Source: Chiloscyllium plagiosum
Lineage: Eukaryota
Length of the DNA: 64,000 nt
Reading direction: 5' to 3'
Assembly (NCBI RefSeq): GCF_004010195.1
Contig: NC_057717.1
Coordinates: 105,169,927 to 105,233,926, forward strand
Part shown: positions 1-64,000 of the stretch, in pieces
Layout of the letters: every line of letters starts with the position of its first letter
How positions within the stretch are numbered: position 1 is the stretch's first letter
Notes under the pieces: model-generated
Databases searched by the model: none
What the model saw: only the letters and a program-made list of their open reading frames with translations
What the model was told of the DNA's origin: nothing
Translations under genes and position numbers: made by a program

Positions 1-1053
1 CTCACTCTGATGGCCACCTTTGTGTGTGGCTTCATCAAGCTGTGCGTGGATCCCCGGTACGTAAACACCAAGTGTCACTACGTACTGAGGTTCTACCTGT
101 CCCCGGTGTTGCGTAGGATGGGCCTGGCCTCGCTGCCGCGGAACGCTCCGAGTAGTTAGGCCATTCTGTGTCACCTGTCCTTCATGGAGAAGTTTATAAA
201 GAAAAATACCTTTGACCACAAGTTCATCAGGAAGTGGTCAGCACGTAGTGTCCTTGAGACCCTTCGGGAAAAGGAGAGGGCGGATCCTATCGAGCGGTTC
301 CCTGAGCAGACTGTCAAAGCCATTTGGCAGAATGCCTCATCGCCAGAACTTTCCAACAAGCACCAAGACATGGCTTGGCTGGTGGTGAGAAGGGCTCTGC
401 CTGTGAGATCCTTTATGCACGCCCAGACTCTCAGCCGCACCGCACGCTGCCCTTGAAGCGGCTGCGGGGGGGACGAGACTGTCACACACCTCCTTCTGGA
501 ATGTGCCTATGCAGAGGACGTCTGGAGAGGAATGCAGTGGTTTTTGTCGAGGTTCGTTCCGAGCAGCGCCGTGACGCGGGACTCCGTGCTCTACGGTCTG
601 TTCCCCGGGACGCACACCGAGACGAACATCAACTATGCCCTGGAGGATCATCAACTCGGTGAAGGACGCTCTCTGGGTGGTCCGAAACCTGCTGATCTTC
701 CAGCTGAAGGAGTTGACCCCGACTGAGTGTTGCGGACTGGCACATTCCATGGTCCAGGTCTACGTGTTGAGGGATGCGCTGAAGCTTGGGGCAGCTGTCG
801 CCAAGGCGCGGTGGGGAAAGACCACTGTGTAAAGTCTGCCTGACTAATGAAGAACAGGGGGCCCATGCAGTCATTTGGGCTCTGCTGACGCCTCAGCTAA
901 TTATATGGGCATATGATCAAAAAATGGACAGACCTGTATAAAAATGATAAGTTTTGATCTCTGTATGTACATGTTTACATATGTATGGCATGACCAACTG
1001 TACAGACCATCAAATTATTTTATGAATAAAGTATATTTTTGAAATTAAAAAAA
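1..1053 (+). mobile_element. Tx1/L1-clade LINE, 3' end of ORF2 (C-terminal cysteine-rich zf-RVT region), 3'UTR and A-tail; pseudogenised
   Basis: Reads ...WQNASSPELSNKHQDMAWLVVRRALPVR...RCP*SGCGGDETVTHLLLEC...WRIINSVKDALW...WGKTTV*. Stops at 157 and 454, frameshift near 635. AATAAA at 1025 then an A-run at ~1046-1053. CpG-rich relative to the rest of the window. Confidence 0.85.
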
Positions 1054-1059
1054 TCACAA

Positions 1060-1443
1060 TGGTGCATACAGGCTGACGTCATGAGGATCAGTAAATCCTT
1101 CTACGCCAGTCTGTATGACGCGAAGCTGACCGACAGCGCGGCCTCCCAGTCGTTCCTGTCCTCTATCACGGAGGTCTTAGACGACAGAACACGGGAGAGG
1201 CTGGACCTGCCGCTATCTCTGGACGAGCTGACCAAGGCCCTCGAGTCCTTCGAAAAGAATAAAACTCCCGGAAGCGACGGCTTACCGGTCAAGCTCTATT
1301 CCGCTCTGTGGGACTTGATTGGCCAGGATCTGCTGGAGGTGTATGTCAGTATGCTTCGGGCAGGTACCATGAGTGAATCCATGAGGAAAGGCATCATCAC
1401 CCTCGTCTACGAGCGGAAGGGGGAGAGGGAGGAACTCAAAAAC
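1060..1443 (+). mobile_element. Tx1-clade ORF2 internal fragment (pre-RT/RT N-terminal region)
   Basis: ORF 1039-1512: FYASLY...LSLDELTKALESFEKNKTPGSDGLP...WDLIGQDLLEV...MRKGIITLVYERKG, typical L1/Tx1 motifs preceding the RT core. Confidence 0.85.
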
Positions 1444-1749
1444 TTACTCCATGGATTTGGAGCCTATAATTCGGGACTGGAGCTGAGCAGGAGCGAACGG
1501 AGAACAGTCTGAGAAGGTAACAGATTCTGATTCGAAACGGTTTTGATGGAGGGAAAACTGAAAAAAAGTGACACAGGAGGGCTGTGATTTGATTGGCTAT
1601 TAAGGGGTCTGCTAAATTTGAATCAGTGTTAAATTGAATCTTGTTCATTTCTTGGTTACAATTTACTTATTGGTTACAACTTGCATAAGCAGAGATACAA
1701 AAACAATCAAAAATTTAAAAAAACAAATTCAAAACTAGTTAAATAAACT

Positions 1750-4360
1750 ACGGATGGAGGGTCAGGCTCTTTGTTGCTTCTGCATGATGTGGACCCCATT
1801 GTGGTTCCCAATGCCATATCTGTAGTAAATGTTGGTTGCTGGAAGAACTCTAGCTCGGAGTCGAGGATGAGCTGGAGTCTGAGCTTCAAACAGTGTGACA
1901 CATCAGGGAGGGGGAGAGTTACCTGGACACTGTGTTTCAGGAGAAAATCACACCCCTTAGACTAACCAACTCAAATTCAGCCAGTGTCAGGGACAAGAGG
2001 GTTGTGGCTGTGAGTGAGGCAGGTCGAGGGATCCAGGAGGTAGAGTTGCAAGAGCTTCAGCCCCTTTCCTTGTCTGACAGGTTCAAGAGTTTTGCACCCT
2101 GTGTGGACGGGAATGGGGACTGCAGGAAGGATGAGACGACTGACCGCAGCACCGTACTGCAGGGAGCCATTCAAGTGAGGGGAGAGAAGAGAAATGTTGT
2201 TGTAATTGGGGACAATATAGTTAGAGGCATAAACACTATTCTGTGATCAGGATCGAGAGTTCCAAAGGTTGTGTTGTCTGCCTGGTGCTTGAGTTTAGGA
2301 TATCTCATCTGGGCTGCAGAGGAACTTGGAATGCAAGGAAAAAGATCCAGTGGTCGTGATCCATGTAGGGACCAACGACAGAGATGAAACCAGGGCAGAG
2401 GTTCTGCTAAGGGAGTATGACTAGCTAGGAGCTAAGTGAAAAAGCAGAACCAAAAAGGTAATAATCTGTGGATTAGTACCTGAGCCACAGGCTAATCGGC
2501 ACTGGGTCAATAAGATTAAGCAGGTAAATGTATGGCTCAAAGTTTGGTGTGGGAGAAATGGGTTTGAATTCATGGGACATTGACACCAATACTGGGGAAG
2601 AAGGGACCTATTCCGATGAGACAGTCTTCATCTGAACTGTGCTGGGACCAGATTCCTTGCAAATCGCCTAATTAGGGTGTAGTCAGGGCTTTAATGTGAA
2701 TAGGATGAAGGGGGGGAGGGATATACAGGAAATTACAAAACCCAAATTAAAGAAGGACATAAGAGTGCAGAACTCAGGAAACATTATTAAAATCTCCAGC
2801 ACAGACACAAATAGGACAGAGTGTATGGAAAGGGTTAACGATCAAAACTTCAAGCACGCTGGACAAATGAATAACAATGAGAAGAAGGGCAGTTAATACA
2901 GGACTAAAGTTGTTATATCTGAAAGCATGCAATATAAGGAATAATGTAAATGAGTTTGTGGTGCAGATCGAAATTAGCATGTATGACATGGTAGGCACCA
3001 CGGAGACGTGGCTTCAAGGGGATCAGAATTGGAAGCAGAATTTTCCGATCAAAAAGAATGGCAAGTGGGCAGAGTGGGCAGGGTTGCCTTTTAGTAAGGT
3101 GGGGTTGGGTGGGGTAGGGGCAGGGTTGAGGGGGATTGGGGCAGACGGGGTTTTGGGGCAGGCAGGGGGTGGGAGTGGGGTTTGGTGCAGGCAGGAGGCA
3201 GGAGGTGGGAGATGACCGGGGTCTCGCACATGATGTGCTGCTGTCAAGTCTCCTGAATGTGGAGCAGACGTCACAGAAAACTCCGAGTCCAGAGCAAAAT
3301 CAATTAACGAAATAATGAATTATCTGAACGAAATAGTGCCCGCCCATCTCATTTGGATAATTGAGGTTCCTCTTCATACACCAGGAGATAGAAAAGATGC
3401 GTGGGAAAGGCAAAGTTACAGTCATCATGGGCGATTTCAATATGCTGTGGACTGGGAAAATCAGGTTGATAGTGGATTGCAAAAAAAAAGAATTTATGGA
3501 ATGTCTACAAAATGGTTTTCTTTGGAGCAGCTTGTAGTGGAGCCCACCAGGGAACAGGTAATTCTGGATTTAGTGTTGTGCAATGAGGCAAACTTGAGAA
3601 AGGGAGCTTAAGGTGAAGGAAGCCTAAGGAGTCAGTGATCATATCATGATTGAACTTAGTCTGCAATTTGAGGGGGAGAAGATAGCATCAGAGGTAACAG
3701 TATTACAGCTGAATAAAGGCAACTACTGAGGTATGAGGGAGGATCTGGGAAGAATTGAACTGGGAGAGGAACCTAGCAGGAAAGACAATGGAGATAGCAA
3801 TGGCAGGAGATTCTGGGAGTAATTTAGGAGACACAGCAAAGATTCATCCCGAGGAAAAAGAAGCATGGTGCAGGAAGGATGAGGCAACTATGGCTGACAG
3901 GTCAGGGCTACCATAAAAGCAAGAAAAAGCATATAATGTGGTGAAGGGTAAAGGGTAACCAGAGGATTGGGAAGCCTACAAAGACAACAGAGGCAACAAA
4001 GAAAAAGAAATAAGGAAGGAGAAGATTAAATATGAGGGTAAGCTGACCAGTAATATAAAAGGAAGACAGATATATAAAGGGCAAAAGAGAGGCAAAGTGG
4101 ACATTGGGCTGCTGGAAAAATGGCACTGCAGAGATAGTAGTGGGGAACAAGGGAATGGCTGAAGAACTGAATATTTCCTTCGCGTCACTCTTCACGGTGG
4201 AAGACATGAGTAATATCCCAAAACTTCAAGAGAGTGAGAGGGCAGAACTGAGTATGGTGGCCACCACCAAGGAGAAGGTGCTAGAAAAACTGAATGGCCT
4301 GAATGTGAATAAATCACCTGGACCAAATGGACTACAACCCAGAGTTCTAAGGGAGATACT
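1750..4360 (+). mobile_element. Decayed CR1 LINE: ORF1 (CxxC finger + SGNH esterase) and ORF2 endonuclease to start of RT
   Basis: ORF1 motifs CCFC/ICSKC, VVVIGDNIVRG, CCLPGA, VVIHVGTND, HLN. ORF2 motifs LKLLYLKA, YDMVGTTETWL, VIMGDFN, EPTREQVILDLVLCN, KSPGPNGLQPRVLRE. Many stops and frameshifts. Confidence 0.9.
3095..3373. mobile_element. Partial Tc1/mariner-type MITE with G-rich tract, interrupting the CR1 endonuclease
   Basis: Ends in GGATAATTGAGGTTCCTCT (3355-3373), the reverse complement of bases 11077-11095 in the left TIR of the MITE at 11076. The CR1 reading resumes after it. Confidence 0.6.
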
Positions 4361-4496
4361 TTTCAGATAACACAATGCTGCAGTTGAACCTGCCTCCACC
4401 ACACTTTCAAGCAATGTATTTCAGAACTTAACCACTCACTGCATGAAAAATATTCTTATATTCCATTTCCTTCTTTTATCAATTACTTCACATCTG

Positions 4497-6704
4497 CCAC
4501 ATTAGCCAACCTCCAGTCTTTTGGCACCTCACCTGTGACTATCGATGATACAAATATTTCAGTAAGAGGCCCAGAAATCACTTCCCTAGCATCCCACAGA
4601 GTTCTCGGGTACACCTGATCAGGTCCTGGGATTTATCCACCTTTATGCGTATAAAGACATCCAGCACTTACTCCTCTGTAATATGGACATTTTTCAAGAT
4701 GTCACCGTCTATTTCCCTACATTCTATATCTTCCATGTCCTTTTCTGCAGTAAATACTGATGCAAAATACTCGTTTAGTATCTTTTTCTGCGGCTCCACA
4801 CAAAAGCCTCCTTGCTGATCCTTGAGGGCCCTATTCTCTCCCTAGTTACCCTTTTGTTCTTAATGTATTTGTAAAAACCCTTTGGATTCTCCTTAACTCT
4901 ATTTGCCAAAGCTATCTCATGTTTTCTTTTTGCCCACCTGATTTCCCTCTTAAGTATACTCCTACTGCCCTTATACTCTTCTAAGGATTCACTCGATCAA
5001 TACCTGACATATGCTTCCTTCTTTTTCTTAACCAAACCCTCAATTTCTTTAGTCATCCAGCATTCCCTATACCTACCAGCCTTCCCTTTCACCCTAACAG
5101 GAATATACTTTCCCTGGACTCTTGTTATCTCATTTCTGAAGGCTTCCCATTTTTCAGACGTCCCTTTACGTGCCACTGTTTAAAAAAGGGAGTAAGGACT
5201 AGCCAGGGAACTCTGGACCAGTGAGCCTGACATCAGTGGTGGGCAAGTTGTTGGAGAGAATCCTGAGGGACAGGATGTACATATATTTGGAAACACATGG
5301 ACTGATTAGGGATAGTCAACATGGCTTTGTGCATGGGAAATCATGTTTTATAAACTTGATTGAGTTTTTTGAAGTAGTAACAAAGAGGATTGATGAGGGC
5401 AGTGTGGTAGATGTGCTCTATATGGACTTCAGTAAGGCATTCGACAAGGTTCCCCTTGGGAGATTGGTTAGCAAGGTTACAACTCATGGAATGCATGGAG
5501 AACTAGCCATTTGGATACAGAACTGGCTCAAAGGTAGAAGACATAGGGTGGTGATGGAGGGTTGTTTTTCAGACTGGAGGCCTGTGACCAGTGAAGTGCG
5601 ACAAGGATCGGTGCTGGGTCCACTTCTTTTCATCATTTATAAAAATGATTTGGATGTGAGCATAAGAGGTATAGTTAGTAAGTTTGCAGATGACTCAAAA
5701 ATTGGAGGTGTAATGGACAGCAAAGAAGGTTACCTCAGATTACAACGGGATCTTGGTCAGATTGTCCAATAGGCTGAGAAATGGCAGATGGAGTTTAATT
5801 CTGATAAATGCAGAGTCATTTTGGGAAAGCAAATCTTAGCAGGACTTATACACTTAATGGTAAGGTCCTAGGGAGTGTTGCTGAACAAAGAGACCTTGAA
5901 GTGCAGGTTCATAGCTCCTTGAAAGTGAAGTCGCAGGTAGATAGGATAATGAAGGAGGCATTTGGTATGCTTTCATTTATTGGTCCGAGTATTGAGTACA
6001 GGAGTTGGGAAGTCATGTGGCAGCTGCACAGGACATTGGTTAGGCCACTTTTGGAATATTGCGTGCAATTCTGGTCTCCTTCCTATCGGAAANNNNNNNN
6101 NNNNNNNNNNNNNNNNNNNNNNNNNNNNNNNNNNNNNNNNNNNNNNNNNNNNNNNNNNNNNNNNNNNNNNNNNNNNNNNNNNNNNNNNNNNNNNNNNNNN
6201 NNNNNNNNNNNNNNNNNNNNNNNTTGGAAAGATGTTGTGAAACTTCAAAGGCTTCAGAAAAGATTTACAAGGACGTTGCCAGGGTTAGAGGATTTGAGCT
6301 ATAGGGAGAGGCTGAACAGGCTGGGGCTGTTTTCCCTGGAGCGTCGGAGTCTGAGGGGTGACCTTATAGAGGTTTTCAAAATCAGAGGCATGGTTAGGAT
6401 TTTTCCTGGAGTGGGGGAGTCCAGAACTAGAGGGCATAGTTTTAGGATGAGAGGGGAAAGATAGAAGAGACCTAAGGGGCAGAAGGTGGTATGTGTATAG
6501 AATGAGCTGCCAGAGGAAGTGGTGGAGGCTAGTACAATTGCAACATTTAAAAGGCATTTGGATGGGTATATGAATAGGAAGGGTTTGGAGGGATATGGGT
6601 CAAGTGCTGGCAGGTGGGACTAGATTGGGTTGGGATATCTGGTCGGCATGGACGAATTAGACTGAAGGGTCTCTTACCATGCTGTACATCTCTATGACTG
6701 TATG
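4497..6704 (+). mobile_element. 5'-inverted CR1 LINE (4497-5169 minus, 5170-6704 plus) with 7-bp TSD ACATCTG
   Basis: Plus part encodes [49 protein letters not shown] and the 3' tail. Minus part is the ORF2 segment immediately upstream. TSD at 4490-4496 and 6705-6711 inside an older CR1 fragment. Confidence 0.9.
6093..6223. other. Assembly gap (N)
   Basis: Run of N. Confidence 1.
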
Positions 6705-7164
6705 ACATCTGTTCCCTCTTATTCTAGATCCTTTCATAAGTAGAAATTGCTTCCTGCACCTGCTTAGATATATTGTAACTGAAACCAAATGACCTATAAA
6801 TAGTGTATATTTAAAACTATGTGGCCAGAATGCCTATTTTACAAAGTTAATCTCAATGTTTTTGAGTGGCGATAGATTGTGACTGTGTTATTTATTTATG
6901 AAACTTAGGTTCAATTTCAGCCTTAGCTGATAGGAAAAAAGCCTCTTCTCTGCCAGGTATCTTATTTTATGGTGAAGTCTCTATTCAATTCCAAATAGAT
7001 ATGAACACATACCACAAATATATCCATAGGTTGTTACTGATGCCTACTTTAGAGGTGGTTGTCACCGACAGAAAAAAAAGACAGTAACAATAAATTGATT
7101 TCAGATGTAATCACACTGTATTACTTACAACTTATGTTACTTACAACTTATGGCCCAATAGTTG

Positions 7165-7730
7165 AGTACCAAAGTATTGATGTCAATAGGAATTGAGGAA
7201 AATCTCCTGACTGGTTAGAGTCAAACCTACCATAAAATAACTTGATTACGGTTGTTGGAAGTCAATCATCTCAGCACAACTGCAGGATTTCCTCAGGGTA
7301 GATGTTTTCTAATTAACCCGTTCAGACACGTCGTTTCACACCTCTGGAACTTGAACCTGTGCCTCCTGACTCAGAGACAGGGACATTACTACTGCACCAC
7401 AGTAGTTCTTCAGTGTAGTGACCTTGGTTCAACGATCTTCAACTACTTCATCAGTGGCTTTCTCTCCATAATAAAAGGTGATAAATGTTGTTGTCTATTT
7501 TGGATTTCTCAGATACTGAAACAGTCTGTGACCATATGCAGCAAGACCTGTACAAAATTCAGTTTTGGACCGATAAGTGGCAACTAACATTATAAAAACC
7601 AGAAAATGCCAGTGACCACCTCCAACAACACAAAAGCTTATCACCACCAGTGACATTTAATGGCATTACCATTGCTGAACCTCCTCAGCATTAGCCATTG
7701 TTCAGTGACTTAACTGTATCAGCCTACAGG
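7165..7730 (+). mobile_element. Old CR1/L2-like RT fragment, interrupted by a short tRNA-head SINE (~7300-7402, minus)
   Basis: Remnants of 'ttcctcagggtagtg..accatcttcaactacttcatca' (PQGSVLGP region). The insert on the minus strand reads tgtggtgcagtagta...ggttcaagttcc (A/B-box like). Confidence 0.55.
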
Positions 7731-8747
7731 ACATAAGGCATAACTACTAATACTGTGACTTCTCGTAACTTTCCTTTATAGTTCAGATAAACTAAATATT
7801 ATCAAACACATTCCCGTATATTCTCAGTATTTAAGCAATTCTAACCTATTCTTGCTCATGTTTTCACAAGATTTTAAAACCATTGAAGGGGTGATTTTAA
7901 CCATTTATTTCCTCTTAGACTAGATGACACTTAGATTTCTTTTTTTCAATGTTTATTGATGCATGTATGGAAAATGTACATATCCAAAAATGGCATACAG
8001 CTCAAATCCTTATTACAAGAGCAAAGGTTTTATATTATTTTGCTGATAAAAACTTCCAATCAAAAGGTAATACATTTACTCGCCCAAATCTCTATCCAAT
8101 TGTGTTCATGTAGTTTACATTCCAAGTTAGTTCACATGGATATATTACCCAATCATGTTCAAATTAATACACAACTATATTATCTAATCATATTCAAACT
8201 AATATGCATGATTATATTATCCAATCATATCATTATATGGGGTTTATAAATTCTCGCAGTTAGGACATATTCTAATTGTGGACATATATTATATTATTAA
8301 AGAAAGTCTATGCTGTCCACTTCCCATGCCCCTCCATCATATCCTCATTTTGCCTACACCTAGGTACACTGAAGTTTTGCTCACAATCAGTTGCATTTCT
8401 CAGTCTTGTATTCACTCTGCAAATTGTAGAAGGAAGTGTCTCATCACAATAGAAAATATGAAATGCTGATCTTCAAAATCCATCAGCTGATTTAATATCT
8501 TGAACTTTCATTGACTGACATAAGTTTAAAAAGGGATTGAAACACTGATATAAAATTGTCACATGAGTCACCTAACCCATCCAGGTTGGCCAGGCTTCAT
8601 GAAACCAATGTGAATTAAACCAAACATAGTCTGAGCTGATATTAACATTTTAAACAGTCAGCCAGGCTTTCCAATAGTTGCAAAAGGGCTTCATGTTCAA
8701 TTTGATTTATACCATAAAGAGAATTTTCATATATTGGAGATGAAACA

Positions 8748-9391
8748 TGCAATGATGCTGCTCCTTTAACAAGGTTATTCTGTCATTGTTTTTTTTTCGA
8801 GAGGGCTTGTAAATGATGAGATTCAGATGTGTCTGGTTTGTATGGGTTTTAGGGTCAATTTGAATATAGCTAACAATACTGCATCAGGCAAAAAGCTTTC
8901 AAGTTTAAAAAAAAATGCTTGTACAATAAAAGGGGAGTGGCCAGTTCTCCCAGCTTTTGTTTGGTTTGTTTTGGTTTTAGCAATCTGGCTTTTTTATAGC
9001 TTCTGGTCAAGTCTTAGCTGGGAGCCCAAAGAAGCTGCTGGACTAAAGAACAGCTTCATGCTTATCATCTCTCTCTGAGATGTCTCCTGTAAGAACCTAA
9101 TTTTGATTTACCTTTTTTGCCAAGGGGATGTTTATGGGAATGTTACAAATACCTGTATTTGGAATAGAATCATTATGTTCTGATAGAGTTGATTGGGTTT
9201 TCAGGTAAGTAATGTTATTCTATATTCTGTTCTCTTTTGTTCGTATATAAATAAATTGTTTTGTTTAAAACCAAGTGGTTGGGCCAGGTGCATCACTTCT
9301 GGTACATACACTTTTCGCCTGCTTAAAACAACTAGAAAAGTTAGCGTCTGGACTACCTTCTTGAAATGTTTTAATTGCCTTGTCCATAACA
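8748..9391 (+). mobile_element. Solo LTR of a Gypsy/Gmr1-type family, 4-bp TSD AACA
   Basis: TG...CA ends (tgcaatgatg ... gtccataaca), AACA at 8744-8747 and 9392-9395, internal AATAAA. Shares its terminus and internal blocks with the LTR at 57857-58520. Confidence 0.75.
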
Positions 9392-10769
9392 AACATCACC
9401 TACAATCATCAAGTCTGGAAACAAACTTCACCAGACAGAAGATGCAAACAAGCTATTTCAATGGACTATTTTGGCAAAGCAGAGGAGATGGATTGAGACA
9501 GCAGAACTGAACATAGGCTCGGGAAGGTTCTCTCCACCTCAAGAAGAAAAGCACCTGGTAACAAAACTGACTGAAATGGACCTCAGGCAGAAAAGAGCCT
9601 AAATGATAATTGCAATATTCACTGCAGTTGTTAGTCCAAGAAACCAAATAGTCCTGACCTCAGGTTAAAATTGTACACCTCAAGGACATCTAAAGGACTT
9701 TAAACTGTATATTCTTTTATATTTATTTTGTACTGAAGATTATTCCATTTTAAGAGAGTGTGTATGGATGAGTGAGTAAAAGAGATGAGTGCGTAGGTGT
9801 GCTTGTCTGTGTGTGTGTCTGGGGGTAGGAGAGAGAGAAAGAGGGAATTAGTAGGAGTGTGTGTAAGAGAATGAATAAGTAAGTGACAGAGTACGAGTAT
9901 GTGGGGTGGAAGGTAGGGGACAGCAAATGACAGAATGAAAAACATATGCTTGACATTGCATTTTAATTAATTTTCTCAGGGTTAGCAAATAATAAATCTA
10001 CTCTTTAATTCAAGAAATGTTGTGATTGGCTCCTTAATACCACAGTAAAAATTATTGAATTGCATTTTTAAATAAAGGTAGGTATAGCTTCGAGATAAAA
10101 AGAATTGTTGTGACTAATCAAAAGGTTGAAAAGTGGGGAACCAGTTAACTGTTTTTCACCTGGTCATAGTGAGTGAATGTGTGGGTTCATTAGCAAGTGA
10201 CAATCCTTATGCATTAATGTTGCATACATGAATGGAATTCACCTGATATTGTCAAGTTCTGAGAGTTTTGACTTGTTAATAGCTACCTTCAGTAATTTAT
10301 TTCCTATTTTCAACACCTATTATTAACCAAGACATCTATATTGTCTTCTGGTCAAATTGATACAGCTGCTGCATTCAACAAAGCCACTTAATATTCCATT
10401 GGGGCTCACTCAATGTTGTTACAAATATCAGATCTATTCTCTTTAGTCAGTGTTAACTGCCTCTCCCATAAGCAGACTATCGCATGTCACAGACAGACAT
10501 TTAATGGACTCAATGTCTGTGTTTACAATAGTGTGATTCTTGAGGTGTAATAATAAGATTTATAGAGCCAGTGGTTGTGGTCACATTGGGAACAAAAACA
10601 GGTAGAATTTTGATGAAACATCAATGATTGGACCAGCAACTCTGAACATATTTACATTGAATATGCAGTGATTTTATCATTTGTACTTATCAATGTACCA
10701 AATTAATGCACTGGCCTTTACCCTCCATGCTTGGGCTCTATGCACAATTATATAAAAACAACCTATATG

Positions 10770-11985
10770 AGGGCAATGATGCAACATTTCAAAGTTTACT
10801 GATGGCACAAAAATGGATAGGATTGAGTGTCATGAGGAGGAAGCAAGGAGGCGTCCAGATGATTTAGCCAAGTTGTGTGAGTGGGCAAACACATGGCAGA
10901 TGCAGTATTATGTGGTTAAATATGAAGTTATATACATAACAGAAAGGGAGTATACCATTTTAATGGTGACATATTGGCAAATGTGGATATATAAAGGGAT
11001 CTAGGTGTCCTTGTACACTACTCAAGTAAAATAGACAGGCAGGTGTAGCAAGCAATTACGAAGGTGAATGGTATACAGAGGAACCTCAATTATCCAGCAT
11101 TCAATTATCCGAACATTGGATTGTCCGGCAAGATCGCAATGTCCCGATAGCCGGCTAAACTAGTTAACCGGCATTCAATTATCCAGAATTTTATTAACTG
11201 AGCAAAATACTCCCCACCGTGTCTTTCAGTTGATCGAAGTTCCTCTGTATTGGCCTTCATTGCATGAGGATTTGAGTTCAGACATAGGGCTGTCTTTCTG
11301 CAGTTATACAGGCCTAAACAAGGCTACACATGGAGTGTTGTAAATAGTTTTGGTCTCCCCACCTGAGAAATTACATACATGTGAATGCAGCCAAGGTTCA
11401 CAAGGCTGATACTGGGAATGGGAGGACTGTTGTATGAGGAAATATTGGTTCAGTTGGGACTGTATTCACCACAGTTTAGAAGGATGATAGGTGATCTGAT
11501 TGAAACATTAGAATTCTAACAGGGCACGCAGTATGGGATAAGCCATTTAGGACCAAGATGAGAAAATGTTCTTCACTCAAAGGGTAGTGACCCCAGGGAA
11601 TTAGCTATTATAGAAGGCTGTGGAGGCCAAGTCATGGAATATACTCAAGAAAGGGACAGATTAATGTTTTGATACCTAAATTTCAAGAGAGTCGAGGGCA
11701 GAGATAAGGGTAGTGGTCATCACCTAAGGAAAAGGTGCTGAAGAAGCTGAAAACCCTAAACCTAACCAATTACATTTCCAGAGTTCTGAAGGAGATAGCT
11801 GAGGAGATGGGAGAGGCATTGGTGGTGATCTTTTAGGAATCATAGTCAGGGAGACTCCCAATGCTCTGGGAATGTTTAATGTAATACCCCTAATTAAGAA
11901 GGGAGGGAGGCGGAAGAGGGGAAGCTTTAGGCCTGTTACGTTGACCTCAATCATTGGTAAGCTATGAGAGTCCAATATTAAAGTC
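10770..11985 (+). mobile_element. Decayed CR1 ORF2 fragments
   Basis: KFxDGTK, LCEWANTWQMQY, FWSPHLRN and 3' region, followed by a separate pre-RT fragment (FRPVTLTSIIGK). Confidence 0.75.
11076..11247. mobile_element. 172-bp Tc1/mariner (Tigger/pogo-like) MITE with TA TSD
   Basis: TA|CAGAGGAACCTCAATTATCC ... GTTGATCGAAGTTCCTCTG|TA. Imperfect TIRs. Splits the CR1 sequence 'aatggta|ttggccttcat'. Confidence 0.8.
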
Positions 11986-14900
11986 CTAGAGTAATACAGC
12001 ACAGAAACAATTCCTTCAGCCCAATTCATCCATGATGACCAGGTTTCCTAAACTAGTCCCATTTGACTGTGTTTGGTCCACATCCTCTAAACCTTTCCTT
12101 TACATGTACCTGTTCAAATGTCTTTTAAACTTTGCAATTGTACCTGTCTTTCCCACTTTGTCTGGCAGCTCATTCCATATATGAGTATTCCACACTCACG
12201 CGAAAAAGTTGCCCCTCAGGTCCCTTTTAAAATCTTCCCCCCTCACCTTAAACTTATGCCCTCTAGTTTTGGACTTCCCTACCTTGGGGAAGAGACCTTA
12301 TTTATGTCCCTCGTGATTTTGTAAACCTCTACAAGGTCACTACTCTACTCAATGCTCTAATCGATGAAGGCCAGCGTTCCGAACACTCTCTTTACCTGTT
12401 TACCTGTGACACCACTTTCAAGGAACTATGTACCTGCACCCCTAGGTCTTTCTGTTCAACAACTCCCTGCTAGCCTGGTTCATTAAGATCCTGTTGTACT
12501 ATTAGTTAACCTTCTTCACTGTCAACTATATCACCTACTTTGGTGTCATCTGCAAACTTACTAACAATGCCTTCTATATTTTCATCCAAACAGTTTATAT
12601 AAATGATAAACAAAGGTGGATCCAACACCAATCCTTGAGGCATACCACTGGTCATAGGCCTCTAGTCTGAGCAGCAACCCTCTACCACCACCTTCTGTTT
12701 GACCATCAAATCAATTTTGTATCCAAATGGTTAGCTCTCCCTGGATCCCATGTGATCTAACCTCACTAATCAGTTTACCATCCAGAACCTTGTTGAAGCC
12801 CTAACTAGTGCTAATAGATAATGTCTGCCACTCTATGTTAATTTATATTCTTCGTCACCTCTTCAAAAAAACTCATTAAATTCAAGAGAGACATGATTTT
12901 CCACACACAAAGCCATGTTGACCATTAGTCAGACAGTCCTTGCCTTTCAAATGTATGTAGATTCTGTCTCTCAGAATCCCTTCCAACAACTTGTCCACCA
13001 CTGACATTATGCTCACCAGTCTATAGTTCACTGGCTTTTCCTTGCAGACTTTCTGAAATATTGGCACAACATTAGCCATCCTCCAGTCTTCTTGCACCTC
13101 ACCTGTGCTGCCAATTATATAAATAGCTCCACGAGGTGCCCCACAATGTTTTCTCTAGTTTTCCACAGTGTCCTGGGATACACTTGATCAGGTTCTGGGG
13201 ATTTATATACCTTTATGCATTTTAAGACCTCCAGCATCTCATCTTCTGGAATGTGGACTATTTGAGACCCCACTACTTATTTCCCGGAGTTCCCTAGCTT
13301 CCATGTTTTTTTTTACCACAGCCAAAACTGATGAGCCATCCCCTGTGACTCCACAAATTGAAGACCTTGTGGATTTTCTTTAAGGGGTACTATTCTGTCC
13401 ACAGTTATTCTTTTGCCCTTAACGTACTTGTAGAATATCTTTGGATTCTCCTTTACCTTTTCTGCCAAAATTTTCTAATGTCCCCTTTTTGCCTTCCTGA
13501 TTTCCCTCTTAAGTGTATTCCTACACCCCATACTCAAGGGAGTCATTGAACCACAGCTATCTGTACCCAATTTATGCCTCCTTTTTCTCATCCAGAGCCT
13601 CAATGTCTCTAGTCATTTCCTGGCAGCCTTGCCCTTTGTACTAACAGGAACATGCAGCTCCTGAATTCTTTTTATCTTGCTTTTGAAAGCCTCCCACCTG
13701 CCAGGCGTCCATTTACCTTTGAACAGCCTCCCATATCAACTTTGAAAAATCCTGTTAAAACCATCAAAACTGACCTTGGTTAATTTAATTTGTGAACTAA
13801 ACCTATCCTTTTCTATAACCATTTTAAAACTAATAGAATTACGGTCACTAGTCCCAAAGTGCTCCCTCACTAGCACCTCAGTCACTTGCTATGCTTTATT
13901 TCCCAAGAGGCAGTCAGGTTTGCACTTTTTCTAGTAGGACATCTACATATTGTTTGAGAAAGTTTTCCTGAACACAAACTCCTCCCCATCCAAGCCTTTA
14001 ACACTATCCCTAGTTAATTTTTGGAAAGTTATAATCCCCTACTATTATAACCCTGCTGTCCTTACAGTTATCTGTGTCTCCCCACACATTTGCTCCTCAA
14101 TTTCTGTTTGACTATTGAGTGGCATATAGTATAATCGAATCAAAATGATCACCCCTTCTTATTTCTCAGTTCCATCCATATAGCTTCACTGGATGATCCG
14201 TCAGGAATATCTTCAGTACTGCCATGATGTTTTCCCTAATCAAAAATGTCACTTCACCCTCCTCTCTTGCTACCCGTGCTATCCTTCCTATAGGATCTGT
14301 ATCCCAGAACATTAAGGCTGCCAGTCCTGTCCCTCCATGAGCTATGTTCTGTATTATGTTACAATGTGTGTTAAACCCTCCTGCTTAATTTAAACCAGAA
14401 ACACAGAAGAATTTATCCCGTGCAGTAATCTGAAAATTTGAGAGGCCAAGAACTATTTAAAGTAAAAACTAACAACTTTATTACTTAAAGTATAACAGAG
14501 AATAATTAACTCACAACTATTTACACCTCCTTTCTGTAACTTATCTTTACCTTCCCTTCTATAATATTAGTCCGATAAAACTCCCAATTAAGATTTACTG
14601 GAAAATTCAAATTTTAAAACCAGCCAGCGGTTGAATCTTCTCTTTATCTTCGTTGGTAGATTGGCTCTCCGGGTCATTTTAGAGGTTTTTCTCTGTGCAA
14701 ACTCCTTCTCTAGACAGATACCTCTCAGAGAGTTCTGACTAGCAGTCTACAGCTATTGGTCTGGTGGCAGTTCTCCTCCCAACATTTCAATTTTCCCTGG
14801 TCTTATACCCCAAAGCATTGGATTGTGTCATTGGCTTTTAACATTGTCAATATACTCAATTCAAACTTCATTGGTATTTGGTATTTTTCCCCTTTGAGAA

Positions 14901-15960
14901 TTTACTGCAACTTCTCAGAGATATCCTTGACCCTGGCATTAAGAGGCAACACCATCCTGGATTCTGACTCATGGCCACAGTAACACGTCTGTTCTTCTGA
15001 CTAGAATGACCCCTGCCACAATCAGTTGCTTAGACTTTTCCATATCCTACTTTACAGTAGAGCTAGTTGTGGTGTCAAAGACCTGGCTGCTGCAGTTACT
15101 TTTCCCTGAGAGGCTATCACCCCAACTGTATTCAAAATGGTATACTTGTTGAGAGGGAGATACTCACAGAGACTACTGCACTACCTGCCTGCCTGTCCTG
15201 GCAGTCACCCATTAACTTGACTGAACTTGCATTGTGACCACTTCGCTGAAGCTATTAGCTATCACACTCTTTGCCTCCTGTATACTCCTCAGTGTCCAAC
15301 TGCTGCTCCAACTGATCCATGCAGTCAGACAGGAGCTACAACCGCCACACTTCCTATAGACATAGTCACCAGAGACTACTCTCATGATCTCCTGACAGGA
15401 GCATACCAGTCCACTGACTTTCATCTCTGCCCCTTTAACAACTAGAGGGCTTGGGGGAAATAAAAAGTCTTACCTTGTCCTTGCCTTGTTGCTGCTTGTC
15501 CTCCTCAACAAAGCACGTATTCACCTAGGCACACACTTTGATCTACCAGCAGAGCTTTGACCTCAAAGCAGCCCATCTCAAAAATGGTCAAAACAAGAGA
15601 CTGCAATGCCGGTCCCATATCCCTAAACTCCCACACTGAGTTCAACTGCCAGTATTTATACTCCATGCAGTTTCCATTCTGAGCTGGGAGTATCTTAGGC
15701 CTTGCTTTTGTACTAGATGGCCTGCCTGCTAAACAAACCAGATTAAACCAGTTTGCTGAATTAACTTAATTGGCTGCCTAAAAGAAAGAGAAACTTAAAT
15801 ATCTAGCCTTCACTTATGCACAATTTGCTAGATTCTAAGAAGGCAAAAGGTTCAGATATATACCCTTAAAACTCCCACACTTAGCTCAACTCCCATAGCT
15901 TTCACTCTCTGCAGTTCCCACTCCGTGCTGCTGGCACTTTAGGCCTTGCTTTTAGACAAG
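11985..15960 (-). mobile_element. Near full-span decayed CR1 LINE (5'UTR, ORF1, ORF2, 3' end) with internal deletions
   Basis: Minus strand: ORF1 CSCQ..DYVYRKC and an esterase remnant (~14890-15430), APE (~13800-14350), EDWRMANVVPIF..NYRLVS..QHGFVCGKSCLS, and 3' tail at ~11990. Confidence 0.85.
14357..14890 (-). mobile_element. Truncated LTR related to the Gmr1 3' LTR at 52082-52791
   Basis: Reverse complement aligns by eye to ~52270-52791 (e.g. gcttaatttaaaccag-aacacaga, aagaactatttaaagtaaaaa-taacaactttatt, tcaattcaaact). Confidence 0.8.
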
Positions 15961-15967
15961 ATTATGA

Positions 15968-18110
15968 AGTACTTGAAGATTTGTAGCTCAAGTTGAGATT
16001 CTGGATGTAAGTTTGCTCACTGAGCTGGAGGGTTCGTTTTCAGACATTTTGTCACTATACTAGATAACATGATCAGTGAGCTCCAGTGAAGCGATGTTAT
16101 GTCCCACTTTCTATTTATATGTCTTGGTTTCTTAGGATGGGTGATATCATTTCCGATTCTTTTTCTCAGAGGATGCTAGGTGGAGTCCAAATTGATATGT
16201 TTATTGATGAAGTTCCGGTTAGAATGGCATGCTTCTAGGAATTCTCATGTGTGTCTCTGTTTAGCTTGAACTAGGATGAATGTGTTGTCCAGGTCAAAGT
16301 GGTGTTCTTCTTCATCTGTATGTAAGGATACTCGTGATAGCGGGTCATGTCTTTTTTTGGCTAGTTGATGTTCATGTATCCTGGTGGCTGGTTTTCTGCC
16401 TGTTTGTCCAATGTAGTGTATGAATGGTATTTTGTAAATGACATTTGTTTTTCTGGTTGCTTGTATAGGGTCTTTTAGGTTTATTAGCTGCTGTTTAAGT
16501 GTGGTAGATGTGTGGGCTACTATGATGCCAAGAGGTCTAATTAGTCTGGAAATCATTTCAGAGATGTCTTTGATGTAAGGTAATGTGGTTAGAATTTCTG
16601 GACATGTTGTGTCTGCTTGTTTGGGTTTGTTGTTGGGAAATCAGCAGACTGTATTTATTGGGTATCTGTTCTTGAATACGCTATATAGGTATTTTTCTTC
16701 TGCTCTTCATAGTTCCTGGGTGCTGAAGTGTGGTGTGGCTCATTAAAATAATGTCCTAATGCAGCTCTGTTTGTGGGTTTTGGGATGATTGCTTCTGTAG
16801 TTAAGTATTTGGTCCGTGTGTTGTTTTCCTGTAGAGACTGGTTTGAATTTCCCCATTGACTGTTCGCTCTACTGTGACATCTAGGAATGGGAGTTTGTTG
16901 TCGTTCTCCTCCTCTTTTGTGAATTTTATGCCAGTAAGGATATTGTTGATGGTATTGTAGGTTTCCTCTAAGTGTTCCATTTTGTGATGACAATAGTATC
17001 ATCCACATAGTGGACCCAAAGTTTGTGTTGGATAGTTGGGAGGGCTGTTTATTTGAGTCTCTGCATTACTGTTTCTGCTAGGAACCCTGATATTGGTGAT
17101 CCCATGAATGGCCTATTGATTTGTTTGTCGGTCTTGTTATTGAATGTGAAGTGAGTGGTAAGGCACAGGTCCACTAGGTGACGCTGTTATCTTTGCTGAT
17201 GAAGCCGGTGCTGTCTGGTGTTTGTGCCTTTGGTTCTTCTAGTAGTGCAGTCAGTGTTTCTTCGGCAGTTACGTCAAAGGAGACCATTATTTCATCCTTT
17301 TCTATCTTGGTGTCTTTGATAGTGTTCAGGAATTCTTGGGTGGAATGAATGAAGTGGTGTGAGTCTTCTACTAGGTGTTTTAGTTTTCGGTGGAGTTCCT
17401 TGGCTAGTCTGTATGTCGGTGTTCTAGGTAGTAAGACGTTGAGTCTGAGGGGTGCTCCTCGGTTGTGTACTTTAGGTAATCCATAGAAGTGTGGTGTGTT
17501 GGATCTATCTGGTTTCATTTTTCGGAAGTCTGTCTTGTTTATTTCTCCTGGTTTCTGAAGCCTTTATAGTAGGGATGTGATTCTGTTTTCTAGTTATGGG
17601 GTAGGATCTATCGTCACCTGTTGGTAAGTATTGGTATCTGCAAGCAGTGAGTTCGCTTTTCCAAGTAGTCCGAATTGTTTAGAATGACAGTCATGCGCCC
17701 TTTGTCAGCATGTAGGATTACAATGTTTTTGTCTTTTTTGAATCTTTCTACAGCTTTCTGTTCCTGTGTATTGAGTGTATTTCCTTCCTTTTTTCTGCTT
17801 AATGTCAGTGCTGATGGTCTGCTGGGTTTCTTCTGTGAGTCTGTTATCCTTCAGTGTTGATTCTAATGCTGCTAGGAAGTCCTTTTTGTCCGTGTCTCTG
17901 TTCTTGCAGTTTAACCCTCTTACTAGGACGTCTTTTTCTGTATCTGTTAGTGGTCGGTCGATAGGTTTTTTTATTCCACGCCTCTGTGTTGTCTGTGTTG
18001 TTCTTTCGTGTGAGCTTGTTACGTTTTTCCTGAAGGGCGAGTTTTTTTTATTTTCTGTGTTTGATGCTTATGGCTAGTTCTAATGTGTCTGTCCATTCAT
18101 GGTCTGTCCT
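15968..18110 (-). mobile_element. Penelope-like element (Poseidon-type): RT + GIY-YIG endonuclease + pseudo-LTR, decayed
   Basis: MKPDRSNTPHFYGLPKVH..PLR..EIMVSFDV (PLE RT) and NVIYKIP..YIGQTGRK..RIHEH (GIY-YIG). The 3' end matches the PLE fragments at 35582 and 38727. Confidence 0.9.
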
Positions 18111-18129
18111 AGTGTATCAAGTTTTTTGA

Positions 18130-19107
18130 CACGAAATTTCCCGATTGCATTTGAGGAGTCAATTGTGGGAAACATTTCTCTAAGCGTTCTGTAGCCGTTC
18201 TGGGGCCTTGGATGAAGGTGAGGGGGGAGGTGTATGCGCAGGTTTTAGACTTCCTGCAGTGTCAAGGAAAGATGCTGGGAGTATAGGATGGGTTCGTGGA
18301 GCGAACGTGGACCTAACAAGGGAGTTGCGGAGAGAATGATCTTAGCGGAATGCAGATAGGGATGGGGTGGGAAGTATATCTGTGGTGGTGGGGTCTGTTT
18401 GTAGGTGGCGGAAATGGTCCATGCCTCCTACCAACCCATCCTCCACTCCTGGCACCTTTCCTTGCCACTGCAGGAAGTATACAACCTGCACCCAAACTTC
18501 CCTCCTCAACTCCATCCAAGGCCCCAAAGGATACTTCTACATCCAGCAGTGATTTTCCTGCACCTCCACACACATCGTCTACTAAGTCCTTTGCTCCCAA
18601 TGTGGTCTCCTCTACACTGGGGAGACAGGACGCCAACTTGCGGAACGTTTCAGAGAACATCTCTGGGATACACACACTAAACAGCCCTCCGCCCTGTCGC
18701 CGAACACTTCAATTCTCCCTCCCACTCTGTCAAGGACATGCAAATCCTGGGCCTTCTTCACCGCCAGATTCTAGCCACCTGACGCCTGGAGGAAGAACCC
18801 TTCATTTTCCACATTGGGACCCACCAAATACACGGAATCAATGTTGATTTCACCAGTTTCCTTATCACCTTCCCCCCCCCACCTTATTGCAGATCCAACT
18901 CTCCAACTCAGCACTGCCTTCTTGATCTGTCCTATCTGTCCATCTTCTTTCCCACCTCCCAGCTCCACCCTCTCCCATTTATCTCTCAGCACCCTTGGGC
19001 CTCGCCCACATTCCTTATGAAGAGCTTATGCTTGAAGCATTGACTGTCCTGCTCCTCGGATGCTGCCTGACCAGCTATGCTTTTCCAGCACCACACTTTT
19101 TGACTCA
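18130..19107. mobile_element. Penelope-like element (Neptune-type) 3' part in inverted arrangement (minus ~18130-18425, plus ~18430-19107)
   Basis: Plus arm encodes PGTFPCHCRKYTTC (Cys linker) and GLLYTGETGR..RERFREH-like GIY-YIG, then the pLTR end. The minus arm repeats the same linker. Confidence 0.8.
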
Positions 19108-19491
19108 GCTATTTTGTTTGCCTGTCACTCAAGTCTGGTAGCTCACCACTCACCACTCAACCTTGGTGAACGCTCTCCACAACAATTTCAGTAAGCTCTT
19201 GGGTGAGAATTCTCTTTCTTAGCCATTTGCTACCATCCAGTTCCCTCATGACTGCTGCACACAGCCCTCTTTCCAGTAAGTACCCTTCTTACCCAGCATC
19301 ACTTGCAACCAGAGTCCCCTCGTGACCGCGTCCCTTGATGTTATGTTCTGTCTCCCAGTAAGTCTACTAAACTACCTCCTCAATTCCATGCCATTTCCAA
19401 ATCCAGGCGACATTCAATCTCCTCCCTTCCTTCTGAGAACAAAATAGCACACAGTTAGTGTGCCATGACTCAGGCTCAATGCCAGTTAATA

Positions 19492-19661
19492 TGTTTAGGA
19501 TAATTCATAAATTATAAAAAGACCATGAGGTAGGCCTGTGTATCTTGACGTGGGAACAATTTATTACACAGCTATATAGTAGGACCTAGACTAACTCAAA
19601 GTTCCTGCCATGGGTCACCTGGCCCACTCTCTTAAAAGGGGAGCATGAACCCATAACTACA
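19492..19661 (-). mobile_element. Short (170 bp) solo LTR-like element, 4-bp TSD AATA
   Basis: TG...CA ends, AATA at 19488-19491 and 19662-19665, AATAAA on the minus strand. Confidence 0.55.
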
Positions 19662-19664
19662 AAT

Positions 19665-20240
19665 ATTATACAGGGATGAAGGGCTTGTCAGACGAGGAGC
19701 AGTTGAAGCCTTTCATTGGTACTCAATGGAATTAGGAAAAATTGTGGAGGGGGAAATCTCATTGAAACTTACACAATACTGAGAGACCTAGATAGAGAGA
19801 ACATGGAAAAAATATGTAGGAGTGACTAGAAGCCGAGCGCACAGCCTCAGAGTAAAGACATGATTCTTTAGAACTGAGATAAGGAGGAATTTCTTCAGCC
19901 AGAGGGTGGTTAATCTGTGGAACTCATCGCCATAGAGGGCTGTGGAGGCCATGTCATTGAATGTGTTTAAGACAGAGATAGGTTCTTGATTGGTAAGGAG
20001 ATCAAGGTATATGGGGAGAAAGCATGAGAATGGGATGGAGGAACATATCAGCCCTGATTGAATGGCCTAATTCTACTCCAGTATCAAATAGTCTTATGAT
20101 CTTATAGCTATTAAAGGCATCAAGGTATATGGATAGAAAGCAAGAATGTGGCATTGAGACTGGAATCAACCATGATCATGTTGAATGCTGGAGCAGGTTC
20201 AAAGGGCTGAATGACCTATGCCTGCTCCTAGTTTCTGTTT
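19665..20240 (+). mobile_element. CR1 3' end fragments (two tandem tails)
   Basis: RNFFSQRVVNLWNS motif, two 'ggtatatgg..agaaagca' 3' ends and a (tcttatg)n tail. Confidence 0.75.
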
Positions 20241-20309
20241 ACCCTTCAGGATTCAAAGTCAACCCAGACTGAATACATAACAATCTCCTCACTTTGCTAC
20301 TTACATGGA

Positions 20310-20415
20310 TCAACTTGTTCAGAGAACTTAGTACACACTTATGGAGCAAGTGAGACCTGAACCCAGGCTGGCTGGTTCAGAGGTAGAAAACTACTACTGT
20401 GCCACAAAAGCTCTA
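20310..20415 (-). mobile_element. Short tRNA-head SINE (similar copies at ~7300, ~29075, ~33710)
   Basis: Minus strand tgtggcacagtagta...ctgggttcaggtctcacttgctcca, A/B-box like. The same motif recurs four times in the window. Confidence 0.55.
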
Positions 20416-20521
20416 CTTATATGGTTCCAATACAAAATTAGTTTAGGTGTTTTCAATTCAGTTCCTGGTGATAATGGTCACACAATAAACTGGCATTAAC
20501 TTGCAATCTCAGTTATATGGG

Positions 20522-20860
20522 TCATAGAATCCCTACAGTGTAGAAACCTTGGCAATTATCCCAGCAAGTCAACTGGCCCAGGAAGTCAACACCAATCCTC
20601 CGAAGAGTAATCAGACCCATTCCCCTATTACTCTACACTTACCTACACATCCCTGAACACCAAGGCAATTTAGCATGGCCAAATCACCTAACCTGCACAT
20701 TGTTGGATTGGGAGGAAGCCGCAGCACCCAGAGGAAACTCATGCAGATAGAGGGAGAATGTGCAAACTCCACCCAGACAGTCCCCCGAGGCTGTAATTGA
20801 ACCTGGATCCCTGGTGCTGTGAGGCAGCAGTGCTAACTACTGAGCCACCATGGCCGCCCC
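20522..20860 (-). mobile_element. HE1-type tRNA-derived SINE
   Basis: Reverse complement of gggcggc..ggtggctcagtagttagcactgctgcctcacagcaccaggga..ggttcaatt..tgtggagtttgcacattctccc..gctaaattgcc..ctgtagggattctatga. Confidence 0.85.
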
Positions 20861-21184
20861 AAAGGGTGAATGACCTTTTATGATATGGATTGCTCTTCTA
20901 GTGTTTGGGAGAAGCACATTTTTAGTGATAGAGCAACGGGAGTTTTAGTCTTTCTCTAATGTCCCTTTTAGCTGTAGGATCACTATAGGACAGTGATAGC
21001 CATTACAAACAATAATATAAAGGATTAGGCATTAGTGGATTTGAGGCACAAGCCTTCCCTGAAATGATGCTTCACTGATGCTTCCAATGTAAACTGCTAT
21101 TATTATTGAAGTTAATTTGGTCATCAAACCTGGATTTAACTGTAATTAAGTAAGGTACTGAATTCAAATATGACAAAGGTGTAC

Positions 21185-21239
21185 TGCTCCTCGGATGCTG
21201 CCTGAACTGCTGTGCTCTTCCAGCACCACTAATCCAGAA
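21185..21239 (+). mobile_element. 55-bp PLE pLTR fragment with 10-bp TSD AAAGGTGTAC
   Basis: tgctcctcggatgctgcctgaactgctgtgctcttccagcaccac flanked by AAAGGTGTAC at 21175-21184 and 21240-21249. Confidence 0.75.
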
Positions 21240-21690
21240 AAAGGTGTACACCTAAGTCAATCCTACAACGTTTTTCTCACCAACTGGTTTACAAACTTGG
21301 GACTTGCACCAAGATCAAGAAAACTGTCCCACAGTCAAACAACAGACTGATTGTCAGAATCCTTTCTGCTAGTGTCCCAAATTCCATCATTACCATCTCC
21401 TGTGTATATCCTGTTCCAACAGCACGACACATCCACCAGAGGCAATGTGATAGACCCATCATGAGGGAGTGGTCCAAGGAGTCCTCAACAGTGATTCCTG
21501 TAAAGTCACATTGCATTGTATCAAGCATGGGCACAGGAACCCTATTTGCTACAGACTAACTCATATAATACTCTGCCTCAGCTACTGAATTTATAGTCTG
21601 CCATGTTGAACATTACTTGGAAGGAGTACTGAAGGCTGCAAAAGCAAAAATTGTTCTATAATGGGGGACTTCAAAATACACCATCAAGCA

Positions 21691-21899
21691 TGAAGAAAGT
21701 GAGGAGTGCAGATACTGAAGATCCGAGTCAAAGAGTGTGCTGCTGGAAAAGCACAGCCAGTCAGGCAGCATCCGAGGAGCAGAAGAGTCGACGTTTTGGG
21801 CTTCCTGATGAAGGGTTTATGCCCGAAACATCGATTCTCCTGCTCCTCAGATGTTGCCTGACTGGCTATGCTTTTACAGCATCACACTCTTCGACTCCA
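21691..21899. mobile_element. Fold-back PLE pLTR mini-element with hammerhead core
   Basis: Inverted arms centred near 21800. Degenerate 13-bp TSD acaccatcaagca/acatcatctagca. Confidence 0.8.
21805..21832 (+). ncRNA. Minimal hammerhead ribozyme motif
   Basis: CUGAUGA-A-GGGU(UUAU)GCCC-GAAA-CAUC. Core intact; stem III variant CAUC instead of CGUC. Confidence 0.65.
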
Positions 21900-22212
21900 A
21901 CATCATCTAGCAAGGGTCAATAGAACTACTACTGACTGAGCTAAACAGACCAATAGAATCTATCTGCCAGACTCGGCTAATGGCGTGTAATGATAGAACT
22001 GACTGTAGGGAAAGCTACTTGAGTTCATCAGAATCAACCTGTTTGCAGCAATGCCAGACATAACCAATGCACAGCCCTTTTAGAGACAAAGGGATAGCTC
22101 ACCAGCTCACTGGGGAAAGGCTGGGAGCCTGTTTTCCCTCAACTTCCCACTGCTGTGCAACTTTGCCCGCATGGAGTGGCATGGTGGCTCAAGGGGCAGC
22201 ATGTTGACTCAG

Positions 22213-22555
22213 GAGGTGGCACGGTGGCTCAGTGGTTAATACTGCTGCCCCACAATGCCAGGGACCCAGGTTCGATTCCAGCCTTAAGTGATAGTTTGTG
22301 TGGAATTTGCACATTTCCCTGTGACTGTGTGAGTTTCCTCACATAGAGCAAACATGTGCAAGATAGGTGGACTGGCAATGCTAAATTACCCCGCAATGTA
22401 CAGAGATGTACAGGGTAGGTGGTTAGCCATGGTAAATGGGGGTTACAGAGAATGCGTTGGAGGCTCGGCCTGAGTGGGCTGCTCTTCAGAGGGTTGGTGC
22501 AGATCAGATAGGCTGAATGGCCTTTTTCTGCACTAGAAGGATTCTATGATTCTAA
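22213..22555 (+). mobile_element. HE1-type SINE (older copy)
   Basis: ggtggcacggtggctcagtggttaatactgctgcc..gggacccaggttcgattcc (A/B boxes), central body and (attctatg)n tail. Confidence 0.85.
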
Positions 22556-22994
22556 GTTAGCAATCATCTATCCAACCCAGAAACCAATTCTATCACTTCA
22601 GTTACAACTCTGGTATCTATCCAGTAATATGGATAATTGCCAAGGTATATTCTTTACAGAAAAAGCAGAGTGAATTCAACCCATTCAGTTATCATCCCAA
22701 TCCTCCCCTGATCATCAGTAAGTTGATTGAGCAGGTTGTTAACAATGCTATGAAGCAGCAGTAACTGGCTTGCTAATGCTCATTTTGAGGACCACCAGGG
22801 CCACTCAGCTTCTGGCCTCATTATAGTCTACGTTCAAAGCTCTCCACTGATTGGAGCCATACCAGCAAATAAGAAAAATGATTATGGTTGTTGGAGGTCA
22901 GTCATTTTCAGTTCCAGGACATCTCTGCAGAAGTTCCTCAGGGTAGTGTCCTCGACCCAACCATCTTCAGCTGCATCACCAAAGACCTTCCCTC

Positions 22995-23290
22995 TGTTAT
23001 GTTTCACAGCAGATATATAATACACCTTTAAGGTACATGCTCATCATTTTTACATGACATAAGATCTCATGATAGTAAGGTCTCAATCTCCATTTTACTG
23101 AGGAGATTACTACAGTATGTCATGCTCCATCTTGCAGCATGACATACTGTAGCATGCTTCCTACAGCATGCCTGAATTGCTGAGTTTGAGCCCAAGACAT
23201 GCAAATGCCTGTGACTGTAGAGTGTATTTATAAATACTAGGTACTGTAATAAAAGTTCATTCAATACTTCATGACTCAAGTCCTATATTT
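22995..23290 (+). mobile_element. Possible degenerate solo LTR with internal hairpins
   Basis: Starts TGTTATG and interrupts an old CR1/L2 RT fragment. AATAAA at ~23248. No clear right end or TSD. Confidence 0.35.
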
Positions 23291-23529
23291 CTTTCATTTC
23301 TTTCCCTATCCCTCTGCCATTTTTAACAGTACACAAGGAATTGTCTTGAAGATGTAAAGCAAGTTAAACAAAGTTCCAACAGAATTCCCGCAACTCTTCA
23401 CGCCAATGATAATTAGAAATCTATCACCCTCTAATTTAAACATCCTCAAAGACTGAGATTCCACAGCCCTTTGAGGTTGACAAATACAAAGATTCACCAA
23501 CCTTTGAGTAAAAGCAATCTCTCATTTGG

Positions 23530-23960
23530 TACATCACCATACGGAACAGAGATTGGTTGAAGCTGATATAGAATGCCTCTTTTGTCTCATCCGTTACATC
23601 TAGGGTCAGGACCAGGCACTGATGACTGTGATGTACTGCTTCTGGGCCGAGGTGAACCTAGGGTAATGAGACATTATCATATGCCACAGGGAAAGTCATT
23701 AAAAGGTCTGACCATTTCATTTCTTACGGTGAAGCCGACTCCATGGAGATGGTGTTCTTCTTCTGATTTGCTATTCTAGGAGAAGGTATAACCATCTCAG
23801 TGTTCCTTAAGATGGTCTTCTCCTGTTAGTCATGTCTAGCTCAGGGCAGCAATGTCGATATTGCAATACTGGAGTTCCTGGGCTATGATGGCAATGTGAT
23901 GTTCAGGTCATTGTTGGGTTAGGGCCCATAAAGGTCCTGGTATTTCAGGTCATTTGGGTG
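23530..23960 (-). mobile_element. RTE-clade LINE endonuclease fragment, decayed
   Basis: Minus strand reads approximately NTRTFM..NDLN..IAIIAQELQYCNIDIAALS..GYTF...EEEHHLHGVGFTVRN..YITVISA..TLDVTDETKEAFY, the RTE/BovB APE signature. Confidence 0.75.
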
Positions 23961-25091
23961 GGGTTGATGGAAGCAGGAGGCTAGGGTAGAAAATCACTGC
24001 ACATGGATTCTTTGGACATGTCATTATCAACCACTATACAGTCCCAGCAGAGTGAGGTTTTGACCTAATAGCAAAGAAAATCTGGAGACCTGGCTCTGCT
24101 GTAGGACAGGGGTACTAACAAACACTCATGTTCCAACAATTGTTACCATGGTTGAAGAGAAGGTGAAGGCATGGCAATGGTTATGATAGTTGATAGGCCT
24201 GTACGCTTTTCTCCTCCATGAAGCAGGAGTTATCTTGTAAGATAAACATTTCTGGAGAAACTTTTAGCACACCCGTCATATTCACTGAAAATGGTTTGTT
24301 CTCCATATGCCTGCACAGGTTATTGAGTAGCCACCAGTTCTTGGAAAATGTGATTTTGCAACTGAAAGAGCAAATAAAGAGATTCTGGGATAGTTTGTCT
24401 CACTCTGATATCAACAGCTGCTCCTCACTTGCCACCTCCTCACTCCCTCAGGTCCCCTCCTCCTCATTCCCTTAGGCTGGTCTTTCCTCCTCGGTTTCTC
24501 GGGCCAAGAGTGAGAGTACCGTTTCATCCTCACACTGTGATGATGGGCGCAATGTCAAATATAGCCTAGTAATAGATGACTGGAACCTCATAATAAGAAA
24601 AAAATATTTAGCACCTTTTAGACATCGATCCCATCAGCACCCATACATTTTTACATATGATCTGTCTATTACCAATGTAAAACATTGTTTGATTTGATCA
24701 GCCATTTTTTGGGACATACTGCCTAGATACTTAGCAGCAGTAAAATTAATACATTGCATTGTTCAATTGGGTGGTAGACAAAGCAACTGACCAGTGTGAC
24801 GTCTGCTACATAGGCCATCTGCCTCAGCAATTGGCTGATCAAATCAAATCCTTTGATTGTTGATAATGAGGTAGAACACAGACCATACTCAACCAGCCTG
24901 CATCTGTGAAACCCAAAACAAACTCTCCACTGTTGGGTACCATTCCATGTTTGGATAGCACTTGGTGAACTATCTTTAGTGTGTTTGTAAGTACACTAAC
25001 ACCAAATTTATGAGAGTCAAGTTTGTAAAATGTCTCATTCACACTTGCTTGAAGCAACATACATTCATACACTTACAAATTAAAGGAATAT

Positions 25092-25741
25092 NNNNNNNNN
25101 NNNNNNNNNNNNNNNNNNNNNNNNNNNNNNNNNNNNNNNNNNNNNNNNNNNNNNNNNNNNNNNNNNNNNNNNNNNNNNNNNNNNNNNNNNNNNNNNNNNN
25201 NNNNNNNNNNNNNNNNNNNNNNNNNNNNNNNNNNNNNNNNNNNNNNNNNNNNNNNNNNNNNNNNNNNNNNNNNNNNNNNNNNNNNNNNNNNNNNNNNNNN
25301 NNNNNNNNNNNNNNNNNNNNNNNNNNNNNNNNNNNNNNNNNNNNNNNNNNNNNNNNNNNNNNNNNNNNNNNNNNNNNNNNNNNNNNNNNNNNNNNNNNNN
25401 NNNNNNNNNNNNNNNNNNNNNNNNNNNNNNNNNNNNNNNNNNNNNNNNNNNNNNNNNNNNNNNNNNNNNNNNNNNNNNNNNNNNNNNNNNNNNNNNNNNN
25501 NNNNNNNNNNNNNNNNNNNNNNNNNNNNNNNNNNNNNNNNNNNNNNNNNNNNNNNNNNNNNNNNNNNNNNNNNNNNNNNNNNNNNNNNNNNNNNNNNNNN
25601 NNNNNNNNNNNNNNNNNNNNNNNNNNNNNNNNNNNNNNNNNNNNNNNNNNNNNNNNNNNNNNNNNNNNNNNNNNNNNNNNNNNNNNNNNNNNNNNNNNNN
25701 NNNNNNNNNNNNNNNNNNNNNNNNNNNNNNNNNNNNNNNNN
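25092..25741. other. Assembly gap (N)
   Basis: Run of N. Confidence 1.
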
Positions 25742-25859
25742 TTCAGAAAGCCAAGCCTCCAGCTCTCCAAACCCTATTTGCTCTTATACAAGAGACATTT
25801 TCTGGGAGAGGTATATTTAATGTTAAGCATTCATCTCAAACAGAAACTCTGTGGACCCA

Positions 25860-26045
25860 CAGCCATATTTAGACAACAGGGTTGAACTAGTTTCCTTCTT
25901 GAGAGCAACTATGATGTTTTCTAGATTCCACTTGGATGGGAATATATCAGTGCCAATAAAAATATTGTAGGCCAACTTCAGAACAAGTTCCTTCAAAAGT
26001 TCTTTAAGAAGTCAAGCATTCATGTAATCAGGGCTTTGAAGGCAG
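25860..26045 (-). mobile_element. Very old non-LTR RT pre-core fragment
   Basis: Minus frame SPDYMNA*LLKELLKELVLKLAYNIFIGTDIFPSKWNLENIIVALKK resembles the LINE SPGPD..LLKE..IF...P..WK.A.I....KK motif. Confidence 0.5.
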
Positions 26046-26149
26046 CCTGGAATTGAAAAAGAATATTCAAGAATCTTTCATTAATCTTGGTTTGACCCAG
26101 TCACTGAAGGGATATGAATTTCAAAATCTAATTCAGCAAAATCTAATTT

Positions 26150-27950
26150 AGAACTCTTCCACATGCAACATGTGTAGGATGTCACCTTGGCAATTAGGGA
26201 GATTGGACCCAGTGTTAGCATCCCCCTGATTATTAAACTGTGACCCCAGGTTCTAGACTTCCCAAGCAGGAGGAATATCTTACCTGCGTGTACATTGTCT
26301 ATATCTTTAAGGATTTGTAAGTTTCAATTCAGTCTCCTCTCATTCTTTAAAAGTCTAGAGATCACCATAGAACCATAGGAATGATACAGCACAGAAGGAG
26401 GCCATTTGGTCCATCTTGTCCATGCTGACCAAAAGACACTGAGATTCCCTTTCTAATCCCAGCTTCCTGCATACGCACCATAGAAATATAGGTACAGCAC
26501 TTATGGTGCAGATCCAGGTACTCTTAAAAAAGTTTAGGACTCCACTGCTAACTCAGGCAGGGAATTTCAGACATGCACCACCCTCTGTATAAAAAGGTTT
26601 TTCCTAACATCCCCTTTAATCCTTCTGCCACTTAGCTTGAATCTATGAACACTGGTTTTTGAACTCTCTGCCAAGGGAAACAGGTTCCTCCTGTCTACTC
26701 TATCTCTACCTCTCACATACATCAATCATATCACCCCTCAGCCTTCCCTGTTCCAAGGAAAACAACCACAACTTCTCTAATTTTTCCTCATAGCTACAAT
26801 TCTCCAGCCCTGGTAACAATCTTTAAAGCTTCTCTGCAATCTCTCCAGAGCAATTACATCATATCTGTAATGTGATGTCCAGAACTGCCCACAGTCCGGT
26901 TGTGGTCTCACCAGTGTCTTATACAGTTTCATCATTATATCCTTACTTTTGTATTTTATACTGTAACTCTGCTGATGAAGGAGAGATTCCATATGCCTTC
27001 TCTACAACCTTATTTATCTGTGCTGTTACCTTTCGGGATTTGTGTATTTGCATGCCAAGGTCTCTCACTTCATCTACCCCTCTCAATATATTCCCATTGA
27101 TTGTGTGTTCCCTTTTACTGTTTGACCTTCCTAAATGCATTACTTCACACTTATCAGAGTTGAACTCCATTGCAACTTTCCTGCCCACTCCATAAACCCA
27201 TCTATATAATTTTTGGAGCTCACACCCAGTTTGCCCAATCTCTCTTTTTAGGATAGGCGACTGACTGTGTGGAGTTTGCACGTTCTCCCCGTGTCTGCGT
27301 GGGTTTCCTCCGGGTGCTCCGGTTTCCTCCCACAGTCCAAAAGATGTGCAGGGTCAGGTGAATTGGCCATGCTAAATTGCCCGTAGTGTTAGGTAAGGGG
27401 TAAATGTAGGGGTATGGGTGGGTTTCGCTTCGGCGGGTCGGTGTGGACTTGTTGGGCCGAAGGGCCTGTTTCTACACTGTAATGTAATCTAATCTAATAA
27501 AGATAGCTTGGAAACAGGCTGGTGAGCCTTTGTTCCACACCCTGTATGGCAATAATATCTTTCCTGAGATAAGGAGACCAAAGCCACATGCAGTACTCCA
27601 GGTGCAGTTTGACCAAACTCCAAACAACTGAAGCAAGACTTCATTACTCCTGTACTCAAACCCTCTTGCCTTAAAGGCTAACATTCCAGAAGCCTTCCTA
27701 AAATTATGCTGCACCTGCATGTTAGTCTTCAGTGACTTATTGAGTCAGACATCCATGTCCCTTTGCACATCTACAATTTCCTCTCACTACTTAGGAAATA
27801 TTCTGCACATCTGTTTTTCTGACAAAATGGTTAGCCTCACACTTTATTAGATTATATTCCACCTGCCCAGTTGTTGCCAAATCACCAAGCCTATTCAAAG
27901 CCTCCTGAAAATGTTTCACAATACACATTCCTTCTTAGCTTTGTACCATG
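26150..27950 (-). mobile_element. Cluster of nested CR1 3' fragments
   Basis: MEFNSDKCEVMHLGRSN, KLYKTLVRPQ..QFWT, GMLAFKARGFEYRS; 3' tail at ~26365. Confidence 0.85.
27255..27497 (+). mobile_element. Young 5'-truncated HE1-type SINE
   Basis: CpG-intact body tgtgtggagtttgcacgttctccccgtgtctgcgtggg... with a (taatc)n tail. Confidence 0.9.
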
Positions 27951-29419
27951 CAGTACTTTTTGTTTCATTTCAGATTTTTAGCAAATAGTGTATTTCGCTT
28001 TTATGTCATTGTATCATAATTATTCTGGTCACGTAGACTGAGTGCCAGAAATGCTTTCTATTAAGTCAGGCCTTCCTGATTTAAACAAATAGTATTTTTG
28101 AATAACAAGTCTGTTGCTAAAAAATTTTATAAAAGAATATCTAAGGATGAATACAAGGTGATTATTTTTAAGAAGATCTACACAACACATATTAGCTGCC
28201 TGTGTCACTCCAAATACACTGTACAGGAGATGCAGAGATTTGTGGCAAAGATGAAGCATCTGAGGCAGAGCAGCAGCTCTATATGATTAAGAAACATCCA
28301 TGCAGCCCCCCTTTTAGGTGAAGCACGAAAGACTCAGTGTTGAAATATTGATTCCTGCCTGTTTTCTGTGCGTCACTACCTGTAATTTGAGGATAGTAGA
28401 ATACAGGAGCAATATGAATGAGTGGTATTACAAGAGAAAGTTCTCATCTGGTTACTGGGGAAAGCAAAACTCAGTTGTTGAATTTACCCTACAAAGCTGC
28501 AAGAATATATTAAAATCAATACATTTTCAGCAATTAAAAATAAGGAAAACGACAGTAAACAGGATTGAGACAGAAACAAAAAGAAAAACAAAAATGGATA
28601 AAACATGATTTGAGAGGAAATTCAGGAAACAGTTCGAGTGAAATGGACAGACAGAGCTTTGAAGTGAAAAGCTGAATTAACGAAAGGAACCCAAGGGTAA
28701 AAAAAAAACTCACAGAGTAAGAAAGGAAACAAAGATTGACAAACACGGAGGAAATCCAAAAAAAGAACAGAGAAAAATCGTCACAGTGAGAGTAAGCTGA
28801 ACCACATAAATGGGTGAACTTAGGCCATCTGGTATATTAAAATGAAAATGACTTCAAACCTTAACTTAGCAAACTATGAACTTGATCACTTCTGATTTTC
28901 AGATGGTGGGATCCTGGAGGTAGGGATAGCTAAGTAGGCAAACAACCCATTAATTTAAATATTTTAATACAGTACATGCCCCATATTGTATCTGATAGCA
29001 CTAACCATGGTTGGCCAGATTCCTGAGCCTTGGTAAAACATTTTTTTTTGTAATTTAACCTATTTTTCCTAAACAACCTGTTCAGAAATGCTATTACTCA
29101 TGTCTGGAGCAAGTGGGACTTGAACCCAAGTCTCTCAGTCTAGGAGTAGGGGCATGACCACTCAAGGACCCACCCAACAGCTAAATACAACCTCCTAATC
29201 ATGGCCAGATCTCTCTCCACAACCCAAGATCAATCCTCATTCATCACCCATGCCATCCAAGTCCAGAAACAGCAAATCTGAAAGCAATGAGATTATTAGG
29301 GTTGTAGTAGCAGCAGGGAATGGGAAATCTGGCTGGTCACTGATTTATGATCTCCATAGAAACTAATAACTTTTAAAGGAAAGGAATCCCTACACATGCA
29401 ATGGAAAGAAAGCTAATGA

Positions 29420-29767
29420 TCGGTGATTCAGTGGTTAGCACTGCTGCCTCACAGTGCCAGGGACCTGGGTTTGATCCCATCCTCGAGTTACTATGTGGTG
29501 TTTGCACGTTCTCCTCATGTCTGCATGGGTTTCTGCTGGTGCTCTGGTTTCCTCCCGCAGTCCAAAGATGTGCAGGCTGGGTGGACTGTCCATGATAAGT
29601 TGCCCACAATGACCGGAGATGTGTAGCTTAGGTGGATTAGCCATGGGAAATGCAGTCTTACAGGGAAAGGTAAGGGGGGTGAGAATGGATGAGATGCTTT
29701 TCAGAGAGTCAGCATCGACTTGTTGGGCCGAATAGCCTATTTCCACACAGTAAGGATTCTATGATTT
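29420..29767 (+). mobile_element. HE1-type SINE
   Basis: cagtggttagcactgctgcctcacagtgccagggacctgggtttgatccc head, body and attctatg tail. Confidence 0.85.
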
Positions 29768-30617
29768 CACTTTATAACTTTTTATCTGTAAAGGTTATCT
29801 TATGTTGATTAACAGGTTGATTAACAGGTGAAGGATATTCAAATAAAATAAAATTTCACTTTAAATAGTTACAAACATTACTTCCTGCAGAAATCCCATT
29901 GCAATTGCTGCATTTGCAACTAAGTCAACAATATACTGCATCTCTCACTTCCCATTCAATTGTTCTGGCCCCAAATCACATTCACCTGCAGCCATATTCC
30001 ATCCAAAATCCCTAAACATAGTTAGCACCAACAACCTGGCTCAGATTCCCAGAGACTTACTTCTCTGACCCCTTCAAATCATCCAATTGATTCTGGCAAC
30101 ACTCAGATTGCAGTCTTGTACAATCACAATCCCTTATCCTTTTCAACTATATAACTTATGTAGTAACACAGTTGTCACTCTATTCTGAGACCCACTCCAT
30201 CATCAAGGTGAGTTTTGAACTGCCAAACTGAAAATGATCCATTCAAAAAGAAATTTGCTTGCTTCCTTGCACACAAATTCTCAATCTGTTCCAAACTTCC
30301 AGTCAGAAAGACAGACTGAACCCCATTACCACTGCAATTAGTTTTCTAGTTACCCTTTAGAATTCTTAGCTGTTTATCCTTGTGATAACCTCAGGTCACA
30401 AAAGCACTCTTGAAATCTAAAAAGATCATAATCAGGGAACCATTTAAACCTCTTTTTGGATTATGTACTTAATCTTGGTTTTAAAGTGGTCATAGCACAT
30501 TAAAAAATGCAGGTTTATCTTCATGCACATGGATCAACAACTGTTAAACTTGCAATTTGGTTAAATCAGAAGCTGTGAGCATCAGGAAAATATCTAATTG
30601 GCAAATTATTTTCTGGA

Positions 30618-30760
30618 GACAAAACAAAACTGCAAATGCTGGAATCGTTGGTAGACAAGCAGGAGGCTGGAAGAACACAGCATTACACCCGAAACGTTGA
30701 CTTTTCCACCTCCTGATGTTGCCTGGCTTGCTATGTTCATCTAGCCTCCTGCTTGTCTAC
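30618..30760. mobile_element. Fold-back PLE pLTR mini-element with 16-bp TSD CAAATTATTTTCTGGA
   Basis: Arms gtagacaagcaggaggctggaagaacacagca / tgctatgttcatctagcctcctgcttgtctac. Partial hammerhead 'cccgaaacgtt'. TSD at 30602-30617 and 30761-30776. Confidence 0.8.
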
Positions 30761-31544
30761 CAAATTATTTTCTGGAAGAGGTTGACTGACTTTTTGTGAT
30801 GAAACCAGAGGGAGGTAGGTTTGGATAGTTTTGAGATTTTGGTTTCAGACTTTACCCTATCTTTCCCACTTTTGGGTAGTTAAAGTTTGCCACATTGAAT
30901 CTTACAGGACCGAATGAGCCAACGTGCTTATGCTGACTCTTCAATAAAGTAATGCAAGTTATTCCAACAACATACAAACACTTTTTAATCATAATCTTTC
31001 TAGTTGGTCTTCTTCATACACATGTTCACTTGCCTTTTGAAAACTCTTAGAGAATCAGATTTCACCACCCTTTCAGCTATTGCATTCCAGATCATAATAT
31101 GTAATGGTGTGAAAATAATCCCCATTGCCCCTCTATGTTTTTTCCCAATAAGTTTAAAAGTATAGCCTCTAGTCACTCATCACTTGCCTGAGGAAAGAGT
31201 TTCTTCCTGGTGAGTCACAGGGAAAAGGGAGAGACAGAACACAAATTCATGTGGCAGGCATAATATATCACAGAGAAAGGGAAAGAAATGGATAGAATCA
31301 CAACACAGTGATATCTGACAGACAGAAAGGCAATTTAGAATTATTTGTGACAGGAGAGAGAGATGGATAATCAAATAACATAAAATAACAAAAGAATACA
31401 TCGGAGATATACATAAGAAATGAAGTGATGTGTAACAGTCACAACTTGGCATGAACTTGGATGACAAAGAGAGAAAAACAAACAGGATGCAGGATAAAGA
31501 CTGAAAAAGAAAAGCAAACACAAAATAGAGAGACAATATCAATA

Positions 31545-32825
31545 ATTTACATTTATATAGCCACTTTAAGCCACTTCACAAGTTTTCTATAAAGCAAAAT
31601 TAAATATAAGATAATTTTAAGGCAGTTGGCAAAATACTTGGTCAAGTGGTGAGTTTGAAGGAGCATTTCAAGGGGAAATAAAGAGGTAGATAAGTAATGA
31701 GATGCAATTCCAGAGTTTGGAACCTTGGCAGCTAAAAGCACAAAAGGCAAAATCAACATTGGTGGTGCAATTAAAATCAACAATACGTAAGAGGCTATAA
31801 TTAGGTAAGCATAGAAACGTGTCAGATTGGAGAAATTTACAGAGATGGAGAGAGGCAAGACAATCAAGGGCTTTGAAAACAAGGACCAGAATTTTAAAAT
31901 TTATTCATTACTTAATTTGGAGCTTGTGATCAACAAACATAGCAGCGATGACTGAACAGACTTGGAAAAAATAAGAACATGTGCAGCAGAGTTTTAGATA
32001 ACCTCAAATTTAGAGAGGGCAAAATGTTGGAGGCCAGTAAAGAGTGTATTAGATTACATCTGAAAAAGTCCAGTTGTAATAGTTATATTTTAACAGAATA
32101 AAATCATTCGCGTACAGAATGGAGTCTGGTACAAAAGCAAAACTAGTTTAATCTGAATCAGTTTACAGACACAAATGCAAATTGCCATAGGAGTAACAGT
32201 AACAAATGCAAAGGTGTTGTTTCCAGCAGAAGTTCAACTAGGATAGGACAAGCTAAGTTATCAGAAATGGAAAGTTTTAATGATGGTGCAGATATATGGA
32301 TGGAAGCTCGCTGTGGTATCAAATAATATCAAGGTTGAAAACAGTTTAATTTAGTCTCAGACAGTGGCCATGGACTGGAATGGAGTTCAAAGCTAGGGAA
32401 AGGAATTTGGATCTAAGGATCAATGACAAGTTCTTTGAAGTTACCAATCATTTAAATCAGAAAAATATTCTACTTATTCAGATAACCAGTCTAGTAATTT
32501 AATAACAGTACAGAGCTGAGTGAGGTGGTGGTGAGATGTGTGTATGTACACAATGACAACATCTAGCTCTAATGTTATGATTTTGAACAATGTTCCCAGC
32601 CTGTGGATGAAAAATAAAAAAAAATCAAGCATTGATCTTTGGGCGTCAAAGGGAACAAATGGAGCAGGAACAGAACCAATTTCAGGTGACACTTAGAATG
32701 AACAAATAGAATACGCTACAACAGTGCCATCCTGCTGGATGATAAAGGAGAGGTGTTGGAGAAGGCTTGTATAGTCAACATTGTTAAAGAGTGCAGACAG
32801 GTTGAGAAAGATGAGAATGGATTGA
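31545..32825 (-). mobile_element. Ancient L2-like LINE remnant
   Basis: 3' terminus-like 'catttatatagc' at ~31550. Near 32770-32815 the minus strand gives an LLNLSALFNNVDY-like RT motif. Heavily decayed. Confidence 0.45.
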
Positions 32826-33061
32826 TTACCTTTATGAACACGTGTGAGTGTATGTATGCATGCACTTTTGTGTGTGCTTCTCAGAAAGATGGATACAGAT
32901 TGTGCATATTACAAATAGATATGCACATATATCCAAACCCACCCACAGAATCAGAAAGGCAGAAACAGAGAAAGGCAGGATGCATGTGTTTATCCAGATT
33001 AGCAGACCAAACAGTGATGAAGGAAAACAATGGCCAGAAGAGGTCAAAAATGTATGTTTCA
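32780..33061 (+). repeat. 282-bp segment duplicated at 35300-35581 (donor copy)
   Basis: Two mismatches over 282 bp; offset 2520 bp. Confidence 0.95.
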
Positions 33062-34077
33062 CATCCTTTAAAGAAGGCATGAAGAGCAGAAATGTATCTC
33101 CAAGATCACATGGGGACCTTGTGGCTTTCTGGCTGGGTTTAATTGAGGTCCATAAGTTTAATTGCAGCATGCTTCATTCCTAGAACAGCAAATGAGTTTA
33201 CATTACTGCTTCCTACCTGACCTAAACTAGTCCAGGTCAAAAGCAGAGCCACAGACTTAGCAAATGGAAATATAGTCACAGCAGGAGAAAACTTTAGATT
33301 GCCGATCTCATCTTTGGGGGAAATTGCAAAATAGCAGACACGGGTTTAAATCATTTACTGTCACTTCTTTTTATGCACACAATAAGCAAATAGGATTCCT
33401 GTCATGAATAGACAAATTTCATCACTATATACAAATTGGAATTCTACAACCCAGCATACAATGCATAAGTTATTGAAAAACCAGTGCTTTATAAAAAAAA
33501 TGTGCTGAAGACTGGTTAGAAAATAATAATAAATTTGGTGGATTATCTTTTTAAGGTATAAGGAAGGGTTTGGTGCCTCTGCTAAAATCCTCATATCTTT
33601 TTCCTTACCTTCCACTAATTCCATCCCTCTTAAAATGAACTATGAGGATGTCTCCACAATTGATCTACCGAGTCCAGACTTGCCCCTTCCATAGACAAAT
33701 AAGTAGTGTGAACCAACCTGTTTGGTCATGTTATGAGATGTTTTGACACAAGTGAGACTTGAACTCAGACTTTCTGGCCAGGGACCTTATCATTGTGCCA
33801 CAAGAGCCCTGCCATGTACAGGAATTATGCCTCTGAACACCTGTTTGGCACTAGCATTATATGAAAATTGTTTGAAGAAAGACTGATCACAAAATAGTTT
33901 GGCCTGCAGCAAGTTCCATTGGCATTTTCTGCATCAAAATAAATAATGAGTGTGTTTAACAGACAGATAGTTTAGGGTAAAGTCTTCTAGGAGAAAGTGA
34001 GGACTGCAGATGCTGGAGATCAGAGCTGAAAATGTGTTGCTGAGCAGGTCAGGCAGCATCCAAGGAGCAGGAGAATC

Positions 34078-34105
34078 GACGTTTCGGGCATGAGCTCTTC
34101 TTCAG
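34078..34105 (-). ncRNA. Minimal hammerhead ribozyme motif (minus strand)
   Basis: Reverse complement CUGAAGA-A-GAGC(UCAU)GCCC-GAAA-CGUC; one mismatch in stem II. Confidence 0.7.
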
Positions 34106-34109
34106 GCTC

Positions 34110-34137
34110 CTGAAGAAGGGCTCATGCCCGAAACGTC
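34110..34137 (+). ncRNA. Minimal hammerhead ribozyme motif
   Basis: CUGAAGA-A-GGGC(UCAU)GCCC-GAAA-CGUC: intact core, perfect 4-bp stem II, palindromic ACGU stem III. Confidence 0.8.
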
Positions 34138-34206
34138 GATTCTCCTGCTCCTTGGATGCTGCCTGACCTGCTGCGCTTTTCCAGCAACACATTTTCAGAT
34201 AGTTTA

Positions 34207-34495
34207 GGGTGGCTTGGTGGCTCAGGGGTTAGCACTATAGCCTCACAGCACCAGGGACCAGGTTCGATTCCAGTCTCAGGTGACTGTCTGTGTGGAGTCT
34301 GCACATTCTCCCCATGGGTTTCCTCCCACAATCCAAAAGATGTGCAGGTTGGGTGGATTGGCCATGCTAAATTGCCCATAGTGTTAGGTGCGTTTGTCAG
34401 AGGGAGTTGGATCTGGGTGGATTACTCCTTGGAGAGTTGGTGTGGGCCTGTTGAGCCAAATGGCTTGTTTCCGTACTGTAGGGAATTTAATCTAA
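34207..34495 (+). mobile_element. HE1-type SINE
   Basis: ggtggctcaggggttagcacta..gggaccaggttcgattcc head, body and taatctaa tail. Confidence 0.85.
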
Positions 34496-35013
34496 ACATG
34501 CAATGTATGTAAAAAGTGTGTGCATTACATATATATCCACTAAGTCCTTATGTTCTTCTCTCTCTGACATTCATTCTGTTTCATTGGATATGTAAGAGGG
34601 ACTCAACACCAACTAGCATTTATATAGCAGCATTAACTTAATAAAATACCCTACGGCACTAACCATAACCAAACAAAATGTGACACCAAATCACAAAGAG
34701 ATAATAGGACAGATAATCAAAACCATAGTCAAGTAGCATCTTAGAAGTTATTTTGTCAACTTATAGGAACTGAGGTAGTACTGTATCAACATTTATTGCA
34801 TATAGAAAGCAAAGAAATTAAATTTTCAGTTATTCAGTCCAATGTAGATCTGAGCTTGGATTATTAGTACATTTGACTCATCCTGGTCCCACAGAGGTAA
34901 AATTTGAAGATGGATCTGATGAATAAAATCAGAGGTACAAGATGTCAATTTTGCATCATCACAGTGATTGTGCCTCCTAGCAATGTTGACAGAGCAAGAT
35001 GATCATCAGGTTA

Positions 35014-35152
35014 CCCTTCTTCTTCCTGAAGAAGGGCCTGTGCCCGAAACGTCGAATCTCCTGTTCCCTGGATGCTGCCTGACCTGCTGTGCTGTTCCAG
35101 CAATAAAGTTTCAACTTTGATCTCCAGCATCTGCAGACCTCACTTTCTCCTC
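35014..35152 (+). mobile_element. PLE pLTR 3' end with vestigial inverted arm
   Basis: cccttcttc-ttcct-gaagaaggg mini-inversion, then the pLTR ending gatctccagcatctgcagacctcactttctcc. Confidence 0.85.
35026..35053 (+). ncRNA. Minimal hammerhead ribozyme motif
   Basis: UUC-CUGAAGA-A-GGGC(CUGU)GCCC-GAAA-CGUC-GAA. The flanks UUC/GAA can form stem I. Confidence 0.8.
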
Positions 35153-35299
35153 ATAGTTGATTCTAACAGTAGGGTCCTGAATCTAAATAAAGAAAGCTAC
35201 AATGGCATGAGCTATGATAAATTGGGGAATGTTACTTAAAGGGATGATGGTGAAGAGGCAATAACAAACATCTAAAGAGTGCAAGGCAGAACTGCAGCA

Positions 35300-35581
35300 A
35301 TTGTTAAAGAGTGCAGACAAGTTGAGAAAGATGAGAATGGATTGATTACCTTTATGAACACGTGTGAGTGTATGTATGCATGCACTTTTGTGTGTGCTTC
35401 TCAGAAAGATGGATACAGATTGTGCATATTACAAATAGATATGCACATATATCCAAACCCACCCACAGAATCAGAAAGGCAGAAACAGAGAAAGGCAGGA
35501 TGCATGTGTTTATCCAGATTAGCAGACCAAACAGTGTTGAAGGAAAACAATGGCCAGAAGAGGTCAAAAATGTATGTTTCA
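35300..35581 (+). repeat. Derived copy of 32780-33061 inserted in a CR1
   Basis: See donor copy. Flanked on the left by CR1 ORF2 and on the right by a PLE fragment. Confidence 0.95.
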
Positions 35582-35850
35582 GGCCAAACAAGGACATGCA
35601 CAGGAATTCCTAGAGACCTGGCATTCAAAGAGGAACTTCATTAACAAACATATAGATTTGCACCCCATTTACCAGCTCTCAGAAACAGAACTGGCAATAA
35701 TATCAAATACCACAATAAACCAAGACACATAAATAGTAAACAGGACAGAACACCATCGCTTCACTAGAGGCTCACTGATGATGTTACCTAGCATAGTGAC
35801 AAAACGTCTGAAAACAAACCCACCAGCTCAGTGAGCAAACTGACATCCTG
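35582..35850 (+). mobile_element. Poseidon-type PLE 3' fragment with decayed hammerhead (35775-35808)
   Basis: QAKQGHAQEFLETWHS (GIY-YIG C-terminus). CUGAUGA-UGUUAC..GUGAC-AAAA-CGUC, with GAAA mutated at a CpG. Confidence 0.8.
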
Positions 35851-38502
35851 ACCCACATAAAAGATTAGAATGTAAAATTAAAGCATAAGAGATTGGGAGT
35901 AGTATATTGACATGAGTATAGAAATGGTTGGCAGATAGGAAACAAAAGTACAAATAAACAGGTCTTTTTCAAATGGAAAGCAATAACTAGTAAGGTACAG
36001 CAGGGGTCAGTAGTTGGACACCAGCTATTCACAACATATATTAATAATTTAAATGAGGGAATTAAATTGTAATAACCCCAAGTTTCCAGACAACAGAAAG
36101 CTGGGTGGGAGACTAAACTATGAGGAGTAGGCAAAGATGCTTCAGCATGATTTGGACAAGTTAGCCAAGATGGACAAGGGCAAACACATAATGTTTGAAG
36201 GATAATCTAGATAAATGTTAGGTTTTCCACTTTGGTAGCAAAAACAGGAAGACAGATTATGTGAATGGCGATAATTTGGGAAAGGGGGAGGGAAATGAGA
36301 CCTGGGTGCCCTTGTTCACCAGTAACTTAAGGTAAGCGTGTCGATGCAGAAGGCAATGACGAAGGCAAATGGTATGTTGGCCTTCATAGAACATAGAAAA
36401 CCAGAACATAGAACAGTACAGCACAGTTAGGCCTTCAGCCTTCAGCCTTCGATGTTGTGCCAATCTTTTATCCTGCTCTAAGATCAAACTAACCTACATA
36501 ACCTTCAGTTTACTATCATCCATGTGTGTATCAAAATGTCATTTAAATGTCCCTAACATATCTGATTCTACTACCATTTCTGGCAGTGCATTCCACGCAC
36601 CCACCACTTTCTGTGTAAAGAACCAACCTCTGACATCACCTCTGAACATTCCTCCAATCAACTTAAAATTATGGCCCTCATGATAGCCATTTCTGCCCTG
36701 GAAAAAGTTTCCGGCTATCCACTTTATCTATGCCTCATCATCTGATACACTGCTATCAAGTCACCTCCCATCCTTTTTTGCTCTAATGAGAAAAGCCCTA
36801 GCTCCCTCAACCTTTCTTCATAAGACATGCCCTCCAGTCCAGGCAGCATTCTGGTAAATATCCTCTGCACCCTTTCTAGAGCTTCCACATCCTTCCTATA
36901 ATGAGGCGACCAGAACTGAACACAATAATCCAACTGTGGTCTAACTAGGGCTCAATAGAGCTGCAGCATAATCTCGTAGCTTTTAAACTCAATCCACCTG
37001 CCAATGAAAGACAACACACCAAACACCTTCTTAACAACCCTATCAACTTGGCTGGCAATTTTCAGGGATTTATGGACATGGACCCCAAGGTCCCACTGTT
37101 CTTCCACACTGCCAATAATCCTGCCTTTAACCCTGTAATCTGCATTCAAATTTGATCTTCTAAAATGGATAACTTCATAATTTTACAGGTTGAACTCCAT
37201 CTGCCACGTCTCTGCCCAGCTCTGCATCCTGTCAATGTCCCATTGCAACCTATAACAGCCTTCCACACTATACACAATTCCATCAAACTTACTAACTCTT
37301 CCTTATCCAAGTCATTTATACAAATCACAAAGAACAGAGGTCCCAGAACAGATCCCTGCAGAACACCACTGGTCACCGAGCTCCAGGTTGAATACTTTCC
37401 ACCTGCTACTACCCTCTGTCTTCTATGAGCCATGCAATTCTGTTACCAGACAGCCAGATTTCCCTGTATCCCATGCTTCCTTACTTTCTGAATGAGCCTA
37501 CCATGGGGATCCTTATCAAATGCCTTGCTAAAATCCATGTGCACTACATCCACTGTTCTACCTTCATCAATGTGTTTTCCACATCCTCAAAGAATTTAAT
37601 AAGGTTTGTGAGATATGACCTGCCCCCCACAAAGCCATGCTGACTACCTCTAATCAAGCTATGCTTTTCCAAATAATCATAAATCCTGTCTGTAAGTAAC
37701 CTCCCCGATAATTCACCCACCACCGATGTAAGACTGACTGGTCTGCAATTCCTAGGGTTATCTCTATTCCCTTTCATGAACAAGGGAATAATATTACCAC
37801 CCTCCAATGATTTGGTACTACTACAGTGGACAGTGAGGATGCAAAGATCATCGCCAAAGGTGCAGCAGTCTCTTCCCCGCTTCCCATAGTAACCTTGGGT
37901 ATATCCTATCTGGTTCACAGGACTTATCTATCCTCATGTTTTTCAAAATTTCCAGCACATCCTCCTTCTTAACATCAACCTGTTTGAGCATATCAGCCTG
38001 TTTCTTGCTGTTTTCACAAACGACAAGGTCCGTCTCACTATGAATACAGAAGCAAAGTATTCATTAAGGACCTCCCCTAACTGGTCTGACTCCAGGTACA
38101 ACTTTCCTCCAATATCCCTGATTGGCCCCACCCTCACTCTGGCCATCCTCTTGTTCCTCACATAAGTGTAGAGTACTTTGGGGTTTTCTTTAATCCTACC
38201 TATCAAGGCTTTTTCATGCCCCATTATAGCTCTTCTTAGTCTATTCTTCAGTTCCTTCTTGGCTACCTTGTAACCCTCTAGAGCCCTGTCTGATCCTTGC
38301 CTTTTCAACCTTAAATAAGCTTCCATCTTCCTCTTGACTAGATGTTCCACATCTGTTGTCATCCAAAGTTCTTTCACCCTTCCTTACCTCAGTGGGACAA
38401 ACCTATTCGGCACTCACAGCAAGTGCTCCCTAAACAACCTCCACATTTCTGTCATGCATTTCCCTGCCCCAAATTGTAATTCCCCTGCCCCAAATTAAAT
38501 TA

Positions 38503-38710
38503 GTGGGCGGCACGGTGGCACAGTGGTTAACACTGCTGCCTCACAGCACCAGAGACCCGGGTTCAATGCTAAATTGCCCGTAGTGTTAGGTTAAGGGGTA
38601 AATGTAGGGGTATGGGTGGGTTGCGCTTCAGCGGGTCGGTGTGGACTTGTTGGGCCGAAGGGCCTGTTTCCGCACTGTAATGTAATCTAATCTAATCTAA
38701 TCTAAAAAAA
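38503..38710 (+). mobile_element. Young HE1-type SINE with internal deletion, TSD AAATTAAAT
   Basis: gggcggcacggtggcacagtggtt..cgggttcaa joined directly to tgctaaattgcccg; (taatc)n + A tail. Confidence 0.9.
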
Positions 38711-38726
38711 AATTAAATACTTTCCT

Positions 38727-39037
38727 AGGACAAACCAAACAGAGACACGCACGAGAATTCCTGGAAGCATAGCATTCCAGCCAGAACTCTATCAACAAAC
38801 ACATCGAGTTAGACCCCATCTACCACCCCGGGAGAAAAAGAACAGGAAATGACATCACCACAAGAAATGACATCACCACAGGAAATGACATCACCAATCC
38901 AAAGAAACTCAAACATAAAGATAGAAAGTAGGAATCATGAATAGTGCTTTGCCTGGAGGCCCACAGAAGATGTTACCTAGTAGGGTGACGAAACATCTGG
39001 AAATGAACCTTCCAGCTCAGCGAGCAAACCTACATCC
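38727..39037 (+). mobile_element. Poseidon-type PLE 3' fragment with decayed hammerhead (38964-38997)
   Basis: GQTKQRHAREFLEA*HS. Three copies of aggaaatgacatcacca. CAGAAGA-UGUUACC(UAGUAG)GGUGAC-GAAA-CAUC. Flanked by aaatactttcc/aaataccttcc. Confidence 0.85.
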
Positions 39038-39256
39038 AAATACCTTCCCATATCATCTGCTCCTATCCCTCTCCATGACTGTAGCAAAGATCAGGGAGTA
39101 GTGGTCACTATCAGTGAAATGCTCTCCCACCAAGAGATCTGACACCTGACCATGTTCATTACCAAGCACCAAATTCAATACGGCCTCCCGTCTAGTTAGC
39201 CTATCTACATATTAATTCAGGAATCCTTCCTGGACACACCTGACAAAGTCTGCTCC

Positions 39257-39606
39257 GGTAGAAAGTGAGGACTGCAGATGCTGGAGATCAGAGTCGAGAG
39301 TGTAGTTCTGGAAAAGCACAGCCAGTCAGGCAGCATCCGAGGAGCAGGAGAATCGATGTTTCGACCATAAACTTTTCACCAGGAATTAAGCTTGTAGGCC
39401 AAGGGGCTGAGAGATAAATGGAAGGGGGGAACAAGCATTCTCAGCTACCTTCCCCCATCCCCAGGCCCACCCCCCCCTCTCATTTATCTCTCAGCTTCCT
39501 TAGTCCACACCTCATTACTAACGAAGAGCTTATGCTCGAAATGTTAATTATCTTGCTCCTGGGATGCTGCCTGACTGGCTGTATTTTTCCAGCACCACAC
39601 TCTCTT
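39257..39606. mobile_element. Fold-back PLE pLTR element with 12-bp TSD AAAGTCTGCTCC
   Basis: Inverted arms around ~39450. TSD at 39245-39256 and 39607-39618. Two degenerate hammerhead cores. Confidence 0.85.
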
Positions 39607-41814
39607 AAAGTCTGCTCCATCCAAACAATTTGTACTAAGGAGATTCCAATAAAGTGGAATTTTAGGGAATTCAAAGTCATCCATGACAACAACCATGTTA
39701 CTTCTGCACCTTTCCAAAATCTGCCTCCCAATATGTTCCTCTGTGTCACTGTTGCTATTGGAGGGTCAACAGAAAACTCCCAATAAAGTGACTGCTCCTT
39801 TCCAGTTTCTGACTTCCACCCATAAAGACTGAGGATTTTAGGGATGTTTTACTACGGTTGAACAGGGTGTTGGTGAGACCACACCTAGAGTATACAGTTT
39901 TGGTCTCCGTATCTGTGGAAGGATATTCTGGCTATGGAGGGAATACAATGAAGGTTTACCAGACTGATTCCTGGAATGGCAGAAATGACATAATGAGAGA
40001 AACTGGGTTGTTTAGGAATTCACTGGAGTTTAGTAGAATGAGTGTGTCCTCATAGACACTTATCAAATTCTAACAGAGCTAGACAGGCTAAACACAGGAA
40101 GGATGATCTTAATGACCAGGGAGTGCAGAACCTGGAGTCACAGTCTAAGGATATGGGATAGGTCATTTAGGACAGAGATGAAGAGAAATTTCTTCACCCA
40201 GAGATTGGTCAGCCTGTGGAATCCTTTGCCATAGAAAGCAATTAAGGTCAAAATCTTGAATGTTTTAAGAGGTGGAGATAATTCTTAGGGCTAAAGGGAT
40301 CAAAGGGTTTGGGATGAAAGCAGGAACGGGGTTCTGATTTGGATAATCGACTATTACCATATTAAATACGAGAGTTGACTCAAAGGGCCAAATTGCCTAC
40401 ACCTGCTCTTATTTTCAGTGCTTACATAAATCCTTATTTCTGATCTAGAACAGACAAAAGATTGCCATTTTTCCTTTAGAGATTTCCAACTGAACCTCCA
40501 AGGCAAGAACCTTCACAGCTGAAGCGATCCAGTCCTGCAATCCACAAGAAGGAGGGTGGATTAATTCTGAAGTCATGCCAAGCTTTTACACTGATCGCTG
40601 ACATACTCCATAGTTTAAAGGTTCAAAATTCCCATTGACACCTACTGAAATAAGGTAGCTAAAGAGGGGTAAGGTGGCAGTTTGGTGAAGGCCCAGTTGG
40701 TTGAGTAGAAGTAAGTGGGTGAGTGCTCTGGGTAGGGCCGGGGAAGGAGGACAGGAGGGTGAAAGAGATGGTTTTGGGGAGCGCAGGGGGTGGATTTGTG
40801 TACGAGTTCTCTGACTCTACCTCCAGGTTTTGGGAACTTCTTAAAAGAGTTCCAAGTAGTTATCCAATAGAAGCTTAACTTTCTGGGCAATTCCTACAAA
40901 GGCAGATGAGATAGGACTTCAGCATTGTCCCAACATGCAACGCTAGCCTAGGTTTTTGCAATGATTACCTTTGTGTTGGAAAATCTGGTCATGAATATAT
41001 CTAAGCAAAGGCTTTGAATGGGGATATTTTGACAGAATTAAATTTGCTCTGAATTTGCAAGATAATATTTGCTGTATCTGCAAGATAGAATATCAATACA
41101 TATAAAAGCAATTTTAAGGCCTAGATTCTGTTAAACCAAAATATGGCTATTGAAGAACCATTACAAGAGATATTGTTTCTAAGTTACAGCCAGTTAAATC
41201 TCAGTCTTCGCCTACCATATTATAAACTGTAGGCACTAAACATGTTTTATACCATCCTGCTTCTGAGATTGTAATTTAAGTAGATTTTCAAAGCTGTTAT
41301 TCCAAGAGCATCCCTCTGTGGTACCCAAAAACAACAGCATGAGAATGACAGCAAGGGCTTGATCTTAAAAATAATTCAAACAGATTGCAATGCTTAAATT
41401 AACCCCTTCACTAGGTTTTGATTTGATAGTCCACATTATAGCACTGATAAAGCCTGCTGGTGTTTTCCCTTCTTTTTCACTTATTTCCATATTTTCAGGA
41501 ATACCCAAAAATTTAAACGGTTTGTGCAAAGAATAAATTGTGTGGACAATAGCCAAGGTATCTGCTCAACTCAAAAGATTTTCATAGTCAGGCCTCAAAC
41601 AATCAATGCAAATTTTGAGCTTCCTATGCTACTGCACACCATCATTGCCAGCTCACCAACAGGTACCTTCTTTCTGTTGAAGATGCCAGAGGTACACATT
41701 TCAGAAGACTAGCTTTTTTAAATGAAGAGCTTGCCTGCCAGAAAATCCAAAATACATCAGAGAGTGTGAAAGAATCCATCATCAGTGAGAGATTTTGATG
41801 CACTGAAATTGTGG

Positions 41815-43667
41815 CATTAAGAAGCTTTGACAAAACTGAAGTCAATGGGAATTAGGAGAAAACTCTCACTGGTTGAAGTCATATCTAACACAAAGGAAAA
41901 TAGTTGTGCTTGTTGGAGACTAATCATCTCCAATAAAGGACAGGCTTCGAGTTCCTTAGAATAATGTTGCGCTCTCAACAATCTTCAACTGCTTCATTAA
42001 TAATCTTCCTGCTGTCACATGATGAGAAATGGGGAGATTCACTAACAATTTCACAAATTTCCCTGCCATTCTGATCCACAGATACTGAAGTAGTCTATGT
42101 CAGCAAGATCTGGACAACATCCAGACTTCAGATGATAAGTGACAAGTAACAGTTGGGGAACCCAATTGCCAGGTTGACGGCTGTACAGGAAAGAGAGAGG
42201 GGTGGCAGAGCTGTAGTGAAAGGGGATTTATTAGTCAGGGAAACCGGCATGTGTTTCTGCAACTATAGATGTGACTCCAATATGCTGCTTCCCTGGTGCC
42301 AGGATCATTAATGTCACAGGACAGCTGCAGGACATTCGTCAGGGAAGAGTGATCAGCCAGAGGTGGTGGTCTATATTAGTATCTATGATATAAATAGGAA
42401 GAGGTATGTGACCTGCAGTCAGAATTTAGGGAGATAGATTGAAAATTATTAAGCAGGACCTGAAAAGATGTAATCCCTGGATTACCATCGACAATTGAGC
42501 ACAGAAATGGGATGATAAGACAAATAAATTTATGGCTGGAAAGATGATGCAGGAGGAAGGGGATTGGCTCGGATGGGGAAAGCACCTGTATAAGCCAGGT
42601 AGGTTGTTCTGGAACACAGCCAGATGGAATTCCTTGCAGGACATTTTGCCAGTGATTGGGAGGAGGCTTTAAACTATCTCCACAGGTTATTGGAACCAGG
42701 ACAGAATAGTGAATAATACCAGGATACATAAAATACATATGGACAGACAGCACTAGAAAACCATATGTATGTGAATGATCAGAGTACAGCACATAAGACT
42801 GGTCAGTTGCTGGCACAGATTGCCATGTTATATTTTGATATTGTGGTAATGTGAGACCTGGCTGGAAGAGAGCAAGACAAGGACGTAAAGTATTCCTGTT
42901 TACAGGGTATTTAGCAAAGATAGGTAAAAGGAGGAGAGAGTAGTGGTATTGGTAAGGATAGCATTACAATACTGGAGAAAGAAGATGTCTCAGACGGTTC
43001 AAGAACAGAATCAATTTGGCTTGAGCTAAAGAACAAAATGGGTGCAATTATATTGCGAGATGTAGTCTACTGACCATTAACTAGTAGGAAGGCTATAAAG
43101 GAACAAATCTTCAGGGTAACTACAGAGAGGTCAGGCATTATGGAGGATTAACCACAGGGGATTTTAATTATCCAAATATAATGTTAGTTTTAAGGGAAGA
43201 GTGGGGCAAGAATTCTTATATTGTGTTCAGGAAAATCTCCTACAGTTAAACAAGAAAGGAGGCACTGCGTAACTTGTTTCCTGGGAACAATATGGGCCAA
43301 ATAGATCAAAAGTCAGTGTGGAAATGTTTAGAGGACGGTCATCATTGTATTATCAGGTTTAGAATAATGCTGAAAAAGGGCAATGGACTATACAGTAAGA
43401 ATAATTAACTGAATGTTGCATAACTTAATGGTAAGAATTGAGTTAGGCCAGATTAACTTGAGGCAAAGTTTGGCAAGAAAAATTGTAGCCATGTCAAAAT
43501 CCACAAATTCCTTCATAACAGCTCTGCCAGTGTCCCTATACTCCAAGGACCTTAGCAGTTCAAGACAGCTGTTCACCACCACCTTCTCCAGGGCAGTTAG
43601 GGATGGGGCAATAAATGCTGGCCTAACCAGCAACATCCACATCCCATGAACACTTAGTTTAAAAAAA
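41815..43667 (+). mobile_element. Nested old CR1 fragments: old RT and 3' end plus an ORF1 esterase/APE fragment (~42180-43480)
   Basis: AVVKGDLLVR..CFPGAR..EVVVYISI (esterase); ESIWLELKNK, GDFNYP (APE); A-tailed 3' end at ~43660. Confidence 0.7.
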
Positions 43668-44242
43668 TGAACCTATGGTAACTGGTTGTGCTTCTTGTTG
43701 CATGTGATGACATAAGCCTATGATAGCCTCCTTAGAAAAGCATGCTGGGCAGTCCTGGCTTAAGGTGACATAGAAATGGCTGCCTGTGAGTTTTAGGTTA
43801 CATAAAATTGGTGGAGAAGATTTTTAGCTGAAGCAGTAGCCTGTTTAATGTAGTATTAAAGTAAACCATAAGTTAGGACAATTGTAGCTCTGTAGACAGA
43901 ATGTATCCAAGGTAACAAGATTAAGATAGCACAGAAAGGGTCTGACAATGAGTACACAAAGGGTCCTGTTGCGTACATGCAGCTGCAGTTGTTTTTTACA
44001 CACAGCTGGATAAGGACACCATTAAGTATGCTGATAAAGTAATTCCATACCTAGCTGATTTAAAGTCTGAGATCCAGCACAAATAAATTTACTTTAGTTA
44101 AAATTCCCAGATAACCATAGTCATATATTTTGAATATGTTTTATATATATATATATATAAAGTCTCTTAAAAAGGACACAATAAGCATTAAAGCAATTCC
44201 ATTAAATTCCTATGAACAGACAGCCTTAGACAATAAGGAAAG

Positions 44243-44815
44243 GCAGATCCACACCCCCCACCAACCCAACCTCCACTCCCGGCACCTTCCCCTGCAACCG
44301 CAGGAGGTGCAAGACTTGCGCCCACACCTCCCCCCTCACCTCCCTCCAAGGCCCCAAAGGAAACTTCCATATCCGCCACAGATTCACCTGTACCTCCACA
44401 CATATCATCTATTGCACCCTCTGCACCCGATGTGGCCTCCTCTATATTGGGGAGACAGGCCGGCTACTTGCGGAGCGTTTCAGAGAACACCTATGGGACA
44501 CCCGGACCAACCAACCCAACCACCCTGTAGCTCAACATTTCAATTCCCCCGACCTCTCCGCCCCCCCCCCCGTCTGACCTATCACCCTCACCTTGACCTC
44601 TTTCCACCTATCACATTTCCGACGCCCCTCCCCCCAGTCCCTCCTCCCTACCTTTTATCTTCGCCTGCTGGACACACTTTCCTCATTCCTGAAGAAGGGC
44701 TTATGCCCGAAACGTCGATTCTCCTGTTCCCTGGATGCTGCCTGACCTGCTGCGCTTTTCCAGCAACACATTTTCAGCTCTGATCTCCAGCATCTGCAGA
44801 CCTCACTTTCTCCTC
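44243..44815 (+). mobile_element. Young Neptune-type PLE 3' fragment with 12-bp TSD CAATAAGGAAAG
   Basis: PGTFPCNRRRCKTC..IIYCTLCTRCGLLYIGETGRLLAERFREH..PVAQHF (GIY-YIG) followed by the pLTR. TSD at 44231-44242 and 44816-44827. Confidence 0.9.
44689..44716 (+). ncRNA. Minimal hammerhead ribozyme motif
   Basis: CUGAAGA-A-GGGC(UUAU)GCCC-GAAA-CGUC, directly downstream of the GIY-YIG coding region. Confidence 0.8.
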
Positions 44816-45309
44816 CAATAAGGAAAGACCCCCAGACTGCTTACAGACAGAACTGAAATCAGCAGACATTGGAATGTGGATTGAATAAGATGCATTGTAA
44901 AAGCCTCAGCATAAAGATAGAGATATCTAGTAAACATTGAGATTGTGGGAATACCTGGGGTTGTCCATAAGGCTGCCCATCACTGACCATGCAGTCACAT
45001 GTTTAACCTGATTGGATGTACATGTGATCAATTAGTAATATAATTGGTTTGTTATAGTCAAAGGTGGGCTGAAAACAACTGTATACAGTTTATGTCCTTC
45101 CTTTGCTCAGAGAAGAAGCTTCTGGATCAACCGGAGGTTTCTTCCCACTGGTCTCACTTCAATAAATTCTTTGATTCTAGAAGTGGACTCTGGATGTTAA
45201 GGGATTTACTTAGTCATTTTGCCTCAACCAGCACATGCTGTTCTCACACTGCATAATGTGTTCTGAAGAAGAGTGAACTTCAACAATTGGTGTCATGTCA
45301 GCCCAGATA

Positions 45310-45845
45310 ATGTATTGAAAGTGTGAGCTTCCCTGTGTGAGGCTGTCTGTGCTACAATGGTCAGACTGATTCTAATCTAAAAAACAGATTTACAGAATCT
45401 TACATGGATTCATGCAGTTTTTGTGCAAGGTAAAATGCAATTCTGTAAGTACAAATTCACCCCACAAACTTATATGTGTATGTGTGCATGTGGGTTTACA
45501 TCTGGGCCAACATGACATCAGTTGCTCAAGTTCATTTGAGAATGTAACTTCTAAAAAAAGTTTCGTGATTTACATATGAAATAAGTGAAACCAACATGGT
45601 CATTGTAAAAGATGAGAGACTTAACAAACAATCCGGATCTTTTTCAATATATAATTTCAGTTACATCACATTGTAAACTATTGCTATAAATTCTATGTCT
45701 TACAATCTTATTCTCCACAACCACCTGATGAAGGAGCAGCGCTCCGAAAGTTAATGCTTCCAAATAAACCTGTTGGACTATAACCTTGTGTTGTGTGATT
45801 TTTAACTTTGCATACCCCAGTCCAACACCAGCATCTCCAAATCAT
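45310..45845 (+). mobile_element. 3' region of a third repeat family with hammerhead motif, probably a PLE
   Basis: No coding motif. Ends ccagtccaacaccagcatctccaaatca and contains a hammerhead core at 45725. Confidence 0.55.
45725..45753 (+). ncRNA. Minimal hammerhead ribozyme motif (third family)
   Basis: CAC-CUGAUGA-A-GGAGC(AGC)GCUCC-GAAA-GUUA-AUG. Perfect 5-bp stem II; stems III and I slightly decayed. Confidence 0.7.
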
Positions 45846-46248
45846 AAATAAAATGCAGGTGAGACAATTTGTTTAACTTCAGTGACTTGTAGTTGATTAA
45901 ATTAAAAGTGAGAGAAATGGTTTTTAAAATTGTTAAAGAGGTTCTGGGATTTGAAGATGATTCTCAAATTTGCCAAGAAAGTTTAAAAGGAGAGAAAAAG
46001 GCCATACTTTTAGAATTAGCAAAGAAGTTAGATTTGGGATTAACCAAGGACAAAAGTAAAGATGAAATTGTAAGGGAATTACTCAAACACTTAGGTGTGT
46101 CAGAGAAACAGACAAGTGCAGTAGAGGTAGAAAAAACTCAAATTACAATTGAGGAAAATGGAGTTAGAATACAAAGAAAGAGAGAGAGAGAGGAAAGAGA
46201 GGAGGAGAGAAAGAGAAAGAGAGAGAGAAGAAAGAAAGAGGAAAAGGA

Positions 46249-47446
46249 GAACATAGAACATAGAAGAATACAGCGCAGTACAGGCCCTTCGGCCCTCGAT
46301 CTTGCGCCGATCCAAGCCCACCTAACCTACACTAGCCCACTATCCTCCATATGCCTATCCAATGCCCGCTTAAATGCCCATAATGAGGGAGAGTCCACCA
46401 CTGCTACTGCAGGGCATTCCATGAACTCACGACACGCTGAGTAAAGAACCTACCCCTAACATCTGCCCTATACCTACCCCCCCTTAATTTAAAGCTATGC
46501 CCCCTTGTAAGAACTCAATAAGGCTTGTGAGGCATGAACTACCCCTCGCAAAGCCATGCTTACTATCTTTAATAAAACTATCTTTTTCCCAATAGTCATA
46601 AATTCCATCCCTCAGGACCCTTTCCTTTACATTGCTTATCGCAGAAGTGCGACTGACTGGTCTGTAATTACCGGGGACTTTCGTATTCGCTTTCTTGGAC
46701 AGAAAAATAACATCCGCCTTCCCTCGGTCATCTAGTACTACGCCCGTGGAGAGTGAGGATACAAAGATCATCGCCAGAAGTGCAACATTCTCATTATTTG
46801 CTTTCCTTAGTACCTTTGGTCCTGTCCTGGGGACTTATCTGCCTTGTTGCTTCCAAAAAAATCCAACATATCGAGTTAATTAACATTAACCTGTTCAAGC
46901 CTATTAAACTGGTCCATGGTGGTCTCACTCTGTCGAGTGAATACTGAAGCAAAACAAAAACCTCATTTAACACCTGCCCTAACTTTTCAATCTCCAGGCG
47001 CAAGTTCTCTCCACTATCCTTGTTCAACCCTACCCTCTGTCTGGTCATTCTGTTATTCCCCATGTATGCTTAGAACGCCTTTGGGTTTTCCATAACCCTT
47101 CCCCCCAAGTTTTTTTCGTTTCCCCTCCCAAATCTCCTCAGTCCATTTCTACAACTCCTCCGACTTTCGTATCGTCCGCAAACTTGCTCACCCAACCTTC
47201 TAACCCCTCTTCCAGGTCATTTATAAAAATGACAAACCGCAATGGTCCCAAAACAGATCCTTGCTGAACACCGCTAGTGACGGCACTCCAGGATGAACCT
47301 TTGCCATCAACTACTACCTTCTGTCTTCTTCCAGCCAGCCAACTCCTAATCCAGACCTCCAACTCACCCTCAATGCCATACCTCCGTATTTTTTGCAGTA
47401 GTCTACCATGGGGAACCTTATCAAACGCCTTACTAAAATCCATATA
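46249..47446 (-). mobile_element. Rearranged CR1 insertion within the Gmr1 gag GA-rich region
   Basis: Three minus-strand pieces: RT core (47140-47446, [19 protein letters not shown]), pre-RT (46510-47138) and 3' tail (46249-46510). Confidence 0.85.
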
Positions 47447-50400
47447 TCTTGGCTGAGCAAAGAAAGAGAGAGAGGGGAAAGGGAGAGAGAGGGGAAAGGG
47501 AGAGAGAGAGAAAAGAGAGAGAGGCAAAAGAGAGAGAGAGAGAAGGTTCTTGGCTAAGCAAAGAGAGAGAAAAAAGGGAGAGAGAGAGAGAGAATTTGAA
47601 CTTGAGAAGTTGCAAATTAGTAAAGTCAAGTTAACATGCTGCAGATCAAAAAAGAAGGTAGTGATATATATAAATATGTCAAAACTCTGCCACATTTTGA
47701 TGAGAAAGATGTTGAAGCCTTCTTTATTTCATTAGAAAGATTGGTGAGGCAGCTGGAGTGGTCCAAGCATTTATGAGTAATGCTAGTGCAGATTAAATTG
47801 GTAGACAGAACCCGTGAGGTATTTGCCGCATTGTCAGATGAGGTGTCAAGAGAATATGAAGAGGCTAAACAGACTATTTTAAGTGCATATGAATTTGTAC
47901 CAAAAGCATATAGACAGAAGTTCAGAAACACAAAGAAGGAACCAGGTCAGACTTATGTTGAGTTCTAAAGAATTAACATCGTCATTTTGATCGATGGGTG
48001 CGTGCTTTGAAAATAGACAGGACATTTGAGGCTCTCAGAGAGAGATTATTCTGCTGGAGGAGTTTGAAAAATCACTTCCAGAGATGGTAAGAATTCACGT
48101 GAAGGAACAGAAAGTTCAGGAAGTGAGAAGGGCAGCAGAATTAGCAATGAGTGCATGCTGGTGCATAAGACAAGCTTCTGGCCAGAATTTCATCCTGTAG
48201 GGATAGAAGTTGGGAGAAGGGGAGATCCTACACTACTAAGCCAAGAATAGAGAGCACTGGTAAGGTTTGCCACAGGATAAAAAAAGAAGCCCAAGAGGGT
48301 GGAAAGGAGATGAAAGGCCTCAGGTGTTTTCACTGTAATGGAGAGGGACACAGAAAATTACAATGCCAGTGGTTTCAGAAGGGCACTGGGAAAAGGTGTT
48401 TTCACTGCCAGAAGGTGGGACACGTAAACACAGTGCTGGTCGTTAAAGAAAGGCGCTGTGGGAAAAGGTGTGGTAAAAGAAGCTAAGCCAGTGGCATTAG
48501 TGAAGGTAGTAAAGGAGACCCCAAGAAGAGCTGAGGAGCTGCAGGAGAGTGCACAGCCTAGGCAGGGGCTGGGTATGGAGTTAGTACTTGATTTCTACAA
48601 AGATTTCACCTCTGTCAGTAAAGCTTACTCAGAAAGAACAGGGGAGAAGGACAAGAAGTTATCATTTTGAGAGATACAGGATCTAACCAGGCTCTGAAAG
48701 TAAGGGATAAGCGAATATGCGCTCTTTCTGATCTGTTACCCAAGAGTGTGGTAATTTGTGGGATAGATGGACGGAAATTTAGCATACCCCTATGTAAGAT
48801 CAGGTTGGAGTGCCAACTTAAGACAGGGGAAGTTATAGTGGGAGCAATTGACAGACTGTCAGTTCCAGAAATTCAGTTTGTTCTTGGAAATGATTTGGCA
48901 GGATCCAAGATGGAGGTGACACCCTTTGTTGTGGAGAAGCCCAGGGAAGACCAAGAAACTGAGGAGTTAAAACAGAAATATCCTGCTATTTTCCCAGACT
49001 GTGTGGTAACTAGATCCCACTAGTAAAAGTAAAGTGAAAGATGAAGAGGTTGAGGTTCAGTTAGTGGATACCCTGTTTGACGTAATGGTGCAGGAAAAAC
49101 CTGAACAGGCAGAGGGTCAGACAGAAGTGTTTAGTCCTGAAAGGCTAAGAGACTTGCAACAGGAAAACAAGAGAAAGATATATATGTGGATACGTAGTCT
49201 GAAAAGGAGGCAGAGAATATGCAAGGGGTCACTATCTGAAAGGTAATAGAATCCTCAGATGGAAATGGAAACCACGGCAGGTTAGTGCAGAGGGAAAATA
49301 GGCCAAAGTGCACCAGATTGTGTTGCCGGTAGCATAGAGACAGGAAGTGTTACGGGTAACACATGAACTACCTGTAGGAGATCACCTAGGGGTACGAAAG
49401 ACTCAGGCTAAGGTATAAAAACACTTTTATTGGCCTGGAATGCACAAAGATGTGGTTAACTTTTGCCGTGTGTGTCATACATGCCAAATGGTAGGGAAGC
49501 CTCAGGCGGTAATAAAATCAGTACCTTTGTTACCAATTTGCGCATTTGAAGAACCTTTAACATGGGTTATAATTGATTTGTAGGTTGCCCATAAGAACTA
49601 AACGTGGGAATCAGTACTTGATAACCATAATGGATGACTACCAGATTTCCGGAGGCAATTTAATTCCGGAGTATCAAGGCAAAAAAGGTGGTAGAGGAGT
49701 TAGTAGCTTTCTTCACCCAGTATGGGTTACCCAGAGAGATTCAGTCAGACCAAGGGACAACTTTTACTGCTAGGCTGTTTAAGGAGGTTATGGATAGCTT
49801 AGGTGTACAGCACTTTAAATCCAGTGCATATCATCCTGAATCCCAGGGAGCTTTAGAAAGGTGGCATCAGACCTTGAAGACCATGTTGAGAGCATAATGT
49901 CAGGATTACCTGAATGATTGGGATAAAGATATCCCATTCATATTGTTTTCCATTAGAGATGCCCAAAAAAATCTACTCAGTTTACTCCCTTTGAGGTAAT
50001 ATTCGGTCATGAACTGAGAGGTCCTCTGAAATTAATTAAAGCAAAATTGACAGGACCAAAGTCGGAGATCTCATTCTTAGATTATGTATCGGAGGTGAGG
50101 GCGAGACTAAATCGAGTAGGTGAGTTAGCTAAACAGCACCTAAAGAAGGCACAGTATAGAATGAAGCAGGTGGCAGATAAAAGCTCTAAGACTCGGATGT
50201 TTTCCCAAGGGGATAAGGTGTTAGTACTATTATCAATGATAGGAGATCCCTTCAAAGTCAGGTTTAGTGGTCCCTATCAAATCGAGAGAAAGTTGAGTCC
50301 AGTGAACTATCTAGTAAAGAGGCCAGATAGAAAAAAAAAGGTATTGGGTATGTCCTGTGAACATGTTGAAACCATATTACACTAGAGAGAAAGAACTGGA

Positions 50401-52081
50401 GAAACAGATGTTAGTTACTGCCCCGCAGAGTGAGGAACCAAATCCAGATGATATGGATTTTGAGGTGCCTCAAAATAGACTAAAAAATGAAGAAGTTCTT
50501 GAGGAGTGGGATAGATTAGTAAGCTGTCTGGCTCAGGAGCATAGAACGCAGTTGAAAGATTTGTTAGTACAGTATAAGGACATATGTAATAATCAGATGG
50601 GGAGGACTAATGCTATTGTACATGAAGTAGACGTAGGGAATACTGCTCAGAAAAAACAACACCCCTATCAGCTTAATCCTCTCAAAGCCAGACAGGTCGA
50701 GATGGAGGTGGAGGCCATGCTCAACGTGAACATCATTGAACCAAGCCAGAACGAGTGGAGTTCGCAGATCGTCTTAGTTCCCAAACCGGATGGGACTCAA
50801 TGATCCTGCATGGATCACCAGAAAGTCAACGCTGTTACAAAATCGGACTCATATCCAATTCCTAGATTGGAGGACTGTATCAAGAAAGTTGGACAAGCCA
50901 GTTACATCACCAGGTTGGACTGAATGCGTGGTTACTGGCAGGGTACCTTTGTCAGACACAGCAAAAGAAATTTCTGCGTTTGTAACCCCAAATGGGCTAT
51001 ATCAGTTTAAAGTGATGCCCTTTGGAATGAAGAATGCGCCCGCCGCATTCCAAAGAGTCAAGAACAGAGTTGTGGCTGGGTTAACAAACTGTGCAGTCTA
51101 TGTGGACGAAGTAGTGATCTTTAGTAAGTCCTGGAAAAATCACATGGTACAGTTGACAGAGTCCTTTGAACGACTACGAGAAGCAAAACTGGTGATAAAC
51201 GTAAATAAAACAGAATTCGCAAAAGCAGAGGTGATGTTCTTGGGACATAACATCGGTCATAGAAGGTTGACCCCACAGAACGCAAAGACGAAGGTCATCG
51301 AGGAATTTCCATGACCAATCTCGAAGAAAGAAGTGCTTCGATTTTAGGACTCAGCAGATTCTATTGGAAGTTTGTTCCAAACTTCAGCAGTGTAGTGGCA
51401 ACATTAAACGATTTGCTGAAGAAGAACACAACGTTTCGGTGGACAGAACCATGCCAGGAGGCATTCGACCATTTGAAATCAATATTAACCACCAAACCAG
51501 TTTTAGCTACACCAAACTTTTCAAAGCTTTTTAAAGTTGCCATCAATGCTAGTGACATTGGAGTTGGAGCTGTACTCCAGGAAGATGAGGATGGGATTGA
51601 ACTGCCAGTTGGTTACTTTTCGAAGAAGATCACCATCCACCAGAGGAAATACTCCACAATCGAAAAGGAACTATTGGGTTTGGTACTGGCCTTACAGCAT
51701 TTTAATGTGTATGTCATGAACAATGTATCAGAGACGGTTGTATACACTGACCACAATTCACATACATTCTTAGAACATTGTAAAGATAAGAATATGAGAC
51801 TATTTTGTTGGAGTCTTATGTTACAGACTTTTAATTTAAAAATCATACATGTTGCGGGTCACAAGAATGTAATCGCAGACACGTTATTGTGGATTTAACT
51901 GATAGAGTTTAGATGAGATTTGTCTTTATTAAATGTTTTATGTATAGATAGGTATATGGGAAGAAGTACGGGTGAACTTAAACGAAAGTTATCTGTATGT
52001 TTGGGTAATGTGTTTAAAAGGTTTAAAAAAATGAAGCCATCTTTTTCTTATGATAGTTCATTTTTTCTTAAGGGGGGGAGG

Positions 52082-52791
52082 TGTTATGAAAATGTGAGTG
52101 TACCTTTAGGAGAGTTAAAAGCAGCAGAACTACCGGACACAGCACCAAGTGTTCTCAATAAGGCAACAATATATGTAACATTGGGTTAAACAACTCGAGT
52201 AGTTCGTTGCCTGGAGACCAAAACAAATTTAAATCCAACCAATCAGTTTAAATTATACCCCGATGAAAATAGCAATTTCCAATCGAGTTTGAATTGAGTG
52301 TATTGACAAGCTTAAAATCCAATGACACAATCCGATGATCTGGAGTATAAGACCAGGAAAAATCGAACAGTTGAAAGGAGAACTGCCAAGTCCTAGCATG
52401 TAGACTGCTTGAAAAAAATCTCTCTTAAAAGTCTCTTTTCGATCAGTAACCTGTGACGCAGAAATTCCTAACAAGGAGAAAAGATGACACAGGAAGATCC
52501 AAAGACAAGAACCTACCACTGCCTGGTTTTGAGATAATAAATGTTGTTTTGTAAATCTTATGTGTTATTAGACTAGTATTATGGAAGGGAAGGTAAAAGA
52601 TAGGTTAGAGGAAGAAATTGTAAATAGTTGTTAGTTAATTATTCTCTGTTATATTTTAATAAATAAAGTTGTTAATTTTTACTTTACATAGTTCTTAGCC
52701 ACTCAAATCTTTACAGATTGCTGCATGGGATAAACCTTTTCTGTGTTGCTGGTTTAAAATTAAGCTGGAGAGTTTACCCCATGTAGTAATA
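52082..52791 (+). repeat. 3' LTR of the Gmr1-type element
   Basis: TGTTATG immediately after the PPT; TATAA at ~52346, AATAAA at ~52662; homologous to the LTR at 14357. Confidence 0.85.
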
Positions 52792-53080
52792 CAAGAGATC
52801 TAGTCTCATTTGCCAGCATTTGGCCCTTCCCCCTCTAAATCCTTCCTATTCATATCCCCATCCAGATGCCTTTTAAATGTTGTAATTGTCCCAGTCTCCA
52901 CCACTTCCTGTGGCAACTCATTCCATACACGCACCACCCTCTGCATGAAAAAGTTGCCCCTTAGGTCCCCTTTAAACCTTTTCCCTTTCACCTTAAACCT
53001 ATGCCCTCTAATTTTGGTCTCTGCCACCTCAGGGAAAAGACCTTGTCTATTCAGCCTATCCACGCACCTCATGATTTTAT

Positions 53081-55049
53081 AATAAAGGAGGTACTGAAGG
53101 AGGTGACTCTAGAAATCGTGGATACATTGGTGATCATTTTCCAATGTTCTATAGATTCAGGATCAGTTCCTGCGGATTGGAGGGGGTTAATGTTGTCCCA
53201 CTTTTTAAGAAAGGAGGGAAAGAGAAAGCAGGGAATTATAGACCAGTTAGTCTGACCTCAGTGGTGGGAAAGATGCTGGAGTCTATTATAAAGGATGAAA
53301 TTACGACACATCTGGATAGCAGTAACAGGATAGGTCAGAGTCTGCATGGATTTATGAAAGGGAAATCATGCTTGACTAATCTTCTGGAATTTTTTGAGGA
53401 TGTAACTCTGAAGATNNNNNNNNNNNNNNNNNNNNNNNNNNNNNNNNNNNNNNNNNNNNNNNNNNNNNNNNNNNNNNNNNNNNNNNNNNNNNNNNNNNNN
53501 NNNNNNNNNNNNNNNNNNNNNNNNNNNNNNNNNNNNNNNNNNNNNNNNNNNNNNNNNNNNNNNNNNNNNNNNNNNNNNNNNNNNNNNNNNNNNNNNNNNN
53601 NNNNNNNNNNNNNNNNNNNNNNNNNNNNNNNNNNNNNNNNNNNNNNNNNNNNNNNNNNNNNNNNNNNNNNNNNNNNNNNNNNNNNNNNNNNNNNNNNNNN
53701 NNNNNNNNNNNNNNNNNNNNNNNNNNNNNNNNNNNNNNNNNNNNNNNNNNNNNNNNNNNNNNNNNNNNNNNNNNNNNNNNNNNNNNNNNNNNNNNNNNNN
53801 NNNNNNNNNNNNNNNNNNNNNNNNNNNNNNNNNNNNNNNNNNNNNNNNNNNNNNNNNNNNNNNNNNNNNNNNNNNNNNNNNNNNNNNNNNNNNNNNNNNN
53901 NNNNNNNNNNNNNNNNNNNNNNNCACATGGTATTGGGGGCAAAATACTGACTTGGATTGAAAATTGGTTGGCTGACAGGAAACAAAGAGTAGTGATAAAC
54001 GGCTCCTTTTCGGAATGGCAGGCGGTGACCAGTGGGGTACCTCAGGGATCAGTGCTGGGACCTCAGCTTTTTACAATATACATTAATGATATAGATGATG
54101 GCATTAAAAGTAATATTAGCAAATTTGCTGATACAAAGCTGGGTGGCAGGGTGAAATGTGAGGAGGATGTTAGGAGATTACAGGGTGACCTGGACAAGTT
54201 AGGTGAGTGGACAGTTGCATGGCAGATGCAATTTAATGTGGATAAATATGTGGTTATCTACTTTGGTGGCAAGAACAAGAAGGCAGATTACTACCTAAAT
54301 GGAGTCAAGTTAGGTAAAGGGGCAGTACAATGAGATCTAGGTGTTCTTGTACATCAGTCAATGAAAGCAAGCATGCAGGTACAGCAGGCAGTGAAGAAAG
54401 CTAATAGCATGCTGGCCTTCATAACAAGAGGAATTGCATATAGAAGCAAAGAGGTTCTTCTGCAGCTGTACAGGGCCCTGGCGAGACCGCACATGGAATA
54501 TTGTGTGCAGTTTTGGTCTCCAAATTTGAGGAAAGACATTCTGGCCATTGAGGGAGTGCAGCGTAGGTTCACAAAGTCAATTCCCGGAATGGTGGGACTA
54601 TCTTACGTTGAAAAATTGGAGCGACTGGGCATGTATACCCTTGAGGTGAGAAGGCTGAGAGGGGATCTGATTGAGACGTATAAGATTATTAAAGGATTGG
54701 ACACTCTGGAAGCAGGAAGCATGTTTCCGCTGATGGATGAGTCCCAAACCAGAGGACACAGTTTAAAAATAAGGGATAGGCCATTTAGAACAGAGTTGAG
54801 GAGAAACTTCTTCACCCAGAGAGTGGTGAGTGTGTGGAATGCTCTGCCCCGGAAGGCTGTGGAGGCCAAGTCTCTGGATACTTTCAAGAAAGAGTTGGAT
54901 AGAACTCTTAAGGATAGTGGAATCAAGGGTTATGGGGATAAGGCAGGAACAGGATACTGATTGAGGGTGATCAGCCATGATCATAATGAATGCTGGTGCT
55001 GGCTCAAAGGGCAGAATGGCCTACTCCTGCACCTATTGTCTATTGTCTA
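53081..55049 (+). mobile_element. 5'-truncated, relatively young CR1 LINE (RT to 3' tail; contains N-gap)
   Basis: NYRPVSLTSVVGKMLE..HGFMKGKSCLTNLLEFF, VPQGSVLGPQLFTIYIND..KFAD, MEYCVQFWSP, RRNFFTQRVV; (ctattgt)n tail. Confidence 0.92.
53416..53923. other. Assembly gap (N)
   Basis: Run of N. Confidence 1.
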
Positions 55050-56354
55050 TATACCTCTATAAGATCATCACTCAGCCTCCAACACTCCAGAGAAAATAGA
55101 CCCAGTCTATTCAGCCTCTCGCTATACCTCAAACCTTCCAACCCTGGTAACATTCTTGTAAATTTTTTCTGAACCCTTTCAAATTTCAATACATCCTTCC
55201 TATAGCAGGGAGACTAGAATTGCACACGGTATTCCACAAGTGGCCTAACTGATGTCCTGTACAGCGCAACATGACCTCCCAATTCCTACACTCAATGCAC
55301 AGACCAATAAAGGCAAGCATACCAAATGCCTTCTTCACTATTCTGTCTACCAGCGACTTCACTTTAAAGGAACTATGAACCTGCACTCCAAGGTCTCTTT
55401 GGTCCACCTGATCAAGATCCCATTTTACTCTAAGGTAACCTTCTTTGCTATGCACTCCACCTCTAATTTTGGTGTCATGTGCAAACTTACTAACTATACC
55501 TCCTGTGTTCACATCCAAATCATTAATATAAATGATGAAAGCAGTAGACCCAGCACTGATCCTTGTGGCACACCGCTGGCCGCAGACCTCCAGTCCAAAA
55601 AGCAACTCTCCACCACAACTCTCGTCTTCTACTTTTGAGCCAATTCTAATACATGGCTAATTCTTCCTATATTTCATGTCTTCTTCACAATTTACCACGC
55701 CAGCTCTTTTGGGTGATCAGCAAATTTAGAAACCATATATTCACTCCCTTTATCCAAACCATTGATATAGATTGTAAATATTTGAAGCCCCAGCACTGAT
55801 CTAAATTGCAATCCACTTGTGACATCATTCCAACCTGTAAAATGCCCACTCTCTATTTCCTGTCAGTTAATTAATCTTCTGTCACAAACAAAGAACAATA
55901 CAGACATTATCTACATTTTATGCAGAAACCTTTCATGTGTCAGTGTCATCTGGAAAGCCAAGTATTCCATAAGACCATAAGACACAGAAGCAGATGAAGG
56001 TCATTCAGCCCATCAAGTCTGTTTTACCAGTCAATGAAATCATGGTTGATTTGACAATCCTGAACTCCACTTTACTGGTTTATCTCAAAAACTCTTAATC
56101 CATTACTAATAATAATCTATCTCATCTTTGAATATTCTTGATGATCAAACCTCAACAGTTTTCTACAATAAAGAATCCACAGAATCACTACTCTCTAAGA
56201 AGAAATTCCTCCAGATGATCACTTATTCTGAAATTAAGTTCTCTGGTCTGAGGTTCTCCAACAAGGGGAAAAAGTCTTTCCACTTAAGAATCCACTTAAG
56301 CCCCTTAAGATTCTTGTATGGTTCAGTAAGGTCACTTCTCATTCTTCTAAACTT

Positions 56355-57850
56355 TTGTTTTTAATTCACTCATAGACTATAAATGCTGGCTGAGCCGACA
56401 TTTATTGTGCATTCAGAGTTGCCCTTGAGAAGGCGGTGGTGAACTGCCTTCTTGAACCACTACAGTCCATATGCTGTAGGTACACCCACAATGCTGTTGG
56501 GGAGGGAATTCCAGGATTTTGACACAATGACATTGAAGGAATGGTAATATATTTCCGAATAGTGAGTGGCTTGGAGGGGAATATTCATACTTCCATGTGT
56601 CTGCTGGTCTTGTCCTTCAGATGGAAGTGGTCATGCGTTTGGAAGGTGCTATCTAAGAAGATTGGTGAATTTCTGCAGTTCATCATGTAGATGGTCCTAG
56701 ATGGTGTCAAGTTTCTTGAGTGTTGTTTAGCTGCTTCAACCAGCAAGTGAGGTGTATTCCATCGCACGCCTGAATTGTGCTTTATGGATGATGGACAGGC
56801 TTTGGGGAGACAGAAGGCAAATTACTTGCTACAGTGTTCCAAAACTCTGACTTGCTATGTAGCGAGTCTGGTTGAGTTTTTGGTCATGGGCTGCTTCAGG
56901 ATCTGAACATTGTGCAATCATCAGTGAACATCCCAATTCTGACCATATGATGGAGGGAAGGTTGTTAATGAAGCAGCTGAAAATGGCTTAGCTGAGATGA
57001 CTGTCCTCCAACACCCACAATAATCTTCCTTTGTGCCAGGTATGACTCCAACCATGGAAAGATTTATCCCTGATTTGACTCCAGGTTTGTTTGGGCTCCT
57101 TGATGCCACGCTCAATCAAGTGCAGCATTGATGTCAAAAGTAGTTATTCTCACCTCACTTCTGGAATTCAGCTCTTCTGTCCATGTTTGAATGAAGACTG
57201 GAATGAGGTCAGGAGCTGAGTGCCTCCTGGCGAAACCCAAAATGGACATTGGTGAGCAGGGTGTTGCTAAGCAACTGCTGCTTGATAGCATTGTTGACAC
57301 CTTCCATCACTTTACTGATGATCTAGAGTAGACTGATGGGGTGCGAATTGGCCAAGTTGGATAGTCCTGCTTTTTACCCAAACCTAGGCAATCTTCCACA
57401 TTGTCAGTTGATGCCAGTGTTGTAGCTGTATGAGAATAGCTTGGTTCAGCATGCAGCAAGTTCTGGAGCACAAATCCTCAGTACTAATGCCAGAATGTGG
57501 TAGGGTATACATGCTTTGAAATATCCAGTGTTTCAGTTCTTGACATCATGTGGAGTGAAATACATTGGCTAAAGACTGTCATCTGTGATGCTGTGGACCT
57601 CTGAGGGAGACCAAGATGGAACATCTACTTGGCACTTCTGGATATTTCAAAGCCTGTAGACCCTACCACATTCTGGCATTAGTACTGAGAATTTGTGCTC
57701 CAGAACTTGCTGCATGCTGAACCAGGCTATTCTCATACAGCTACCAACACTGGCATCAATTGACAATGTGGAAGATTGTTGCGAATGCTTCAGCCTAATC
57801 TTTTGCAAGGAAGTGCTAGGTTCCCCTATCATTGATGGGAATATTGTGAA
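56355..57850 (-). mobile_element. Old CR1/L2-like LINE (continues at ~61520-62150)
   Basis: 3' end complementary to 43490-43650; GFARRHSAPDLI..EVRITTFDINAALD. APE piece PIRGKNILDLIFSN..IGRTD at ~62000. Confidence 0.75.
57389..57778. repeat. Inverted duplication, ~140-bp arms (57389-57528 and 57638-57778), 109-bp spacer
   Basis: Arms are reverse complements with about 6 differences. Confidence 0.92.
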
Positions 57851-58111
57851 ATGATTTGTGATGATACTATAGTTTTAAGAAGTGTATTTTGTCCTGGTCT
57901 TTTTATGAAGAAAGTTTCAGATCAGAGGTGGCGATCAGTCTGCTTCAAAGTCCACAAAGAAAACAGGCCTCGGGGTCTTTTTTCTAAGGTTGGAACAATA
58001 GAGCAGCCTGAATGGGTGGGGTCAAGCTTCTACAAAGCTAGGCTTTTTAGTTTTAATTTTTCTATTGCAGTTGTTGCTGGGGTCTCGATGCTGGGTTTGG
58101 AAGCTGCAATA

Positions 58112-58145
<34 letters not shown>

Positions 58146-59324
58146 CCCCTCTCTCTGAGTTTCCTCTTGATGTTTTTCCTCCTGGACTGGAGAATTGTTC
58201 ATGAGACAATCTGTTTTACTGAATTTGCCTTTTCCAAGGGTGTATTCATGGAATGTTACTCTTTTGGAACAGTTACTGTTTAGTAGTTATATATTCTGTT
58301 ATTTGGTTAAGTTTTCCAACAGAGTTAATTATTCTAATTTCTTAGTTCTCTTGCTGTATTTTAACTATAGTCTATGAATAAAGTTTGGTTAGCTTCAAAT
58401 CTGGTACTTTAGCCAATCAAGTTGCATCTGTAATGCAACACTTATCTTCAAAATAAGAAAATTTAGGTTCTAGACTATCTTTGGATTTGATTTTGAGGTG
58501 GTTTGGTCTGGTCCATAATAAACTGGGGGGCTCTTGTTGGGATCAAAATTGCTAATTCCAGATTGGGTTTAGGATTGTTTGACTCAAAGGCAGTGAATGG
58601 TAAGGGTTGGTGTTGGTGTCATTTATTTCAAGTGTTGTATGTGGTTGGTTTAAATAAGGTGTGCCTTGTGTAATAAAGGCTCCTTCAATTGCTAAGTTTC
58701 CTGGAAATGGAAGAGATCACTTCAGGAGTTTTACAGAAAGTGAGCAAGGCAAAGCTTTCAGAATTTGCAAACAAGCTGGAGTTGGGATTGCTTGTTTCAG
58801 TGAGGAAATGGGAGATAATTTTGGCAATCATGGACCAGGAATGTCATCAGAATATTTGGAAATGGCTAAAATTCAATAGCAGCAACTTGGGTTAGATAAA
58901 AAGAAGGAAATAGCCTTGGCAAAAGAAAAAGAAAAGGGAAATGAAACCGTTTGAATTATGAATAGCAAAAGAAAGGTTGGAACTGAAAACTCAAAGTAGA
59001 CTTAAAATAGTAGAGGTACAGGTGAAAAGCAGGAGTAGCGATGCAGGCAGTGATGGTAAACAATCCTTTGCAGACAAAGGCCTGGTCGGAATCTGTTTAA
59101 ATAGGTCCAAGTGTTGCCTAAGTCTGACAAGAAGGATGTAGAAGCCTTTTTCTTTTCATTTGAGGAAGTGGCTAAACAAATGAAAGGCCAATGATCATGT
59201 GGTATTGTTGATCCATACAAGGTTGGTCGGTAGAGCTAGTGAGGTATTTGCATCACTATCAAAGGAGGTATCTGGGGAGTATAATGAGGTGAAAATGCCA
59301 TCTTCAGTGCATATGAGCATGTAC

Positions 59325-59916
59325 TGAGGATCTAAAATCTGGAATTAGACCGTTGTCACGAGTAACCATTTTTATGCATGCTTTTATTAATAACAAAATG
59401 GCTTCAGGCTGCAAATTAACACTGTTTAAAATGGCTTCTCACCCTGCTAAAGGCTGCATTCTTGCCTTGCTGAGCTAACTGAATTAAAGATAAAGCAGAA
59501 CAATGGACCATTCACAGCATGGAATTAACTAAGATAGATAGGATATTACCAACCATTTCAGTAACCTTGAATTGCAGGTGAACAGAGATAAATGTGTAGT
59601 AAATAACTTTGTTTTCCAGAAAATATCCATGGGTTAACCTGCTGTCCATTATGTCATTTTATTACACTTTATTGGATTTACTCTGCAATTAAGGCTGTAC
59701 TATTTTCTTAATAAACATATAAAAATTGCCTTTGTTCCAAGTGAAATTGTGCAGTTTCTCCGAGGAACACAGAAGCTTTTCATCTCTATGTTGATGGATA
59801 AACTTGTGCCCAGCTTCGTAATAAACTGTGAAATCTTGCTGAAGCAGACAACAATCCTGTTGATTATTTGACCGATTGTGGAACCGAAAGACCCCTCCTG
59901 TGGGTCGAGATCTTCA
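59325..59916 (+). mobile_element. 592-bp solo LTR, ERV-like, 4-bp TSD GTAC
   Basis: TGAGGATCT...AGATCTTCA (8/9 inverted ends), TATAAAA at ~59718, AATAAA at 59820, GTAC at 59321-59324 and 59917-59920. Splits the gag motif AYE|VPEAYRQ. Confidence 0.8.
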
Positions 59917-60020
59917 GTACCAGAAGCCTACAGACAATGTTTTTGGAATCTAAGGAGGGAAACTGGTCAAATATACATTGGGTTTGAAAGGACCAAACAA
60001 AATTATTTTGATAGATGGAT

Positions 60021-60160
60021 ATACAGCTTATCATTGATATAGCTGAATCAAAGGTGGGAATGATTCCTCCTGTAGTGAAAAATCAAGCAACTGAGGTAGT
60101 ACAGGAACTACATCATGGGATTTTTCCTGACTCTATGGTAACAAGATCACAAAGCCATAG
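60021..60160 (+). repeat. 140-bp ectopic copy of 60926-61065
   Basis: One mismatch over 140 bp; offset 905 bp. Confidence 0.95.
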
Positions 60161-62149
60161 ATCAAAATAGATCAAAAATATAATGCTATTAGAGAGACAA
60201 TTATTTTGGAAGAGTTCAAAAATTCACTTCCTGAAGTAGTAAGAACTCATGTGGAAGAGCAGAGAGTTAAGACTACAAGATTAGCAGCAGCAGATGTTGA
60301 TTCATAAATCAAAGTTTGGCTTCTGACACCAATTTCAATCTGTGAGGAATAGAAATTGGAGGAAAGAGAAATCCTCAGGTAGTAAGGGAAAAGAAGATCT
60401 CGTTGAAGACAGAAAAGTTGGTTTACCACAGAATAAAAAGGAAACCAATGAGGGGGAAAGAAAAGGAAAAAAGCTCAAGAGTTTTCACTATACTAAAGTA
60501 GGCCACATACACTCACAGTGTTGGTGGTTTGACAAAAGCATTGGGAAGACAGATGTGGGAAAACAAGATAAGCCAATAAGTTTTATTGAAATAGTAGAGG
60601 AAAGCACAGTGCAAGCTAAAAATATGCAACAGAATGCACAACCTGATCAGAGGTTGGTTGAGAAGAAAGTGCCAGATCTCTTTAAAAAATTTACTTGTGT
60701 GGGTAAAGTTTACTCATGTATGCCTTGGGAGCAGGTAAAGATATTAAAATTTTAAGAGTTACGAAGCAAGTCAATCTTTGATGGTGAGAGATGAAGAGTT
60801 ATGTAATTCAAAAAGAGTATTGCCAGAAAAGGTGATAATTTGTGGAATTCATGGTGAGAAGATCAATGTTGTATTATATAAATACAGTTGAGTGTCCAGT
60901 AAAAAGTGGTGAAATGGTTCCTGACATACAGCTTATCATTGATATAGCTGAATCACAGGTGGGAATGATTCCTCCTGTAGTGAAAAATCAAGCAACTGAG
61001 GTAGTACAGGAACTACATCATGGGATTTTTCCTGACTCTATGGTAACAAGATCACAAAGCCATAGTCATAGCAGGAAGAAAAATCAAAGAATAAAGGTAA
61101 AGACATTGAAGTTCAATTATCAGAGACTATGTTTGATCAAATCATTGAGAAAAAAGACAGGAACAGGTGAAGGACAAAGTGGATATTTTTAGTTCAGAGA
61201 AACTAACTGAATTACAGCAAAAAGATGAAAAACTAAAGTAGTTTTATCAAAACTTATGCATAAAAGAACTTGAGTGTATCCCAAAATGTTACTATCTTAA
61301 AAATGATGTCTTAATGAGAAAATGGAGACCATTACATATTCAGGCCGATGAGAAATGGGCAAAGGTTCATCAGTTTGTTATAGAAACGAGGTGCTGCAGG
61401 TAACTCATGAATTACCAGTAGGAAGTCATTTGTGAGTAAGAAAAACTCAAGCCAAAATACAAAATCATTTTTATTGGCCTGGACTGCATAACAATGTGGT
61501 TGAATTTGGTCTGGTCTACAAAAAATTATCCACCACCAATCATGAGTGAATATGCCAGAACAGCAGAACTTAGATCTAATCCATTGATTGGAATCAATTC
61601 TCTCTGCCTAACACTTGCTGCCAATGCTGTTGGCATACAAGTATTCCTGCTTTGTACCCTTCACTAGGTTGATACCTCATTTTTAAGTAAGCCTGGTACT
61701 GCTCCTGATATGCCTTGCTGCACTTTTCGTTGAATCAAGGTTCAGCCTGTCATCATGGTAGAATGTGAGCTATGCTGGACAATGATGTTGCAGATTGTGT
61801 TGGAGTGTGATTCTGCATTTGTGATGGCCCACAATGCCTTATTTATGCCCAGTCTTGAGTTGCTACATGTGTTTGAAGTTTGTATTATTTAGCATGATGA
61901 TCATCCCTCACAACACGATGTAAAGTATTCTCAACATGCTGGCAGGTCTTTGTCTCCACAATAAGATCAGTTCTACCAATACAGTCATGGTCAGATGCTT
62001 CTGAGGCAAGCAGATTGGAGAAGATGAGGTCAAGTATGTTTTTACCTCTTATTGGTTTCCTCGCCACCCCTACAGTAGATCCAGTCAAGCAGCAATGCCC
62101 TTTGGGATTCGACTTGCACAATCAGTAGTACTGCTGCCAAGCAACACTT

Positions 62150-64000
62150 GGTGAGGATTCTTGTATTCAGCTAAGTACAGGTTTATATTACTCAAATTCT
62201 TTAAGATCCATCTGTTTTTGAGATGAACCAAATAAACTTTCTCTTGTATATCTTTTCTGAGATAAGGGGACCAAACGTTTTCACAGTATTTTTGGGGTGA
62301 TCTAATCAATGATTTGTACAGTTTTAGCAAGATTTTCCTATTTTTATACTCCATTCCACTTTGAACAAAGGCCAACATTCCATTTGCATTCCCTATTACC
62401 CACTGAACTTGGATGCTGGCTTTTTGTGATTCTTGCACGAGGATCCTTAAGCCCCTCTATACTGCAGCTTTCAGCAGTTTTTCTCGATTTAATTAATATT
62501 CACTTTCTCTACTCTTTCTGTCAAAGTGCATGAACTCGCATTTTCCCACATTTTAGTCCAACTGACAACTTGTTTGCCTACTCACTTGGTGTCACCTTCA
62601 TCTGTTGCCTCCCATCTACTTTTGTGACCATTACGAACTTGGAGATGTTACATTCAGTTCCTCATCCAAGTAATTAATACATATTGGAAATAATTGTGGC
62701 TATAGCACTGACCCCTGTACCACTCCACTAATTACAGGTTGCTATTCTGAAAATGTCCTCTGAAACTGTCCCAACTCTCTGTCTCCTATTCGTTAGCCAA
62801 TCCTCTAAGTATCATAATATATTACCTGCAACACTTGGGCTCTTATTTAGTAGCTTTATGTGCAATACCTTTTCAAATACATTTTGGAAACCAAATTAAT
62901 TACATCTACTGGTTCCTCTTTAACTATCCAGCTTGTTATCCCCCGAAAGAATTCTAATAACTTTTTCAGGCATGATTTCCCCTTCATGAAGCCATGCTGA
63001 CTCTTCTTGAACATATTGGAGGACATTTAAATGCTCTATTATTACATCCTTTATTAATAAACACTAACTTTTTCTCACTAACAAATATTAAGCTAATGGG
63101 CCTTTCGCTGTCTGTCTTTATCTCCCTCCCTTTATGAGCAAGGATAGCACATTGGCAGTTTTCCAATCTCCTGGACGTTTCCAGAATCTAAGGATTCTTG
63201 GAAGATTACTATCAGCCCATCAGGTCTTAGAGATTAATCAGCCTTTAGACCTATTAGTAACCCTGGTGTTTTTTCTCTTGTGATAATTAATCTATTTGTA
63301 TCCTCCATACCTCTGCCCTAGATTATTTGCCATTTTTGGAATCCTATTAGTGTCTTCTAATGTGAAGATTGATGCAAAATCCTCAACTCCTCTACCAGTT
63401 CTTAGTTTCCTGTTATTATTTCCTCAGTCTCATTCTAAAGGGCTTACATTGTTCCTCGGCAGTTTTTTCTACTGAACACCTTACCCAGTCCACTCCGGCC
63501 ACCTCTGCCCTCATTCAGAGGTAGTTACCCTTAATTAAATTCAGCACTATTGTTTCTGACACAAGTTGCCCATTCTCAAGCCAAATGCCAAATTGTACAA
63601 TGTTATGGTCACTGTTTCCTACAGGATCTTTTACACTAACATTATTTATTAAACCTGCCTCATTACACATTATCAGATCCAAAATAGTCTGATCCCTGAT
63701 TGGATACTCAATACAATGCTCTAGGAAACTGTCCAAAATACACACTTTGAATTCTTCCTGGTCAACAATGATTTATATACTGCTTTGCTTACCTTCTTCC
63801 CTTTGCTATTTCTTACCTCCACCCGTACGGATCCCATATCTTCCTATCCAAGATAATTTCTTGCTATTGTACTTATTCCATCTTGTACTAAAAAAGCTAC
63901 CCCACCACCTTTTCCTTTCTGCCTGGCCTTCTGAAAAGTTATGTATCCATGAATGTTTCACTCCCAGCTTTGCTCCTTATTACTATGTCTCCAAAACAGG
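62150..64000 (-). mobile_element. Decayed CR1 ORF2 (APE + RT)
   Basis: ANGMLAF..KLYKSLIRSP..WSPYLRKD; RPISLI; LDSFLEHCIEYPIRDQTILDLIMCN..VGNSDHN. Confidence 0.85.

Follow-up and report, generated by a model that had tools for sequence, protein, structure and literature searches.

Positions 33979-34195 of the window (that is, the whole 64,000-nucleotide stretch of Chiloscyllium plagiosum DNA analysed here) are best explained as a dead-on-arrival, severely 5'-truncated insertion of an endonuclease-bearing Penelope-like element (PLE) in a shark-type genome, a reading to which we assign a probability of roughly 0.85. The insert contains solely the segment that carries the hammerhead and the start of reverse transcription (RT), present twice in inverted, head-to-head order within a 15-bp target-site duplication (TSD). 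The nearest known counterpart of the fold-back is the standard endonuclease-positive PLE insertion unit with its minimal hammerhead, and the fold-back is not a retrozyme, a MITE or a miRNA gene; its hammerhead motifs are passengers of the terminal PLE segment. The locus is ordinary repeat debris and does not merit an entry as a new mobile element with a ribozyme, and its value lies in the clean natural record of PLE integration that it offers.

Anatomy of the fold-back and its hammerhead motifs

The insertion measures 217 bp and consists of two inverted arms with a minimal hammerhead core in each, and its bounds are set by the exact 15-nt direct repeat that brackets them. A first-pass annotation of this DNA had described a fold-back of ~210 bp with arms in inverted order, which we recover at 217 bp, together with a 15-bp direct repeat in the flanks, which is indeed present, and a left boundary at 33991, which does not hold because the insertion begins further left, at 33979. 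The features of the insertion and of the parent-type copy in the same window are as follows (window numbering, with the basis of each assignment in brackets).

33964-33978, no strand: left TSD copy, CAGATAGTTTAGGGT, 15 bp (exact direct repeat)
33979-34025, minus strand: 'tail' of the long arm, 47 nt past the end of the short arm, arm positions ~+89 to +136 (30-copy alignment, arm coordinates)
34026-34105, minus strand: body of the long arm, the sense orientation being the minus strand (blastn, arm positions -1..125)
34078-34105, minus strand: hammerhead core CTGAAGA-A-GAGC-TCAT-GCCC-GAAA-CG-TC (motif search and the hallmarks of minimal hammerheads given in the available part of PMC4209133)
34106-34109, no strand: junction GCTC between the 5'-truncated arms (sequence)
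34110-34137, plus strand: hammerhead core CTGAAGA-A-GGGC-TCAT-GCCC-GAAA-CG-TC, predicted to cleave after GTC at 34137 (motif search)
34110-34195, plus strand: short, tail-less arm ending ...CAACACATTTT, the inner RT start region, ~+88 (alignment, arm coordinates)
34196-34210, no strand: right TSD copy, CAGATAGTTTAGGGT, 15 bp (exact direct repeat)
44230-44815, plus strand: parent-type copy with the 3' end of the PLE open reading frame (ORF; Zn-finger linker and GIY-YIG), 3' UTR, hammerhead and tail (sequence, Pfam)

The arms pair over 64 nt (34043-34106 with 34109-34172; 98% complementary) and over a second, perfect inverted pair of 17 nt (34026-34042 with 34182-34198). Counted from the CUGAAGA box, the short arm ends at the inner RT start (~+88) and the long arm at the outer one (~+126 to +136), where the sense-orientation end of the tail reads ...CTCACTTTCTCCTAGAAGACTTT. 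Both arms stop 1-3 nt upstream of the hammerhead core and meet head to head. Relative to the other copies in the 30-copy alignment, the long (left) arm lacks 9 nt adjoining 34042. The inequality of the arms, this 9-nt deletion and a G-to-A change in the minus-strand core are features absent from the first-pass annotation. As RNA, the fold-back is predicted to form one hairpin of -164.7 kcal/mol (z = -18.4), which none of 200 shuffles equalled.

The pattern CTGAAGA..GAAACGTC has four matches in the window, two of which lie in the fold-back (expectation from 100 shuffles, 0), and the conserved core (CUGANGA ... GAAA ... UH) is found on both strands of the fold-back, at 34110-34137 (plus) and 34078-34105 (minus), as the annotation had claimed. 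The plus-strand core has an extra A after A9, a G10.1-C11.1 pair, a GGGC/GCCC helix II and a palindromic ACGU; in the minus-strand core, the G-to-A change creates an A-C mismatch that breaks the second pair of helix II. In the available part of the study of metazoan PLE minimal type I hammerheads by Cervera and de la Pena (2014, PMC4209133), the class is marked by one additional nucleotide between A9 and G10.1, by pairing of G10.1 with C11.1, by a helix II no shorter than 4 bp and by a palindromic 15.2-16.2, with a short helix I and a palindromic ACGU where helix III is expected. The proposal that the two cores fit this class is sustained by their CUGANGA, G10.1-C11.1 and ACGU hallmarks; measured against that same part of the study, they further share the extra nucleotide, the 4-bp helix II, GAAA and probably the short helix I, and they differ in that the AUUC strand is mostly lost, helix II of the minus-strand copy is broken and no Rfam model matches. 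Since the palindromic ACGU takes the place of helix III, action as a dimer is implied for such ribozymes (PMC4209133, PMC6765202, as far as the available parts of both go). A second hammerhead family in the sampled DNA has the same architecture, with a compensating GGAGC/GCUCC together with AGCU.

The annotation had also proposed a check with hammerhead covariance models, and this came out negative: Rfam models run over the whole window at gathering score gave no hammerhead match, and at E<=10 on 33800-34400 (601 nt) no hammerhead was matched either, the only matches being sub-threshold miRNA hairpins. A missing match is not surprising for a hammerhead form that lacks helix III, yet it remains a negative result.

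In the parent copy, helix I pairs AUUC with GAUU (2-3 pairs), and in a sister subfamily the partner is GAAU (4 pairs); in the fold-back, the 5' strand (AUUC) is reduced to 1-2 of its native nucleotides. The annotation had envisaged a rod-like RNA that pairs a ribozyme with its own antisense, and the computed folding agrees, with a cost of +46.3 kcal/mol for freeing one core from the full hairpin. Given this cost and the loss of most of the helix I 5' strand, a transcript of the whole unit should not cleave, and the ribozymes in such a two-arm transcript would, according to the folding model, be locked in a duplex of ~85 bp and inactive.

The parent element and its copies in the genome

The parent-type copy at 44230-44815 has its hammerhead at 44689-44716, and the hammerhead, the downstream segment and the tail together make up 44689-44815, directly after the end of the ORF. 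The window's own ORF copy scores 19.2 bits for Pfam GIY-YIG, below the cut-off of 22.6; its longer homologues include a protein of 902 amino acids (P0007) that scores 42.4 bits for RVT_1 and 32.4 bits for GIY-YIG, and the nearest named homologues of the PLE ORF are from sharks and a skate. At another locus (L017), the sense arm passes through the tail and ~45 nt further on reaches the ATG of the ORF, the N terminus of which aligns by tblastn with residues 11-152 of P0007 (E 4e-12). Given this continuity and the arrangement at 44689-44815, the arm can be identified as the hammerhead-bearing PLE leader, repeated at the 3' end of the element. Window 44230-44815, P0007 and L017 thus document an origin from an element with a reverse transcriptase plus a GIY-YIG domain at the C terminus, and the inverted PLE arrangement that the annotation had put forward is confirmed, the arms being the terminal segment of such an element. 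Searched against the 3.56-Gb genome, the full-length PLE protein gave 162,828 first-look candidates, of which 50 were scored; one of these 50 had an open frame of 893 amino acids without stops. ARAGORN, run on the neighbouring repeat, found no tRNA-like gene.

With the whole 217 nt as query, 2,848 first-look candidates were obtained, and the 40 that were scored matched over nearly the full length (87-94% identity). The 30 loci that were aligned are the best matches, picked by their likeness to the query, and the uniform position of the junction among them is biased for that reason. The plan common to these loci is a duplication, a tail-less antisense arm, the centre, a tailed sense arm and the duplication again. 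In 27 of the 30, a TSD of 9-20 bp is present that differs from locus to locus, and 27 of these selected loci likewise have one tailed and one tail-less arm; in the remaining 3, both arms are tailed, no clear duplication is seen and 2 run into the PLE body. An apparent confinement of the A variant of helix II to tailed arms (7/7 aligned) was set aside as an artefact of picking loci by likeness to the query.

An unselected sample of 338 kb, made up of the window itself, four blocks of 50 kb each and the DNA flanking the loci, contained 54 arms, among them 14 adjacent head-to-head pairs. All 14 pairs join one tailed to one tail-less arm (none tail-to-tail; hereafter the one-tail rule), and in all 14 one arm ends at +76..+97. 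At least one arm reaches the start of the core in 13 of the 14; both cores are kept in only 3, one arm is cut further in 10 and both are in 1. As the inner cut points vary in this way among unselected pairs, the arrangement with two ribozymes back to back is an extreme in a graded series. Some solo arms carry an inverted piece of 9-25 nt at their 5' end (window 35017-35152; BL031 21996; L021a 652), and extra ribozyme-derived snippets in either orientation occur in some centres.

Genome-wide, the pattern CCCTTCTTCAG-N0-14-CTGAAGAAGGG has 6,660 exact loci (reversed control, 0). Among the first 50 of these loci listed, a hand count gave 34 distinct centres, that is, 30 singletons and the recurrent GAATC/GATTC (10), GAATSATTC (5), GAATTC (3) and CCATTC (2); the first three of these recurrent centres would be expected from two cDNAs that end at one template end. 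The GCTC centre of the window is common to L007 and L023, whose duplications differ, and within the class with the helix II G/A variant, among the matches listed, the GCTC-centred match is the window's own locus. Head-to-tail joins (a tail with the next core within 24 nt) amount to 43 loci with mixed spacers, against the 6,660 head-to-head.

A load of 1.85 variants per 86 nt marks the arms as young. Variants common to both arms of one locus numbered 5 against 2.56 expected, a value reached in 173 of 2,000 permutations, so that there is no excess. The helix II variant is distributed as 1,099 G/G, 46 G/A and 2 A/A loci, a pattern that is compatible with later mutation and is uninformative on whether one or two templates were used.

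Route of insertion and competing explanations

The insertion can be envisioned to have proceeded in four steps: the PLE protein would cut both target strands with a stagger of ~15 bp; each 3'-OH would then prime cDNA synthesis on the PLE RNA, from one or the other of its two internal start sites; both cDNAs would be extended as far as the template goes, its 5' end lying at the 5' edge of hammerhead helix I; and the two cDNA ends would be joined, leaving a few odd bases at the centre. What we observe is the anatomy of the locus, duplications that are independent of each other, the one-tail rule and centres that vary; that both strands primed a cDNA, that synthesis ran off the template and that the cDNA ends were joined is what we infer. 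The outer arm ends fall at +76..+97 and at +110..+136, which correspond to the two RT start regions, with each pair using one of each. Purified anole PLE protein cleaves and extends both target strands in vitro, and the anole PLE has two adjacent internal RT start sites, the tail being the stretch between them (PMC11167929); two adjacent start sites of this kind would account for the two kinds of outer arm end. Ribozyme mutants of the anole PLE insert normally (PMC11167929). PLE insertions are described, in the part of PMC8557442 available to us, as 5'-truncated, as often having a second copy, inverted and likewise 5'-truncated, next to their 5' end, and as carrying a one-sided tail of 30-40 bp, to which the 47-nt tail of the long arm corresponds.

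A different route for the same element, with the same by-product status for the fold-back, would be a snap-back in which a single cDNA, on reaching the end of the template, folds on itself or changes over to the nascent cDNA and is extended backwards along it. This is unlikely without being far-fetched: it suits the micro-inverted pieces of 9-25 nt on the solo arms named above better than two primed cDNAs do, and it would accommodate the centres that hold ribozyme-derived snippets in either orientation. Yet copying back along a cDNA should reach the cDNA's 5' end at the tail, whereas one arm in each of the 14 unselected pairs ends at +76..+97, as tail-less solo arms do, and extension of both strands by the anole protein in vitro (PMC11167929) also favours priming from both target strands over this route. 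The first-pass annotation had gone further and seen in the locus a tiny palindromic mobile unit, possibly a self-propagating family. On that explanation, which we consider very improbable, fold-back masters would be transcribed as hairpins and copied whole by the PLE reverse transcriptase, so that an architecture common to 6,660 exact matches and to the 2,848 first-look candidates that the 217-nt query gave, the youth of the copies, the recurrence of some centres (GAATC/GATTC in 10 of the first 50 listed) and the shared GCTC centre of L007 and L023 would all find a place. The same loci speak against it, given that 34 of the centres among the 50 listed are distinct and 27 of the 30 best-matching loci have duplications of their own: because centres and duplications differ from locus to locus, these are separate integration events and not copies of a palindromic master. 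The inner ends are moreover continuous, with both cores in only 3/14 unselected pairs; the outer ends fall on RT start sites shared with solo arms and long PLE fragments; the arms of one locus have no excess of common variants (5 against 2.56 expected; 173/2,000 permutations); and a hairpin of -165 kcal/mol would be a poor template. A count of copies with an identical centre, which the annotation had suggested as the way to tell a family from one-off PLE integration products, falls largely on the side of the latter, the junctions being for the most part unique.

Terminal inverted symmetry and flanking direct repeats are also what a MITE would have, and weak matches to miRNA models (for example, mir-680 with 37.9 bits, where the gathering score is 104) might be read as pointing to a gene for a hairpin RNA, for instance a miRNA precursor, yet we regard either as scarcely credible. 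The duplications vary in length (9-20 bp), a tail at just one of the two ends makes these unequal, and the centre is variable, whereas in a MITE the terminal inverted repeats are equal, the duplication is of one set length and the interior does not vary; all Rfam matches lie far below gathering score, as is typical of any long hairpin; and the arms are the terminal segment of an element with a reverse transcriptase and a GIY-YIG domain, which speaks against a MITE and a miRNA gene alike.

The common arm end and comparison with known systems

Both arms end within -14..0 of the core at 6,660 loci, against 60 loci for -26..-12 and 82 for +14..+28, an enrichment of ~100-fold at the 5' edge of the hammerhead over neighbouring windows that is to be read from these exact-pattern counts, since the histogram of 5' starts is inflated at -4, where alignments break off at the divergent upstream sequence of older subfamilies. 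Helix I (AUUC) has its first nucleotide at this common end. At L017, L026, C1:11148357 and C1:135636158, a PLE body that extends into the ORF leader begins at the edge, with an inverted arm next to it. Given that 17,778 exact arms reach at least 12 nt upstream and that 152 of the 315 arms continuing into the ORF leader have TCATTC upstream, the edge is a preferred and not an obligatory end. Few junctions (82 loci) lie close to the cleavage site, and self-cleaved RNA would therefore seldom have served both arms as template.

With slightly better than even confidence, we read the common end as the 5' end of a unit-length RNA, on which RT would start at the 5'-proximal copy of the start sites; a protein or a structure that blocks the enzyme is an alternative cause. 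TCATTC at -6..-1, together with a T-rich stretch ~30 nt upstream, is an arrangement that we take to resemble an initiator-plus-TATA core promoter. More tentatively, the pile-up might mark the cap site of the PLE RNA, in which case frequent run-off after 90-135 nt could scatter thousands of strong-stop-like mini-insertions, with near-perfect hairpins of ~85 bp, made of the ribozyme and RT-start segment of the element, arising when both target strands do so and, if transcribed, acting as a double-stranded RNA (dsRNA) brake on the element. As PLE reverse transcription starts internally, this cap-site reading would entail frequent starts at the 5'-proximal copy of the start sites. If the common end is the RNA cap site, the 5' boundary of the PLE transcript becomes directly testable and the abundance of tiny hairpins in such genomes would be explained. 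Inverted Penelope copies have been proposed as a source of dsRNA and siRNA in flies (PMC3681739, in its available part), and it is plausible that shark fold-backs may serve as a source of siRNA.

Other origins of the -4 edge were considered and set aside: the sequence has no AG for an intron acceptor and no second core for a second ribozyme cleavage, and had a hairpin primed itself on a TTC/GAA micro-repeat, CTGAAG would not be intact in both arms.

In LINE-1 twin-priming, both target strands prime cDNA and an inverted 5' part comes to lie within one TSD, the two parts being different, adjoining segments of one RNA. The two PLE arms, in contrast, are copies of one and the same segment, with a defined internal start site for each. 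Closer counterparts are the insertion units of endonuclease-positive PLEs, which, in the available part of Craig et al. (2021, PMC8557442), have in common with the locus their 5' truncation, an inverted copy abutting the 5' end, a one-sided tail, a hammerhead in the repeated terminal segment and a parent with a reverse transcriptase and GIY-YIG. In the shark fold-back, by comparison, both copies are only 87-129 nt long and comprise the hammerhead and the RT-start segment, with a tail of 37-47 nt, and the PLE family concerned has no name in the literature compared, which for PMC8557442 means its available part.

Anole Poseidon (Frangieh et al. 2024, PMC11167929) shares the two internal RT start sites downstream of the hammerhead and the extension of both strands. 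Hammerhead cleavage is dispensable there, and junctions at the cleavage site are rare here (82 loci); the anole ORF starts inside the hammerhead, whereas the shark ATG lies ~45 nt after the tail; and head-to-head joining and a pile-up at the 5' edge are not reported in the main text of PMC11167929. The one-tail rule, the rarity of cleavage-site junctions and the ~100-fold edge enrichment are in line with the only in vitro study of a PLE enzyme, to which they add a little at genome scale.

Non-LTR (animal) retrozymes, as presented in the available part of a preprint by Li et al. (2026), are tandem hammerhead repeats thought to derive from PLE pLTRs, and they share with the fold-back a ribozyme-bearing PLE terminal segment and dependence on a PLE enzyme. 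Theirs are arranged head to tail and give circular RNAs, whereas the fold-back is a single head-to-head pair. The resemblance to retrozymes and viroid-like RNAs that the first-pass annotation had drawn is accordingly not borne out by the genome, in which head-to-tail joins of the ribozyme unit are confined to the 43 loci with mixed spacers and do not form tandem repeats. Arrays are formed by a sister subfamily (CCTGT loop), with a period of 194-224 bp.

Fold-backs and repeats within the window

The main fold-back (window 33979-34195) was inserted at the boundary of a different interspersed repeat (window 34211-34480), which includes a box resembling GGTTCGATTCC. ARAGORN detected no tRNA gene in this repeat, which we take to be, probably, a tRNA-derived SINE.

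Two further fold-backs lie in the window, with arm positions counted from the start of the hammerhead core. The first (window 21694-21886) belongs to an older subfamily, which has a CTGATGA core and shares about 83% identity with the reference arm; its tailed arm is truncated within the hammerhead, at +16, and its tail-less arm extends to -3. The second, longer fold-back (window 39260-39599) has its sense arm on the minus strand, and its arms meet only after about 60 nt more sequence upstream of the hammerhead, which shows that arms can join far from the hot spot, too.

The window sequence holds three runs of N, in which the letters are either withheld or masked:

Window 6093-6223, 131 bases
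Window 25092-25741, 650 bases
Window 53416-53923, 508 bases

Solo arm and arrays of the CCTGT-loop subfamily

The CCTGT-loop subfamily, sister to that of the main fold-back's arms, is represented at window 35017-35152 by a solo tailed arm, which is preceded by an inverted piece of just 9 nt, CCCTTCTTC; the arrangement looks as if the cDNA end had snapped back or switched template. Head-to-tail arrays of this subfamily, with a period of 194-224 bp and units that each span the hammerhead and continue into the ORF leader, appear among the places listed for the genome:

C8:24157762-24158518, head-to-tail array
C1:16163062-16163430, head-to-tail array
C7:100438550-100438918, head-to-tail array

The genome that carries the main fold-back also holds this retrozyme-like tandem arrangement.

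Nested elements and a second hammerhead family

Further mini-arms were found inside or beside the leader of a Penelope-like element (PLE) at two of the 30 loci best matching the main fold-back:

L026 1830-1922, mini-arm
L015 1345-1445, mini-arm

Both make up nested or clustered PLE debris, in agreement with reports that PLEs tend to integrate within one another.

Sampled-block loci (that is, DNA not selected for the back-to-back junction) contain a second PLE hammerhead family (for example, cores CTGATGA-A-GGAGC..GCTCC-GAAAGCTA), whose helix II differs and whose palindrome reads AGCU; it has an A at the cleavage site and a covarying helix I of 3 bp (CAC/GUG versus UAC/GUA).
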